Shown piece after piece: positions 1 to 64,000 of a stretch of DNA of 64,000 nt. Positions within the stretch are counted from its first letter, which is position 1. The number at the start of each line of letters is the position of its first letter. The DNA lies in NCBI GenBank assembly GCA_937625935.1, contig OW569346.1, positions 496,001 through 560,000 on the forward strand. Direction: 5' to 3'. The notes beneath the pieces are model-generated. The model was not told where the DNA came from and ran no database searches. It worked only from the letters and a program-made list of their open reading frames with translations. A program made the position numbers and the translations under genes. The stretch is from Tetramitus jugosus (Eukaryota > Protista > Heterolobosea).

Positions 1-49
1 ATTCATTTATTATCATCATATTCACACCAACTGTGTGTGTGTGTATTAG

Positions 50-1227
50 AGTTGAGTAAGGCAATCAAGAATGCAGTCAAGGACGAAAAGAAGCTTCGAA
101 GCGATTTGGCCAATGCGAAAAGTGCCGCCGCTTCTGCCAAGAAGAAGGATCACGAAGAAGCAAAGAATTTTGAGTCGCTAAAGGAGAAGATGACAGAATC
201 TGATAGTCTTCCACCAAAGAAGGCACAACAATTGCAAGCACAGACTCACAAGGCAGACAAGAGTGCACAACAGGCGAATAAGGCATACACGGCAGCGCAC
301 GAAGCACTTGTCAAGATGGATGAGACATATTATGTAAAGTTGGGCGAATTGATGCACAGTTTGGAAGTTTTGGACAGAAAGAGATTGCACGCCACAAAAT
401 CCGTTCTCATGCGCTACCACAATATGCAACTCGAGTTGGCACAGATGATCATGTCCGAGTGTGACACGATGAGACAAGCATTCGATCAGATTAGTGCCGA
501 CACTGAGATTCGAACATTTGTGAGCAATACGAGAAGTGGTGCTTCACCACCGGCTGTTGAGCCATTTGAGCCATATGTCATGGGTGGTGGCAGTGGCAGT
601 GGTAGTGGTAGTGGGCACTCGACTCCAGTCTCCTCCAGACCACAGTCCTTTAACAATACTCCTACTATTGGATCGCCATCTTCTGTCTCATCGACACAAA
701 CTCCAGTCTCACCAACATTGATCCCTCCACCTGTGCTCTCACCTACGATTGAGCCAGTGTACCTCAACAACACACCTCCACCATTTGTAAGTACTAGTGC
801 ACCTGCTCCATCATCTCAATCGAGCGGAGAGATGGTGAGAGCTCTGTACGATTATGATCCTACTGAACAAGGAGAGCTATCATTCAAGGAGAATGACATA
901 TTGGTCGTGTTGGACAAGAATCCTGATGGCTGGTGGTTTGGTGAGATGGACGGGCGAAAGGGATTGTTCCCATCGAACTTTGTCGAACCTGTCGTTGAGA
1001 ATCAACCAGTTGCTCACTCTGTTGCTGCTAGTGCGGCGCCATCCAACAAAGTAATCACAACTGCCCTGTACGATTATGATGCTCAAGATGCTCAGGAACT
1101 CTCCTTCAAAGAAGGTGAAATCATTGAGGTCTTGCAAAAGAATGAAGATGGATGGTGGTACGGCAGCTTGCCAAATGGAGCTATGGGTCTATTCCCTTCC
1201 AACTTTACATCTGGTGGATGCGAATAA
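50..1227 (+). CDS. F-BAR + two SH3 domain protein (3' part; upstream exons outside window)
   Basis: Coiled-coil F-BAR C-terminal half, a Pro/Ser linker, then two SH3 domains (ALYDY...ELSFKE...GWW...GLFPSNF). Probable splice acceptor TTAG ends at 49. Confidence 0.85.
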
Positions 1228-1558
1228 TCATAGTAGTAGAAGGAATCAATGACATCTGAAACAACTAACTACAATTATTGGGCTCTACTCATAACCTGAC
1301 TGGTTTTCCCGTTTTTGTATATCAACACGAAAACAAAATTTGTATTAAAAACAATTAAGGTGGCGCAACTGCTGCGAGAATCCAACACTTTTCTTATTGC
1401 TGACCATAAGCTTCAACTTAATAATACTTCGATGACCCGTTTGACACGGTCGACAAAAAACTCCAGAGCGTTTGGCCTCAGCTGAAGTGCTGAAACTTGA
1501 AAGTTGCATTGACTCTTTCTCCAGTTTTCAACATTCACCCACGATCACGAAGCTCGTT

Positions 1559-2749
1559 TTACTCATTCAAACGTTTTGAATACTCTCTGATCACTTTCTT
1601 GAAATGTTTGGCAATTAGAGGTAGATCACCAGGTTCTTGCTGAAGTTGTGAGAGAATATCCACAGTGAATCGATGTGCATCATCGACTGCTTTCAACAAT
1701 GAGTCCTTGCCGAGATACGCCAAAGCTTCTTTCGCACTTTCCTTCCTTCTGGCAATACTTCTTGTGCAGAAGGCATATTTAATGACTGGATCACGTGAGT
1801 CTTGGTAGATATGTTTACCATTTCCCTTCAAGAACGACTTGAAGTTGTCCTCTGGAGTAAGAGTCAACTCAACCACAAAATCAATTATTACCAGTTTCTT
1901 GGTACGAGTCTCAAATCCGAAGTTATCGTAATTCGTAGTGACGTCATTTAAGTTGCAGATCCTGGTGACGAAATCCAACAAGGACAACTGACCAATAAGA
2001 TGTTTTGCACCAAAACTTAATTGTTCTTCATCCCAATCATTTTCGGTTAAAGTACTCTCGATCTCTTGGAAATAGCAACCAATTTCACTGTTTCGAGCTT
2101 GAGTGTATGTCAAAAACTCTCCCTGTTGATTTGTTTCCTCGTCATACCCCGCGTCAAGAGTGGCAATGTAGAACTCTTTTGGAGAGTCGAAGAAGAAATG
2201 AACCTTGGGACCCATTCGAATCAGCTCCAAAAACTTATACACTAGAATCTCAGAAGCATGAACAGGATGTTCAATTGTCCTCGTTGATTTTTCAAGGCCC
2301 AGTGATCCTCCTCTGTGAGTTTTAACATAAAACTTCATGTTATGATCTTCACAACGAAGAGAAACAATTTGGCCCAATTGAATTCCATTATTCTTCTTTC
2401 CAATCTTCAATTCCCATCCTGGGTATTCATCTCCAAAGAACTTTCGGATACTCTTTTGTAACATCACAATGGGAAGCTCTCTGAGAATGTCCAAATTATC
2501 TTCGATGCATCGCCTCATTGTGCGTAGGGCTTCGAAGTTTTCAGTTTCTCTGGGGCATTCATCCGAGAGTCTAGATGATAAATTTCGGATTTGCTCTAAA
2601 ACCCTCTTTTTACTGGTAAGGCTTGTGAATTGCTTTATCTCTTCCAATTTGTCATTGAACTTTACTCTAAGTTCCTCACTCATTCTTGAGATGCAGTCTT
2701 CCACAACATTCAATGTTTCTCTTATTACATGAGAACTTTCTTCCTCCAT
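1559..2749 (-). CDS. Atypical kinase-like protein (PI3K/HipA-like fold), copy 1
   Basis: 396 aa intronless ORF. FYVKTH (Lys), E of SEILVYK, catalytic-loop-like LNDVTTNYDNFG and IIDF motif. Confidence 0.6.
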   Translation of the reverse strand: MEEESSHVIRETLNVVEDCISRMSEELRVKFNDKLEEIKQFTSLTSKKRVLEQIRNLSSRLSDECPRETENFEALRTMRRCIEDNLDILRELPIVMLQKSIRKFFGDEYPGWELKIGKKNNGIQLGQIVSLRCEDHNMKFYVKTHRGGSLGLEKSTRTIEHPVHASEILVYKFLELIRMGPKVHFFFDSPKEFYIATLDAGYDEETNQQGEFLTYTQARNSEIGCYFQEIESTLTENDWDEEQLSFGAKHLIGQLSLLDFVTRICNLNDVTTNYDNFGFETRTKKLVIIDFVVELTLTPEDNFKSFLKGNGKHIYQDSRDPVIKYAFCTRSIARRKESAKEALAYLGKDSLLKAVDDAHRFTVDILSQLQQEPGDLPLIAKHFKKVIREYSKRLNE

Positions 2750-2919
2750 CTTGTTGATTCGCTAGTTTCGTTTACAGATAGGTGGTTCTTGTTCATGGAC
2801 TTTCGTCGCGAATCCGTAAATTCCTTTCGTCGCGAAAAACAAACTGCTCATTGATGTTTCAATCGGCTTGAGTTAACAAACAAAATTTTCCGTCAATACA
2901 ACGTTTGACATCGAAAAAG

Positions 2920-3318
2920 TTACCCATTCGTGAGATTACCTTGTACAATAACGGAAGGTGAAGGCTCCAAAATCTGTCTCCTATCAGGACATCAAGCAGG
3001 AACATCTGAGCTCTTCTGTCTCATCGACACAAACTCCAGTCTCACCAACATTGATCCCTCCACCTGTGCTCAACAATACATACTCCGTCTTCAGAGGGAG
3101 ACCTTTTTCAAACCTTCTGAAATTACTTCGATACTTGATCCGTTTGACACAGTCGACAAAAAACTCCAGAGCGTTTGGCTTCAGCTAGCTGAAGTGCTGC
3201 AACTTGAAAGTTGCATTGACTCTTACTCTAGTTTTCCTTGAAGGGAAATGTTCAACATATCTACAGAGAGTCAAGTGACTCAGTCATTCGCTATGCCTTT
3301 TGCACGAGAGATATCGCC
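2920..3318. other. Mosaic of short segments copied from neighbouring loci
   Basis: 2920-2955 ~ 6546-6581; 2954-3013 ~ 6690-6755; 3012-3071 = 679-738 (exact); ~3125-3236 ~ 1425-1529; 3238-3318 is an inverted fragment of a diverged kinase-like paralog. Confidence 0.9.
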
Positions 3319-3538
3319 GATTTGGAAAAGAATCACTGTTGGGAGCGGTTCGTGATGACCACCGATAGATACTCATGATATTCTCTCAGCACTGTTTCTC
3401 TCAATGGGGAATCATCAGTAGATGTGAATGGAGCGAAATGAACTCATATTAATGGTTTTGAACTATATCGATGATGGCCTTTTGTTTATTAAAATCTTTC
3501 AGGATGCAGAGGGTTCACCCACGATCTCGAAACTCGTT

Positions 3539-4729
3539 TTATTCATTCAAACGTTTTGAATACTCTCTGATCACTTTCTTGAAATGTTTGGCAATTAGAG
3601 GTAGATCACCAGGTTCTTGCTGAAGTTGTGAGAGAATATCCACAGTGAATCGATGTGCATCATCGACTGCTTTCAACAATGAGTCCTTGCCGAGATACGC
3701 CAAAGCTTCTTTCGCACTTTCCTTCCTTCTGGCAATACTTCTTGTGCAGAAGGCATATTTAATGACTGGATCACGTGAGTCTCGGTAGATATGTTTACCA
3801 TTTCCCTTCAAGAACGACTTGAAGTTGTCCTCTGGAGTAAGATTCAACTCAACCACAAAATCAATTATTACCAGTTTCTTGTTGTAAAACGCAAATCCAA
3901 AGTTATTGTAGTTTGTAGTGACGTCATTTAAGTTGCAGATCCTGGTGACGAAATCCAACAAGGACAACTGACCAATAAGATGTTTTGCACCAAAACTTAA
4001 TTGCTCTTCATCCCAATCATCTTCGGTTAAAGTACTCTCGATCTCTTGGAAATAGCAACCAATTTCACTGTTTCGAGCTTGAGTGTATGTCAAAAACTCT
4101 CCCTGTTGATTTGTTTCCTCGTCATACCCCGCGTCAAGAGTGGCAATGTAGAACTCTTTTGGAGAGTCGAAGAAGAAATGAACCTTGGGACCCATTCGAA
4201 TCAGCTCCAAAATCTTGTATACTAGAATCTCAGAAGCATGAACAGGATGTTCAATTGTCCTCGATGATTTTTCAAGACCCAGTGATCCTCCTCTGTGAGT
4301 TTTAACATAAAACTTCATGTTATGATCTTCACAACGAAGAGAAACAATTTGGCCCAATTGAATTCCATTATTCTTCTTTCCAATCTTCAATTCCCATCCT
4401 GGGTATTCATCTTCAAAGAACTTTCGGATACTCTTTTGTAACATCACAATGGGAAGCTCTCTCAGGATGTCCAAATTATCTTGGATGAATAGTTCCATTG
4501 TATCTAGGGCAATGAAATTTTCAGTTTCTCTGGGGTACCCACGGGAGAGTCTAGATGATAAAATTCGGATTTGCTCTAAAACCCTCTTTTTACTGGTAAG
4601 ACTTGTGAGTTGCTTTACCTCTTCCAATTTGTCATTGAACCTTACTCTGAGTTCCGCACTCATTCTTGAGATGCATTGTTCCACAACATCCAATGTTTCT
4701 CTTATTACACGAGAACGTTCTTCCTCCAT
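3539..4729 (-). CDS. Atypical kinase-like protein, copy 2
   Basis: Near-identical paralog of 1559-2749 at offset 1980. Start set at MEEERS by alignment with copy 1. Confidence 0.6.
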   Translation of the reverse strand: MEEERSRVIRETLDVVEQCISRMSAELRVRFNDKLEEVKQLTSLTSKKRVLEQIRILSSRLSRGYPRETENFIALDTMELFIQDNLDILRELPIVMLQKSIRKFFEDEYPGWELKIGKKNNGIQLGQIVSLRCEDHNMKFYVKTHRGGSLGLEKSSRTIEHPVHASEILVYKILELIRMGPKVHFFFDSPKEFYIATLDAGYDEETNQQGEFLTYTQARNSEIGCYFQEIESTLTEDDWDEEQLSFGAKHLIGQLSLLDFVTRICNLNDVTTNYNNFGFAFYNKKLVIIDFVVELNLTPEDNFKSFLKGNGKHIYRDSRDPVIKYAFCTRSIARRKESAKEALAYLGKDSLLKAVDDAHRFTVDILSQLQQEPGDLPLIAKHFKKVIREYSKRLNE

Positions 4730-4895
4730 GTTGATTCTCTTTGTTTCGTTTGTAGAAGAGTGGTTCTTGTTAATGGACAAGATTGTAAATTCCTTTCGCC
4801 GCGAAAAACGAACTGGTCGTTGATGTTTCAATCGGCAAACAAAATTTTCCGTCAATACAAAAAAGCGTTTGTTGTCATCCATAAAGAAAAAGAAA

Positions 4896-6236
4896 ATGAG
4901 CAACAACAAGAGCGCGTCCAAGCCACCCTTCTTCACCAGCAGCAAAAACATTCGTTTACTGTTTGGTGTCAGTTGCGTCTCTTTTTTCCTTGGAGCTTCC
5001 ATGCTTCATCATCAGAGACAAGGTCACAGAGTCAAAATGGCCACTCATTCCCAATGGATCTCACCTCCACTCTCATCATCCTCCACTCTTTCCACTCTTT
5101 CCTCCTCCAATCATCATACAAACAACAATAACAACAACAACAATAATAACAGTAGTAGTTGCACAGCATCATCATACAAGGCATGTGGACTCGTCGCACC
5201 ACAAAATCACAGCACTCGTGTCACAATTACACCAAACAAGACTGTAAGCAATGATGGAGAAGGTGATGTACTATTGTACACTTGCAAAATTCAAGCCATG
5301 GATGTCATGTCGGGTCATTGGAAGACCATGATGCGATTTGCGATTAAAAAATCAGATTTGGTACTGCAGTTGGCCGATGCTCAAGTCGTCAATGAACAAT
5401 TGAAACTGGCAGAAGAGAAATTAATGGCACAGAGAGCTACTACTACTACTGCTACTGCTGCTGCTTCATCTTCTTCTCACACTGCAACAACATCATCATC
5501 ATCATCAGTAGTGCCACTGTTGTCAACAAATGGTGTCAATGAGAACGCAACATCAACAACAACGACAACAACAGCGACAAGACAACAACAACATCAAATT
5601 CAACAACTTCAACTACTGCAACAACAACAGCAAATGAAGGACGAATTGTTGCACATTTGGCAAAAACTAGTCGAAGACAATGTCAAACAAAACAATGACA
5701 ATAATAACAACAACAACAATAATGACACAACAATGGAGCTATTGATTCATAGCAAGGATCATCCAACCAAGATGGGAACACTGATCCATACCAATCAAGC
5801 GACTCGATTGGCCAAATTCAATGAAAATTTGACTATACCGACCAACAAGAAGGAATTTTTGGAGTATTTGAAACGATCCAACATTGTTCGTTTTGAACCA
5901 GGTGTCTCCGAATCCGAAGCTCTCAAAGTTCTCAAATTTGTTCACAAGGGACAGAGTCATATCAAGGCAGGCAAAGAAGTTCGCATCTATGAGTCTGTGA
6001 TTCGAGAAGGTGATGCTATTACAGTGTATGGAACACCGAGATGGGTGGAAAGTACTGACGGTGATGATGGTGCATCATCAAAGGAACAAAAGGTGTGTTT
6101 TGAGACACACATGCTATCAGAGGAGGATGATGAACACTTTACAAAACATTTGCAAAAGAAGCAGAACAGTGGATACAACTTGTACAAGGCTTACATTGCT
6201 GGAATGCTTTACATGATGTACGAGTTGTTTGTGTGA
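4896..6236 (+). CDS. Low-complexity protein with N-terminal hydrophobic segment; possible GIDE/MUL1-like C-terminal domain
   Basis: Long ORF with N/T/Q runs. YESVIREGDAITVYG resembles the C-terminal motif of GIDE-type domains. Confidence 0.45.
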   Translation: MSNNKSASKPPFFTSSKNIRLLFGVSCVSFFLGASMLHHQRQGHRVKMATHSQWISPPLSSSSTLSTLSSSNHHTNNNNNNNNNNSSSCTASSYKACGLVAPQNHSTRVTITPNKTVSNDGEGDVLLYTCKIQAMDVMSGHWKTMMRFAIKKSDLVLQLADAQVVNEQLKLAEEKLMAQRATTTTATAAASSSSHTATTSSSSSVVPLLSTNGVNENATSTTTTTTATRQQQHQIQQLQLLQQQQQMKDELLHIWQKLVEDNVKQNNDNNNNNNNNDTTMELLIHSKDHPTKMGTLIHTNQATRLAKFNENLTIPTNKKEFLEYLKRSNIVRFEPGVSESEALKVLKFVHKGQSHIKAGKEVRIYESVIREGDAITVYGTPRWVESTDGDDGASSKEQKVCFETHMLSEEDDEHFTKHLQKKQNSGYNLYKAYIAGMLYMMYELFV

Positions 6237-6536
6237 CACAAACAAGTAAAAAAAACAAAGACCATAAAAAAAACAACTGTAGTTCAAACAAGGTCTTTTT
6301 TCATTTTCGGTTGTCGGACGAAAATCATTCCGAATTGAAAGAACTCCTTGTCTTGTGAACTTCTGAGCAGATCTGACAACAACATGTTGGTATAAAAGAA
6401 AGTGTTCACTTTATGAGATTCCCATCTTCAACATCAAAGAAAAAACAAACTCATCAGACATAATCAATACTTTGTTGATTGTTGTAAAATTATATCCCAC
6501 AGCTACGATACTATTATTATTTCTATATCATAAATC

Positions 6537-8588
6537 ATGTCCCAATTACCCATTCGTAAGATTACCTTGTACAATAACGGATATGCCACATTTCACAGAG
6601 AAGGAACCTTTTCTGGCAACTCCAGTATTGACCTCTTCTTTCGCAAGAGTGATATTCAAGATGTGCTGAAGAGCATTTCGTTCAGCACAGAAGGAGAAGA
6701 CTCCAAAATCTGTTCTGTCTCCTATCAGGACACCAAGCAGGGAACATCTGAGCTCAGTGTTCCCATTCCAGAGTATCAATCATTGACTGGTCTGTTGAGA
6801 AGTCTCAAGGGAGCCAAGATTAGAGTCTGTACGGAAGGACTGGACTCTGGTTTGGAGGGTGTGTTGCTCGGCGTGGAAACAATTGAGAATTCTGGCTCTG
6901 CAGGAAGAAACGGAACATTTGTGAACATTATTCACAGAGGTGGATGCATCAAGACATTTGATTTATTAGCGGTGACCAACATTGAGTTCTTGGACGACAA
7001 TGTGAAGCACGAGATTCAGTATTCATTGAAGGCTGAATTGTCTCAGTTGAACAGAGACCTGTTGCGAGTAACAGTGTTCACACAGGGATCTGGACAGTAC
7101 CTTGTCAAGGCAAACTACTCTCTCATGGCAAAGGAGTGGACTCCGTCTTATCGTATGGAGTTGAATCCAATCGAAGACGAAAGAGTACCAGGCTTGTACA
7201 AGGCTACTCTCGATGTATTTGCAGTTGTGGAGAACACTCAGGAAGAAGACTGGTTGCAAGTGAACATGGATATTGTGAGTGGAGCTCCTCCTATTCCAAA
7301 GTCTTCAGACGGTGATTCACTTCACGATGGAGCCTTCCCTGTTATGATCAAGTTGTTGAACTCAACATCGTTCACAGTTCGTTGCGACCCAACAGACACT
7401 GTAGAGATCATTAAGAGAAGAATTCGTTCTTCACAAGGATATCCAATCTCGCAACAAAAACTCGTTTTCAATGGCAAGCAAATTGAAACAGGAAGAACTC
7501 TTTCGGATTACAACATTAGAGCCAATTCCGTGCTGCACTTGAATCTTGATCGAAATGTATCGGCTGACAGTGACTCCAACAGCACAAAGCCAATCTTTAG
7601 ACTAGCTGACCAAAAGAATCTATCCAAGTACTACATCGATACACCAATCTCGACACTCAGAAATCAATCTGCATTGGTCCCCATTCTGAAATCAGAAATC
7701 GATATCACCAAAGTATTGTTGTACAACGAGGACATGAGAAACGGTAATCCGCTCTCTTGTATCATGTTTGCCAACACTACTGGATGTGGTTTGGAGAGAG
7801 GATCCATGGTGTTGAAGCAAGGATCTACTACCTTGGGAGAATGCGTCATGGAGCAAATGTGGCAAAAGGATGAGGAACTCTATCCTTACTCTGTCGAGTT
7901 GGGAGTAGAGGTAAAAGTTGAGACTTCGACTTCTCGAACCAAACCACATGAAGTTCGAATCTTGAATGGTGAACTGTCAGTGTACAGTTACAAGGAACAA
8001 ACTGCAATGTACACGTTTGACAATCAATCAGATAGCTCATTCCCAACAGTGTTCTTGGATCACTTGTATCTGGAGGGATGGGAGGTCGAGCATGTTCATG
8101 ATAAGCCAATTGATATCACAGATCGATACTACCGCTACGAATTCGGCCTCAAATCCAAGGAGAAGAGAGCATTCCGTGTTCCTGAAAAGAGAATCGATAT
8201 TCAAACTTACGAGTTGACTCACACCACAAAGGAACAAATGGAAAAGTTTGTCAAGTTAGGAATCTTGAACGAGGAAGTCACTCAACAATTGCTCGTGCTC
8301 GAGTCGATGAATACATCCGTGTCTGAACTCGGATCCAGAATCTATCAGCTCGAAACTGAAATGAGAGAGAGCAAGGACACCATGGATCGATTGAGGAAAA
8401 ATATTCAAGTTCTCCCTGCCGACAGTAAGGCTCAATACAAGTATGTGCAGGAGTTGTCAAAGGAGGAAGATCATCTCAAGTTGCTCGAAAAGACCCGAAA
8501 GGAGTTTACGGAAGAGAAATCAGCCATCAACCAAAAGCTCTCCCAGGCAGCCAACAACATGAAATCACAATACGAGCTGCAATGGTAA
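6537..8588 (+). CDS. DUF4140/DUF4139-type protein with internal ubiquitin-like domain
   Basis: N-terminus [20 protein letters not shown] and motif VENTQEEDW are typical of the family. Ub-like segment DTVEIIK...[22 protein letters not shown]...VLHL; C-terminal coiled coil. Confidence 0.75.
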
Positions 8589-8685
8589 ATCCATATCATA
8601 AATTGATTACTTGATTAATTTTGTGTTTTTATGTTTGATTGTTGTTGTTATTGTTAGTGTTGCGATTGACGACCACATGTATTGT

Positions 8686-9849
8686 TTACAATCTGTGGAG
8701 CTCCTTGATGACAGCGTTGGTGAATTCTGATCCAGTTGATCTACCACCCAAGTCTCCAGTCAAGACATCACCGTCTCTCAACACGTTCAACACAGCGGTT
8801 TGAATTCTGTGAGCAGTAGCTCTCTTTTCCAACCATTCGAGCATCATAACAGAGCTGAGCAAGAAGGCAGTTGGGTTAGCAAGGTCCTTTCCAGCAATAT
8901 CAGGTGCAGTACCGTGAACAGCCTCAAACAATTGAGCCTTCTCACCATAGTTTCCAGAAGCGGTCAATCCGAGACCACCAATCAAACCAGCGCACAAATC
9001 ACTCAGGATATCACCATAGAGATTGAGTGTGACTATGACATCGAATGTCTCTGGCTTTTGAACGAGTTCCATGCATGTAGCATCAATAATCTTTTCATTG
9101 TACTGGATGGTTGGGTATTGCTTGGCAACTTCACGGCAGCACTCGAGGAACAAACCATCAGACTTTTTCATAATGTTGGCCTTGTGAACAGCAGTCACCT
9201 TCTTTCTTCCGCTGGCAACAGCGTACTCGAAAGCGTACTTTGCAATTCTTTCGGATGCTTTTCTTGTGACAACCTTGACACTCTCCATGACACCAGGCAC
9301 GACTTCGTGTTCGATACCACTGTACATGCCCTCAGTGTTTTCTCTGATAGTGACGAGATCGACGCCTTGGAATCTGGAGAGATGCTTTGCGGCATCAGCC
9401 TTGTTGACTGCGATTGGAATGTTCTTGGCTGGACGCACATTGGCATACAATTCCAGAGCCTTTCTCATGGTAATGTTGACTGAGCGGTATCCAGATCCAA
9501 TAGGGGTGGCAAGTGGTGCCTTGAGTGCAACACCATTGCTCAACACAGAGTTCAACATTTCTTGTGTGACCAAATTGCCTTGAGCATCAGGAATGGTAGG
9601 GATATCGAATCGATCGTACTCTAGGTTGGCACCAGCAGCATCGAGAATCTTTTCGACAGATTTGGTAATCTCTGGGCCAATGCCGTGTCCAGGGAAGAGA
9701 GTGATACGCACTTTGCCAGTGTTCTTGTCAACGAGATCATTGTTGATGGCATTGGTGGAGAAGGAGGAAGCGATCAAGCGATTGTTGTTGGTGGTGTTGT
9801 TGTTGGCGTGGAAAGCAGCTCTGGAGATGGACTTGGAGAGGCGTTGCAT
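8686..9849 (-). CDS. IDH3: NAD-dependent isocitrate dehydrogenase subunit, mitochondrial
   Basis: PGHGIGPEI, IRENTEG, VHKANIMK, NLYGDILSDL, EAVHGTAPDIAG motifs; N-terminal transit-like peptide. Confidence 0.93.
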   Translation of the reverse strand: MQRLSKSISRAAFHANNNTTNNNRLIASSFSTNAINNDLVDKNTGKVRITLFPGHGIGPEITKSVEKILDAAGANLEYDRFDIPTIPDAQGNLVTQEMLNSVLSNGVALKAPLATPIGSGYRSVNITMRKALELYANVRPAKNIPIAVNKADAAKHLSRFQGVDLVTIRENTEGMYSGIEHEVVPGVMESVKVVTRKASERIAKYAFEYAVASGRKKVTAVHKANIMKKSDGLFLECCREVAKQYPTIQYNEKIIDATCMELVQKPETFDVIVTLNLYGDILSDLCAGLIGGLGLTASGNYGEKAQLFEAVHGTAPDIAGKDLANPTAFLLSSVMMLEWLEKRATAHRIQTAVLNVLRDGDVLTGDLGGRSTGSEFTNAVIKELHRL

Positions 9850-10051
9850 CGTTCGTGTGGTGAAATTGATGATGATTTTGCTGTGTGTTTGCTTTTTTTA
9901 TGGTGCGACAGAAAAGCTTTTTGGCGGCACGATTTTTTGTGTGTGAGAAGATTCATCCTGGGATTGTTGACACGAGCGCGCGGAACTTTTCGGGACATTC
10001 CATATGAACATCCCGAATACAAACGGGTCCGACCAATTCTCCTCTCGTAAG

Positions 10052-11305
10052 TTATTCGCTCACAGCCGCAATTCTACCAAAGATCTCAGCCAAATAGAGC
10101 ATGCCTCGAGGAACATGGAAGCATCCCTTCCATTTTCCTCCTTTAAGTTGGAGTAACACTTCACCTCTTCTGTTCAAATATCCGAACCACTCTCCATGAT
10201 TTTCATCATGGAAGTGTGACCAAGTGTACTCGTGCACTTTGTGGTACCATTGCGCAAATTCAGGTCTCTTTGTCAACATGAATGCCTGAGCCAGTGCAAT
10301 CAAGGTTTCAATATGAACCCACCACAATTTTTGATCCCACTCCAATTGTTGTGGTGGCTTGTTGTCAATATCCAAAAAGTAGAAGAAGCCATTGTATTCC
10401 TTGTCCCAGCCAAATTCCAATGTTGTTAGCAAGATGTCACAGCATTTGTCAATCAAATGACTCATATTCTTCTTGTTAGCTACGTCCATGATGAACCATA
10501 GGCATTCAATCGTGTGGCCTGGATTAATCAACCTTCCTTCAAATGTGCTTAATGATGCTTGATCATTTGGATCCACTGGTACATTCTCTCTCAATAATCC
10601 AGTCTTGGCGTCCAAGAATTTTTCAAAGATAAAATCAATGTTCCTTCTAATTCTGTCATCAACGTTCAAATCTGGTAGCACTTCTGCTAACTCCATACAC
10701 AAGTTAACATCAATCATTGGAACAGCCAAAGAATAGAATGATCTAGTGCCAATGAATGCCTTATTGTAGACACCCTTTGGATTCTCCTTTCTCTTTTCAA
10801 TGTTCTCAAATGTTTTAATGGCCCATTCTCTGGCCCACTCTTCACCAGAAGCCTTTGCATATTGTGCAAAAGCCATTGACGCAAAACAGTCAGAGAAGAT
10901 GCTGTGAGGCTGAGTAATGGGCTTACCTTCCTTGGTCAATGAAAAGTAAAAGTATCCTTGCTCATCATGACCGTGCTCCAACAAAAAGTCAGCACCTAGC
11001 TTTGCAACATGCAACCACTCGTCCAACACCTTTTGATCCACAGTAGATCCAGTACTCTTGTTGTGCAAGTTATAGAGCTTGCTAAACATCCAAACTTGTC
11101 TTGCTTGCAACCAAGAGAACTTGTCCGTATCGAACACTGTGCCATCAGTTTCCAAACATGTGAAATATCCACCATTCTCCTTGTCCAGTGAATGGTTGAC
11201 CCAAAAAGGGATTGCATTCTCGTACAAGGTATCACTGTAGAGCTTTTGCCACTGGAGAGCTTGTTCTTGGGTGATTGTAGTTGTCGTTGTGTTACACATT
11301 GCCAT
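10052..11305 (-). CDS. N-acylglucosamine 2-epimerase (AGE/RENBP family)
   Basis: DKFSWLQARQVW, INPGHTIE, KLWWVHIE, GEWFGYL, KGGKWKGCFHVPR motifs. Confidence 0.93.
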   Translation of the reverse strand: MAMCNTTTTTITQEQALQWQKLYSDTLYENAIPFWVNHSLDKENGGYFTCLETDGTVFDTDKFSWLQARQVWMFSKLYNLHNKSTGSTVDQKVLDEWLHVAKLGADFLLEHGHDEQGYFYFSLTKEGKPITQPHSIFSDCFASMAFAQYAKASGEEWAREWAIKTFENIEKRKENPKGVYNKAFIGTRSFYSLAVPMIDVNLCMELAEVLPDLNVDDRIRRNIDFIFEKFLDAKTGLLRENVPVDPNDQASLSTFEGRLINPGHTIECLWFIMDVANKKNMSHLIDKCCDILLTTLEFGWDKEYNGFFYFLDIDNKPPQQLEWDQKLWWVHIETLIALAQAFMLTKRPEFAQWYHKVHEYTWSHFHDENHGEWFGYLNRRGEVLLQLKGGKWKGCFHVPRGMLYLAEIFGRIAAVSE

Positions 11306-11438
11306 CTCAGTATGCGTGTGATAATTTTTTCAGGATCGATATTGATTGAATCATCGAAATGTTTGTTTGTAACCGTTTGGTATCATCCGATGACATCTTT
11401 GATCTCCGAAATCAAACAACAACACATTGAAAAATAAC

Positions 11439-13109
11439 ATGTTGCCGCAAAGATTCACAACAGTATTCTTATTGTTGTCTCTCCTACTTGTAGTTGTGGT
11501 GAGTGGTGAGAAGACAAGGAAGACTCTGGCAGGTCCTTCAAAGGTCAAAGGAGATGTAACAAGAGTCATGATGTTACCGTTGGATGAACGATTTACGACT
11601 CGTGATCTGTTCATCAACATGGCATCTATTGTTGATTCATATGAGGTACTGACACCTCCCACAGACATTATCTGTCATTGGAAACAGCCTGCGGACATTC
11701 CTGCGTTGCATGCCTGGGTAGACACTCATATTTCTCATGTTGATGCAATGATTCTGAGTTCTGAAATGTACTTGTATGGTGGTTTGATTGCAAGTCGAAT
11801 CAGCAATGACACTCTCGATGTCATATCGCAGAGATTGGATCGATTGGCAAACTACAAGAAAATGTATCCAAAACTCAAGATTTATATCACAAATGTGATT
11901 ATGAGAATACCTGCGTATAATGCTGATTTTGAAGAACCGTGGTATTGGGCATTGTATGGCTATGATATTTATCTTTGGTCTTTCTTGATGGATCGTTATC
12001 ATATGCTAGGCAACAAGTCTGACTATGAGAAGGCAACACAAGTCCAAAAGCAGATTCCAGATTCTGTCTTGAGAGAATTCTTATGGAGAAGGAACAGAAA
12101 TCATCAGATTACTGTCCAAATGTTACAAATGCAACAACAGAGCGCTTCTAGTTCGAAGTCACTATTCCAGAAAATTTGGATTACGTTGGATGACAATGCC
12201 GAGTATGGCCTGAACAAGCAAGAGGAGAGAGAGTTAAGGAAGCAAATTACGGACGAAAATTTGTGGAACCAAGTGAACATGTACCCTGGTGCGGATGAAG
12301 TCCAACTAACAGCTTTGTCCTTCATGTCGACAGAACTGAACAATTCTACCAATCCACCAAAGGTAGCCATTGTGTATCGAGATCCTTCAACTCGAGCATA
12401 CATTCCAAATTATGAGGGGCAACCATTGAATGTGTCGGTCATTGCCCAGACACATGCAGCAGGTGGTGTTGTTGTGTCGTCGGTCGAAGAATCAGATGTC
12501 ATCATACTGGTCAATAATTGGTCCACTGAACATCAACAGGAGGCTCCTAATCCACAAACAGCAGCGGACTACAATTCTTTCCTCCGTTTCCTTGCTACAA
12601 CGAACCAAGTCATTGTTTATGCTGATGTGAGATATTCAAATGGTGGTGACATTGCGTTCTCGCAGTGGATCTACTCTCAAAAACAACCGAAACTAGGACA
12701 ATTCACGTATGCTGGATGGAACACTGCAGGTAATACGCTAGGTACATGTATTTCTAACGGTATTCTCGTTGCTTTATTCTCGCACGTTGACTCTGGAGTT
12801 TTCAACAGCAACGCCAAATTTCAAATTTATCGCTTCCTGGAGGATGTGAATTATCAGGCAACGATCAGGACGTACTTAAACTCTTATTTGAGTAATGTTT
12901 CCCTTGATCCACCAAATAATTTGGATGTTGATGCACCATTTTATGAGAAGTTTGTTCTCAAGGGATTACAAACCGCTTTGCAGAAGATACAGCAGGATTA
13001 TCCACCATTGTCTGTTTTTACAGTTCAATCATTGTATTTTCCATGGCACAGACCATTTGAAATTGGATTCCAGGTGTCGAAGAATGCTCAAAAAGCTGTA
13101 GATGCTTGA
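11439..13109 (+). CDS. DUF4127 family protein with signal peptide
   Basis: PLDER, LYGGLIASR, YPGADEV, YAGWNTAGNTLG motifs; hydrophobic N-terminus. Confidence 0.8.
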   Translation: MLPQRFTTVFLLLSLLLVVVVSGEKTRKTLAGPSKVKGDVTRVMMLPLDERFTTRDLFINMASIVDSYEVLTPPTDIICHWKQPADIPALHAWVDTHISHVDAMILSSEMYLYGGLIASRISNDTLDVISQRLDRLANYKKMYPKLKIYITNVIMRIPAYNADFEEPWYWALYGYDIYLWSFLMDRYHMLGNKSDYEKATQVQKQIPDSVLREFLWRRNRNHQITVQMLQMQQQSASSSKSLFQKIWITLDDNAEYGLNKQEERELRKQITDENLWNQVNMYPGADEVQLTALSFMSTELNNSTNPPKVAIVYRDPSTRAYIPNYEGQPLNVSVIAQTHAAGGVVVSSVEESDVIILVNNWSTEHQQEAPNPQTAADYNSFLRFLATTNQVIVYADVRYSNGGDIAFSQWIYSQKQPKLGQFTYAGWNTAGNTLGTCISNGILVALFSHVDSGVFNSNAKFQIYRFLEDVNYQATIRTYLNSYLSNVSLDPPNNLDVDAPFYEKFVLKGLQTALQKIQQDYPPLSVFTVQSLYFPWHRPFEIGFQVSKNAQKAVDA

Positions 13110-13319
13110 GATGCTCCTCCTTTTTTGGAGTCTGATGTCGTTTTTGCCTATCCGGGTCATCTTTACAACGGATTGGGTTGTGATGTGATAATCTTCTCAC
13201 GGGGGACAAAAATAAGTGCATGGTCGTTTCGAGCTGGGCTCCTGTACAACAAACAAAACAAAGAACCCTAAATACCGAACCCACACCTCCAGAACAAATC
13301 AAATTACTTTGCATATTGA

Positions 13320-14219
13320 ATGAATAAAGACCAGAACGTGGTTCACGATTGCTGTCCAAGCATCACTACAGCTAGTTTAGTTCCAGGTGATCATATTTAT
13401 GTTTCCCTGGGCATGTTTTCAGGAACGAAGCACGGAGTCTATGTTGGTATGTGTTAACATTGTTGGCCTATAAACGTTTATTTGTGCTCAGACCATGGAT
13501 GCTCCTAGTCTGGAGTCTCAGTTGGTGATAAACCATCACATGTGAGTGTTATCCGAGAGGACTGGGAAATTCCAAAGCACACTCTGCACAATTTCTTGTA
13601 GAGACCAATTTTCCGACTTGTTCGCGCATTCTTTTTTTTAGAATTGCCCAATTTGTATTTACAGTGCCTTTATGCGTTAAACCTTTTAGGGTATCAGGGA
13701 TTTACTCATTGGATTGTCCACATAAAGGACCATTGTGTTGTTCAATCCGGACTGGACCAATTTTTAGAAGGTGGCGAACTGAAGAGGGCTCGATATGCAG
13801 TTTCAGCAATGCAAGCCACGATGACAAGGATCATCCCAGAGTCTTTCTATGGGTCGAACAACAAGGGTGATGTCGATGGTTGCATTTGTTACACTGATGA
13901 GCCAAACGATATTCATACGATTGTTAGCAGAGCTCTAAGTGCAGTTGACGATAGGGATGATCATCATGAATGGCGCAGTGATGGAGAGCACTTTGCCAAA
14001 TATTGTCGAACTGGGAGGATTGATGCCATTACCGGATCTCATGAACTTCACACTCATCAAGCTCACTCGAACGCTCATTCCATCTCCACACCTTCTGCTA
14101 GGACCAAACGAGCTTTCGCGGGAACTGCACTAGGAGCTGGTATTGGATTTGTTGTCGCCGGTCCTGTGGGAGGTTTGATCGGTGGTGCCATTGGAGGAAT
14201 AGGCCCAATGGTTGTTTGA
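13320..14219 (+). CDS. LRAT-like (permuted NlpC/P60) protein; exons 13320-13446 and 13690-14219
   Basis: PGDHI...KHGVYVG spliced in frame (GTATGT...TTAG) to ...WIVH...DGEHFAKYCRTG; C-terminal glycine zipper. Confidence 0.7.
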
Positions 14220-14657
14220 GTAGGATGGATGATGATGATAGCTTAGCATTGTGACACCGTCAAACAATTCAACCTCAAGCGACAAACTTTTTAGTAAGCA
14301 TATACTGGCGCCAAGTCGATGACTGTAGAATGAAACGAACAGGGTAAAGACTGAGTAGTAAAGACAGCATGTTGTTATCAGGTAATGAAAATGGTCGTTC
14401 GGTTGCTTGATACAACAATAAATTGAGCAGCCGTAGTCGGTGTTGCCAGTATCTATTCTTGGCTTCCACCTCCATAACACTTTTTGTCTCGCTTTGCTCA
14501 GGTTGTATTCTTGAGTGATCGGAGTGTTTGATCTCATATTCGAGATCACTCATGATATGAGTGAATACCACGTGTATTCGTTCTGAAACAACTGATACAT
14601 TCAAGCAACAACCAGATCTCTTGAACAGCCCAACTGCCATTGTGTTAGCTAAAGAAA

Positions 14658-15710
14658 ATGACTTCAAGAAATGCCCTAAATGATATGGTTATTTGTCTCA
14701 GTGGAAAACTGAGTTTGACCAGAAAGAAGTTTGAAGAATTGATCCAAAAGCATGGGGGTTCTGTTACTAGTTCCATTACAAAGAGAACCACACACCTGAT
14801 TACTACGGATGCTGATTTCAATGATGAATCAGCAAAGGTATTGAAAGCCAGAGAAATGAACCTTCCTATTCTCAGGGAAGAGTTCATTCATGACTTGATC
14901 AGAACCGAAGGCAACAGGGAACTTATGAAGTCAATGGAATCCTATGACTTGAATTTCCCTGCCCCAACAGTCAACGAAGGAGCGGTTGAATCACAACAAC
15001 CGATGACAACTCAAGAGCAATTACAGCAACCCATGCCTTCAGAGACCCCTGCTACCAACGACCAGAATCAAATCAAACCCACTACGGAAGAGGATTCTTT
15101 GCTGAAGAAGAGAGAACGAAGTCCAGATATCATCGCGGAAACTTCCAATTTAGAGCCAGAACCCAAACGCCTCAAGACTAGTGAGCCGACTACAGTCATG
15201 ATCGATCCAGAGTACACTGGTAACAAGGACGACAAGGTTTACTATGACGCAGTCAACAAAGTGTTTTACAGTATTGATTTGACCAAGGATGGTTCCTTCT
15301 ACAGACTGCAAATGACCACTTCAACCAGAACTGATGGAATGAAATATGGTTTGTTTGAGAAGAGTGGAGCTGAAGTAACAAACCAACCTGCAGTAGCATC
15401 AGAAACTGTATCCCAGACCGGAACGAGAGTACAAGTTTCTTCACAATGCAACTACATGGAGTTTGACAGCCTGGAGGATGTGAAGAAGGAATTTGAGAAT
15501 CGATTCCTGGAGAAGACCCAGAACACTTGGCAGGATTTCTTGGCAAAGAAGTTTACAAAGAAGGATGGCATGTACAATCTGAGCAATCCAGAAGAGGTTC
15601 TTTCCTTGGAAACCGAAGTCCTACAAAAAGAAAAGGAGATTGCAAGCAACATGATTGCACAAGAGCAACAACAACAAAGGGAAATGTTGCAATTGAGTAG
15701 TGTGTCTTAA
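14658..15710 (+). CDS. BRCT + WGR-like domain protein (PARP regulatory-module-like, no catalytic domain)
   Basis: BRCT motif ICLSGKL...IQKHGGSV...TTHLI. WGR-like FYRLQM...FENRFLEKTQNTW...KKDGMY. Confidence 0.7.
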   Translation: MTSRNALNDMVICLSGKLSLTRKKFEELIQKHGGSVTSSITKRTTHLITTDADFNDESAKVLKAREMNLPILREEFIHDLIRTEGNRELMKSMESYDLNFPAPTVNEGAVESQQPMTTQEQLQQPMPSETPATNDQNQIKPTTEEDSLLKKRERSPDIIAETSNLEPEPKRLKTSEPTTVMIDPEYTGNKDDKVYYDAVNKVFYSIDLTKDGSFYRLQMTTSTRTDGMKYGLFEKSGAEVTNQPAVASETVSQTGTRVQVSSQCNYMEFDSLEDVKKEFENRFLEKTQNTWQDFLAKKFTKKDGMYNLSNPEEVLSLETEVLQKEKEIASNMIAQEQQQQREMLQLSSVS

Positions 15711-15750
15711 GACAATAAATGGTGTTAATTTTACAAGGTTGACCATCTGA

Positions 15751-17511
15751 TTAGGCAGAAGTGGTTCTAATTTGAGCCAAATTGTCACTACCATACACTT
15801 CTAACTCATCCTCTACCTTGTCATTGTGTCCATTGGATGTTAGTCTGACACGATCTTCCTCTGATCCTTCTTCAATAGCTGGAGCGCTGGTATTCTTCTT
15901 CTGTACAGTTTCTCTGTCGAGCATAAATAGTGCCACACAGAATCCAACCATGTACAAACAAGAGATAATAATTGGCATCAGCCATGGGAACGTGAAACGT
16001 TGACTTGCTGAGTAGACAGTACCAGCAAGAATAGGACCGAACGCCTTCGATAGATTACCCATAGTTTGAATCGATCCCTGAACTAGACCCTGTTTGTTCA
16101 AATCAGTCAAGTTTCCGATCATACCGTTCAATGTCGGTATTAAGATCGTTCTGGATGCACTTGCGAGAAACGCATTGACACTCAGGATACAGATGACAAA
16201 GAGAGTGGACCACCAACTTCTCTGGAAATTGTTGAGCCAGTAAGGGAAAGGTGCCAGAGAGAACATGATCATATCAATAGCTGCACATACAGACGCGATG
16301 AGAAACATGGAATAAAGACCCAGTTTCTTCATCGCTGACTTGTAGATGGCAACCTGAAACACTGCACATGTCAACCCGAACACTCCGATATAAATTCCCG
16401 TACCCAGTGCACTGAATCCCAAACCATACTCTCTCAGACTTCCTTCGCTGATAATTGTCCACAGCGTAATACTGGCTGCATTCGAAAAGTAGCTGGAACA
16501 GAATAGCATGGTCACAATGAACATTGTACGGTTCAGATAAATTGACTTTAGACCGGAGGCAAAGTCAGTAAAGTACTTGAGAACAGCACCTCGAACTCTA
16601 TCACTACGTCCTACTTGGATAGGTCCCGCTTGCTCTCCTTGCTCTTCTTCTTCGTTCTGTTCATGAGATGAAGAAAGAATGTCCTTCAATTGCTTGTCCT
16701 TTAATCTTTGTTGCACAACCTTTCTATTTGTCTCGCTCAGCATGAACGACACAATGACACCGATGAAACAGATGCCTCCTGCGATGAGACTTGTAACCAA
16801 GTAAGGATTTCCATGATGCACCTTTCTCGTGATTGTCAACAATGAAACACCAATCAACGATGAGAAGGCTCGCGCAATGGCATACGTCGTTGCAATATAC
16901 GCCAGCATTAGACTTCTATTGTGTTCAGAGCTAATATCGGTCAATGCTGCCTTGGATGTCGCATGAATACCCCCGGCCAAACCCTGAAAGAAACGAACAA
17001 GTGCAGCCAACCACCAACTTCGAATCACTCCAAACGAAACCACACCAAAAAAGCTCGCAATCTGAAGCGCCACCATGAACCACTTTCGACCATAAATATC
17101 ACTCAAGTATCCAATCGGAGCCATCGAAATGCACTCACCAAAGAATAGAGCACTTGATATGATTCCGACAATGAGACTAGCATTGGATCCAGTGATGCCC
17201 ATTCGTTCTTCCACCATGAATGGTAGAATAGGTTCGATCAATGTCTGACTAATGGCACTTGTCGCAATGAGCAAATAGATGATGAGGGCCTTCCGTTTCA
17301 CGTGCCATGGAGTCTCTGGTTCACTCTTCATCTCGTTGTTGTTGCTGTCGTCTTCAGAAGAACTATTGTTGTTGTCCGAGCTTGCATCATCTCCTCCTTC
17401 ATCATATTGTAAGTCTTCATCCTCCTTGAAAGAGTGCACTTTAGCTTGGACTGGTGATACGTTGTTGCTTGATCCACCAGCATTTTGTGCTTCGGTAATG
17501 TCTATTGGCAT
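15751..17511 (-). CDS. Major facilitator superfamily transporter (ZIF1/TetA-like)
   Basis: Motif A GYLSDIYGRK; about 12 hydrophobic segments. Confidence 0.88.
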   Translation of the reverse strand: MPIDITEAQNAGGSSNNVSPVQAKVHSFKEDEDLQYDEGGDDASSDNNNSSSEDDSNNNEMKSEPETPWHVKRKALIIYLLIATSAISQTLIEPILPFMVEERMGITGSNASLIVGIISSALFFGECISMAPIGYLSDIYGRKWFMVALQIASFFGVVSFGVIRSWWLAALVRFFQGLAGGIHATSKAALTDISSEHNRSLMLAYIATTYAIARAFSSLIGVSLLTITRKVHHGNPYLVTSLIAGGICFIGVIVSFMLSETNRKVVQQRLKDKQLKDILSSSHEQNEEEEQGEQAGPIQVGRSDRVRGAVLKYFTDFASGLKSIYLNRTMFIVTMLFCSSYFSNAASITLWTIISEGSLREYGLGFSALGTGIYIGVFGLTCAVFQVAIYKSAMKKLGLYSMFLIASVCAAIDMIMFSLAPFPYWLNNFQRSWWSTLFVICILSVNAFLASASRTILIPTLNGMIGNLTDLNKQGLVQGSIQTMGNLSKAFGPILAGTVYSASQRFTFPWLMPIIISCLYMVGFCVALFMLDRETVQKKNTSAPAIEEGSEEDRVRLTSNGHNDKVEDELEVYGSDNLAQIRTTSA

Positions 17512-17893
17512 TGATTATATTCGGGTCTTGCTTTCTTATTGTTATTGTGAACCAAGCTCGAAAGGTATCTCAGGTTGTTGTTGAATTTGAGCACAGCCTC
17601 CGGAAAGAAAATCCTGCTTTTTTGAGCTCTCAGTGGTTTCCAACACCAAAAATAAGTAACTCGCGGTCTCCGCATCAATTCTTCCTCGCACAAATCAGCT
17701 GGAATTGCGTTTCACGCTAAGAATTTCAAACCTGGCACGTTTTGTGTTGTGGGTGCTCTTCCTTTTCACGCGTCTTCCAATTCCCCACAAGAAATTTCGT
17801 ACTGGAGCTCCATTGTTCGCCGTACAATCCATCCGAATCGGTGCGCAAATTTATGATGCGAAATTTACTACACAGTGTTGTATTCAACATGAA

Positions 17894-18496
17894 TTAAGCC
17901 GATTTATTTCGTTTGTTGCTATTGCTTTCTGTAGTCGAAGCGTTATCTGATGTAGGTCTTTGCTTCCGCTTCTTGTTCTTGTTCTTCTTACTTGCCACAA
18001 CAGTTGTACTTTGATTGTTTTCGTTTGTGTTGGACGTTTTACTCGTGGTGGTCTGATTCTGCTGATCAGCACCACCACTTGTGACTTGACTCAACACGTG
18101 TTGAACTTGCAAAATTCGCTTCTTATTGACACCGGCCGTCTTGGATCCGAATCGGGCACTCTTTGAACTCAATCCTTCATCCTCTGAGCTATTACCTTTA
18201 TTGTTCTTGTCATTGCTGTCATCATCACTCTCACCATAATCAACCAACAACCCCTTTCTCTTGTTTCTCTTTTTGGCACTGTGCTTCTCCAATAGGTTGT
18301 ACCGCAGATCTGAATTCACCTTTTCATTCGTGTGCTTTTTTTGTTCATTGGAAGCACTTTGAGTCAATTGACTGGCATCTAGGCCGGCTCTCTTGTTCTT
18401 GTGTCGGTCATCACGATTACTGCTACCACCACCACCAAAGAATTGTTGTTGCAGTTTGGATGATTGCTGTTGTTGTTGTTGCGTATCCTTTGTCAT
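17894..18496 (-). CDS. Basic low-complexity hypothetical protein
   Basis: 200 aa ATG-initiated ORF, K/N/Q rich, preceded by an A/C-rich UTR. Confidence 0.5.
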   Translation of the reverse strand: MTKDTQQQQQQSSKLQQQFFGGGGSSNRDDRHKNKRAGLDASQLTQSASNEQKKHTNEKVNSDLRYNLLEKHSAKKRNKRKGLLVDYGESDDDSNDKNNKGNSSEDEGLSSKSARFGSKTAGVNKKRILQVQHVLSQVTSGGADQQNQTTTSKTSNTNENNQSTTVVASKKNKNKKRKQRPTSDNASTTESNSNKRNKSA

Positions 18497-18648
18497 TTCG
18501 ATTTTTGGAGTTTGTTTGATTGTTCAAACAAACAGTTGAAGCGGAAAAATGTGAGACAGTCCAATTCACGCGGGGGAAACTACAGGACTGCTGATTGGTT
18601 CGAGCAATAGTTGTCCGATTCAAAGAGATCACTGGAAAATATTATAGA

Positions 18649-19803
18649 ATGGATACTCTGGGATTTAAGGATTGTGTGTGTGTCATAACAGGAGCTCTAA
18701 AGAGTGTTCTGACATTGCAGACGTTGGAAGATGAGTTCTTCTATGGCTCCTACGACGGTGCGATTCGGTCATTTGACTTGAAGAGTGGAAAGAGAACTCA
18801 AGTGTACAGAGGTCATAGAGCTCAAGTATCTCAATTATTGATTGATCAAGAGAAGAAAACAATGTATTCAGTGTCTCACGATGGAGAGATCAGATTTTGG
18901 AAGATAGGTGAAGCAGCAGAGTGCACTCGTGTGCTCAAAAATCCTCCCCTTACTGATCAACCTGACTATCAAGAAAAAAACCCAATCAATTGTATTGCAA
19001 TGTGTAGAACGCGTAGTATTTTAGTTACCGATAGAATGGATGGTACGTTGCTTGTCTGGAAGACCGATTCAGGAGAATTAGTGAAGGCATACTCCGGCCA
19101 TTCTTCCGTAGTTACGTGTCTGAAAATAGTTGGAAAGTATTTGTATAGTTGTAGCAGAGATAGTTTTTGTAAGGTGGTCAATGTCGATACAGATGAAGTT
19201 GTTGCGATAATGAAACCCTCTTCTTCTCCTATCAGATCCATCTGCATTCATAACTATTGGGTATTTCTCGGTTGTTCAAATGGAAAGATCTACCAATACG
19301 ATATAAGGCAACCAAGCCAGGTCGAAAAAGTGTTTAGAGGTCACTCTGAATCAGTGTTGTCACTGGTTGTATTTGAAAATTACCTCTTTTCTGGTTCTGA
19401 CGACACTTATGTTATCATGTGGTCCATTCCAGATGCACAAGCTGTGCACGTGTATTCAGGTCATACTGACGCTGTGTCATGCCTTTCAGTTAATTCTGAA
19501 GGAGAAGTTTTTTCTGGAAGTTATGATTGTTCAATACGAAAATGGGCAGTGACCGGTGTGATTCAATCGATAGAGAAAGCTAGTTTAGCTCCACCAGACT
19601 CTATTGGAATGAGAAGGAGTGCTAGAAAACGACCAACCTCAGCTCTCTCCAGTGCCAGAAGCTCATTAACAACACCGAAAAACTCTACTAGAGAAAGCAG
19701 CAAGAAAGTACTAAACGTGAAACCACCCACCAAATCTCCAAGCAAATCAAGAACAAAGAAAGATGAAGGATTCTTGTGGTCAAAACAAGAAAATAAAAAG
19801 TGA
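18649..19803 (+). CDS. WD40 repeat protein
   Basis: Repeated GH...S.S.D...W motifs; basic tail. Confidence 0.88.
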   Translation: MDTLGFKDCVCVITGALKSVLTLQTLEDEFFYGSYDGAIRSFDLKSGKRTQVYRGHRAQVSQLLIDQEKKTMYSVSHDGEIRFWKIGEAAECTRVLKNPPLTDQPDYQEKNPINCIAMCRTRSILVTDRMDGTLLVWKTDSGELVKAYSGHSSVVTCLKIVGKYLYSCSRDSFCKVVNVDTDEVVAIMKPSSSPIRSICIHNYWVFLGCSNGKIYQYDIRQPSQVEKVFRGHSESVLSLVVFENYLFSGSDDTYVIMWSIPDAQAVHVYSGHTDAVSCLSVNSEGEVFSGSYDCSIRKWAVTGVIQSIEKASLAPPDSIGMRRSARKRPTSALSSARSSLTTPKNSTRESSKKVLNVKPPTKSPSKSRTKKDEGFLWSKQENKK

Positions 19804-19926
19804 AGCTGCTATGTAACATTCGCGCTAAAATCCCTTCATGTAACGGTCGAACTTACGTCGCATTCCTCCTGCGCCGATCCATCTACACAAAACCATAAAC
19901 ATCAAAGCTATCATTGGGTTCAAGAA

Positions 19927-22536
19927 ATGACAGATAATTCAGAGGAAGATACTGAGAAACTCATCTTTGAAGGGAGAAAGAGAGGGATTTCATTCTCAGA
20001 GCATCTCGATGTTGCTGAGGACAAAGAGGAACAAGAACCATTGTTCGAGCAGCTAACTTGGATTTTTCAAACGTTTTCAGAGAGGCAGTACGAATTACAA
20101 CTGTTTACTAAGATAGTTAAAGGACATATTTGGGGATTTTCAGTGGAAGATGACTTTGTACCTGTGGAGTGCGTTCCCATCGACACTGTCTCTCAAGATA
20201 CAAGGGATACTACATGTATTGTTGTTACCCCTAGAAATGTGAAGTATCCATCAGAGGGCGTAATCAGCCCTAGTAAAGGGAGCACAATTATGATAAAATG
20301 TTCATCGGATAAGAATCGAGCCCTATGGCTAGAGGAAATTTCACGCAGTATGGAGCACTCTAACCATGAGATAGAAACTCCAGATATGAAACAAATATTT
20401 GAAATGGATAGAGTTGGTGCTCCATCTCAAGTATCTCTCATTCCCTCAGATATCGAAGAAAGACTCCAAGACGACCTAGTCCGGATTCTAGCAGATACAG
20501 AATCAATGATAGTTGATATCGGAAAGAGAAGTGATCTGAAGCTTGAACTGGAGCTCTTACGAGAAATTGGGGGTGGAAGTGATGAAGTACAGAGGATGGC
20601 AGGCGTGGCAAGAAAACAATTAAATGTTGAGAATTTAAAGGAGGAATTATCGTACTCAATTAATTATGATGAGTTCGAAGTTGAAATGGAAGAGGTGAAC
20701 AAGACCACTACTCAACTCCAATCATATTGTTCCTTCTCCAAAGAAGTTGAGTATGATTGCTTAGTGGCAAACAAGTTGTGGAAGGATCTCCAAATAATCA
20801 TCTCAGAAACTAAAGGCAGAAGGGAAACAGCAAAGAGGAGGAAACAAGAAGAAGACGAGAGGATTGAAAAACAAAAACTGGAGGAACTTAAAGTTAGAGA
20901 GGAAAAGAGACTTGAGGAAGAGGCCAGAAAGATTGAACAAGAAAGAAAGAAGTTGTTACAAAAGAAGAAAGAGGAGGAGAAGAGGAGGAAAGAAGAGGAA
21001 GAAGAACGGCTTAAACTTGATCAAATCAAGAAGCGGGAAGCAGAAGCAGAAGAACAGAAACATATCGATCTAGAGTCATCAAAGATTAGAAATACTTCAA
21101 TCAAGCTTGAAGAAGAGCTCGAACAAGAGGTTGAATCCAAGAATTCTGAAAGAAGAGAGAGATTATCAATTGAAAGAAGTGTATCCAGACTGGATTTTGT
21201 TAGAAAGAGCGATCCTGACAATTGTAAAACTGAAATTATAGAAGTCGAAGAGCCATCTTTGTTGGACAGAAGAATGATTAAAGAATCTCTCCAACCCTTA
21301 GATATCGAAACTACTGAAGAGGAAGAGAAATCCAACATTGTGCATAAATCTGAAGAGAACGATCAAGATGAGAAAGAAGTGAGAAGGAGGAGAATAGAGG
21401 AATTTCAGAGAAGAAGATCCCCAATGTCGTCTAAAATATCTCCCAATGATGTTCTCTTCCTACTAAATACTCCTTCCCGAAGGTCTCAGTCAGCCCAACC
21501 AAGTTTTAAGAGACCTCGATCTCCAACAAGAAGTGTCAGGAATACTGACGGAGAGGAGGAAACGTATCCAACAACCTTTAGATTATCCCAAGATACTGAT
21601 GAAGATTTTCAGTTGAACGAGAGAGATGATAATGAGATGATCGATAGAATCGAGTTTAACTTCGTGACGGAAAATGATGATTTCGTCCCTACCCATCACT
21701 TGGATCTAACGACAATTACTCCAGTCAAAGCCAAAAGATCCCAACCTCCACCAAAAGAATCTGCAAAGAAACTCCTGGACGGCATAAAACAAGAAATGAA
21801 AAAACAGGACGATGTATTGCTCTCTAGAGATGAGAACTTCCAAGTTTACAAAACCAAAGACAGCTCGCTAAAGGTTTATCGATCTCCAAACCACATCAAA
21901 CAGAGGATATCACCTAACAAGTATGGTATGAATACACCCTCCAAAACCCCTAATTCTCTGCAGATGACCCCTAGACCAACCAAACAATCACCCTCGGACT
22001 CCCTCTTTTCACCCTTAAATCTCTCCAAGATCCAAATTACGCCAACGAAACTCATTCATATTCAAAAGATGCTGAAGACAGGTCATGTGTTTTGGAAACA
22101 TTCATCCTCTGGAATATCAAAGAAAAAGTTGCAACATGTATTCCTATCACAAGACTCCCAATACTTGTGCTATGTCAAGCCTGATCTCAAAAAGGGAAAT
22201 CCCTTGTTGCAGGCTGTCAAGAACAAGCTTCCGGTTTCTTCGATTCGTTACGTGCAAAGGAATGGAGGTGCTGTTAAGATAAGAAGACAGGCTGAAACAA
22301 AGAACTTCCTCTCTGCAACGATTTTGGGAATTCGAAAAGATGAAGCCAAGGTGAATGCTGATTGTTTGTTTAGTATAGTAACTGATGACAGGACCTTGGA
22401 TTTAGAAGCCGCTACCCCAGATGTGGCTCAGTTATGGGCAGAGGTATTTGAAAAGTACTTCAATACGATCAATTCTTCCGGTGACACTCTGACTCAATTC
22501 AACACGACCCATATAATCCATCATCACTTTAAGTGA
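19927..22536 (+). CDS. Coiled-coil protein with C-terminal PH domain
   Basis: EK-rich coiled coil; PH motif CLFSIVTDDRTLDLEA...AQLW. The stop codon lies inside the left 16-bp repeat. Confidence 0.8.
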   Translation: MTDNSEEDTEKLIFEGRKRGISFSEHLDVAEDKEEQEPLFEQLTWIFQTFSERQYELQLFTKIVKGHIWGFSVEDDFVPVECVPIDTVSQDTRDTTCIVVTPRNVKYPSEGVISPSKGSTIMIKCSSDKNRALWLEEISRSMEHSNHEIETPDMKQIFEMDRVGAPSQVSLIPSDIEERLQDDLVRILADTESMIVDIGKRSDLKLELELLREIGGGSDEVQRMAGVARKQLNVENLKEELSYSINYDEFEVEMEEVNKTTTQLQSYCSFSKEVEYDCLVANKLWKDLQIIISETKGRRETAKRRKQEEDERIEKQKLEELKVREEKRLEEEARKIEQERKKLLQKKKEEEKRRKEEEEERLKLDQIKKREAEAEEQKHIDLESSKIRNTSIKLEEELEQEVESKNSERRERLSIERSVSRLDFVRKSDPDNCKTEIIEVEEPSLLDRRMIKESLQPLDIETTEEEEKSNIVHKSEENDQDEKEVRRRRIEEFQRRRSPMSSKISPNDVLFLLNTPSRRSQSAQPSFKRPRSPTRSVRNTDGEEETYPTTFRLSQDTDEDFQLNERDDNEMIDRIEFNFVTENDDFVPTHHLDLTTITPVKAKRSQPPPKESAKKLLDGIKQEMKKQDDVLLSRDENFQVYKTKDSSLKVYRSPNHIKQRISPNKYGMNTPSKTPNSLQMTPRPTKQSPSDSLFSPLNLSKIQITPTKLIHIQKMLKTGHVFWKHSSSGISKKKLQHVFLSQDSQYLCYVKPDLKKGNPLLQAVKNKLPVSSIRYVQRNGGAVKIRRQAETKNFLSATILGIRKDEAKVNADCLFSIVTDDRTLDLEAATPDVAQLWAEVFEKYFNTINSSGDTLTQFNTTHIIHHHFK

Positions 22537-22544
22537 GAGATTTG
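22529..22544 (+). repeat. Left copy of 16-bp direct repeat TTAAGTGAGAGATTTG
   Basis: Exact match to 26564-26579 (19/20 if extended leftwards to CACY). Confidence 0.95.
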
Positions 22545-22857
22545 TCGTATAGCTATATACATACTCTGGAACGAAAAATCTTGACTTCCTATCAATGTAC
22601 TTTTGTGTCCGATTCACTAATCGTTCACTCATCAACTGTAAGCATTCTGATTTTTCAACCCACCACAGTGTACACATCGGGCACTGTTGCATTCGACGAT
22701 AACTTGACTTCACAATTGGCAGGCAACCCCGCAACCACCTTCTTCACACTACAATTAAAAAACATATACAAAACAATAGTTTAACTTTACAAAAACATTC
22801 TTACAAATTGTAATACACAAAACAAAAAATACATACGCCTTTAACAAATCATTCTGT

Positions 22858-23343
22858 TTATTGATTAACAACTCTCCACCCTCCAGGGACCAATTCAAAT
22901 TGTTCCCATGAACATGCCAAGTAGAATCCCTTCCACTTCACATAACCATACCAAGAACCATTTTGATACTTCCAATCCAGAACATCATCAATTTGATAGA
23001 ACTGTCCATTGGAGGTGTAGTTTTGGTGAATGTGACAGTACTGGGTTCCACGTTTCCTTTGCAATTTGCACGGTAAGCCTGACTTGCAAACGGCCAAACA
23101 GTATGAGTACAAATTGTCCATATAAGACCTTATTGTTGATAGATTATTGACCATCGAAGATCGAAAATCCCGACACGTCAATACCAAATTCAACACATCT
23201 TCTACACCAAGGAACGAACCAACTAGATACACAAATAAATCAATATGTATAGCGGTTATTCTTACTTTTCTTTTGACTCCAAACTTTACCAATTGTTGGT
23301 GTTGGTTATGTCTTCTTTTGGCGCCTTTTCCTTGTTTTCCCAT
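22858..23343 (-). CDS. F-box-like + Cys3His zinc finger + chromodomain protein (161 aa from MGKQGK)
   Basis: Basic N-terminus; F-box-like IHIDLFVYLVGSFLGVEDVLNLVLTCRDFR; CLAVCKSGLPCK...GTQYCHIH; chromodomain-like FYQIDDVLDWK...YVKWKGF...SWE. Confidence 0.7.
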   Translation of the reverse strand: MGKQGKGAKRRHNQHQQLVKFGVKRKVRITAIHIDLFVYLVGSFLGVEDVLNLVLTCRDFRSSMVNNLSTIRSYMDNLYSYCLAVCKSGLPCKLQRKRGTQYCHIHQNYTSNGQFYQIDDVLDWKYQNGSWYGYVKWKGFYLACSWEQFELVPGGWRVVNQ

Positions 23344-23352
23344 TTGTTCATT

Positions 23353-23619
23353 GATTTTTTTCATCAAAAAAACTTGCAAAAAACAGAAAACAAACACTCT
23401 GAAGGACATCGTGAGAGCGAGTGACCTGATGATGAGTATGAGTTTTCTGAAGTTTGTCAAATTCTGTCCTATTGATACCATTAGAGATTTTTTCATCAAA
23501 AAAACAAAAGCACAGAAAACAAACACTCTGAAGGACATCGTGAGAGCGAGTGACCTGATGATGAGTGTGAGTTTTCTGACGTTTGTCAAATTCTGTCCTA
23601 CTATTGATACCATTAGAGA
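23353..23619. repeat. Tandem duplication, two ~133-bp units
   Basis: 23353-23487 and 23486-23619 are nearly identical, with a few substitutions and indels. Confidence 0.92.
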
Positions 23620-23640
23620 GGTGTTGAATTGTCCGATAAC

Positions 23641-24262
23641 TTGAGTATTCAGATCTCATTGATGACACTTGCTCTTCAAACATATCCTGATAACACTGAC
23701 TATATGTCAACAAGATTATTAATAACATTGCTAGTCAATTGAATAGCACTGCACTTGCTTCAAATGAAATTGTAGACATGTTGAAGCGATTGTTGTTGGT
23801 GCCACTCGAGTCATACAACAATGTGCTAACAGTTTTGAAGTTGGAGAAGTATGGTGATATTATTCATTCTCTTGGATATGAACAGAGAAAGTTTATTGCA
23901 CTGAGCATTGTGAGATGCGCACTTGACAATGGACACAAGATTTCAACATTTGAACATTTGAACAAGTGAACAAACTGTTTGATTTGATTCGTCCACTGTT
24001 GAAGGATGAGGAAGACCAGACAACATTCTCACCTTCTGACGACTCACCAATAGCTGCAACATTGCTCGAAGATTTCGAAGAAGAACAGAACTTGATTGCC
24101 AGATTGGTTCATTTGTTTGATAATAGCGATTCTGATCAATTGTTTAAAGTTTTGGCCGCAGCCAGAAAGCACTTTGGTCAGGGTGGTGTCAAGAGAATTC
24201 AATACACATTGGTACCGCTTGTATTCTCCTACTTGAAACTTGCTCAGAGAATCTACAATGCA
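23641..24262 (+). pseudogene. VPS35: Captured internal fragment of VPS35 (retromer) with two frameshifts
   Basis: SIQISLMTLALQTYPD...LLLVPLESYNNVLTVLKL...DFEEEQNLIARLVH...ARKHFGQGGVKRIQYTLVPLVF matches the central VPS35 region. Extra TA at ~23701 and 8-nt duplication AACATTTG at ~23945-23960. Confidence 0.88.
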
Positions 24263-24617
24263 CACTGCAAATAGACACCTCTTGTCGACTCTCCATCTTT
24301 TTGATTGATTTGATTGTTGTTGTTGATGTTCGTTGTGCGACTTGTGTTTTTCGTTGTTGTTGTCGTGTCAGAGAGAAAGTTTTTCGTTGGTTCAAGATTG
24401 GATAGATAGGTGGATATATTATAAAAAAATACAATAAATGTTGTATCAGTTTCCTCTAAGCTGCGGAATTGGTGCAGTTGTAAAAATTTCCGTTGAGACT
24501 GTCTTTACAACGGCAACGGCCATCTACCTCGGTTTAAAAAGCGCTGTCTTTTTCGCTGTTTGATTCATCTCACACAACAAATACAACACAACAAATACAC
24601 CACACAACAATAACATT

Positions 24618-26567
24618 ATGCCACGAGGCGTGCCTAAGGACGGTAAGAGAAAGAGAAAGAGAGAGACTGTCAAAAAGAATGAATACTCATCACATTACGT
24701 GGTCAAGGTCGGTCTGAAGTCTCTGTTGTTGCATCATCCAACTCTGTTACCAATCATACAAACTCAAGCTCTGGAGATTACAAGGATTGCTCTTCGACTC
24801 ACAAGATTTATAAACATATTTGTTTTGAGGCACTTGGAGAACAATTGTGATATCCCTCTCTTGAATCAAGGATTTATTCAACGAATCGGTTCAGTGTTGT
24901 TTGGACGCAAGTCGAAGACAAGAGACGATAATGTCAACCTCATCAACGGGTCAGTCAACATGGATGACGTAATAATCAAGCTAAGGAAGATTTGTGAGAA
25001 GTTATCCAAATCCATCAATTACGTTGCCAAGTCTCTCAATGTCAATATTTCTAACATGCTCAAGTTCACATTGGAACAAAGGCTGAGAAAGTACTTGAGA
25101 GTGAGGATGGCTCAATTGCACAATGGTCAATCAATCCCCAGGTCTGAATACAGAAGAGTAGTAGAATACATCATCAGAAAGTTGATATTTGTCACTCCAG
25201 TTTATGATTTTGTCAAACTGCCTCCAAAAGAGTTGATAGAGACTATTCCTGTGTTGATCCAAGAGGTTCGAACATTTGTTGGTGCTGAAACCGACGAAGT
25301 GGTTGATGAATCGTTTGTGAACAACAACACCAATAACATGCTGAAGTTTTACTGGCATGTTCAACAGTTTCTGATTGTCAATGGAACAAAATCATTTGCA
25401 TTGTTGCCCTTGTCCCACTTTAAATGTAGATGCATGGAGATAGGTACAACGGACCTGATAGACATGCGCCAACAGAAGAAGAAGGGAAATGTACAAGTAA
25501 TTGAACCCATTGAATTGAAGTATAATCTCAAGTGTTTGAATGTTGGAACAAAGAAGATTCAAATCGACTCAATCAGAACAGACGGTATTCAGGCCTCTGT
25601 TGTTCTCAGACATCAACTCGTTGGCATCCACAAGAACAATAAGGCAAAGGTATCCAAGGGCCAGAAAGAAGCAAAGAAGATGAAGAAAGAAGCAACTATT
25701 GTTGATCAAAATGCAGATTACTTGATTGGTATCGATCCTGGTATTGTCACATTGATGAGTTGTGCCGATTCAGATGGTAAAAAGTGGGAGTTCTCCAATA
25801 AGGCATACAGACGACTGTCTCATCATTCACAGAACGCCAAACGTTTGTTGAAATACAAAGCAAAATGGAACACGAAAACTGGAAAAGATTTAGATGAACT
25901 CCATAACTCGATCAAACAAGCCAGTGTATCGACAAGTGATCTGTTTATCGAACACATTGATTCTGTTTTGAAAGTCGAAGATGACTTGCTTGATTTTTAT
26001 TGCACTCCAAAGGTGAAGAGACTGAATTGGGACAGCTATATTATGAGAGACAAAACAATTGCTGGAGTAATGAATGATTTTCACAAAAGAGCAAATGGAA
26101 GAAAGATGGTCATTGGCATGGGCAATGCTGGTTTCAAAAATAGTTATAGAGGACATGCTTCAACGCCCAAGGGCAAGCTGTTGAAGAAACTGAATGAACG
26201 ATTTGAAGTGAAAATGATTGACGAATTCATGACCAGCCAAAAATGTTGTGCTTGCCATTCCCATTTGAAGCCAGTCAAGCACAAACGAATGGACAAGAAA
26301 GGTGTATCGGCAATCTCTATTGTACGAGGAGTTAAGCAGTGTGCAACCACTAAATGTTTAGTGACTCACAACAGAGACATCAATGCGGCCAAGAACATGC
26401 TCCATCTACTGAGAACAGAAATGGATGGACAGTCACGTCCCAATGCCTTCAAGAGGAAGAAAAAGGTCGCAAAAGAATTAATCAAAATGGTGGAACACCT
26501 CCAAGGCTCACTCCATCAAGCTGCTATGTCCTATTATGGTTTGATCGACAGTGGACCGCCACCTTAA
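24618..26567 (+). CDS. Fanzor1 RNA-guided endonuclease (eukaryotic TnpB homolog)
   Basis: N-terminal NLS-like KRKRKR; FALLP and TDG motifs; RuvC-I IGIDPG (D373); Gly at the canonical RuvC-II position (VIGMGN) with shifted Glu in IDEFMTS (E536); CxxC...CxxxxC zinc ribbon; RuvC-III NRDINAAKN (D587); intronless. Confidence 0.93.
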   Translation: MPRGVPKDGKRKRKRETVKKNEYSSHYVVKVGLKSLLLHHPTLLPIIQTQALEITRIALRLTRFINIFVLRHLENNCDIPLLNQGFIQRIGSVLFGRKSKTRDDNVNLINGSVNMDDVIIKLRKICEKLSKSINYVAKSLNVNISNMLKFTLEQRLRKYLRVRMAQLHNGQSIPRSEYRRVVEYIIRKLIFVTPVYDFVKLPPKELIETIPVLIQEVRTFVGAETDEVVDESFVNNNTNNMLKFYWHVQQFLIVNGTKSFALLPLSHFKCRCMEIGTTDLIDMRQQKKKGNVQVIEPIELKYNLKCLNVGTKKIQIDSIRTDGIQASVVLRHQLVGIHKNNKAKVSKGQKEAKKMKKEATIVDQNADYLIGIDPGIVTLMSCADSDGKKWEFSNKAYRRLSHHSQNAKRLLKYKAKWNTKTGKDLDELHNSIKQASVSTSDLFIEHIDSVLKVEDDLLDFYCTPKVKRLNWDSYIMRDKTIAGVMNDFHKRANGRKMVIGMGNAGFKNSYRGHASTPKGKLLKKLNERFEVKMIDEFMTSQKCCACHSHLKPVKHKRMDKKGVSAISIVRGVKQCATTKCLVTHNRDINAAKNMLHLLRTEMDGQSRPNAFKRKKKVAKELIKMVEHLQGSLHQAAMSYYGLIDSGPPP

Positions 26568-26585
26568 GTGAGAGATTTGACAAAT
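26480..26585 (+). ncRNA. Candidate Fanzor omegaRNA (scaffold overlapping ORF 3' end, guide from the right flank)
   Basis: Located at the element's right end. GGTGG 26489-93 can pair with CCACC 26559-63; ATCAAGCT 26515-22 can pair with GGTTTGAT 26538-45. Boundaries are inferred. Confidence 0.5.
26564..26579 (+). repeat. Right copy of 16-bp direct repeat TTAAGTGAGAGATTTG
   Basis: Exact match to 22529-22544; contains the Fanzor stop codon TAA (26565-26567). Confidence 0.95.
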
Positions 26586-26671
26586 GAATCATACAGAGAG
26601 CAATTGATAAGTAGAATGCCTATTTATTTCACTGTTGGAAAAATAAAATGATAGTATAATACAGTTAGGTC

Positions 26672-28390
26672 CTACATCAGCCTCTCCATTTTCCTAACAT
26701 TCTTGTTTATATGTACATCTTGTTTGTCAACTTTTTCACTCAATTTGTCTAATTGAATATTTGATTTGTCAAGTTGATCACCCATTGTGTGGGCCATATT
26801 CTTCAAATTAACCAAAACGTGCAGCATTTGGTCTTGCTTCTCATCACTTTCCTTCCTCTTCTTCTGTCTGGCAATTTGCATAAGCACTTGCGATCTATCA
26901 GATGAGGAAGGATCTTGCATGGAGTTGTCTTCTGTGGTAAACCTTAGTCGATCGTCAGAAACTAATGTCGATAAACACTGTTGTAATAGCCGATTCTTTT
27001 CCAATGCCGCCACGGAGCAACTGCGAACTGTCCCCACTCGACTCGCGTTTTGCAAATGATACAAAATAATAGGAGCAAACACGGACACTATTTCATATCC
27101 TAGCACAGATGGTTCCCTGTCTGTACTGATCGCTGCTTTGAAAGAGATCCTAAAGTGACACTCTGTTGTCAAATATTCAATGTATTGAATATGAGAAATG
27201 GCAATCGATTGAGAAACGACACGATTCGACTCATTGACCAATTCTATACAATTACGATTGTTCGTGAATGCAAGTATCGAATGCACAAACTTTTCATCTG
27301 CTTTCGTCTTTACACACACCGGAAAGCTACTCTCATACGAGAACACATGATTCTTATTGTCAGAGATGGATGAGCTCCTAGTCGAATGTGACAACGTCGT
27401 GGATTCTTCCATGGGTTGCGCATAGTGTGGTTCAGACGGTGGTAACCGATGCAACGTCACCAAATTCTTCATTGTTCCCGTCAAGGACGTCATACCGCGC
27501 AACAATCGATCCGACACTCTCAAATGATCTTCAATCTCATCCAATTGTCGATCCGATTGATTCAAACATTCTTCTTGTCTTGCCAGTGAATCAATTGTGC
27601 CTTGAGCTCTATTCATTGCGTACAATGCCTTTCGTATCATTCGATCATCAACGTTCTCTCTTTGTTGGTCATTGTTTAGACTCGAGTCTAACACCACTGG
27701 CGGTGGCAATGATGACAATGATTTCTTCTGATTTGTGGACCGGCTCTGCTTCTCCCACTTGCTCACTCGATTTGTCTTGTTACTCTTCGTCCTATTGACT
27801 CTGTTGTTCGATGGATCATCATCATTATTATTATTATTATTACCACCACACCACTTGTTTTGATAGTCAACAAATGAATGATAGTACAGAGCATAGCACG
27901 GAGAATGCTGTGACATTGTCCAACAATGATTCAACCAACAAAACACATCGTCATTGACACATGAACTCGTCAGTATCATTCTCTGCAACAATGATGCTTC
28001 TGCACTCTCCTGTTGTTGTTGTTGTTGTTGAGTCTCATCTGTTTTTATCATTGATGATGATGATGATGTGATGGACTGTTGAACATCAAAGCTATGAAAC
28101 ACAAAACTATTTTGCACGGCATGATCAGTAGTAGTAGTCGTAGTAGAGCTACTAGTCGTGACAATGTGAATGCAAGAGCGCAACAAGTAATAGCAAAGAG
28201 ATGTCGATTGAGTCAATTGAGTCACTCGTTTCCAGGAACATGACACGATGATGGGTTGTTGCTGTTGCTGTTGTTGTTGCTGTTCTCCAACAAAATAAAA
28301 GCATGACGCATCACAGAAGAGAGTTCCGGCGATGGGAGCGGAGAATTTTGATTTTTGGAGGGAACAAGTGCATTGGAAGATGATTGTCAT
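26672..28390 (-). CDS. Qbc-SNARE (SNAP-25/29/47-like) with N-terminal GRAM/PH-like region
   Basis: Two SNARE motifs: LARQEECLNQSDRQLDEIE...LLRGMTS and LVNLKNMAHTMGDQLDKSNIQLDKL. Confidence 0.75.
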   Translation of the reverse strand: MTIIFQCTCSLQKSKFSAPIAGTLFCDASCFYFVGEQQQQQQQQQPIIVSCSWKRVTQLTQSTSLCYYLLRSCIHIVTTSSSTTTTTTDHAVQNSFVFHSFDVQQSITSSSSSMIKTDETQQQQQQQESAEASLLQRMILTSSCVNDDVFCWLNHCWTMSQHSPCYALYYHSFVDYQNKWCGGNNNNNNDDDPSNNRVNRTKSNKTNRVSKWEKQSRSTNQKKSLSSLPPPVVLDSSLNNDQQRENVDDRMIRKALYAMNRAQGTIDSLARQEECLNQSDRQLDEIEDHLRVSDRLLRGMTSLTGTMKNLVTLHRLPPSEPHYAQPMEESTTLSHSTRSSSISDNKNHVFSYESSFPVCVKTKADEKFVHSILAFTNNRNCIELVNESNRVVSQSIAISHIQYIEYLTTECHFRISFKAAISTDREPSVLGYEIVSVFAPIILYHLQNASRVGTVRSCSVAALEKNRLLQQCLSTLVSDDRLRFTTEDNSMQDPSSSDRSQVLMQIARQKKRKESDEKQDQMLHVLVNLKNMAHTMGDQLDKSNIQLDKLSEKVDKQDVHINKNVRKMERLM

Positions 28391-28760
28391 CTTGAAATGA
28401 GGTGGTGAAGTTGTGTTCTTTTTGTTTGTTTCTGTGCTTGTTGGTTCGTGTATTCTTGTTCAATGACGTTGGTTCCTATTGTTGTTGTTTGTTGTTTTGT
28501 CTTAGCTTTGCTGCTGTTCGTTGAAGCTAATAAAAAACTCTTGCGTTTCCTGGAACGAGAACAAAAAGTTTCATCATTGGCCACCTCAAAAAAAAAAGCG
28601 CGCAAAGCTCCACAAAGTCAAAAAACGAAAAAAAAAACAAGAGACAAGAGAGGGATTGTTTTTTTGTTGATCGTCACAAAGTCGAACTTCTCTATATATC
28701 TCTTCTGCGTTTTAAAACATCATAAACACGCCATAAAACCGCCATATACATATCATCATC

Positions 28761-31124
28761 ATGAACAGAGGTACACCACCACCTTCACTTCAACAACAAC
28801 AACAGTATCGCTCCACCACTCCTCCCACTTCTCGTTCTACGACTCCTCCCACTTCTCGTAGCTCTCCACCCTTGCACAACATTCATCCAACTGCCAGAAC
28901 TCCTTCCACTCCATCGACTACAACACCAACAACAACAACACCAACAGTAAAATCAACAACAACGACTCCTCCAACAACAAATGGTAGTTCTCGCATATCA
29001 CCTACTCTATCAAAACCTCAATCAGCAACAGGTGTCAATGCAAGCAGTGGTGGTCCACCTACTCAATTCACTGCGCGACCCAGAGACTTTGAGTGTTCAT
29101 TCAGTCAAAACAGAGGTACCATCACAGTGAATCGAAAGAACGTTTATTGGAGAGAAACAAACATGTTGGCTCACTCTGGTGATCCATTGTCATCGTCAGC
29201 AGTATCATCGTCATCTGCATTCCACCTCAAAGAATGGCGATTCACCTATGATTTATTGGAGGATATTCGCGTTCATAAAAACATTCCAAAAATTCGTTTT
29301 GTGTTGTCTAAACCGATTCACATACCTACCAATCAGGGACTCATTGGTGGTGTAGGTGGCATGGGTGGTAGTGCCACTGCCGGTAGTGGTGTCGGCGGTG
29401 CATCTGCCGGAACAATTGCCAGCAAGAATGTCGATGTTGAATTCAACACACTCGAAGCCAGAAATTTGTGCAAGCAGTGCGTGTCAGAGTTTCACAGACT
29501 GTTCCGGTTGGAATCAGCACTCACAAAGACTGATCGATTAAAGTATCAAGAACTGAGCAAGAATCAAGAGTTGAATATGCTGTATCACGAATTGGTAAAG
29601 ACGGGCTTGTTGAGTGAAGATGAATTTTGGGAAACGAGAATGCACTTGTTGAAGGAGGATGGTCGATCGGTGAGTAAGACTCTGGGTCCAAAGAACGCAT
29701 TGGACACGATATTGGACCCGAATCAGCCCACATGGAACTTGAACCGTCAAATTATTAGGCAAATCTTCATTGAGTATCCAGGTGCTCAGGAAGCGTTCCA
29801 GAAGAAGGTTCCAAACGAGATGACCGAAGAACAGTTTTGGGAAAAGTTTCGAACATCGTACTATTTTCACAAGACGAGAGCAGCCAAGGCCGACACGACA
29901 AAGGCTGATATCTTTAAGCCATATGAGAAGGCTGATGAAAAGCAGGCACAGGAGGAGCTCAAAGCAGTTGCCGTGGAAAAGTTTGTGGATCTGACTAGGG
30001 ATGAAACGTTGGGTATTGGTTATGGTGTGAAGCCTGATGAGCTCACTGCACCTGCACCCAAGATGGCAGAAAACAAATTACTGCATCACTTGAATCTGAC
30101 ATCGGCTCGTGTCATGAGGGATTACTTGGGCGAGAAGAAGAAGGCTGTTCCTGATCAACCCAATATCAGTGATGCCATTTCAGGGGAGGTTGTCTCTGGG
30201 ACTAATGATCCGATGAGCCAAGCGAGAAAGCACACCATTATGGATGATTTGATGATTGAGAATGAGAGTCAAACATTGATCCCATTGAAAATTCAGGACA
30301 AGCACAGATATTTTGAGGGATTATTGTCAGATAACACGAAGCAGAATGCAACAGGACTGGGTAGTACTCAAGTCAATCTATCATGTACACAAACGGAAAT
30401 GCTTGATATGTTTAGGACTGAAGTTGATATGCTCATGTTTGAGAGTGATAGCTTCAGGAACTCTCTTGTACCAAATGATCTCGCATCGACTATCGCTGGC
30501 GAAATTATTAATTTGATTACACAAAACGATGTGACAATTGCAGAGTACAATGATCAATCATTGAGCCCTGACTTTTTATCGAAATTTAAAACGACATATG
30601 CCCTGGTCAATGAAATTTTGAGGCATGTGTGGGGATTACTCAGCACAACTACCAAACAGTGGAATGATAATGCAAGCTTTAGAACAAAGACCGAGAGTCT
30701 CATTGCAATGCTGCAGGGTCATCGCAAAAAGCTCTATTCATTCCAGGAGACTTATCCAAACCACCAGACCAAACAACTGACCAATGCTCTGATAGAGAGT
30801 ATTGATGTGGCCAATGAGATGTATCAACGGAGGAATGCCGTACCAGCACCAAGAGCAGGAATCGCACAGAGCAGTCCTCTGCAGAGACCTGTTCTGGGTA
30901 CTCCTGGTTCCGCCGGTCGACCTACTATTCAACCTATCGCCATAGGAACTCCAGGTACACCTGTCAACAAACCAACACTGTCCTTCTCCCTGAAACCTTC
31001 ACCAGGACTCGGTGTCAGATCACCACTTCAAGCACAACAACCAATTGCTAACAACAACAACGATGAAGAAGACGAAGAAGATGACGTTTTCAGTCGTCCC
31101 AACAAGAGAATGCGTGAAGCATAG
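28761..31124 (+). CDS. GTF2H1: TFIIH subunit p62 (Tfb1)
   Basis: PH-like N-domain; two BSD domains (LYHELVKTGLLSEDEFW; IFIEYP...VPNEMTEEQFWEKF). Confidence 0.85.
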   Translation: MNRGTPPPSLQQQQQYRSTTPPTSRSTTPPTSRSSPPLHNIHPTARTPSTPSTTTPTTTTPTVKSTTTTPPTTNGSSRISPTLSKPQSATGVNASSGGPPTQFTARPRDFECSFSQNRGTITVNRKNVYWRETNMLAHSGDPLSSSAVSSSSAFHLKEWRFTYDLLEDIRVHKNIPKIRFVLSKPIHIPTNQGLIGGVGGMGGSATAGSGVGGASAGTIASKNVDVEFNTLEARNLCKQCVSEFHRLFRLESALTKTDRLKYQELSKNQELNMLYHELVKTGLLSEDEFWETRMHLLKEDGRSVSKTLGPKNALDTILDPNQPTWNLNRQIIRQIFIEYPGAQEAFQKKVPNEMTEEQFWEKFRTSYYFHKTRAAKADTTKADIFKPYEKADEKQAQEELKAVAVEKFVDLTRDETLGIGYGVKPDELTAPAPKMAENKLLHHLNLTSARVMRDYLGEKKKAVPDQPNISDAISGEVVSGTNDPMSQARKHTIMDDLMIENESQTLIPLKIQDKHRYFEGLLSDNTKQNATGLGSTQVNLSCTQTEMLDMFRTEVDMLMFESDSFRNSLVPNDLASTIAGEIINLITQNDVTIAEYNDQSLSPDFLSKFKTTYALVNEILRHVWGLLSTTTKQWNDNASFRTKTESLIAMLQGHRKKLYSFQETYPNHQTKQLTNALIESIDVANEMYQRRNAVPAPRAGIAQSSPLQRPVLGTPGSAGRPTIQPIAIGTPGTPVNKPTLSFSLKPSPGLGVRSPLQAQQPIANNNNDEEDEEDDVFSRPNKRMREA

Positions 31125-31426
31125 TTTGTCTTATACTAGTGCCTGTTATTATTGGTTGGTACTTTGAATACAAAAAGTGACCGGCAGTGTCTGTTACACC
31201 CACATCCCGGCTCTTTTGCCGCCAAATCTCACACTCAAATCATGTTTCATTGAGACATCTTTTTCCGATCCGGTCTTGCGTCATCTCTCCGATTCTGCAT
31301 GCAAAAAAGCTTATCCTGATCGATTGCGCAATCAGCCGCCAAATCAGAAGAAGAAGAAGTCAAGCAAAACCACCAAGCAACAAAACACCAAACATAAACA
31401 CAAACCAAACACAAACTGAAATCACA

Positions 31427-33127
31427 ATGCTCAACAATGTTGGTCGCTTCAACTATTCCAGAGCATGGAGAAGATTACAATTCCGTGCTCAATCATGGAT
31501 CAATCGAAGAGCAGGTGGCGACACGACCAAAATCTCAAGTCGCATCCTCAAGCCATTCATCAGACACCTAGAGCACACTCACGGACCACAATCATGGCAA
31601 CAAGTTCACGAATCATGGAGAAGAGTGCTCAATCGGACAATTGTCTACGGCGGGTGCAGTGAGTACAATACGATTCAAGTGTATCACGAAGGTGGTGTCA
31701 TGTTCAACAAATTGTGGAGTGACATTGATCGAGCAAAGAAGAGAATTTGGATTGATACGTATACGCTGAAAACGGACTATACAGGCATGAAAACGGTACA
31801 AAAGTTGATTGAGGCCAGGAAGAGAGGATGTGAGGTGGTTGTGATTACGGATGCATGGGGATCGATGCCACTGCAAAAAGAAATGGAATTGTTGCAGCCA
31901 TTGATGGACTCTGGAGCGCATTTTTACACGTTTAATTTGCAGTACATGAAACTGTGGAAGATTTTTATTGGTAAGCATCCAACAAGAACTCCTTGGCTCA
32001 GAAATCATCGAAAATTGATCATTATTGATGATGTGGTTGGATATTGCGGTGGAATGAATTTGGCTGATGAATACAGTGGCAAGAATATTTTAGTGTCAAA
32101 GCAATTGGCACCACACACTGGTCAATCGAATAATAATGAGAATCATCGTCAAGAAGAACAAGTTGAGAACCGAAATGATTTGACAGATGATCAAATACTG
32201 GATGATTATGTTGATTTGAAACAGTATCCAAAGCGAATTACAGCAACAGAGGCAAAAGAGAGGAAATTGCCATTTAGAGATACACATGCACGATTGACTG
32301 GTCCTTGTGTAAACTATTTGTCAAACGCATTTATGGAGAGTTTAGAGGAGGTGTCTCCTGCAACTTTCAATTTTGACTTTCCTGATTTGTTTGCCATATC
32401 AGAGCGCAAATACCTAGAAATGAACAGGAAAAAACGAGAGCAAACAGAACCGAATACTTCGCAACAGAGTATGGAAGCTGATCCTTTGGAGTATGATTCA
32501 AAGGAATTGGATGAAACAATGACACCGATTGAGGAAGATGATCAAGAGTCGCAAGAGCTTGACAGAGGAACATTCATTCAGGTGTTGACATCTCATCCGA
32601 GACAGGCACGTAGACACTTGGATCGTGCGTTATACAATGTCATTTCCCACGCAAATAAGACATGTTGGATTACTACGCCATACTTCCTACCAACAAAAAA
32701 GATGAGGAATGCAATGATTAACGCAAAGAAGAGCGGTTGCGATGTTAGAATTTTGACAACTGGTGTCACCACATCAGATGTTCCATTGATGCGTCTTGGA
32801 TCTCTTGCAGTATATGGCAAATTCCTAGCTCACGGTATTAAAATCTACGAGTACAATGAAAGAACACTGCACGCGAAAACAATGACTGTCGATGGCATCT
32901 GTTCAAGTGTTGGCAGCTATAACTTTGATAGAATGAGTTTTGCCAGTAATTTGGAATTAGGGTTGATCATTCTCGATCCAAAGACTGCTCAGGATGTCGC
33001 AGACCGATTCCAGGAAGATTTGAAGTATGCTACTGAATTGACGTTTGAGCAATGGAAGTCAAGACCATGGTACATTAGAATGTTAGGATGGATATTGTAC
33101 AATGCTATGCGTCTCATTGGTCCATAA
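31427..33127 (+). CDS. Bacterial-type (PLD family) cardiolipin synthase
   Basis: Two HKD motifs (NHRKLIIID, LHAKTMTVD), GGMNL, TPYF, GSYNFDRMS; Arg-rich transit-like N-terminus. Confidence 0.85.
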   Translation: MLNNVGRFNYSRAWRRLQFRAQSWINRRAGGDTTKISSRILKPFIRHLEHTHGPQSWQQVHESWRRVLNRTIVYGGCSEYNTIQVYHEGGVMFNKLWSDIDRAKKRIWIDTYTLKTDYTGMKTVQKLIEARKRGCEVVVITDAWGSMPLQKEMELLQPLMDSGAHFYTFNLQYMKLWKIFIGKHPTRTPWLRNHRKLIIIDDVVGYCGGMNLADEYSGKNILVSKQLAPHTGQSNNNENHRQEEQVENRNDLTDDQILDDYVDLKQYPKRITATEAKERKLPFRDTHARLTGPCVNYLSNAFMESLEEVSPATFNFDFPDLFAISERKYLEMNRKKREQTEPNTSQQSMEADPLEYDSKELDETMTPIEEDDQESQELDRGTFIQVLTSHPRQARRHLDRALYNVISHANKTCWITTPYFLPTKKMRNAMINAKKSGCDVRILTTGVTTSDVPLMRLGSLAVYGKFLAHGIKIYEYNERTLHAKTMTVDGICSSVGSYNFDRMSFASNLELGLIILDPKTAQDVADRFQEDLKYATELTFEQWKSRPWYIRMLGWILYNAMRLIGP

Positions 33128-33192
33128 ATTGTTTGTTTTATTCATCACAATACAAGCTTCATGATTGAATATATGACCGAGTTTCTTTTTCT

Positions 33193-34416
33193 CTATTGAT
33201 ATTGTGGAGGTTGATCATATTGTGGTGGCTGATTGTATGCTGGCGGTTGGTTGTACTGTGGTGGTGGTGGTTGATTGTACTGTGGCGGTGGTGATGCCAT
33301 CTGTTGTTGTTGTGGTTGAACAAATCCATATGCAGGTGGTTGTTGAGGTTGACTTCCTCCATATGGATTATACATTGGTGGTGTCTGTGGAGGATAAATA
33401 GCTCCATAAGCAGTAGTGGGTGGAACACCGTATGCAGGAGGACCAACATTGGATCCATACACATTAGCAGGCGCACCACTATACGCTGGTGGTGAGAATG
33501 CAGTTGGTTGAGGTTGCATTGGTAGCTGTTGTTGTGGTACAGGATTGTTCATATTGCTGCTGCCAGTGCCAGTCGACCAGACAGGCATGTAGGGAATTGC
33601 TCTCTGTACAGAGAAGGTGAGCACCAACAACTCTGACTTCTTTGCATGAGGTCCCGTCAACTGCAGCGATGTATTATTGTCATATGCCATTCTCATGTTC
33701 ATCATGCTCACAACAGCATATCCAATCATGTCATCCGATTTCATCTTATCATGATCATACACTGTAATCTTGAATGGTCGATTCATATCACCCAGACACA
33801 ACTTGTCAAGAGTAATCGATGCACACTCCCAAATCGGATTCAAATTTCGATCAATCACCTCTGATTTGTACAGATTGAGCTGTGTTGCTCCACTAGTAGT
33901 ATCGGTAGAATCGCGACTCACAACAAAATAAGGATCAGATTTTGCCAATGGCCCCCAGTCCATCTTTGTCAAATTCTTTCCACGCAAGGTGAACAACACC
34001 TTGTCACTATTGAGAGACAAAGGCTCGCAATTGACATGAATTTGGCCATGAATGTTTCCTCTCTTTGATAGCAAATCGTCTGAAAAGGTCTTTCGATTCA
34101 CAATTTGTTCCAACGTGGTCAATGTCGAACCCAAGAAATCATCATGGTTAAGTGCAGTGTTTGGATCAATGTCAAACACTTTGAACATGACTCTTTGTTC
34201 ACCTAGGTGTGGCGTATATTGGACGACCCATGTCTCCTTGAACTTTGGACTCAAGTTGTTGTTGAGCTTTTCAGTCTTGGCACAGAGTTGCCATGATTTG
34301 TCAGTGTCATTGTAGAGGTAACAGAATACTTGAGGATCACTCTTGGAAAGGATATCGAGATTCTTGAGATTGGAACAGGAGAAGAAGAGCTCCAATAGTT
34401 GATTGTTGTTGTTCAT
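33193..34416 (-). CDS. Copine-like tandem C2 domain protein with P/Q/Y-rich tail
   Basis: Two KSDP-containing C2 domains; no vWA domain. Confidence 0.85.
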   Translation of the reverse strand: MNNNNQLLELFFSCSNLKNLDILSKSDPQVFCYLYNDTDKSWQLCAKTEKLNNNLSPKFKETWVVQYTPHLGEQRVMFKVFDIDPNTALNHDDFLGSTLTTLEQIVNRKTFSDDLLSKRGNIHGQIHVNCEPLSLNSDKVLFTLRGKNLTKMDWGPLAKSDPYFVVSRDSTDTTSGATQLNLYKSEVIDRNLNPIWECASITLDKLCLGDMNRPFKITVYDHDKMKSDDMIGYAVVSMMNMRMAYDNNTSLQLTGPHAKKSELLVLTFSVQRAIPYMPVWSTGTGSSNMNNPVPQQQLPMQPQPTAFSPPAYSGAPANVYGSNVGPPAYGVPPTTAYGAIYPPQTPPMYNPYGGSQPQQPPAYGFVQPQQQQMASPPPQYNQPPPPQYNQPPAYNQPPQYDQPPQYQ

Positions 34417-34789
34417 CGCAGCCCGATATGTTTGTTTTGTTGCGAACTTTGTTCCCTTCTGAACGGAAGAATTCCAGCGGAAAATCAGTTACGGTACGGA
34501 ACCAGCAGGTCAACAAGATGGAGCCCGTTGGCGTGTGAATCTATGTTGTGTGCACAAAGATGCCATCTCGGTTCTCTAGGTCAATCAGATATGCTGTAAA
34601 CGATTTCGTTGGCGCGCTAAGCTTTCGTTTCGATCCCCGCAGGCGAGAACGACAAATATCTGAATCGCGAACATTTCGCTGGGAACGACAAGGAGCTTAC
34701 CCGGTATTTCACATTTCCTCATTCCAACACCACGACACAACACAAAACAAAACAAAACAAATTAGTAATCACACACACAAACTGAGAAT

Positions 34790-35761
34790 ATGAATTTAGT
34801 GACCCCAATCACGATCGCTGCCTGTGCATGTTGCTGCTGTTACTACCTCTATTCCTATTTCTTCCAGAAAAAGAATAGAGTGGGCTCTACTGTGGAATCA
34901 GACGACAATAGAACAGATCAGGAGGTCAATCAAGTGGTTGACTCGGTTTTGAGCCACACAGAGTACCGTCCATTCCAATTGATCAAGAAGGAATGTCTCA
35001 CACAGGGACCAGACGTAAAGAATCCTGTTTGTCTGTTTCGATTTGCTCTGCCAAAGGAAAGTGATACTCTGGGCTTGTCCATTGGTCATCACATTAAGAT
35101 CAAGGGCTACCTGAACAAGGATGAAACTCAGAGCAGCAAGAATAACAAGGAAGATAATAATAGTGATGATGATACGACTGTCGTGAGAAGTTACTCACCA
35201 GTTTCGACCAATGATGACAAGGGATACTTTGATATTGTTGTCAAGTTGTACCCATCAGGTAAAATGAGTCAATATTTGAGTCGTTTGCAAGTGGGTGACT
35301 ATGTTCAAGTCGTGGGTCCACATGGCAGATTTTCCTATGAACCCAATATGCACAAAGAACTGTTCATGATTGCTGGAGGTAGTGGTATTACTCCTATTCT
35401 ACAAGTGATCAAGGAGATTATCAGAAATCGTCATGAGGATCAAACTCGGATGACTCTGCTGTATGGTAACATCTCGGAGGGAGATATCATTCTGCGAGAA
35501 GAATTGGAGGAAATGCAGAGGAATCATCCTGATATCCTTAAATTGATCTTTGTGCTAAAGGATAGCCCAGAAGGTTGGATCCACGAATCAGGTTTCATTG
35601 ACAAGGAAATCATAATGAAGTATTTGCCTGTACAGACCAGTGACGAAAACAGAGAGCAGGTCAAAGTTCTCCTCTGTGGATCACCAACACTTATCAAAGT
35701 GAGCAAAGAAGTGTTGTTGAATCACATGGGATACAACAGACAACAAATCTTTACTTTTTGA
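34790..35761 (+). CDS. NADH-cytochrome b5 reductase
   Basis: RSYSP, GKMSQYL, MIAGGSGITP, LCGS motifs; N-terminal membrane anchor. Confidence 0.92.
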   Translation: MNLVTPITIAACACCCCYYLYSYFFQKKNRVGSTVESDDNRTDQEVNQVVDSVLSHTEYRPFQLIKKECLTQGPDVKNPVCLFRFALPKESDTLGLSIGHHIKIKGYLNKDETQSSKNNKEDNNSDDDTTVVRSYSPVSTNDDKGYFDIVVKLYPSGKMSQYLSRLQVGDYVQVVGPHGRFSYEPNMHKELFMIAGGSGITPILQVIKEIIRNRHEDQTRMTLLYGNISEGDIILREELEEMQRNHPDILKLIFVLKDSPEGWIHESGFIDKEIIMKYLPVQTSDENREQVKVLLCGSPTLIKVSKEVLLNHMGYNRQQIFTF

Positions 35762-35894
35762 GTGAGCTGTCACCTGCAAATACAATCTCAGCAAGAATTT
35801 CTCCACAGCACCAAAAAAACTTCCGACTGGCCCAAAAAATCCGCCCAACAACCAAAAACTCAACAAAATCAAATTCAAAAAAAAATAAATCAAA

Positions 35895-36779
35895 ATGAGT
35901 CGATCAACAACAACACCCACCAAGACCAAGTCACCATCACCTTCATCACCCAGCAGCAGTGGTGACAACAACAACAACAAGAATGGCAACAACACTGAAT
36001 ACATTTTCAAGTACATTATCATTGGTGATTCAGCTGTTGGTAAAAGCAGCATCATGAGACAATTTGTGAACAATGAATGTACGTCAACAATACTTTTTTT
36101 TGTGTGTAATCTATTTGTGTGTTCAATTGATACAGCTGTTTGATCCATCTCACTCACTCTACTCTGAAATTACAACTATAATGATGATAATAATAATCAC
36201 AATATGATCACACTGATAATGAAAATGGATCCACTGATAATGATAATAATAACAGTTGAGGATTCAAGAACGAGTACAGTTGGAGTCGAATTCGGAACCA
36301 AACAAATCAAAATTGGTGACAATGTAGCAGTCGTCCAATTGTGGGACACTGCAGGTCAAGAACGATTCAGAAGTGTAACACGGCAGTACTATCGTGGATC
36401 AGCGTGTGCCCTCTTGATTTTTGACATTTCTCGTCGAAACACGTTTGCCAGCTTAACCAATTGGTTGTCCGATGCGAAAAATTATACGAATCCGCACACG
36501 CAATTCGTCCTCGTGGGCAACAAGGCTGATTTGAAGGATCAGAGACATGTGAGTCACGAAGAAGCACAAAAATTTGCTCAGGACAACAAGATTCCATACA
36601 TTGAGACGAGTGCAAAAACAAGGGACAACATTGAAGAGGTGTTTACCATGACTGCAAAGAAAATTTTTCAGAATATTGAAACGGGAGTGATTGATGACAC
36701 GGATAAGCACAGTGGTGTCGAGTTTCCGTTGGTGATTGAAGCTGAGCCTCCGTTGCATGCCAAGAATTGTGCCTGTTAA
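35895..36779 (+). CDS. Rab GTPase (Rab14/4/2 group); intron 36079-36255
   Basis: YIFKYIIIGDSAVGKS, VGVEF, WDTAGQERFRS, GNKAD, ETSAK, C-terminal CAC. Confidence 0.9.
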
Positions 36780-37090
36780 ATTTGCTTCTTTCGGATTGTG
36801 GAAAGTTTTGAAGAGAAACGAAGCAGTCTGATACGGAGGGCCGCGGCAAGGAGCAGGAACAACTCACTCAGTTCACATGGATACACATCCTAGTCCATTC
36901 ACAACCACAATTTCAATTTTCGTGAGAATGCAAAGAAATGGTTGAGAGAGAAGCAGAATTCAGGTGGTATATTTCTGTTGTATTAGAAAAGTGGAAAAGA
37001 TTACAGAGGCAAAGGAACAACAAGTGGTTGGATATGTATTTATTGTTTGACTGTAATGCATTACTGGATTGTACATTGTTTCCAAATACA

Positions 37091-38034
37091 TCAAAAGTTA
37101 GGATCCGTAATGTTGTACTTCTTGCGGTACTCCTCCTTGAGTCTTTCGAGATTGCAATCTGGAAGACCTTCTGAAATGTAACGGACATCATAGTCATCTT
37201 CATAATCATCATTCTCTTCTAACTGTGATGGTTCTGTTTCAAAGTAATTGTATAATGGATAACAGTCTTGTGAGATCTCTCCTTTGTAATCCAACTCGTC
37301 TATTTGTTCATAGGCTTCTCGATAGAATCTACGCAAGCATTCTAATACACCACTTCTACCTGGAACTAATTTTAAACTGGTTTTGAGACCTTCTGCTAAA
37401 ATGTCTCTACTTTCCAGCTCAATCTCTGCAGGAAATTTCAAACTTGCATGCTGATAGTACATACCAGGACCCATTTCTGAAACACAGAATTGACATTCCA
37501 CCTTATCCTGTCTGATGTATTTCTTCTTGTAGTTTGTATAAGTTCTCTGGTTCCAACTGTGTACTTCAGGCATATTCTTAAAATCAGCTGCTTCCAATAT
37601 ACGAATAAGTTCCTCCACTCTCTCTCCCACAGCTGTTCCGGTTACAATATTGTTGGTACCAACATTGAAAACAAATGTTAATGACCAAGGAGTTTTGTTG
37701 TCTTGTCCATCAACAAGAGTTTGCTTCAACCAAACTTCACCACATCTCATACTGTTCGGAACCAAATAAATGGTTACAGTGGCAACTTGGTGTTTCGCAT
37801 CTACTTCTTTGAACTCGGCATCCTTCAAAGCCAGTGCATCAATAGTAGTAAAAGCATAATGATACGAAGATTTGTAGGTCAAATTCAATTCTTCACTCCT
37901 TAATGATGTGTCATACCTCATCAGTTGTTGAAGTAATTGCATAGTTTCTCTACTAATTTCAAAATGACGTATGATTGTAGAGGGATTGGGGGGAGATTGG
38001 TGTGCACAAGAAGGTGATGGTACTGTTGTGTTCA
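37091..38034 (-). CDS. Hypothetical protein
   Basis: Long ORF with globular-looking composition; no family recognised. Confidence 0.55.
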
Positions 38035-38879
38035 TTTTTCTATTCAAATCTACAGGACAGAAAATCTTTGTTACAGATTGAAAAGTTACGCTCACAAATT
38101 CAACTAAGAACAAGGCCCAAGCACAACAATTATTGGACAGCCAAACCTACGTGTCTCAACCTGGTTGCCCAAGCAGAAGCCCAAAGACAATTTGCAAATA
38201 TCTAAATTTCTGCAAGAGTATCATTCGATCAACCACGATTTTATCGTTGGCGATGATGACTTGCTTACTACCGTATCTGCATACAGACCCGGCGAGGACG
38301 ATGCGTTCGAAGCAACTGTATCCCTTTCCATGGATGTCAGTTCGCGGTATTACCGTACTGTTGTTTGGTTTGGATCAATTGCTGGAGCAGTCATTCATTC
38401 TCTGATACTAGCAGTAATATTCATGTCATTATGTTGGTTGTATTTGTTCGTTGCATAAAGTCAAGAGCAAGTATCAACACCTCGAGTAAAGGATTGCTTG
38501 AACACCCAGAAAGAATAAAACCTGGTGCCTCCAGAAGAGGAGAGGCCCGAGGATTTGTCCTATCGGACTTTTCCATGTCAAAAAAAGGAGTCGTTGTTGA
38601 CCCCGCCACACCGACAGTCTTCTTTCAATCCTCTACGGGACAGGATAGACAAACAAACAAAAACACACCTCTCAACCTTTGATTTTCGGTATAGTTCGAC
38701 GTGACACTCCCACAAACACACACGTTCGAAGCACAAACAACGTTGTCGACAACAACAACAAAAAAACAACACACGACACGCGCCTCAAAAAAAAACACAA
38801 ACATTTTTCTGTGTGGCGCAACGAACGAACGAACAAACAAAAAAATCGGACCAACAACAGCATTCTTCAACTAAACATC

Positions 38880-41204
38880 ATGTTATCAACAACATCACCA
38901 CCTACTATTCAACCACAATCACCACCATCACAACCGCGAATGAGCAACGCCAGTAACAACAACAATAATAACAACTCTAATAATCACATGAACAGAGGTT
39001 CCATGACTCCCTCCTCACCCAACTCTTCATTCACCATGGGTTCTCCACAGAATCAAGATTCCGCACTCTCACAACAACATCAACAACAACAACGAGGTAA
39101 ATCAGTTCAGTTTACACAGGGAGCCATTGGTGCCATTCAACATCAACACTCGTACAGTAATAATTATCTTCAACAACAGGTGCACAACACGATGATGAGC
39201 ATGGATACGTCAGCAACAACAACAATCACACCACCTACTTCACCCATTTACATTAACACCAACACTACCAACACGATCAACACTACTATGGATCCATCTT
39301 TTATGGCTACACAACAATTACCACCACCAATCACAACCACACATGAGACAACAACAACCTCAACAACAACAACAACCACAGCAGCAACAAGTGCAACCAC
39401 AACACCAACGCATCATCATCAATCTCACTCTAGTCACATTCAAGAAGAAGACATGAACAACAATAATAATAGTGGTGGTGGTGCAGCACCAGTCTCTAGA
39501 GAAAAAAAGGGAAAATGGCACGTGAATGCCATGGGTTCCATCATTTACAAGGAACACGACTCGTACGATCTCATGAGACAAATTCAAATGGGTATCCGTA
39601 CCGTAATCAGTGAAGTCACTCCCAAGAAGCACCGTGAACTCTCTGCAAAAGATTTTTCTCACATTGAAAAACTCAATTTTCCCAATGCGGGCACACACAG
39701 GTCACCACCGCACGACCACCCATCATTTGTCTTTTATGACTATGCTCCACTGTGTTTTAGACACTTGAGAGAACGATTCGGTATCGATGCAGCTCACTTT
39801 ATGCTCAGTGTGTGTCATGATGAGTCATTGAGTATTTTGGGCACGCCCGGTAAGAGTGGTGCTCTGTTTTTCTTTAGTCAAGACATGAGATATATTCTAA
39901 AGACGGTGACCAAGAAGGAGAGCAAATTTTTGAGAAAAGTGTTGGCACAGTACTATAATCATGTCATGGCAAATCCGAGTACACTGATTACACGCTTCTA
40001 TGGTCTCTACAGTATCAAACCAACGGGTCAACTCTCTGGTAACAATGTTCGTTTCATTGTGATGAACAATGTGTTTGACACGCAGAAAGATGTGTTTTAT
40101 CGGTATGATCTCAAGGGCAGTACGATTGGCAGAGAAGCGTCCACAAAGGAAAAGTCTCGATTGAGACCAGTGCTCAAGGATTTGGACTTTATGGACGAGC
40201 AGAGAAAGATTCGTGTGGGACCAAAGATGAAATCCATGTTGCTGGATCAATTGAGGAGTGATTGCAAATTTATGGAGAGTATGAAGATTATGGACTATAG
40301 TTTGTTGTTGGGTGTGCATTCGTTTCCGGCTTCAGATTTGGAGAATTATGTCAGAGAGATGGAAGATCCACTGTTTTTGTCTCAAGTGTATCAACAGAGT
40401 CAACAACAACAACAGCAGCAGCAACCGATGGAACAAGTCCATTCGACAATGACGACGACTGCTGTGGCTTCTGCTGCAACAGCTACCAACACTACCAATG
40501 TAACAACAACAGCATCAACAGATGTAGCTCCTACGCTATTGACTTCAACAACAGGCACTGTAAATGATGATTCGGGGACAGCAAGCAGAGACACATCGCC
40601 CGCAAGCACTTCTCAAGAGACGACAGCACTGTCGCAGCAACCGTCAATGGACACCTCTGCGATAACAGTCAATGATATAGAGTTGAGTGTGATTGCTGAT
40701 ATCGATGGAAGAGAATATGCAAATGTGAATTATCAAAACACTGCGAATACGACAACCACTACTGTACAAAACGAAGCTGTTGCGACGAGTCATCTTCAAG
40801 TACCCACTCTGACAACAACAACAACAACGGCAGCAGTCGACTCTAATACTGAATCATCGACAGTAACGACACAAAAGAAATCAACATTGGTCAATCGAAA
40901 GTCATTTGCAGGTCGAATCCTATTTGCTCAGCCACAGTTGCAAATTGAGAAACATTTTCATGGCGAAGATCATTCCTCCTTTCAAAAATTCCACGGAGGA
41001 TTGCTTTCACCAGTGGCGACAAAAGATGGCAACAGAGAAATTTATTTTGTTGGTGTGATCGATATCTTGCAAAAGTGGAACAACAGGAAGCAATTGGAGA
41101 ATATTTTCAAGGGCATGAAGTATGATAAGGCAAAGATTTCCAGTGTCAATCCAAAGAACTATGCTCACAGATTCTGTGACTTTGTAGAGAAGGCAATGGA
41201 ATAA
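38880..41204 (+). CDS. Phosphatidylinositol-4-phosphate 5-kinase
   Basis: DYAP, PGKSGALFF, YDLKGS, LKDLD, MDYSLLLG, GVIDILQ motifs. Confidence 0.93.
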   Translation: MLSTTSPPTIQPQSPPSQPRMSNASNNNNNNNSNNHMNRGSMTPSSPNSSFTMGSPQNQDSALSQQHQQQQRGKSVQFTQGAIGAIQHQHSYSNNYLQQQVHNTMMSMDTSATTTITPPTSPIYINTNTTNTINTTMDPSFMATQQLPPPITTTHETTTTSTTTTTTAATSATTTPTHHHQSHSSHIQEEDMNNNNNSGGGAAPVSREKKGKWHVNAMGSIIYKEHDSYDLMRQIQMGIRTVISEVTPKKHRELSAKDFSHIEKLNFPNAGTHRSPPHDHPSFVFYDYAPLCFRHLRERFGIDAAHFMLSVCHDESLSILGTPGKSGALFFFSQDMRYILKTVTKKESKFLRKVLAQYYNHVMANPSTLITRFYGLYSIKPTGQLSGNNVRFIVMNNVFDTQKDVFYRYDLKGSTIGREASTKEKSRLRPVLKDLDFMDEQRKIRVGPKMKSMLLDQLRSDCKFMESMKIMDYSLLLGVHSFPASDLENYVREMEDPLFLSQVYQQSQQQQQQQQPMEQVHSTMTTTAVASAATATNTTNVTTTASTDVAPTLLTSTTGTVNDDSGTASRDTSPASTSQETTALSQQPSMDTSAITVNDIELSVIADIDGREYANVNYQNTANTTTTTVQNEAVATSHLQVPTLTTTTTTAAVDSNTESSTVTTQKKSTLVNRKSFAGRILFAQPQLQIEKHFHGEDHSSFQKFHGGLLSPVATKDGNREIYFVGVIDILQKWNNRKQLENIFKGMKYDKAKISSVNPKNYAHRFCDFVEKAME

Positions 41205-41289
41205 ACAACAACAACAACGTGATCATTCTCACCACACAAATTGGCCACTCATCATCATCATACTACATGTTCGATCTTTCTTCTATGGT

Positions 41290-41565
41290 TCATTCTGCTG
41301 CTTGTTGTGCAGATTCCTCATCTATTGACGTCACATGATTCTTCTTCAGTATGAAACACTGTTCCACATGTGTGCCGGGCAGCATGACGAGACCAGATGG
41401 TTTCCTGTGTCCGTTCGTCATTGTTTCCATTGTTTCTCCCAGTATAATGTTCTTTTCATGATCTACACAAATAAACAGCCCTTCAAAGATTCTTCCATCA
41501 CTGATCTTGACGCGCATTGGTTGATTAACCCAGTGCTCTTCAATCAGTCTTGCATTTTTGGTCAT
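41290..41565 (-). CDS. LSm-domain protein (NAA38/LSMD1-like)
   Basis: [26 protein letters not shown]...GLVMLPG. Confidence 0.75.
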
Positions 41566-41617
41566 TCTTTGTTGTTTTGTTTTTATTATTAACCCGATTG
41601 AAAGCAAAAAATTGTCA

Positions 41618-41690
41618 CGCCCACCGAGGGGCTCGAACCCTCGACCACAAGGTTAAGAGCCTTGCGCTCTACCGACTGAGCTAGACGGGC
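41618..41690 (-). tRNA. tRNA-Lys(CTT)
   Basis: GCCCGTCTAGCTCAGTCGGTAGAGCGCAAGGCT-CTT-AACCTTGTGGTCGAGGGTTCGAGCCCCTCGGTGGGCG cloverleaf with downstream T-run. Confidence 0.97.
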
Positions 41691-41735
41691 TACATAGCAA
41701 TTCCTAAAATAGCCGTTCTCGATTCGGAGTAACTA

Positions 41736-42113
41736 CTATAAATCTCCGAACATCTGCTGGAAGTAAAACTCGTCCACTGGCTGTCTGTCCTTCTTGTGAG
41801 GCTTCTTTGTGTTCGTGTCTCTCGTAGGAGAGTGACCTTGCCACGATCTGAATCTCTCTTCACCAGTCAAGTCCTTCTCTCTACTGAACATTTGCCGATC
41901 AATATCGTTGTGCGTGAGACCACCAACATTGATCTCGCTCATGTCGACCGCTGAGATATCTCCATTGCAACGACTCTTCACTTCAGTGTTGAACTTTTTT
42001 CTGAGCCTTGTTTTCTTGTTTGTTTGTTTCTTTTCACTTGTTTTTGGGACGACTGGAGTTTGTCTCTTTGTTTTGCCTGCTCTGGCCAGTTGTGCATAAT
42101 AAATTCTCGCCAT
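41736..42113 (-). CDS. Ribosomal protein eS30-like protein with C-terminal extension
   Basis: LARAGKTKRQTPVVPK resembles eS30 LARAGKVRGQTPKV. Confidence 0.55.
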   Translation of the reverse strand: MARIYYAQLARAGKTKRQTPVVPKTSEKKQTNKKTRLRKKFNTEVKSRCNGDISAVDMSEINVGGLTHNDIDRQMFSREKDLTGEERFRSWQGHSPTRDTNTKKPHKKDRQPVDEFYFQQMFGDL

Positions 42114-42237
42114 TGCGTCGAAATGGCTTGTGGTCGTGCAGGTTTGTTGTTGTTTTGTTTTTTGATGTCCCGTACGTGAACTAAATCACTCGAACTTATT
42201 ATCGGTCTAACAATAATTTTTCCAACACAAGCTTGGC

Positions 42238-45200
42238 ATGACAACTCCAAGCCAATTGAAGTTGTCGGCTCTCGAAAATAACTCCACACTTGATATCCGA
42301 CAACAACAACAAAAAAGCGGACAACACCCCCCTTGCTCGCTAGCAACAACAAACAACAAACAACACATGTCAACACCAACACGTAACAAGCGTCATAGTG
42401 TGCTGGCCTTCACTGAACTAGGTCGGCTATTCATCAAACCCCACGCCAAACGTCCATCATCCTCTTCATCATCAACAAACAATGCCAATGAACCTCCATC
42501 GACACCCATTCACTCATCCATCAAACAAAAATTCACTGGCAACAGCAATACCACCTCCACCAACAACAACAATAATAGCAACCAACAAAAATCAGAAGCG
42601 ACATCAACAACAACTACAACAACACAAGAAGAAGCATTAAAACAACAACAACAACAAAATGCACTGTCCAATGCAGTTTCATCCGGTGATATACTTCCAT
42701 CGGCATATCTCATTGGACATGAACAAAGTTTGGCCTTTTTGGTCGCAAGAGATGACTTGTTTCTCAATCGAACGTGCATTGAACTTGTTCGCGTCACATC
42801 GCCCAACGTCATTATGCGCAGAGTGCTCTATGTTCACGAAAGAATTGTAAAGGTGGTGAGTGCGAGCTTGAATCACGATTCCACCATTTTAGCTTACACT
42901 GTTTTTGTGAAGAAACAACAACAACAACAGCAGCAGCAAACAGAAACTGGTCATAATAGTTCAAATGATGGTAGTGGTGGTAATAGTGGTGATTTGGATG
43001 AAAAACAGGAAATGCGTCTTGGTGGCTCACAGAGACGATCATCATCGTCCAAGAGTTCCTCCTCTGTTGGTTTTTATGAGAGCTATTTGATTGAAGTGGA
43101 AAAATCAAATCGATACTTGTTTGATGTTCGAGGAACTCAGTTGCAGAGAATTCAGGTTCGATATCGATATGTTGTGTGTTCTTGTGTGAATTTTTTTTTT
43201 CATTTCTTGTGCTCACCACCAACATTGTGTTCATTTTTTGTTCATATATTGTTGTTGTTGTTGATTGCCTTCTTTCTTTGTCACTGTACTAATCATTCAT
43301 TGTCAATACTGACATGACTTTAGTTTATACATGATCAAAATCGAAGAGGAACATCCTTCTTGTTCATGAGAGACAAGGAAAGAATAGAGCTGTATCATGT
43401 CATGACAGAGAAGATTAGAAAAGTGACCAGAATAAGAAATCAGCCTGAATTTCAAGCTACATTTGTGAAATCGCACCTCTGGATGCAGTGGGATCCTGAA
43501 GGCTCACTATTGTACTATATGGTCCGAGTGAAACCAGATTCGAGTCGACCAAGCAATAATAGTAATAATAATAATAATAGCAATGCTGCTCATTATCCGA
43601 GTACAAACAATAATAGTAACAATTCATCGTTTTCTGGTTCAGCGAATCAGCTTGGAAATGGTGGAGTGTCCTCTCCGCGTGCCGGCAGTAGTAGCAATCG
43701 ACTCAATGCTTCGAAAATGGTCAATGATGGTCATCAAACAGTGGAGTGCGCCATTCGATGCTGTAATTTCTCTGATGCCAATCGACCTCATATGTTGTTT
43801 GATTATGTGCTACCCATATCGATTAGTAGTGAGCTGTTGTCAGGTTCTTCGCACATTGATCGTTTTCCGTGGCGCAATGGAAACTGCTCACCTGATAGCT
43901 CTGTCTTTTTCCAAATCGTCAAGGTTGAGGTATGTTTCGTTGTTGTTTCTTTCCCTCATATTTAACTATTTTTTCTATGAGACATTGACTTACATCATTG
44001 CCCTTCTCCGTTTTATGTGATTATTAGAATGGACTTTGCCTTTGTCAGCAACACGTTCAAACAGTTGCAATAGAGAACAAGGAAACAGTGTTCACTATTA
44101 AAATCTCCATTTATGTGCTTCATCATCGCACAAAGATCGATTACACGATACCAGCAGAACAGTTGGCGCATATTGATCCCTCGATTCGCAAATATGTTCG
44201 AGCATTCTTTGGACTAATGGACAACATGTTAGTTGTTTATGTGCCGGGTGCACATTTGCAACTGTTGGATGTGTGTTCGAATCACAAGCCTGTACCATTA
44301 ATACAATTCACCAGAGCTGATGTACCGCATCTACCCTTCTATACTGGAGGAGTTGAGATGGCAATCAGTATTCAATCAGGAAAGCTTGATACGACAGACA
44401 CTACGGACGTGCTACTAAATCTTCGTAAGGGAGTCGTATATTCCTATCGGTTGAGTCTTGCCTCGCTAGAGCGGTGGTGTTTTGTGCCTAGGGCTCCTCA
44501 AGAATCAGTCGCTTTAGTTCATATACTTATTCATCACCTGAAAAATGTAGGTTTGCTGGAGCAGTTGATGAAAACATTCTGTTCTTACAAGTATCGAAAG
44601 TCATTGGCAGCAATTATTGAAGAGTATTTGACCGGAATGGCTTTCGATTTGTATTCGCAACAATCTGCTACTGACAAGGAGTTCCTAAAGTTAGTTCCAT
44701 TAAGCTCTCTGGAGCGGAGTAGCCCATCTGATTTTCCAGACTTTGCGATTCAAAGTTTGGGCAGTTACTACGACTATGGCAATAATGTGATGGGCAAGAC
44801 GATACGCTCTCCTCACAAGCATTGCACATCTTTCATCTTGAGGAATTTGATCGTCAGTAAACTGTTGGCGAGTGATCCCTTTCAGTCACAGTCGACAGGC
44901 ACAACCTCAAACAACTCCAGTAGTAACAATATAGTGGCAGTCGGTAAGAATTCATCGAGTGATCTACCAACAAAATCAAGCTTTAAGACATCATTCTTTA
45001 GCTTTTTCATGAGATCTGTTGACGAGGGAAAGCCAATTCTACCCGATGTACCACTAATGGATGATACCTATGGACAACAGTCGAGAACTATGTTTGTCGA
45101 GACATTGTTAGACATTTTGAGTGCAGGCACTCGAGATGTCAAACAAAAACAGCGAATTTCCAAATCTCTTTCAGAGTATGTGACCATATTGACAAAACAA

Positions 45201-46126
45201 ACGAACCACTTGTGGACCAACGTACGAAAGGATGAATACACATTGCAATACTTTCGGGTGATTGAGTCATTTGCAGCAGCACTAGATGAATCCTGTTTCC
45301 CTGTGCCGAACGAATTCACAACTCATTTTTCAATTGTGGCTTACCAATCACTAGCGAGAAGGTAACTAACATTATCATACTTACCATTTTGTGTCACACA
45401 ACCAAACATTAATTGACACTCAATTTTACTCTTAATAGTGCATTTTTACAATACGTCTCACGTGGAATCGTAAAGATTTCAGAGGATGTTCTGAGACACA
45501 TTTCTCGTGACTTGTTTACTGAGTCAACAGAAAACAGTGCCCCAGCTCACAGGTTTACTGAGCAACAAAATCAATCCTTCTTTGCTTCATTGCTCCAGAA
45601 TGTGCATGACAATGAGTTAAGGCTATCGTACTATGAGAAATTGTTGACTCAGTCGCCGTTGATGATGGATCACTATCATCAATCGTTGGCTGTGAATGCC
45701 TCATCCTTTGACATGCTTCTAGAATCCTATAATCAATTGATGAACTCGCAACAAAATGGCCAGCAGCACCTGACTGATGGAACCGAGATGATTGATAGTG
45801 GAATTAACACATCGTTTGCTCCTCTTACTATTTATTTATTGTCACTCAGTTCGGAGAGAAGCCAACCCCTAGCAAATACGATCACTTCTCAGCCATTGAA
45901 TATTGGTTCACCACCATCGTCAGACTCGAGCAACACTCCATCTCATTCATTCTTCTCATTCATGACTCCATCGACCGCATCAAGGGATTCAGGTTATCCA
46001 GACCTGGACAACATTTTTGCCGAGAGTGACAGCGCCAGTGAAGACATTTTGACTTATGAAGATCATTACACAAGATACATACTCCAGCATTCTGAGCAAG
46101 TACTTCACGATTTCACACTGGAATAA
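42238..46126 (+). CDS. Gamma-secretase-activating protein (GSAP/pigeon)-like; introns ~43156-43323, 43930-44027, 45362-45438
   Basis: LWMQWD...LYY, GLCLCQQH and AFLQY resemble GSAP; four ORF pieces join in frame via GT-AG introns. Confidence 0.65.
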
Positions 46127-46398
46127 ACACCGTTGCCGCACAGATCACCTGATCCCCATTTTCTCGTTGTATTTTCCCAAATTGCCAGTAAAACTTAAAA
46201 ATAGAATACAACGAACATAAACGGTTATGCGGGCCTTTGAAAAAACTCCTATTCTTCCGATGGCTTCGTCTGGCCACCAGAGTCCAGAAAAATTCGCATG
46301 GCAAAAGTTTGTCAGGTTCAAAAAAAGGAAGCAAAGCAACACACCTCCTTCACCCCCCGAGCTATTTACGTTAAAAGTGACAACACATCCAATCCTTT

Positions 46399-47697
46399 AT
46401 GATACAATCTGCGACCGTTACAACACATTATCCATCTCATAAACTACAACAGAACATTTACCATGCTCTAACTGCTTTTCTGTGCATTTTCAAGAATTTG
46501 ATGATTTGTAAGAAAATCCTCCATTCTGTCCCAAGTCACAAGCGAAATCAAATCTCGTTCATGAGTGCCATATTCATCATGATTCTAGCCAATGAATTCG
46601 GTTCCTGGTTAAGCAAGCTTCTTCTCATGTTTGCTCTTCCATCATCACCGACATCACTGTCGTCATCATCATTGAGATCCTCTTCTGTGCAAAGGAGTTC
46701 TTACTTCTTCTCACTGGAGAATAATCTAAAGGTCGAATGTGCCATCATGGTATGGCTTCTGGTGAATCATGTACTGCCCAAGCACTTTGTCTACGATTAC
46801 TTGTTTCCAATCATGAACAGAGCACCATTCAATTTCATTTACTATGTGCCACATGATTGGCGCAAGGGACTTGGCCTCTGTTCATTCATTGAAAAGTATC
46901 GCAAGAGATGCCTGCATTACTTTGATGCCGAATACGTGGATGACTACTACTACTATTATTCTTACGATAGAGACTATGAGTCTCACAGTGAGATTTCGAT
47001 ACAAGACGTGGCATTCATCTCACAGAACAGTATACTACTTCCTCTGTTGGCCAGCACGATATCATCCTGTTCTAGCACCTTTACATTCACTTTGCTCAAA
47101 TCGATTCTGTTGCCAAGTTGCGACGACGAAGAAGATGACAGCAAAACAACCACAACAATCGAACGGAGGAGGAATTCCACTTCGTCATCATCCAAGGGCA
47201 TTCACAGCATGTTAGCTCCAGTGCTGTACAAGATGAAGCTTCGATTCATTGCAGCGTTCATTTACAATGTCATTGTGTATGAGTGTGGTAGTCGATTCTT
47301 GATTCAATGGAACGGTTATCAAATGATCAGGATGGAGACACTGATTGCCATCTTGTTTGCCATGTTACCTATTCATCGATATCTCGTTGATAAGAGCGGC
47401 ATTGTGAACCAACATTCGATATTTGCCGAAGTAACAGCTTCGTTGGATATAGTCCCAGCTACCAGTACTGCTGTTGAACCAATTGATTCAACGACGACAG
47501 CAACAACAACGGTACAAAAGATGGTTCCATCCAAGCCATTTTCAACCATGTATGCTACTGTGATTCAAACAGCTTATTCCATCATGAGTGAACGACAGTT
47601 GTTGAGAAGCAAAACCACTGCTGCGTATCACGAGATAGTCCCAGAGACTGAAGAAGAGGAAGAAGGATCAGGATCCAAATCAATTGCATGTTCGTGA
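46399..47697 (+). CDS. Multi-pass membrane protein, unknown family
   Basis: 432 aa ORF with several hydrophobic segments. Confidence 0.55.
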   Translation: MIQSATVTTHYPSHKLQQNIYHALTAFLCIFKNLMICKKILHSVPSHKRNQISFMSAIFIMILANEFGSWLSKLLLMFALPSSPTSLSSSSLRSSSVQRSSYFFSLENNLKVECAIMVWLLVNHVLPKHFVYDYLFPIMNRAPFNFIYYVPHDWRKGLGLCSFIEKYRKRCLHYFDAEYVDDYYYYYSYDRDYESHSEISIQDVAFISQNSILLPLLASTISSCSSTFTFTLLKSILLPSCDDEEDDSKTTTTIERRRNSTSSSSKGIHSMLAPVLYKMKLRFIAAFIYNVIVYECGSRFLIQWNGYQMIRMETLIAILFAMLPIHRYLVDKSGIVNQHSIFAEVTASLDIVPATSTAVEPIDSTTTATTTVQKMVPSKPFSTMYATVIQTAYSIMSERQLLRSKTTAAYHEIVPETEEEEEGSGSKSIACS

Positions 47698-47876
47698 GAA
47701 TGACATATTGAAATGGTTTTGTTTCTGACTTTGGCCAAGCAGGCTGACGTGGTTGGTCCACTAATTTTCAAAGGAACCACCCACCCTGAGCTATAATTCA
47801 TCCAAATGGAGGATACGTCGCTTCATCTGGTGAGTAATAAACTTCTTTTTTCAATCACATGCAGCTATACTCTCCA

Positions 47877-48717
47877 TCAATTCATGAGTATGATCTCACA
47901 GTCCGTCAATGTGCGTCGTTTCTGCAACTTTGAGAGTACTCTTCGAAAGATGTGGCTGTGATCGCATTTCTCTCTGATTCCCGTCTCAATAATAACATAC
48001 CTGTTCTCTTCATACAAAGAATTACCACCCATGACTAATAATCTTCCATTTCCTACATGCAGAGTAGTATGGTCAGATCGATTGAACGAGTCCAAACATG
48101 TGCATTCAGCTTGATACCAGATAGAGTTCTTCAATGAGTAAACGTATACTGAGCTAGTGTTTCGAACTCCGAATTGCCTTGCGAAGATGATCATGAAATC
48201 GCCCACCACAGTTGCTGAATGTGCAACAAAATCATGACAAGTATACAATGGAATATGAAAAGGCACCTCCCAACATTCTAGAGAATCATAACTGTGTTAC
48301 AAACTAGTTCTTATTCTATTAACAATAAATCATTCGGACGTACATACTTGTATCAATATTGAATATATAAATGTATTGACAAACCTCCCCGCCCAATACA
48401 TAGATCTTTCCTTTGTAAAACACTGCAGAGTGATTACATACAGGAGGAAGAGTCATGTCATTTTTTCCAACAGAGTAGTTATCACCACCATTAGAGTCAA
48501 TCACCTCATCAAACTCCATCGTGTATGGATTCAGTACATAGATGTCATTTTGCTCCTCCATCTTCCCCGTTCTCACATCCAAACACTTTCCTCCTATTAT
48601 ATAAATTCGATAAGATTCCGTGTCGGTGTACTCCTTTTTGACCACTGTCATCGTGTGATTCGGTGAGCAGCAGAAGACAATGGAAGCTCTTCTCTCTAGC
48701 AAGTGTGCATGACTCAC
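47877..48717 (-). CDS. Kelch-repeat protein (exon pieces; 5' structure unresolved, possibly degraded)
   Basis: HSAV...IYVLGG, HSATVVG, HTTLHVGNGRLLVMGG repeats. Confidence 0.6.
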
Positions 48718-49322
48718 CCATCTCCACTTATGGATTCTACATGTCTCTCACAGTGATTGCAGGCGAGTGTTTGTATGCTGCAGTGTTTGGTGATTGGATT
48801 CAACCATCAGAACACGGTGGCATGGCATGTATGTTGTTAAAAGTTGGATGTCAACAAGCAATCCTCTAAGGTCGTGATTATTCAATCTAAGTATGATGGG
48901 ATATCCATTGTACTTCCATGAGCTGACGATGAGAACAACAACCGCAAATTGTGAGAAGAGGAGATCGATTAGAAGAGTATCATTGCTTTGACAAGATCAT
49001 TGGAGAAGAAATGATTCAGTTCTTGCCTTCTAGAACGAACAATTAGCAGATGATGGACTTTTATCCAATTACAATTCGATTATCCTCTTGAGAGCTGATA
49101 GAACCATGGGTGGAGACCTGTACAAATTACAGGAACCAAATCCCCACTCTTTGCTCCAACTGATAGATCACAGCTAAATAAATCACTTTGGGAATTCCAC
49201 AGATATTTCTCCGCGTCCATTCTTGCGAGTTCCCATTGGACTTCCGTTTTTGTGCGCAGTTATCAACCCATTCTCGCAAAAATTCGAAAGAGTGCGCGAC
49301 CACAACCACACAACTACATTAA

Positions 49323-51191
49323 ATGACGCATGATCTGCCTGCAGATACTCTAAATCTCATTTTCAGCTTTTGTCAACCTGTTCAATGGGTGACGCTCGTG
49401 TCTGTTTGTCGCGAGTGGAGATATCTCTTGTCAAAAAATGGAAATGTTTGGAAAGAGGTAAGAGCTTCATCATTGGATTGGTTCTCTCTGTTGTTGTTAT
49501 TATTAAATCTGTGTTTGTTGTGCGTTTGTTTTTGTTAGATTTTCCAGGAGCGTGTCTCTTTTTGGAGATATCATTTGGATATGGACTTGCAATTTGCAGT
49601 GGAAACACATGTGGTGAACACCATGATGCATCATTTGCAAAGGCACAAGAGCAGCGAGAATTTGGCCAAATCTCCACGTGTCAAACACAAGAAAGAATAT
49701 CAACCATTGGACGCCACAGAGCAACAGAATTCGTCTTCGTTTCAAATGCTTGAAAACTATGCTGCCCTCATACGACATCACGATCACTTGAGGAAAGGAA
49801 TATCGAATCAGATTGACTTCCCTGTGATTGACAAAAGCTTAGATGACAATGCTTTCGCCATGTACTATCTGTTGTGCATTCGCATGTTGGAACGAAAAGC
49901 CTCTCGTGTGCTGGCCGAGTCTGACGACAATATACTGTCTATTACACATTTAACACTAGACAGAGAAACAGATAGGAGAAAGAATGTTGCATGTGATGAT
50001 GGATATGATGTGTTAGCATTGCCATCTTTATCCCTTGAGAGCCAACGCTGTGCATTGTTTGACTCGAATGTCCTGGGAACACAGGACTGCAACTTTACTA
50101 AGAAGCGAGAGCATTTTGAAAGACTGCAGCAAATTAATGTATGGACGAGATACTTTTCGCAAGCAACCATGAATGTGATCCTATGTGTGCTCACGTTTCT
50201 GTTTCTCTTGTTAGTAGTGATCAAGTTAAACTTGCCGAGTTGGAATCCATCGGTGACTCCAAACACACTACTGCCCGAATATACGTCAACGACGACAAAC
50301 AAAATCGTGGGTGCTGATGTATATTGGTGTATTCCATTCAGTGTGCTCTACTTGATCCATTTTCTAATCGCACTCAATATCGGTGTTTCACTTATGAGAC
50401 AATGTTCACACTTGGCGAACCAAGCAGCCAAATTCCGTTTAGTTCGGAAATACTTGGTCCAGATGAAATTAATACTTGGATGGATCAATACATGCTTGTT
50501 TTGCTTCTTTGTGCTATGGCATCTTCGATTAACATTTCCCAACTACGATCGAAGCTCTCATTCTACACCCTATGATTCCATGAACCCCTACTTGCAGGCG
50601 TCATATGTGTTCGGATCTGGTCTCATCACATTGAGTCCATTGTATCTGCTAAGTTTTAGCCTATGTGGTTTGGTTCTCTATATGTTGTTCATGCTCTATG
50701 CGAATTCATTTTTGAGTACTGTGGTGTTGAGTGAGTTTCTTATCGCAGGTTTGGTGGTGACAGGGCTTGGATTTTTGTTGTCACAAGTTGTTTTGTTGCT
50801 CTGGTTACTGAAATGGGAATTGCACAATTATGTGGATCATGTGTATTTCAATTGGTCTTACGTGTTCATTCCTTGTTACTTGGCTGCTCTGCTCACTATC
50901 TTGGCTATCATTGCATTTGCCCTTATTGTTGCTATCCAAGGAGAATTATCCAAGCATGAACAGAAGCTGTTTATTGTTATCCCGGTCTGTTCTGTTTTGA
51001 TTTTATGCCTGCTGATTGTATGGATGATATTGGTAAGTATTACTACGGGTGGTGTGTGGAAATACTCCTATATCGCTCTAATGCCAATTCCGTTTCTACT
51101 ATGGACACTGGCACTCACCTTGAACAAGGATATCCTGTTGCCTTTGGTGTTTGATGATGTAGACAAGTTGGTCGAACAGCAAGATTTATAA
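49323..51191 (+). CDS. F-box + multi-pass membrane (TMEM185/TMEM60-like) protein; intron ~49458-49538
   Basis: DLPADTLNLIFSF...VSVCREWR F-box; W..VFIP-type helices in the C-terminal half. Confidence 0.7.
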
Positions 51192-52339
51192 ATCATCTTC
51201 ATGCCTCTCCTCCATTGTAATGTTCTCCATTGAGATTGTTTCGTCCCTTTGGTCCTCATCTAACAGTTCACGCTCCTCAATGTCGTCTGGTCTGTTGGTG
51301 GTAGTGAGAGATGTGATCTCATCTAGCTTCACATGCACGTGAAGCCCCTTCATTTCATACACAAACGAAATCATGTACAGGATAATAAATGAGATCATCA
51401 AGTATTGCACCAAAGCACCATACTTGTTTGCAGCATTCATTGCTGCGCAAGTCTGTTGTTCAATCTCTTGAACAGAACAGTTGGTAATCACTGCTACAGC
51501 AGATGCCACTTGAACGAACACAATTGAAAGAATGACCGAAATACAACAGAGAAAACGATAGACTGTCCAGGCACTCACACCAAACACTCTCCAGACAAAA
51601 CTATTCAGTGGTGCTTGACCCATGATCTTCCACTTGCGATCCGTCCAGAATGAACTTATCAAGTTGAGCCACATGTGAGCATACATGGCCGAGAAGAACA
51701 ATCCAGAGCATGCCAAATGAAACAGAGTGACGTATGCCTTCGTTCCAGAGATCTCCTTGCCCGACGTGATATCGCTCAACTGAGATGGGTCTCCCTCGAC
51801 CAGAGGCACCAACCCTAAACCTGTTAGACCAAAGCTGGACAATGCAACAAACAAACAGGAAACAGCATTCAACCATCTCAACCTGAAGCAACCAAAACAG
51901 CACATGATCACTCGACTGGAGCTACTGTAGTGTTGCTGCTGACTACCACTACCACTACCATTTGTAATCAACAATTGTTCAACTTGAGACGCTCTCTGAC
52001 AGAGAGCATAGTAGAGAACGAGTGACATGACAAACAAGAGGAATCCAGAGATGACAATCGACAATGTAAAAATGTATTTTCCGGGTAGGTACACTGCAGC
52101 CTCTATATTATTACATACACATATTATAGATGAGTCATGAGTCAATTATGAACTAATTGTGTGTTTTTATATATAGAAAAAGCTTTTAGACTCTTTGTTC
52201 ACATACCACTGAGAGCAGGCAAGTGATCCGCATTGTCTGCTGTGATAAAAAAGAGAATCACAGTAGTGATGAGACTGAATGACAGGATGCCAGAAACGAC
52301 TGGTGGAACAATGACCAGCGGAAATTTGAATGTTTTCAT
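51186..52339 (-). CDS. Frag1/DRAM/Sfk1 family membrane protein; intron 52103-52206
   Basis: LPALS|EAAVYLPGKYIF and HLACSGLFF motifs; about six TM segments. Confidence 0.7.
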
Positions 52340-52471
52340 GTTTTCTCTCTGATTCGGGATCAGCAAAAAAATTAAAAGTCCACGAAAAACAAAAACAAAA
52401 ACAACAGCTCAATTCAGAAACAAAATTCGAATCGGCCGGTCGATTTTTTACAGCAAGATGATAGAACAGGA

Positions 52472-52567
52472 TCCCATATAGTCTAGCTGGTTAGGATATC
52501 CGGCTTTCACTTCCAAGCTGATAGCTAAAGTTCCCGGAAGACCCGGGTTCGAGTCCCGGTATGGGAG
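52472..52567 (+). tRNA. tRNA-Glu(TTC) with 23-nt intron (52510-52532)
   Basis: TCCCATA/TATGGGA acceptor stem, TCCGG/CCGGA anticodon stem, GGTTCGAGTCCC T-arm; intron at canonical 37/38. Confidence 0.93.
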
Positions 52568-52656
52568 ATACTTTTAAACGGATTTTGATGTTACCCAAGT
52601 TGTGACTCTAGGAGGTGTCACAAAAAATATGAGATTTAATTGGATTGACAGAGGAG

Positions 52657-54354
52657 TTACCGCCAAAGTTTTAATGTGCCATCTCTGCTCCAACTGGCGA
52701 GCAAATTTTGAGACGGATGGTGAATAATTCCCAACACTGACTTCTTGTGCAGTTGCAACACATGGTTAAGCTTGGTAGTTTGTGTATCGAACACATACAA
52801 TGAATGATCCTCACCTACTGCATATAAATAATTGCCGGAGACAGATGGCACGCAAAATACGAAATCGGTGGCATTCGCAGCATTGTTTGTAATGGTTTTC
52901 AACAAGTTTCCCTCTAGATCATTCACATGAATGATTGGCGAGGCACTACAAATGACAATTTCTTGCAATTCCCCTCCAGGAAGTGGTAACGCACTATGTA
53001 TTGGTGCGTGATGTGCCGTTTTGCTTGCCTTCTTTGCATCAGGGAAAAATGTGAGTTGGCATTCCATTGTTTTGATGTCCCATACTTTGATCGTGGCATC
53101 ACTGCTCGCTGAAACAATCTTTGTCATGTCAGATGTGAAGAAGGCACTATTGACAAAGCTCTGATGGCCATTAAAAGTTTTCAAGACGCGACCAGATTGT
53201 AGTCCATAGATTCGTATAGAAGCGTCGTGAGATGCTGACAAGATTTGACTGGAATCATCGGAAAAGGAGATGCAACTGATGGCCTTCGAATGAGCACTAT
53301 CAATCTTCCGAATACATTCACCAGTTTTAATGTTCCATATCTTGATAACAGCGTCCTCCGACGCAGATGCCAACACTTCTGAAGTTTTGTTGAAACTGAT
53401 ACACAGAACAGGTGACTCATGCATCATGATTCGATCTTCGGCCTGATATTGCAAATTAGTGTTCAACTTTGCTCGTGACATGTATTCCCATACTTCCACA
53501 AATCCGTCTACACTGCCCGTCACCAAGTATTGACCATCGGGAGAGAAGCATGCACAAGTCGCATGTGATTTCTTTCCAAACTTGATCAAGTTTTCCATAG
53601 TGCTCGGGAATGACGAATCAGCAGCAGCCTGAGTTAACATAAGTCCCTCATTGAACGAAGTCAACGTTCTGCCCGAAAACAAATCAAATTTACCAACGTC
53701 ACTCGGCGTTAATTGTTCTCCGTGCTCCTGTTGATACTTTAACGCTTGACCAATCAGCGTAATTAAGCGAGCTGGAGGTGCGACACGAACTTCCTCTCTC
53801 AACGCATTTGCAATGACAAGTCTTCGTTGATCTCTCGACCCCTTTCCATATGCTTCCATCTCATCGAATAGATTCGAATAGACAAATCGATGCAGTTTGG
53901 CATATCTCTCAGGCTCTTCACTCATGAACTGATGATCAAAACAAGTGGAATAACTGGTGCCCTCCAAGCCAGTGAGCAACAATTTCGCGGTATCAATCTC
54001 CTTCATTTCGCACAACTCGAATATCATGTGCTCGTGAAGATCAATGAGTTTGGCTCTAGGTAGGCTCACGTACTGCAATTGTTTGATAACAGAGTCCCAC
54101 CGCCCATGTATCACATCACTCACAAACAGTTTCAAGTTGTCAACAGTGTTTAGTGAGACTTGTGTTTCGGATTGTATGGCCTCAAACGATTTTGTCATGT
54201 GATTCTCTTTGCAGAATTGGAGCATGAGTCGTATGACACTATTATCCATGATGTTAGCAACATGATGTGCAACCGCTTCAAGCGTGATTTTAATGACTTA
54301 CTCTTCGATTTCGACCTGCACTTCTTGCTTCTTCTGGGTCGTTGTGGGTTCCAT
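52657..54354 (-). CDS. SMU1: WD40 splicing factor SMU1; intron ~54239-54301
   Basis: VIRLMLQFCKEN...VSLNTVD (LisH/CTLH), PPARLITLIGQALKYQ, IKFGKKSH, GSVDGFVEVW. Confidence 0.93.
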
Positions 54355-54483
54355 TTTTTTTTGATCTTTACTTGTTGAAGTTTCATCCAGAAAGCGACAG
54401 ATCAAATTTGATGTTGGCGCCAGAAATTCCAGTACGATACATTTTTTTGGCAGGAACAAAACTTTCTGTTTTGGTTAGAAAAG

Positions 54484-57400
54484 ATGAGGTCTCAGTCATC
54501 ATGGTCAGAACGCCTCGTATGTACAGCCAAACTGATTACTTCACAGAAATAGTTTTTTATCCTTAACACTCCCACTTCACTTCCAAATCAATAGGTCGAT
54601 AAAGATGGAAAACCAGCTGTTATTACATGTGTAGCATTTTCTCCTGATGGCCTCCAAGTAATTGTGGCTGCAGGAAGCAGAATTTTCATGTACGATGCTA
54701 TTGTAGGAGAATTCATCAAGAAACTCAAGGCTCACAAGGGAGATGTATATACAGTAGCGTATAGCAGAGATGGAAAACGTTTTGCCTCAGGTTCAACTGA
54801 TAAGAGTGTCATCATATGGACGAGCGAAGGTGAAGGACAACTCCGAATCAATCACAACTATTCTATTCAATGTTTGGCATTCAATCCCGTTAGCCATGAA
54901 TTAGTCAGTTGTACCGAGTCTGATTTTGGGCTATGGAACCCTGATCAAAAAGAAGTTGGATACACAAAGGTTCAATCCAAAATTATATGTTGCTCTTGGA
55001 CGAATGATGGGCAACACATTGCATTGGGTCATATGGATGGAAGGATTAGTATCAGGAACAAATTGGCCAAGGAAGTGATGGTTATTCAGAGAAGAGCACC
55101 AGTATGGACACTTTCTTGGAACCCATCGAGAGAAGAGCAGCATGATATCCTGGCTGTAGGTTGTTGGGATCAAACTCTATCATTTTATCACTTCCCGAGT
55201 GGGAAGCAGTTAAAGAAGGATAAGTACCTCGGATTTGATCCTTGTTCTCTCACCTTTTTCAGCAATGGCGAATATATGTGCATTGGAGGTTCGGATAGAA
55301 AAGTGAGCTTATGGACCAAGGAAGGAATTCGATTAATGACAGTTTGCGAAACAAAAGATTGGGTGTGGTCCATTGCCCACCGACCTCATCAAAACTATAT
55401 AGTATGTATTTTAACTTAACAACATCATCTGTCATACAAGAATTGTTGCTAACTTGATGAGTGCTCGATATTAGGCAATTGGATGCAATGATGGACTGAT
55501 AGATGTTCAACAGCTCATGTTCAATACAGTTCACAGTCTGTACAAAAATCTGTATGCAAGTAGAGAAAACATGACAGAGGTTGTTCTTCAAGACCTGCTA
55601 TCAGACCGGAAAGTTCGAATTCCTTGCAAAGATTACGTTAAAAAAATTGCTGTCTATGAGAATAGACTCGCAGTCCAGTTAAGTGATAAGATCGCAATAT
55701 ATGATTTGTTTGAGAACAGATCCAATACCAGCATGACAAAAGAAGAAGGGGCCCATGAGGAAGAAGAACTGGGATTTCAACTTGTTGAGAAGATTCAAAA
55801 GGATTTGGGATGTAATTTACTGATTGCAGTGTCTAGGGGCGTAGTGTTATGCTTGGAACAAACACTGCAGCTCTATGATTTTAAGGGACAAAAACAGCGA
55901 GAATGGGCAATGGACTCAAATATACGATACGTTAAAGCGATAGGTGGTCCTCCTACTCGAGAAGGTATCCTTATTGGACTTGAAACCGGGGCAATCCTCA
56001 AGATTATTATTGATAATCCTTTCCCGGTTCAGTTGCTGAAAATAGGTAGTGCAGTAAAATGTCTAGACCTCAGTGCTTCTCGAACAAAACTGGCGATCGT
56101 GGATTCTCTTAATAATTGTATCGTGTATGATTTGAAGTCAAAGAAATTTTTGTTCCAGGAAAGCAATGCCAACAGTGTCTCCTGGAATTCCGAGTATGAA
56201 GATATGTTATGTTTCTCTGGAAACGGAATCCTGAACATCAAAACAGATACTTTCCCAGTCACGCAACACAAATTCCAAGGTGTTGTTGCTGGGTTCAAGG
56301 GATCCAAAATATTTTGCCTCCATATGTCAATGATCAACACTGTCGACATACCTCAAAGTGCCAGTCTCTTCAAGTACTTGGAGAAGATGGAATTTTCGAA
56401 AGCTTATGAAATTGCCTGTTTGGGAGTTACTGAAAATGATTGGAGACAACTGGCTATGCAAGCATTATGCGGTCTTAACTACGATGTTGCTCGTCGATCC
56501 TTTGTTCGTCTAAAAGATATGAAGTTTGTGAGCTTGCTGAGCAAGTTCGAAAAGCAATTGAACAACAAAACAGGAAATGAACAACTGTTCCTGGCAGAAA
56601 TATACGCTTATCAGGGAAGATTTGATGAAGCTGCGAGAATGTATGTCAAAGCTGGAAAGCCTGATATGGCCATGGATATGCTTTGCGATATGAGGAAGTG
56701 GAAAGAAGCCAAGGAGCTAGCTTCAAAAACTGACAGTGTCAACCTCCGAGATCTTATAAGGAAACAAGCTAGTATTGCAGAATCTGATAAGGATTTGAAA
56801 GCCGCGAGTGAGTTGTACATTGCTGCTGGGGAATATTCTAAAGCGATTAATATTATGGGAGAGCACCAATGGTTTGATTCGTTGATTGAAGTGTGTCGCT
56901 CGATGGATCACAAGAGTCAAGAAGGAACAAGAGCTATTGCGATCTGCGCTCAGTACTTTAGGAAATTTAAACATCATGAGTACGCAAAGGAAGCATATGC
57001 TAAGATTGGAGATTTTCCTTCTCTCCTGAAATTGCATGTGGAGAACCAGAAATGGACAGAAGCATTCGAACTTCTCACCGACAATCAACAATTCGCTCCA
57101 GAGGTATATCTACCATATGCTCGCTATCTTGTGACTTTGGACCGGTTTGATGAAGCACATGAGGCTTTCAGAAAGGCAAACCAACCGAAAGAGGCTCTTA
57201 AGATTCTGCAGCAGATGGGATTCAACTCAGTCATTGAGCACAGATTCAAGGATGCAAGTTACTATTTCCTTCAATACGCTTTGGAAGTGCTTTCTATCGC
57301 TAAATCCTTCGATGAATTGACTGAGGAAGCTCGAGACTATTTCGAATCATTTGCGAGATTCTATCAGTTTGCGAAGATGTATTATGCCTATCATTATATT

Positions 57401-58258
57401 CATATCTATTCAGAACTTCCATTCAACTCGATGGAACCAAAGTACTTATTTAATATCTCTCGCTACCTTCTGATGAATACACTGACTGGAGATACACCAT
57501 ACAACATCTCCAAGGTGAATATTGTGTATGCTATGGCAAAGTTAGGACAATCGCTAGAGAATTACAAGCTTGCTAGAGAAGCATTCCAAAGACTTCAAAC
57601 ACTTCGGGTACCAAAACACCTAAAGACTGAAGTTGATCTCCAGAGCATTCTTGTAAACAGTAAGCCAATGACAAACAGTGATGAGCTGATGCCTGTCTGT
57701 TATCGATGTTCCAGCAACAACCCTTTCTTAAGCAACTCTGGAGACTTTTGTCAATCATGTGGTCATCCATTCGTCCGTTCATTCTATTCGTTTAACATTC
57801 TTCCGCTGGTCGAATTCGAGCTTGATGATGCTGTGACAGAGGAAGAAGCACTCAGACTACTTCAATCTGATTCTAAGAAGATATCTTCTATGACTGATAA
57901 GCAAACCAAGTGGAAAGAGAGTAATGATGAAGACGAAAACGTTCAAACATTAACGTTCGACGAGAAACCCAGCACATCTGCTCAAAGCTCACAAGATCCA
58001 TTCCGACAAGCCCTCATGAATTCAAAGACTGTCAAAATCAAGGTTAATAGCTATATTCTGTCTAATCTGCCGAAAGAAGAGGTGTTTGTTGTCAATTGGA
58101 ATGTACCTTTGATGAAGAGTAAGTTTTATCGAAACATGGTGCCATCTTTCCCTGTCGTTCATTGCCATAGCTGTAACATGTTTTTCCATGAGGAGGATTA
58201 TGAATTCGAAGCTCTCAAGAACAATGGTTGTCCATTCTGTCATGCTTCATCTCAATAA
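54484..58258 (+). CDS. IFT122: Intraflagellar transport protein 122; introns ~54517-54594, ~55403-55474
   Basis: WD40 N-terminus (HKGDVYTVAYSRDGKRFASGSTDK), IACLGVTENDW, C-terminal FFHEEDYE...CPFC. Confidence 0.93.
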
Positions 58259-58330
58259 ATACGGTTGCAACAAGCAAAATTCATACAAAAACAAATCAAA
58301 TACAAAAAAGTCTCAAACATCTGCTTCTCA

Positions 58331-60565
58331 ATGAGTATCAAGCTTCTCTCTAACGAAGACATTGAGAAAATTCGTTCGAATTATCTGATCGGATCTCTTG
58401 AACAGTTGATTGAAGAACTAATATTGAACAGTATGTACAAACTTTTTAGATGGACGAGCTATTGTATCTGACCACACCTGTAGGCATCGATTCCAAAGCG
58501 TCTCATATTACAGTAGATTTGCAATCCACCACTAATCAAGTGGATTTAATCGTGACTGACAATGGAAAAGGAATGGGACATGAAGAAATGATACTTGTAG
58601 GTCAACGTTATGGTATGTAGCTACATTGTTGGATTGTCTCTCTTCCAATGAATCATATTCTGTCCTGTACTAAATGATGTGCAGCAACGAGTAAACTGTA
58701 CGAATCAAATTGCTTCGGCTTCAGAGGAGAGTCACTCAACTCTATCGTATCAATGTGCTCCAGTGTAACAATATCGTCCAGGATATCTTCTCTGGATCCC
58801 ACTCTGACCAAAACGATTCAACCATCGACAACAACTCCTCTTGTGACTCGATCCTATGTGAGAGATCATCAAGTGGGTACAACTGTTCGTTGTAACAACA
58901 TCTATGGCAATCAACCAGTTCGTAAAGACTTGATCCTTCAAAAATTGTTCATGGTAGGAGGGTTGATACACGAGATCAGATTGGTCATCGAACATATCTC
59001 TCTTGTTCATGCCAATATCTCGTTATCCCTGCTTCAGAATGGCTCGTCTCTAATGAACATCGTTGCCCAAGAACCACAGAGTAGTAGTATTTGTGGCGTA
59101 TCGAGAGAACGGTTGTACTATGTGCTCGGAGTTGACAAGTGTAACGATATGAGGGAGGTAGAGGGATCGATGCTAGACAATGATATTCCAGTACGAATCC
59201 TAATATCGACCAACTATCCACTCCACTTGTCAAGCTACTCTACAGTGAAACACTGCCAATATGTATTCCTTAACAAAAGATTCGTGCATAAAGAATCAGA
59301 TGCCATACGAAAAGAAATGAACAGCTTGTACCGCTCATTTCTCCAAAAATTTCGCTACCATATACTTGAGACTCACCCGAGCTTCCATGACAACTTGCTC
59401 TCTCTCGTTCCAAACTTTGTGGTATTGATAGTCCATGGCTCAACTAAAATATCAGATGGAAATCATCGTGTAGAGTTTTTGAAGGGTGAAGGAACAATTA
59501 TCAACCTCCTGAGGAAAACAATGCACTCATTCTTCAACAAGTGTCATCCTCTATACATGAATGAAGTGTCGAATGAGAAGAATGTTACAGAGGAAATTCC
59601 AATACGACATAACACTTCTCCTCCACTCAACCATACATCGATATCCCAACGTATACTAAGTCACAGAAAAACTCGTATTTCTAAACCGCCAGCGATCAGA
59701 AAATCAATCACTGAGTTACTACAGCAAAGCCGAAAGGAATGTGTAACATTTGGACAAATAGCAGAGCATCCAATACCCACAAGGGACGAAATACAGAAGC
59801 AAGAAAGGTCTGAAACAGTTGTATGTAACTAGACCCCTTTGAAACTCGATGTTGCGATTCTGTGAATCACTGCTACTAATCTTTCCAATTTTTCTGGCTT
59901 AGGAACTTACAAGGCAAATGATCCAATCAATGACTGTGATATCTCAACTTGACAAGAAATTCATAGTCACGCGCATTGAACTAAATGATCTGAAATGTAT
60001 TTGTCTTGTGGATCAACACGCAGCAGACGAACGAATAAGAGTGGAAGATCTTCTAAAGCAGTCGACAACGAATCGTATTGACGCCGTATCTCAACGCATG
60101 GACATGTTCCCTGGAGAGGGAGTGCAGCAATGTGCTATTCCGAATGGTTTAGTGGTTGCTCGAGCGGTCGATAACCCAAAGCTAGTCCACCAAATCTCAG
60201 CGTACAGGCAACTACTGGAAAGATGGTACTGGAATTTCGAAGTCATCCAAGATTCGCCCTACTCCAGAAATGAAGGTGCTCGCGTGATCATGAAAACTGC
60301 GCCAAATTTTCTTGGAGAAACACTAACAGTGCCTGATCTAGTCCACTTCCTGGAGAAGTTGTCAGAATTTACAAGCTCGTCCACTATTCCTCCCGGAATA
60401 CATCGAATTGCAAACTACAAGGCATGCAGGTCTGCTGTCATGTTTGGGGATTACTTAGATCGATCTCAATGCGAAAACATTATAAGAAGTCTGAGCGAGT
60501 GTGATCTCCCGTTCCAATGTGCCCATGGTCGACCTAGTATGACAGTACTCTTTAAGTACACATGA
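58331..60565 (+). CDS. MLH3: MutL homolog, MLH3-like (multi-exon)
   Basis: EELILN, DNGKGM, FGFRGESL ATPase motifs; DQHAADER, ACRSAVMFGD, QCAHGRP endonuclease motifs. Confidence 0.85.
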
Positions 60566-60659
60566 GATGAACCTCAGTACTCCAAAATCCGCACATGAAT
60601 ATCTGTCCTCATTTACACATTAAAGATTCAGGTGATTGATTGATGACACATATGTCTGA

Positions 60660-62279
60660 TTACAATTTACTCAATTTGTTTGGATCTAAGCTCTCATCTT
60701 CAAACATCTTCTCTAGTGTGTGATGGGGCATGACTCCTGAAGGTGGTGTAATAGGTTTGAACCCTGGTTTCTTCTTTTCCTCCTGTTGTTCGTACTTCTT
60801 TGCAATGTCTTGATACATTTTCTCTTCTTCACTAATCAGTTTTTCTTCCTCCTTCTGTCTCTCTGAGGCCTTCATCTTCTCCATCTTCTGAACTGCTTCG
60901 ATATATTCTGGATTAGATACCTTCTTCTGCTGTTTATGCAAAAACTCCTCTGTAGCGCTTTCATACAACGTTTCACGCACCACATTGCTAATTGATTTGG
61001 TGTCCTCCATAATTTCTTCGTGTAAGCTCTTCTTTGACTCGGTCTTCTTGCTTGGTGGATTTTGCTTCAACTTGAGCTCCCTCTCTCGTTGTACCAGTAT
61101 TCTTCGGCGATCATTCTGTATCACCTTGTCCAACAACATGTAATTCACATGATCATCGTCCAACACGCGCCAATCATTCTCCTTCAAATTAATAATATAT
61201 TCATTCTCTGATTCTCTGTCTTGACCACCTCCGTTCAAATACTCGTTGGCCAATTGTAAATGACCAATGGCAATCCGCTTCACAGACACTGGTTCATGTC
61301 GAATGGACAACAATGTCTCTACAATGTTATCCGGTTTGTAGTCGTGCAGAGTAATGTGAGCAATGCGCTTCTCTTCGTTCACTGGGATGAACCTTGGTGC
61401 ATTAATCACTTTTTTCACTGATTGCTTAATTTCTCCTCTCAGTGTACGCAATGCCTCCTGTTCCAACCCTGTAAACTTGTCCTTGAATTGCACTTCATAC
61501 ACGCGACCTAATGGATTTCTCACACTGGAGAAGCACTTGGTGAGTTCACTGTCTTGAGTGAGGAATGTGAGACCAGAGAATTCCACTGGCAGATCCGAAG
61601 CAATGTTGAACACTGGTTTCCTGTACTGGAACGTCTCTGGCAAAATATCAAAAATGGAGATTTGAGCTTCCTTTTGTGAGAGCAAATTTTTTGGCGCCTT
61701 TTTTCCTCGTAATTTTTGATTACTCCGACTATTGGACGACAATAAGGGAGCACTTGTATATTTTGCATATTCATCACTATTCTCAAACTCTTGCATTCCG
61801 TTGGCCATCATCTCCTGTTCCTCCAAATACTGTTCATACTCATCCATGGTCATCATTTCACTCTCATCACCACCACCGCCTTCATCGTCATACAAATCAT
61901 GTTCCTCCTCTTGCTCATTTGCACTCAACACAAAATTTTTTTTGTTCTTACTGCTCGACAATGATTGATCACCATAGTCAAAAATGGGAAATGTGCTGAC
62001 ACCAGGTGACTTGTTGAAAATGACGTGGAGGAATGGAGTGAGATATGGTATGGGTCTATCGTTTAATTGAACCTGAAATGGATCGACAATGGTTCTCAGT
62101 TTGAACTGTGGTGACAATGGTTTGTGATTGATGGTAATTTTGTTTTGTGCGAGAAATTTTTTGATGGATTTTCGATTGCAATAACCGAGTTGAATCCACA
62201 GTTTTTCAAATTTGATACTGCCTGACATTTTTGTGGATGTTGGTGATGTTGTGTTGGTGGATGATGCCTTGGTGTTCAC
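60660..62279 (-). CDS. S4 + RsuA/RluB-like pseudouridine synthase fold protein, catalytic motif degenerate
   Basis: S4-like N-terminus, FNKSPG, SGLTFLTQD, RVYEV, VKRIAIGHL; GRLD motif replaced by SDLP. Confidence 0.7.
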   Translation of the reverse strand: MNTKASSTNTTSPTSTKMSGSIKFEKLWIQLGYCNRKSIKKFLAQNKITINHKPLSPQFKLRTIVDPFQVQLNDRPIPYLTPFLHVIFNKSPGVSTFPIFDYGDQSLSSSKNKKNFVLSANEQEEEHDLYDDEGGGGDESEMMTMDEYEQYLEEQEMMANGMQEFENSDEYAKYTSAPLLSSNSRSNQKLRGKKAPKNLLSQKEAQISIFDILPETFQYRKPVFNIASDLPVEFSGLTFLTQDSELTKCFSSVRNPLGRVYEVQFKDKFTGLEQEALRTLRGEIKQSVKKVINAPRFIPVNEEKRIAHITLHDYKPDNIVETLLSIRHEPVSVKRIAIGHLQLANEYLNGGGQDRESENEYIINLKENDWRVLDDDHVNYMLLDKVIQNDRRRILVQRERELKLKQNPPSKKTESKKSLHEEIMEDTKSISNVVRETLYESATEEFLHKQQKKVSNPEYIEAVQKMEKMKASERQKEEEKLISEEEKMYQDIAKKYEQQEEKKKPGFKPITPPSGVMPHHTLEKMFEDESLDPNKLSKL

Positions 62280-62578
62280 ACGCGAAAGAGAAAAAAGTTT
62301 TTGTTTTCACACGGAGGGAAAATAATGGAGGGAAAAAAATGCAATGGTTCAGAGCATTGTTTGAACATGTGTTTTTGTCCGCATTCTTCGGAAAGAACAC
62401 GTGGCGGAAAATTGCTATTGCGGAGGCGTGAGTCATTTCTTTGAGCATTTTACGATCGTATGTTTTTCTTACCTTTGACCTGCACTCAAAATCAACAACG
62501 CAGCGACAACTCATACATGAACATTTGCTGTTCTGAATTGTAACATACAACCCCATCACTACCATCACACTTATAGAC

Positions 62579-64000
62579 ATGAGATCCAATCCAAAGATTT
62601 TTCTCCTGTTGCTATCAATCATCATCTGTTTGAGTTGGTGGACCAACAACAACAACAATCATCATTGTCATGTGACAGCTGCTACTCCAACAACAAGTCA
62701 TCAACAACAATCACCCAATCCACTCCACTCTCTCATGACTCACAATCCATTCGACAAAAAGAAGTATCAAATCGTCGATGTTTCTCATGTGGTTGATGAT
62801 GCCAACTGCACGGTGAAAGATGTCGACGTGTTCAATCATCAATTGTACAATAGTCTCAGTAAGATTACTCAAACAACATTCTTCAAGATTTTCAAGGTTG
62901 ATCTCGACAGTGAATGTCCCTTCTGGGCTATGAAGAAGATGTGTTCGGGCAAGGGTGGATGCAATGTTTGTCAGTGTGATGAGAAAGATGTATGTAGATC
63001 AGAGATATAGATAACTCGAGTTAGTGACTTGAGAGGAATTATTGTCATGATGATTTCTTGGATTTTTATTGGTGGTGCATGAGTCACACAACAAGTTTAT
63101 TTTGTTCTTGTACTAATTATTGATTGATTGATTGATTGATCGACTCATAATTTGCGCAGATCCCTATTGCATGGAAGCAAACAACATTGGCACCTGTGAA
63201 CAAGGGTGGTTTCTTGAACTCTCAAGGAGCAAACAGAATGCTACCATCGAACATTAAACTGAACAAGTGGGAGGACAATGATGCCAATTGTTGGGTCCAA
63301 TCCCAATCAGATGCCAAAATGACCTATGTCAACTTGTTGTTGAATCCAGAGACAAGAACTGGATATGTAGGTGAGGATGCTGCTCGTGTCTGGAGAGCCA
63401 TCTACAATGAGAATTGCTTTAGTGGCAACTTGAATGACATGTGCATGGAAGAACGAGTGTTCTATAGACTGATATCTGGTTTGCACATGAGTATTACCAT
63501 GAAGATTGCCACGTACTATTTCCCAAAGGAAGAAGCACCACTCGTGTCCACCTATGAAAACTTTGAACCAAACTATGAAATGTTTGACAAGGTGATTGCA
63601 CCATTCCCAGACCGTATCAAGAATCTGTACTTTTTGTACTCGTTTACACAGAGAGCAATCCAAAAGGCTGCTCCCTTCCTGTCCAACTATGATTACAATA
63701 CTGGTAACCCTGCTGAAGATCAAGAAACTCAGCAACTAATGAGACAACTCCTGTCCATTCACGAACAGTGCGCTCAAACATTTGATGAGAGTCTCATGTT
63801 CAGAACAGAGCAGAGACAAGAATTGAGAGATCAAATGAGAGCTCATTTTAGAAACATTACAAACATTATGGACTGTGTATCCTGTGAGAAGTGCAAGATG
63901 TGGGCAAAGTTGGAAATGTTGGGACTCGCGACAGCTCTCAAGATTGTGTTGGCTGATGATCCTTCGATCATCAAGGGACTCCAGCGAAATGAAATTATCG
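62579..64000 (+). CDS. ERO1: ER oxidoreductin 1 (runs off window); intron ~62991-63159
   Basis: Signal peptide, FKVDLDSECPFW, YVNLLLNPE, FYRLISGLH, IMDCVSCEKCKMWAK. Confidence 0.93.

Follow-up and report, generated by a model that had tools for sequence, protein, structure and literature searches.

The Fanzor1-bearing element that lies between two 16-bp repeats in the window (the 64,000-nt stretch of DNA analysed here, to which all positions refer) is a left-truncated member of a young, multi-copy, non-autonomous family of TIR/TTAA DNA transposons that carry Fanzor1 and host-gene cargo. It is a degenerate member of this Kolobok-like Fanzor1 family, not a new element type, and its 16-bp repeat was probably left by native Fanzor cutting.

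We searched the genome (26,350,207 bases in 56 pieces; labels from C1 onward denote contigs) with the block and with its ends. More than 30 loci match the block, and over 35 related ends or copies were found in all. In the genome-wide census, both ends are present in about 20 copies, only the right end in about 16 and only the left in 2-5, the excess of right-only over left-only copies having a binomial p of 0.001-0.03. With a single exception, every right end that we read terminates in CCGCCACC or CTACATCC with TTAA directly behind it, and each of the 18 left ends read starts with TTAA and continues with GGTGGC... or GGATGTAG..., the left ends being the inverted repeat of the right end across 12-15 bp. 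Complete copies have the form TTAA-GG...CC-TTAA, GG...CC being found in both TIR types, and at several copies long host ORFs reappear once the two flanks are joined at TTAA. The family has the TIRs, the fixed short TSD, the dispersed copies and the empty alleles of a non-autonomous TIR transposon.

The first-pass annotation, made from the window seen alone, had described an architecture unlike that of any known carrier, a claim refuted by the ordinary TIRs and 4-bp TTAA target duplications of the other copies. Its statement that TIRs are absent does not hold either: the right TIR (26549-26563, minus strand, 15 bp with CC at its end) agrees with the left TIR of its sisters in 14 of the 15 bases, and the left TIR alone is missing. 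In the other copies the left boundary lies approximately 580 bp further out; the window copy begins about 580 bp inside the sequence of its sister L002, the TIR being among the missing left part. The same annotation was correct in placing the block between convergent host genes and in finding no transposase, RT or Rep-helicase in it.

The host gene on the left (19927-22536, plus strand) codes for 869 residues with a C-terminal PH domain (PF00169, E 1.8e-5), and its last codon and stop fall within the left repeat copy (22529-22544, plus strand). The latter consists of the target TTAA (22529-22532, plus strand), which is the predicted TAM core, and of 12 nt on the same strand that are identical to the element's right flank and represent the predicted guide target. 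Further along the plus strand, a 6-nt junction filler (22545-22550), not present in full-length copies at that position, precedes the start of the truncated element (22551-22855), which is captured host DNA 96-97% identical to G000:C21:322109-322410. Loose ends were detected at 22551 in runs X4 and X5. A 251-aa ORF (22858-23613, minus strand) runs over the cargo; it shows a weak CCCH-finger match under the cut-off and is a putative gene at most. On the plus strand, a cargo unit of ~132 bp is duplicated in tandem (23356-23619), in some subfamilies only, and an internal fragment of host Vps35 (23577-24264, 97% to G000:C22:83229-83909) has been captured and is broken in the window copy. The cargo thus derives from C21 and from the Vps35 gene on C22, the latter being a single host gene.

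The region that precedes the Fanzor1 ORF (24446-24617, plus strand) is common to the main subfamilies and presumably holds the promoter and 5' UTR; a promoter scan designed for bacteria, not for such a host, gave no match. At the other end of the ORF lie, all on the plus strand, the remnant of the predicted omegaRNA scaffold (26497-26567, with an approximate 5' start) and the right repeat copy (26564-26579), made up of the TTAA target duplication (26564-26567) and the first 12 nt of the host flank, where the predicted guide starts. The latter is expected to span ~15 nt (26568-26582, plus strand), a length that follows PMC13565253 and the report that guides run ~15 nt beyond the TSD (PMC10711439). 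The predicted cut zone, from +13 to +24 after TTAA (26580-26591, plus strand), is length-polymorphic between alleles. The convergent host gene (26672-28390, minus strand) has a weak SNARE-like match.

As first annotated, the Fanzor1 ORF (24618-26567, plus strand) is uninterrupted, and its RuvC residues D373, E536 and D587 and its Zn finger are intact. Its length of 649 aa, however, is owed to a 55-nt deletion that took out the stop codon; the sister proteins, one of which is encoded at C22:245751-247664, have 637 residues, and the 12 further residues of the window copy are read-through. The Fanzor1 hallmarks listed initially were all recovered (D373-P-G, G502, E536, C543/C546/C575/C580 and N-R-D587), and alignment to SpuFz1 shows the conserved Gly of RuvC-II with the shifted Glu, the C4 zinc finger and the RD motif. 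Across 107 sequences, D373, G502, E536, the four Cys residues and R586-D587 are invariant or nearly so. The ORF product matches SpuFz1 with E 2e-15, at ~19% identity. With a profile of the 107 sequences, E is 1e-97 to 1e-71 for the three Fanzor1 proteins of known structure, as against 9e-10 for Fanzor2. The structure predicted from the same set has a pLDDT of 89.6, compared with 39.5 from 6 sequences, and SpuFz1 is its top Foldseek match (E 2e-25, TM 0.70), Fanzor1 structures holding ranks 1-7. With Fanzor1 coming first for both the profile and the predicted model, these comparisons support the identification of the product as a Fanzor1, nearer to Fanzor1 than to Fanzor2, TnpB or Cas12.

The family resembles characterized Fanzor1 systems (SpuFz1, 8GKH/9CEY; PpFz1; GtFz1, whose TAM is TTAAN) in the fold, the RuvC triad and the Zn finger of the protein; the omegaRNA predicted at its right end, whose scaffold would include the TSD, would be a further likeness. 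It differs from them in that the predicted omegaRNA of the window copy carries a deletion and in that the protein belongs to a separate clade, with only a handful of metagenomic proteins as close kin. Relatives from metagenomes, 79% and 59% identical in protein, have the same right end. The closest sister is 0.3% diverged in the ORF; between the window copy and L002, 6 of 1,911 ORF nucleotides and 3 residues differ.

In the window copy, 55 nt near the right end are replaced by 2 nt (26530-26531). Along with the stop codon, the deletion removes half of predicted stem 1 and the internal arm predicted to pair with TTAA and the end of the TIR; in predicted folds, most intact copies pair an internal UUAAGG with CCUUAA. 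Fold z-scores are between -1.4 and -4.0 for intact copies and 0.14 for the window copy. For the predicted omegaRNA pairing, 93% of cells pair, with covariation no higher than in shuffles. The protein of the window copy looks intact, and its own guide RNA has probably been lost. Since both part of the omegaRNA and the stop codon are gone, this copy is probably not self-sufficient. The initial view of a probably active Fanzor suits the family, in which numerous ORFs and omegaRNA ends have stayed intact and copies are <1% apart, but is doubtful for the window copy. Because of the deletion, the span 26400-26600, put forward for expression with the protein, would correspond to a broken RNA; the sister gene on C22 has an intact end at ~247,600-247,770. 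The repair scheme proposed below places the 55-nt deletion, which took away most of this copy's omegaRNA, at no particular step.

The termini suggest an affiliation for the carrier. PiggyBac elements have a TTAA TSD with CC at the 5' end, and they are ruled out by the GG...CC termini. Helitrons and non-LTR retrotransposons are ruled out by the TIRs and the TTAA TSD, the block being devoid of Rep-helicase or RT ORFs. A TTAA target with 5'-RR...YY-3' termini is the signature of Kolobok elements, which are known from Naegleria (PMC9587614). Both features are found in the family, with GG...CC as RR/YY termini, suggesting that the carrier belongs to the Kolobok superfamily; the difference is that no Kolobok transposase was found for the family here. 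The PF20700 profile for that transposase gave no match, and neither did its control. Left-end searches of the genome returned the Fanzor copies and one mini-element, with no further long element having these ends and no mobilising transposase, and a metagenome scan yielded one short degenerate locus. The insertion sites are asymmetric: the base before TTAA is A or T in 21 of 23 left flanks (background 60%, p 0.001), and the base after it is G in 11 of the 23 right flanks (p 0.002), both biases having been tested post hoc. A W-TTAA TAM would leave the donor's own CC-TTAA end uncut.

The 16-bp direct repeat described in the first-pass annotation is exact, with 0.10 matches expected from shuffles. 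The empty allele was found in a soil metagenome, in which a contig of run X5 joins the two flanks with a single copy of the repeat, and the repeat is therefore duplicated host sequence. A 16-bp TSD as a family trait was rejected, other copies having TTAA only or repeats of different lengths. Complete copies repeat only TTAA, bar short overlaps with the GG terminus. We compared six left-truncated junctions and read three scars in full. The window copy, L020 and L010 repeat TTAA followed by 12, 9 and 9 nt of their own right flanks, respectively, giving repeats of 16, 13 and 13 nt; the chance of a 9-nt match is ~5e-6 per locus, and 3 nt of the L020 repeat are microhomology. L005, L007 and the metagenomic L035 are truncated and keep TTAA with 0-1 extra matching base. 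L026 and L027 were left out of this comparison, as their apparent left flanks match other host loci (80% and 96%). The repeat begins at TTAA in every case, and a random point has a TTAA within 24 nt only 5% of the time.

The history of one scar can be followed further. In L002, a 78-bp host piece 100% identical to C13 starts directly after a fossil L010 repeat, and the 197 bp before that repeat are L010's own left flank. Because the captured C13 piece begins right behind it, the L010 repeat is a repair junction. The L010 scar and the 197 bp of flank are carried inside L002, L003 and L012, a subfamily that is the parent of the window copy and that appears to have captured a scarred locus.

At the window locus, run X1 contains a second haplotype from which 8 nt (+16 to +23) are absent, and the predicted cut zone is 3 nt longer in run X5. 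This coincidence of allele length differences at +13 to +24 with the expected cut is only suggestive, within an intergenic spacer of ~135 bp in which indels are expected anyway. No full-length donor allele was seen at this locus in the runs, which were examined as contigs.

We consider it fairly probable that the repeat is a scar formed when a Fanzor cut the empty site and gap repair, proceeding from one side and aborted early, restored part of the element. A full-length element would have been present at the same TTAA on the sister chromatid or the homologue, and the empty site would have arisen by clean excision through a transposase acting in trans, or would have been the other allele. A Fanzor with an omegaRNA reading from the right end into the flank would recognise TTAA together with the sequence that matches the guide and cleave downstream of TTAA, at a distance of 12 nt or more. 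The left end of the cut, bearing TTAA and the guide-matching bases, would not fit the donor's left junction, and the right end would match the donor all the way to its tip. The right-hand end would then copy the element from right to left and stop early, and end-joining with 6 nt of filler would link it to the left-hand end still bearing TTAA and 12 nt. The expected product ends precisely on the right, is truncated to a variable extent on the left and carries filler as well as a duplicated TTAA with a run of bases slightly under the cut distance. Template switches during such repair might capture host DNA, and scarred loci might seed new complete elements. The excess of right ends would follow from copying that starts at the right end. 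In vitro, GtFz1 (TAM TTAAN) cuts after 14-17 nt and SpuFz1 after 16-17 and 20-21 (PMC10432273). All repeats are shorter than the in vitro cut distance, and as none reaches 14-17 nt, trimming must be assumed.

Part of this evidence would also fit a process independent of Fanzor, which we regard as rather unlikely. After transposase excision, the left end would anneal to the right one via TTAA, gain 9-12 nt of templated insertion from an end-joining polymerase and then be linked to an incomplete copy of the element made by gap repair. Repaired breaks often contain templated insertions from nearby flanks, and the fillers and microhomology at the junctions, like the TTAA-only truncations of L005, L007 and L035, are consistent with such events. 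However, this process predicts no right-end excess, gives no reason for the repeat always being the right flank at the left junction and needs an extra cycle of annealing, extension and release in three of the six cases. Moreover, the Fanzor-less Helitron-1N1 of Chlamydomonas is without such duplications (PMC3627910).

The variable-length duplication, 5' truncation and fixed 3' end also resemble retrotransposition, but insertion at a new site by LINE-like target-primed reverse transcription in trans is very improbable. There is no poly(A), and the 3' end, made up of the TIR and TTAA, is the one that complete DNA-transposon copies have. This copy also spans ~2 kb upstream of the Fanzor start, which are unlikely to be transcribed with Fanzor, and parental flank is absent from it, although the omegaRNA would extend ~15 nt into that flank. 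A distinct TIR-less element type moving with a 16-bp target duplication, which is what the window seen alone looks like, is hardly credible given ~20 sisters with TIRs and TTAA, a left boundary found in no other copy and repeats that vary in length.

Cutting of the empty site by Fanzor, our preferred reading, has a parallel in the 5'-truncated copies of CRe-1/2/3 described by Bao and Jurka in Chlamydomonas, with 7-19-bp duplications directly after the target tetranucleotide; Fanzor-less relatives almost never have them (PMC3627910). Those Fanzor-Helitron2 elements share with the present family the 5' truncation, the excess of 3' ends, the variable duplications after a tetranucleotide and the filler behind the duplication. 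The carrier there is a Helitron without TSD, whereas the one described here has TIRs and a TTAA TSD, and the excess over the true TSD is therefore measurable. According to Craig, the cause of the Chlamydomonas duplications is unknown, joint HUH and Fanzor cleavage at integration being offered as a guess (PMC10288648). In bacteria, restorative homing by TnpB in IS200/IS605 and IS607 similarly involves an RNA-guided cut of the empty site and recombination with the donor (PMC13565253), where it was demonstrated experimentally. The insect-virus Fanzor1 elements HVav-1, SFav-1, PUgv-1, HAgv-1 and HAmn-1 are also non-autonomous, with 13-bp TIRs, a 4-bp TTAN TSD and no assigned superfamily (PMC3627910). 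They differ by their viral hosts, and the likeness is one of described features. Pack-MULEs and other Pack-type TIR elements carry mosaics of host-gene fragments between TIRs and no transposase. The present family shares this organization but, unlike them, encodes its own sequence-specific nuclease, which could trigger the capturing repair.

A 2026 review reports homing for TnpB and IscB and, for Fanzors, lists cleavage but not homing; Kolobok is absent from the Fanzor carriers that it lists (PMC13565253), and the carrier described here is possibly a superfamily new to that list. Our literature search, with many subscription journals outside its coverage, found no reading of such repeats as homing scars. 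The broader proposal, that the TTAA+9-12 duplications are in vivo Fanzor1 footprints, that Fanzor acts as the homing nuclease of a Kolobok-type cut-and-paste element and that aborted repairs capture host genes and seed subfamilies, seems to us about evenly poised between right and wrong. The scar reading suggests one explanation for the variable Chlamydomonas duplications of 2013, and the family includes intact Fanzor1-omegaRNA pairs whose TAM is predicted to be (Y)YW-TTAA. The role of Fanzors in their native hosts has so far been inferred from bacterial TnpB. The host here, a diploid amoeba kept by a culture collection, has publicly available long reads and both haplotypes deposited as GCA_937625935.1 and GCA_937658345.1, and it contains dozens of young copies, several of which have scars positioned as RNA-guided cutting would have it. 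The Tetramitus jugosus copies thus make eukaryotic homing testable from existing data.

The target context of the element family, compared over both flanks of 23 loci, is asymmetric, with pyrimidines at -3 and -2, A or T at -1 and G at +1. At three numbered loci (L016, L020 and L023) and in the window (22529-22536), the host ORF upstream of the element has its stop codon within or directly next to the target TTAA, and this host gene stays intact at all four sites. Long host ORFs are split by the copies L002, L004 and L015. The element locus in the window is adjoined by an ordinary host BSD-domain gene (28761-31124), which by its domain we take to be TFIIH p62-like. In L031, a compact metagenomic relative of ~2.2 kb, the left end reads TCAA followed by the TIR (L031:400-430), making its target duplication imperfect. 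The Fanzor relative P0010 (971 aa) has an N-terminal HMG-box match slightly below the cut-off.

Three right ends in the T. jugosus assembly carry predicted omegaRNA sequence with no neighbouring Fanzor match (G000:C10:247203, C24:126331 and C25:365156), and are possible guide-only 'ghost' loci. The L009 right end bears an independent deletion whose first base coincides with that of the 55-nt deletion in the window copy, just before the Fanzor stop codon, and which likewise damages the predicted omegaRNA.

The left flank of L010, together with its 13-bp scar, is found as internal cargo in the complete subfamily L002/L003/L012 (L002:1081-1290 versus L010:574-772). In this subfamily, a truncated copy thus appears to have gained a new left TIR further upstream.

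The sequences left of the truncations in L027 (C19:172912-173782) and L026 (C1:683859-684794) match C16:300341-301219 (96%) and C28:170351-171264 (80%), respectively, and would represent either captured filler or paralogues. The Vps35 stretches differ between subfamilies (copies at G000:C27:337929-338750 and on C34, C50 and C16), implying that this cargo was captured repeatedly from the host gene.
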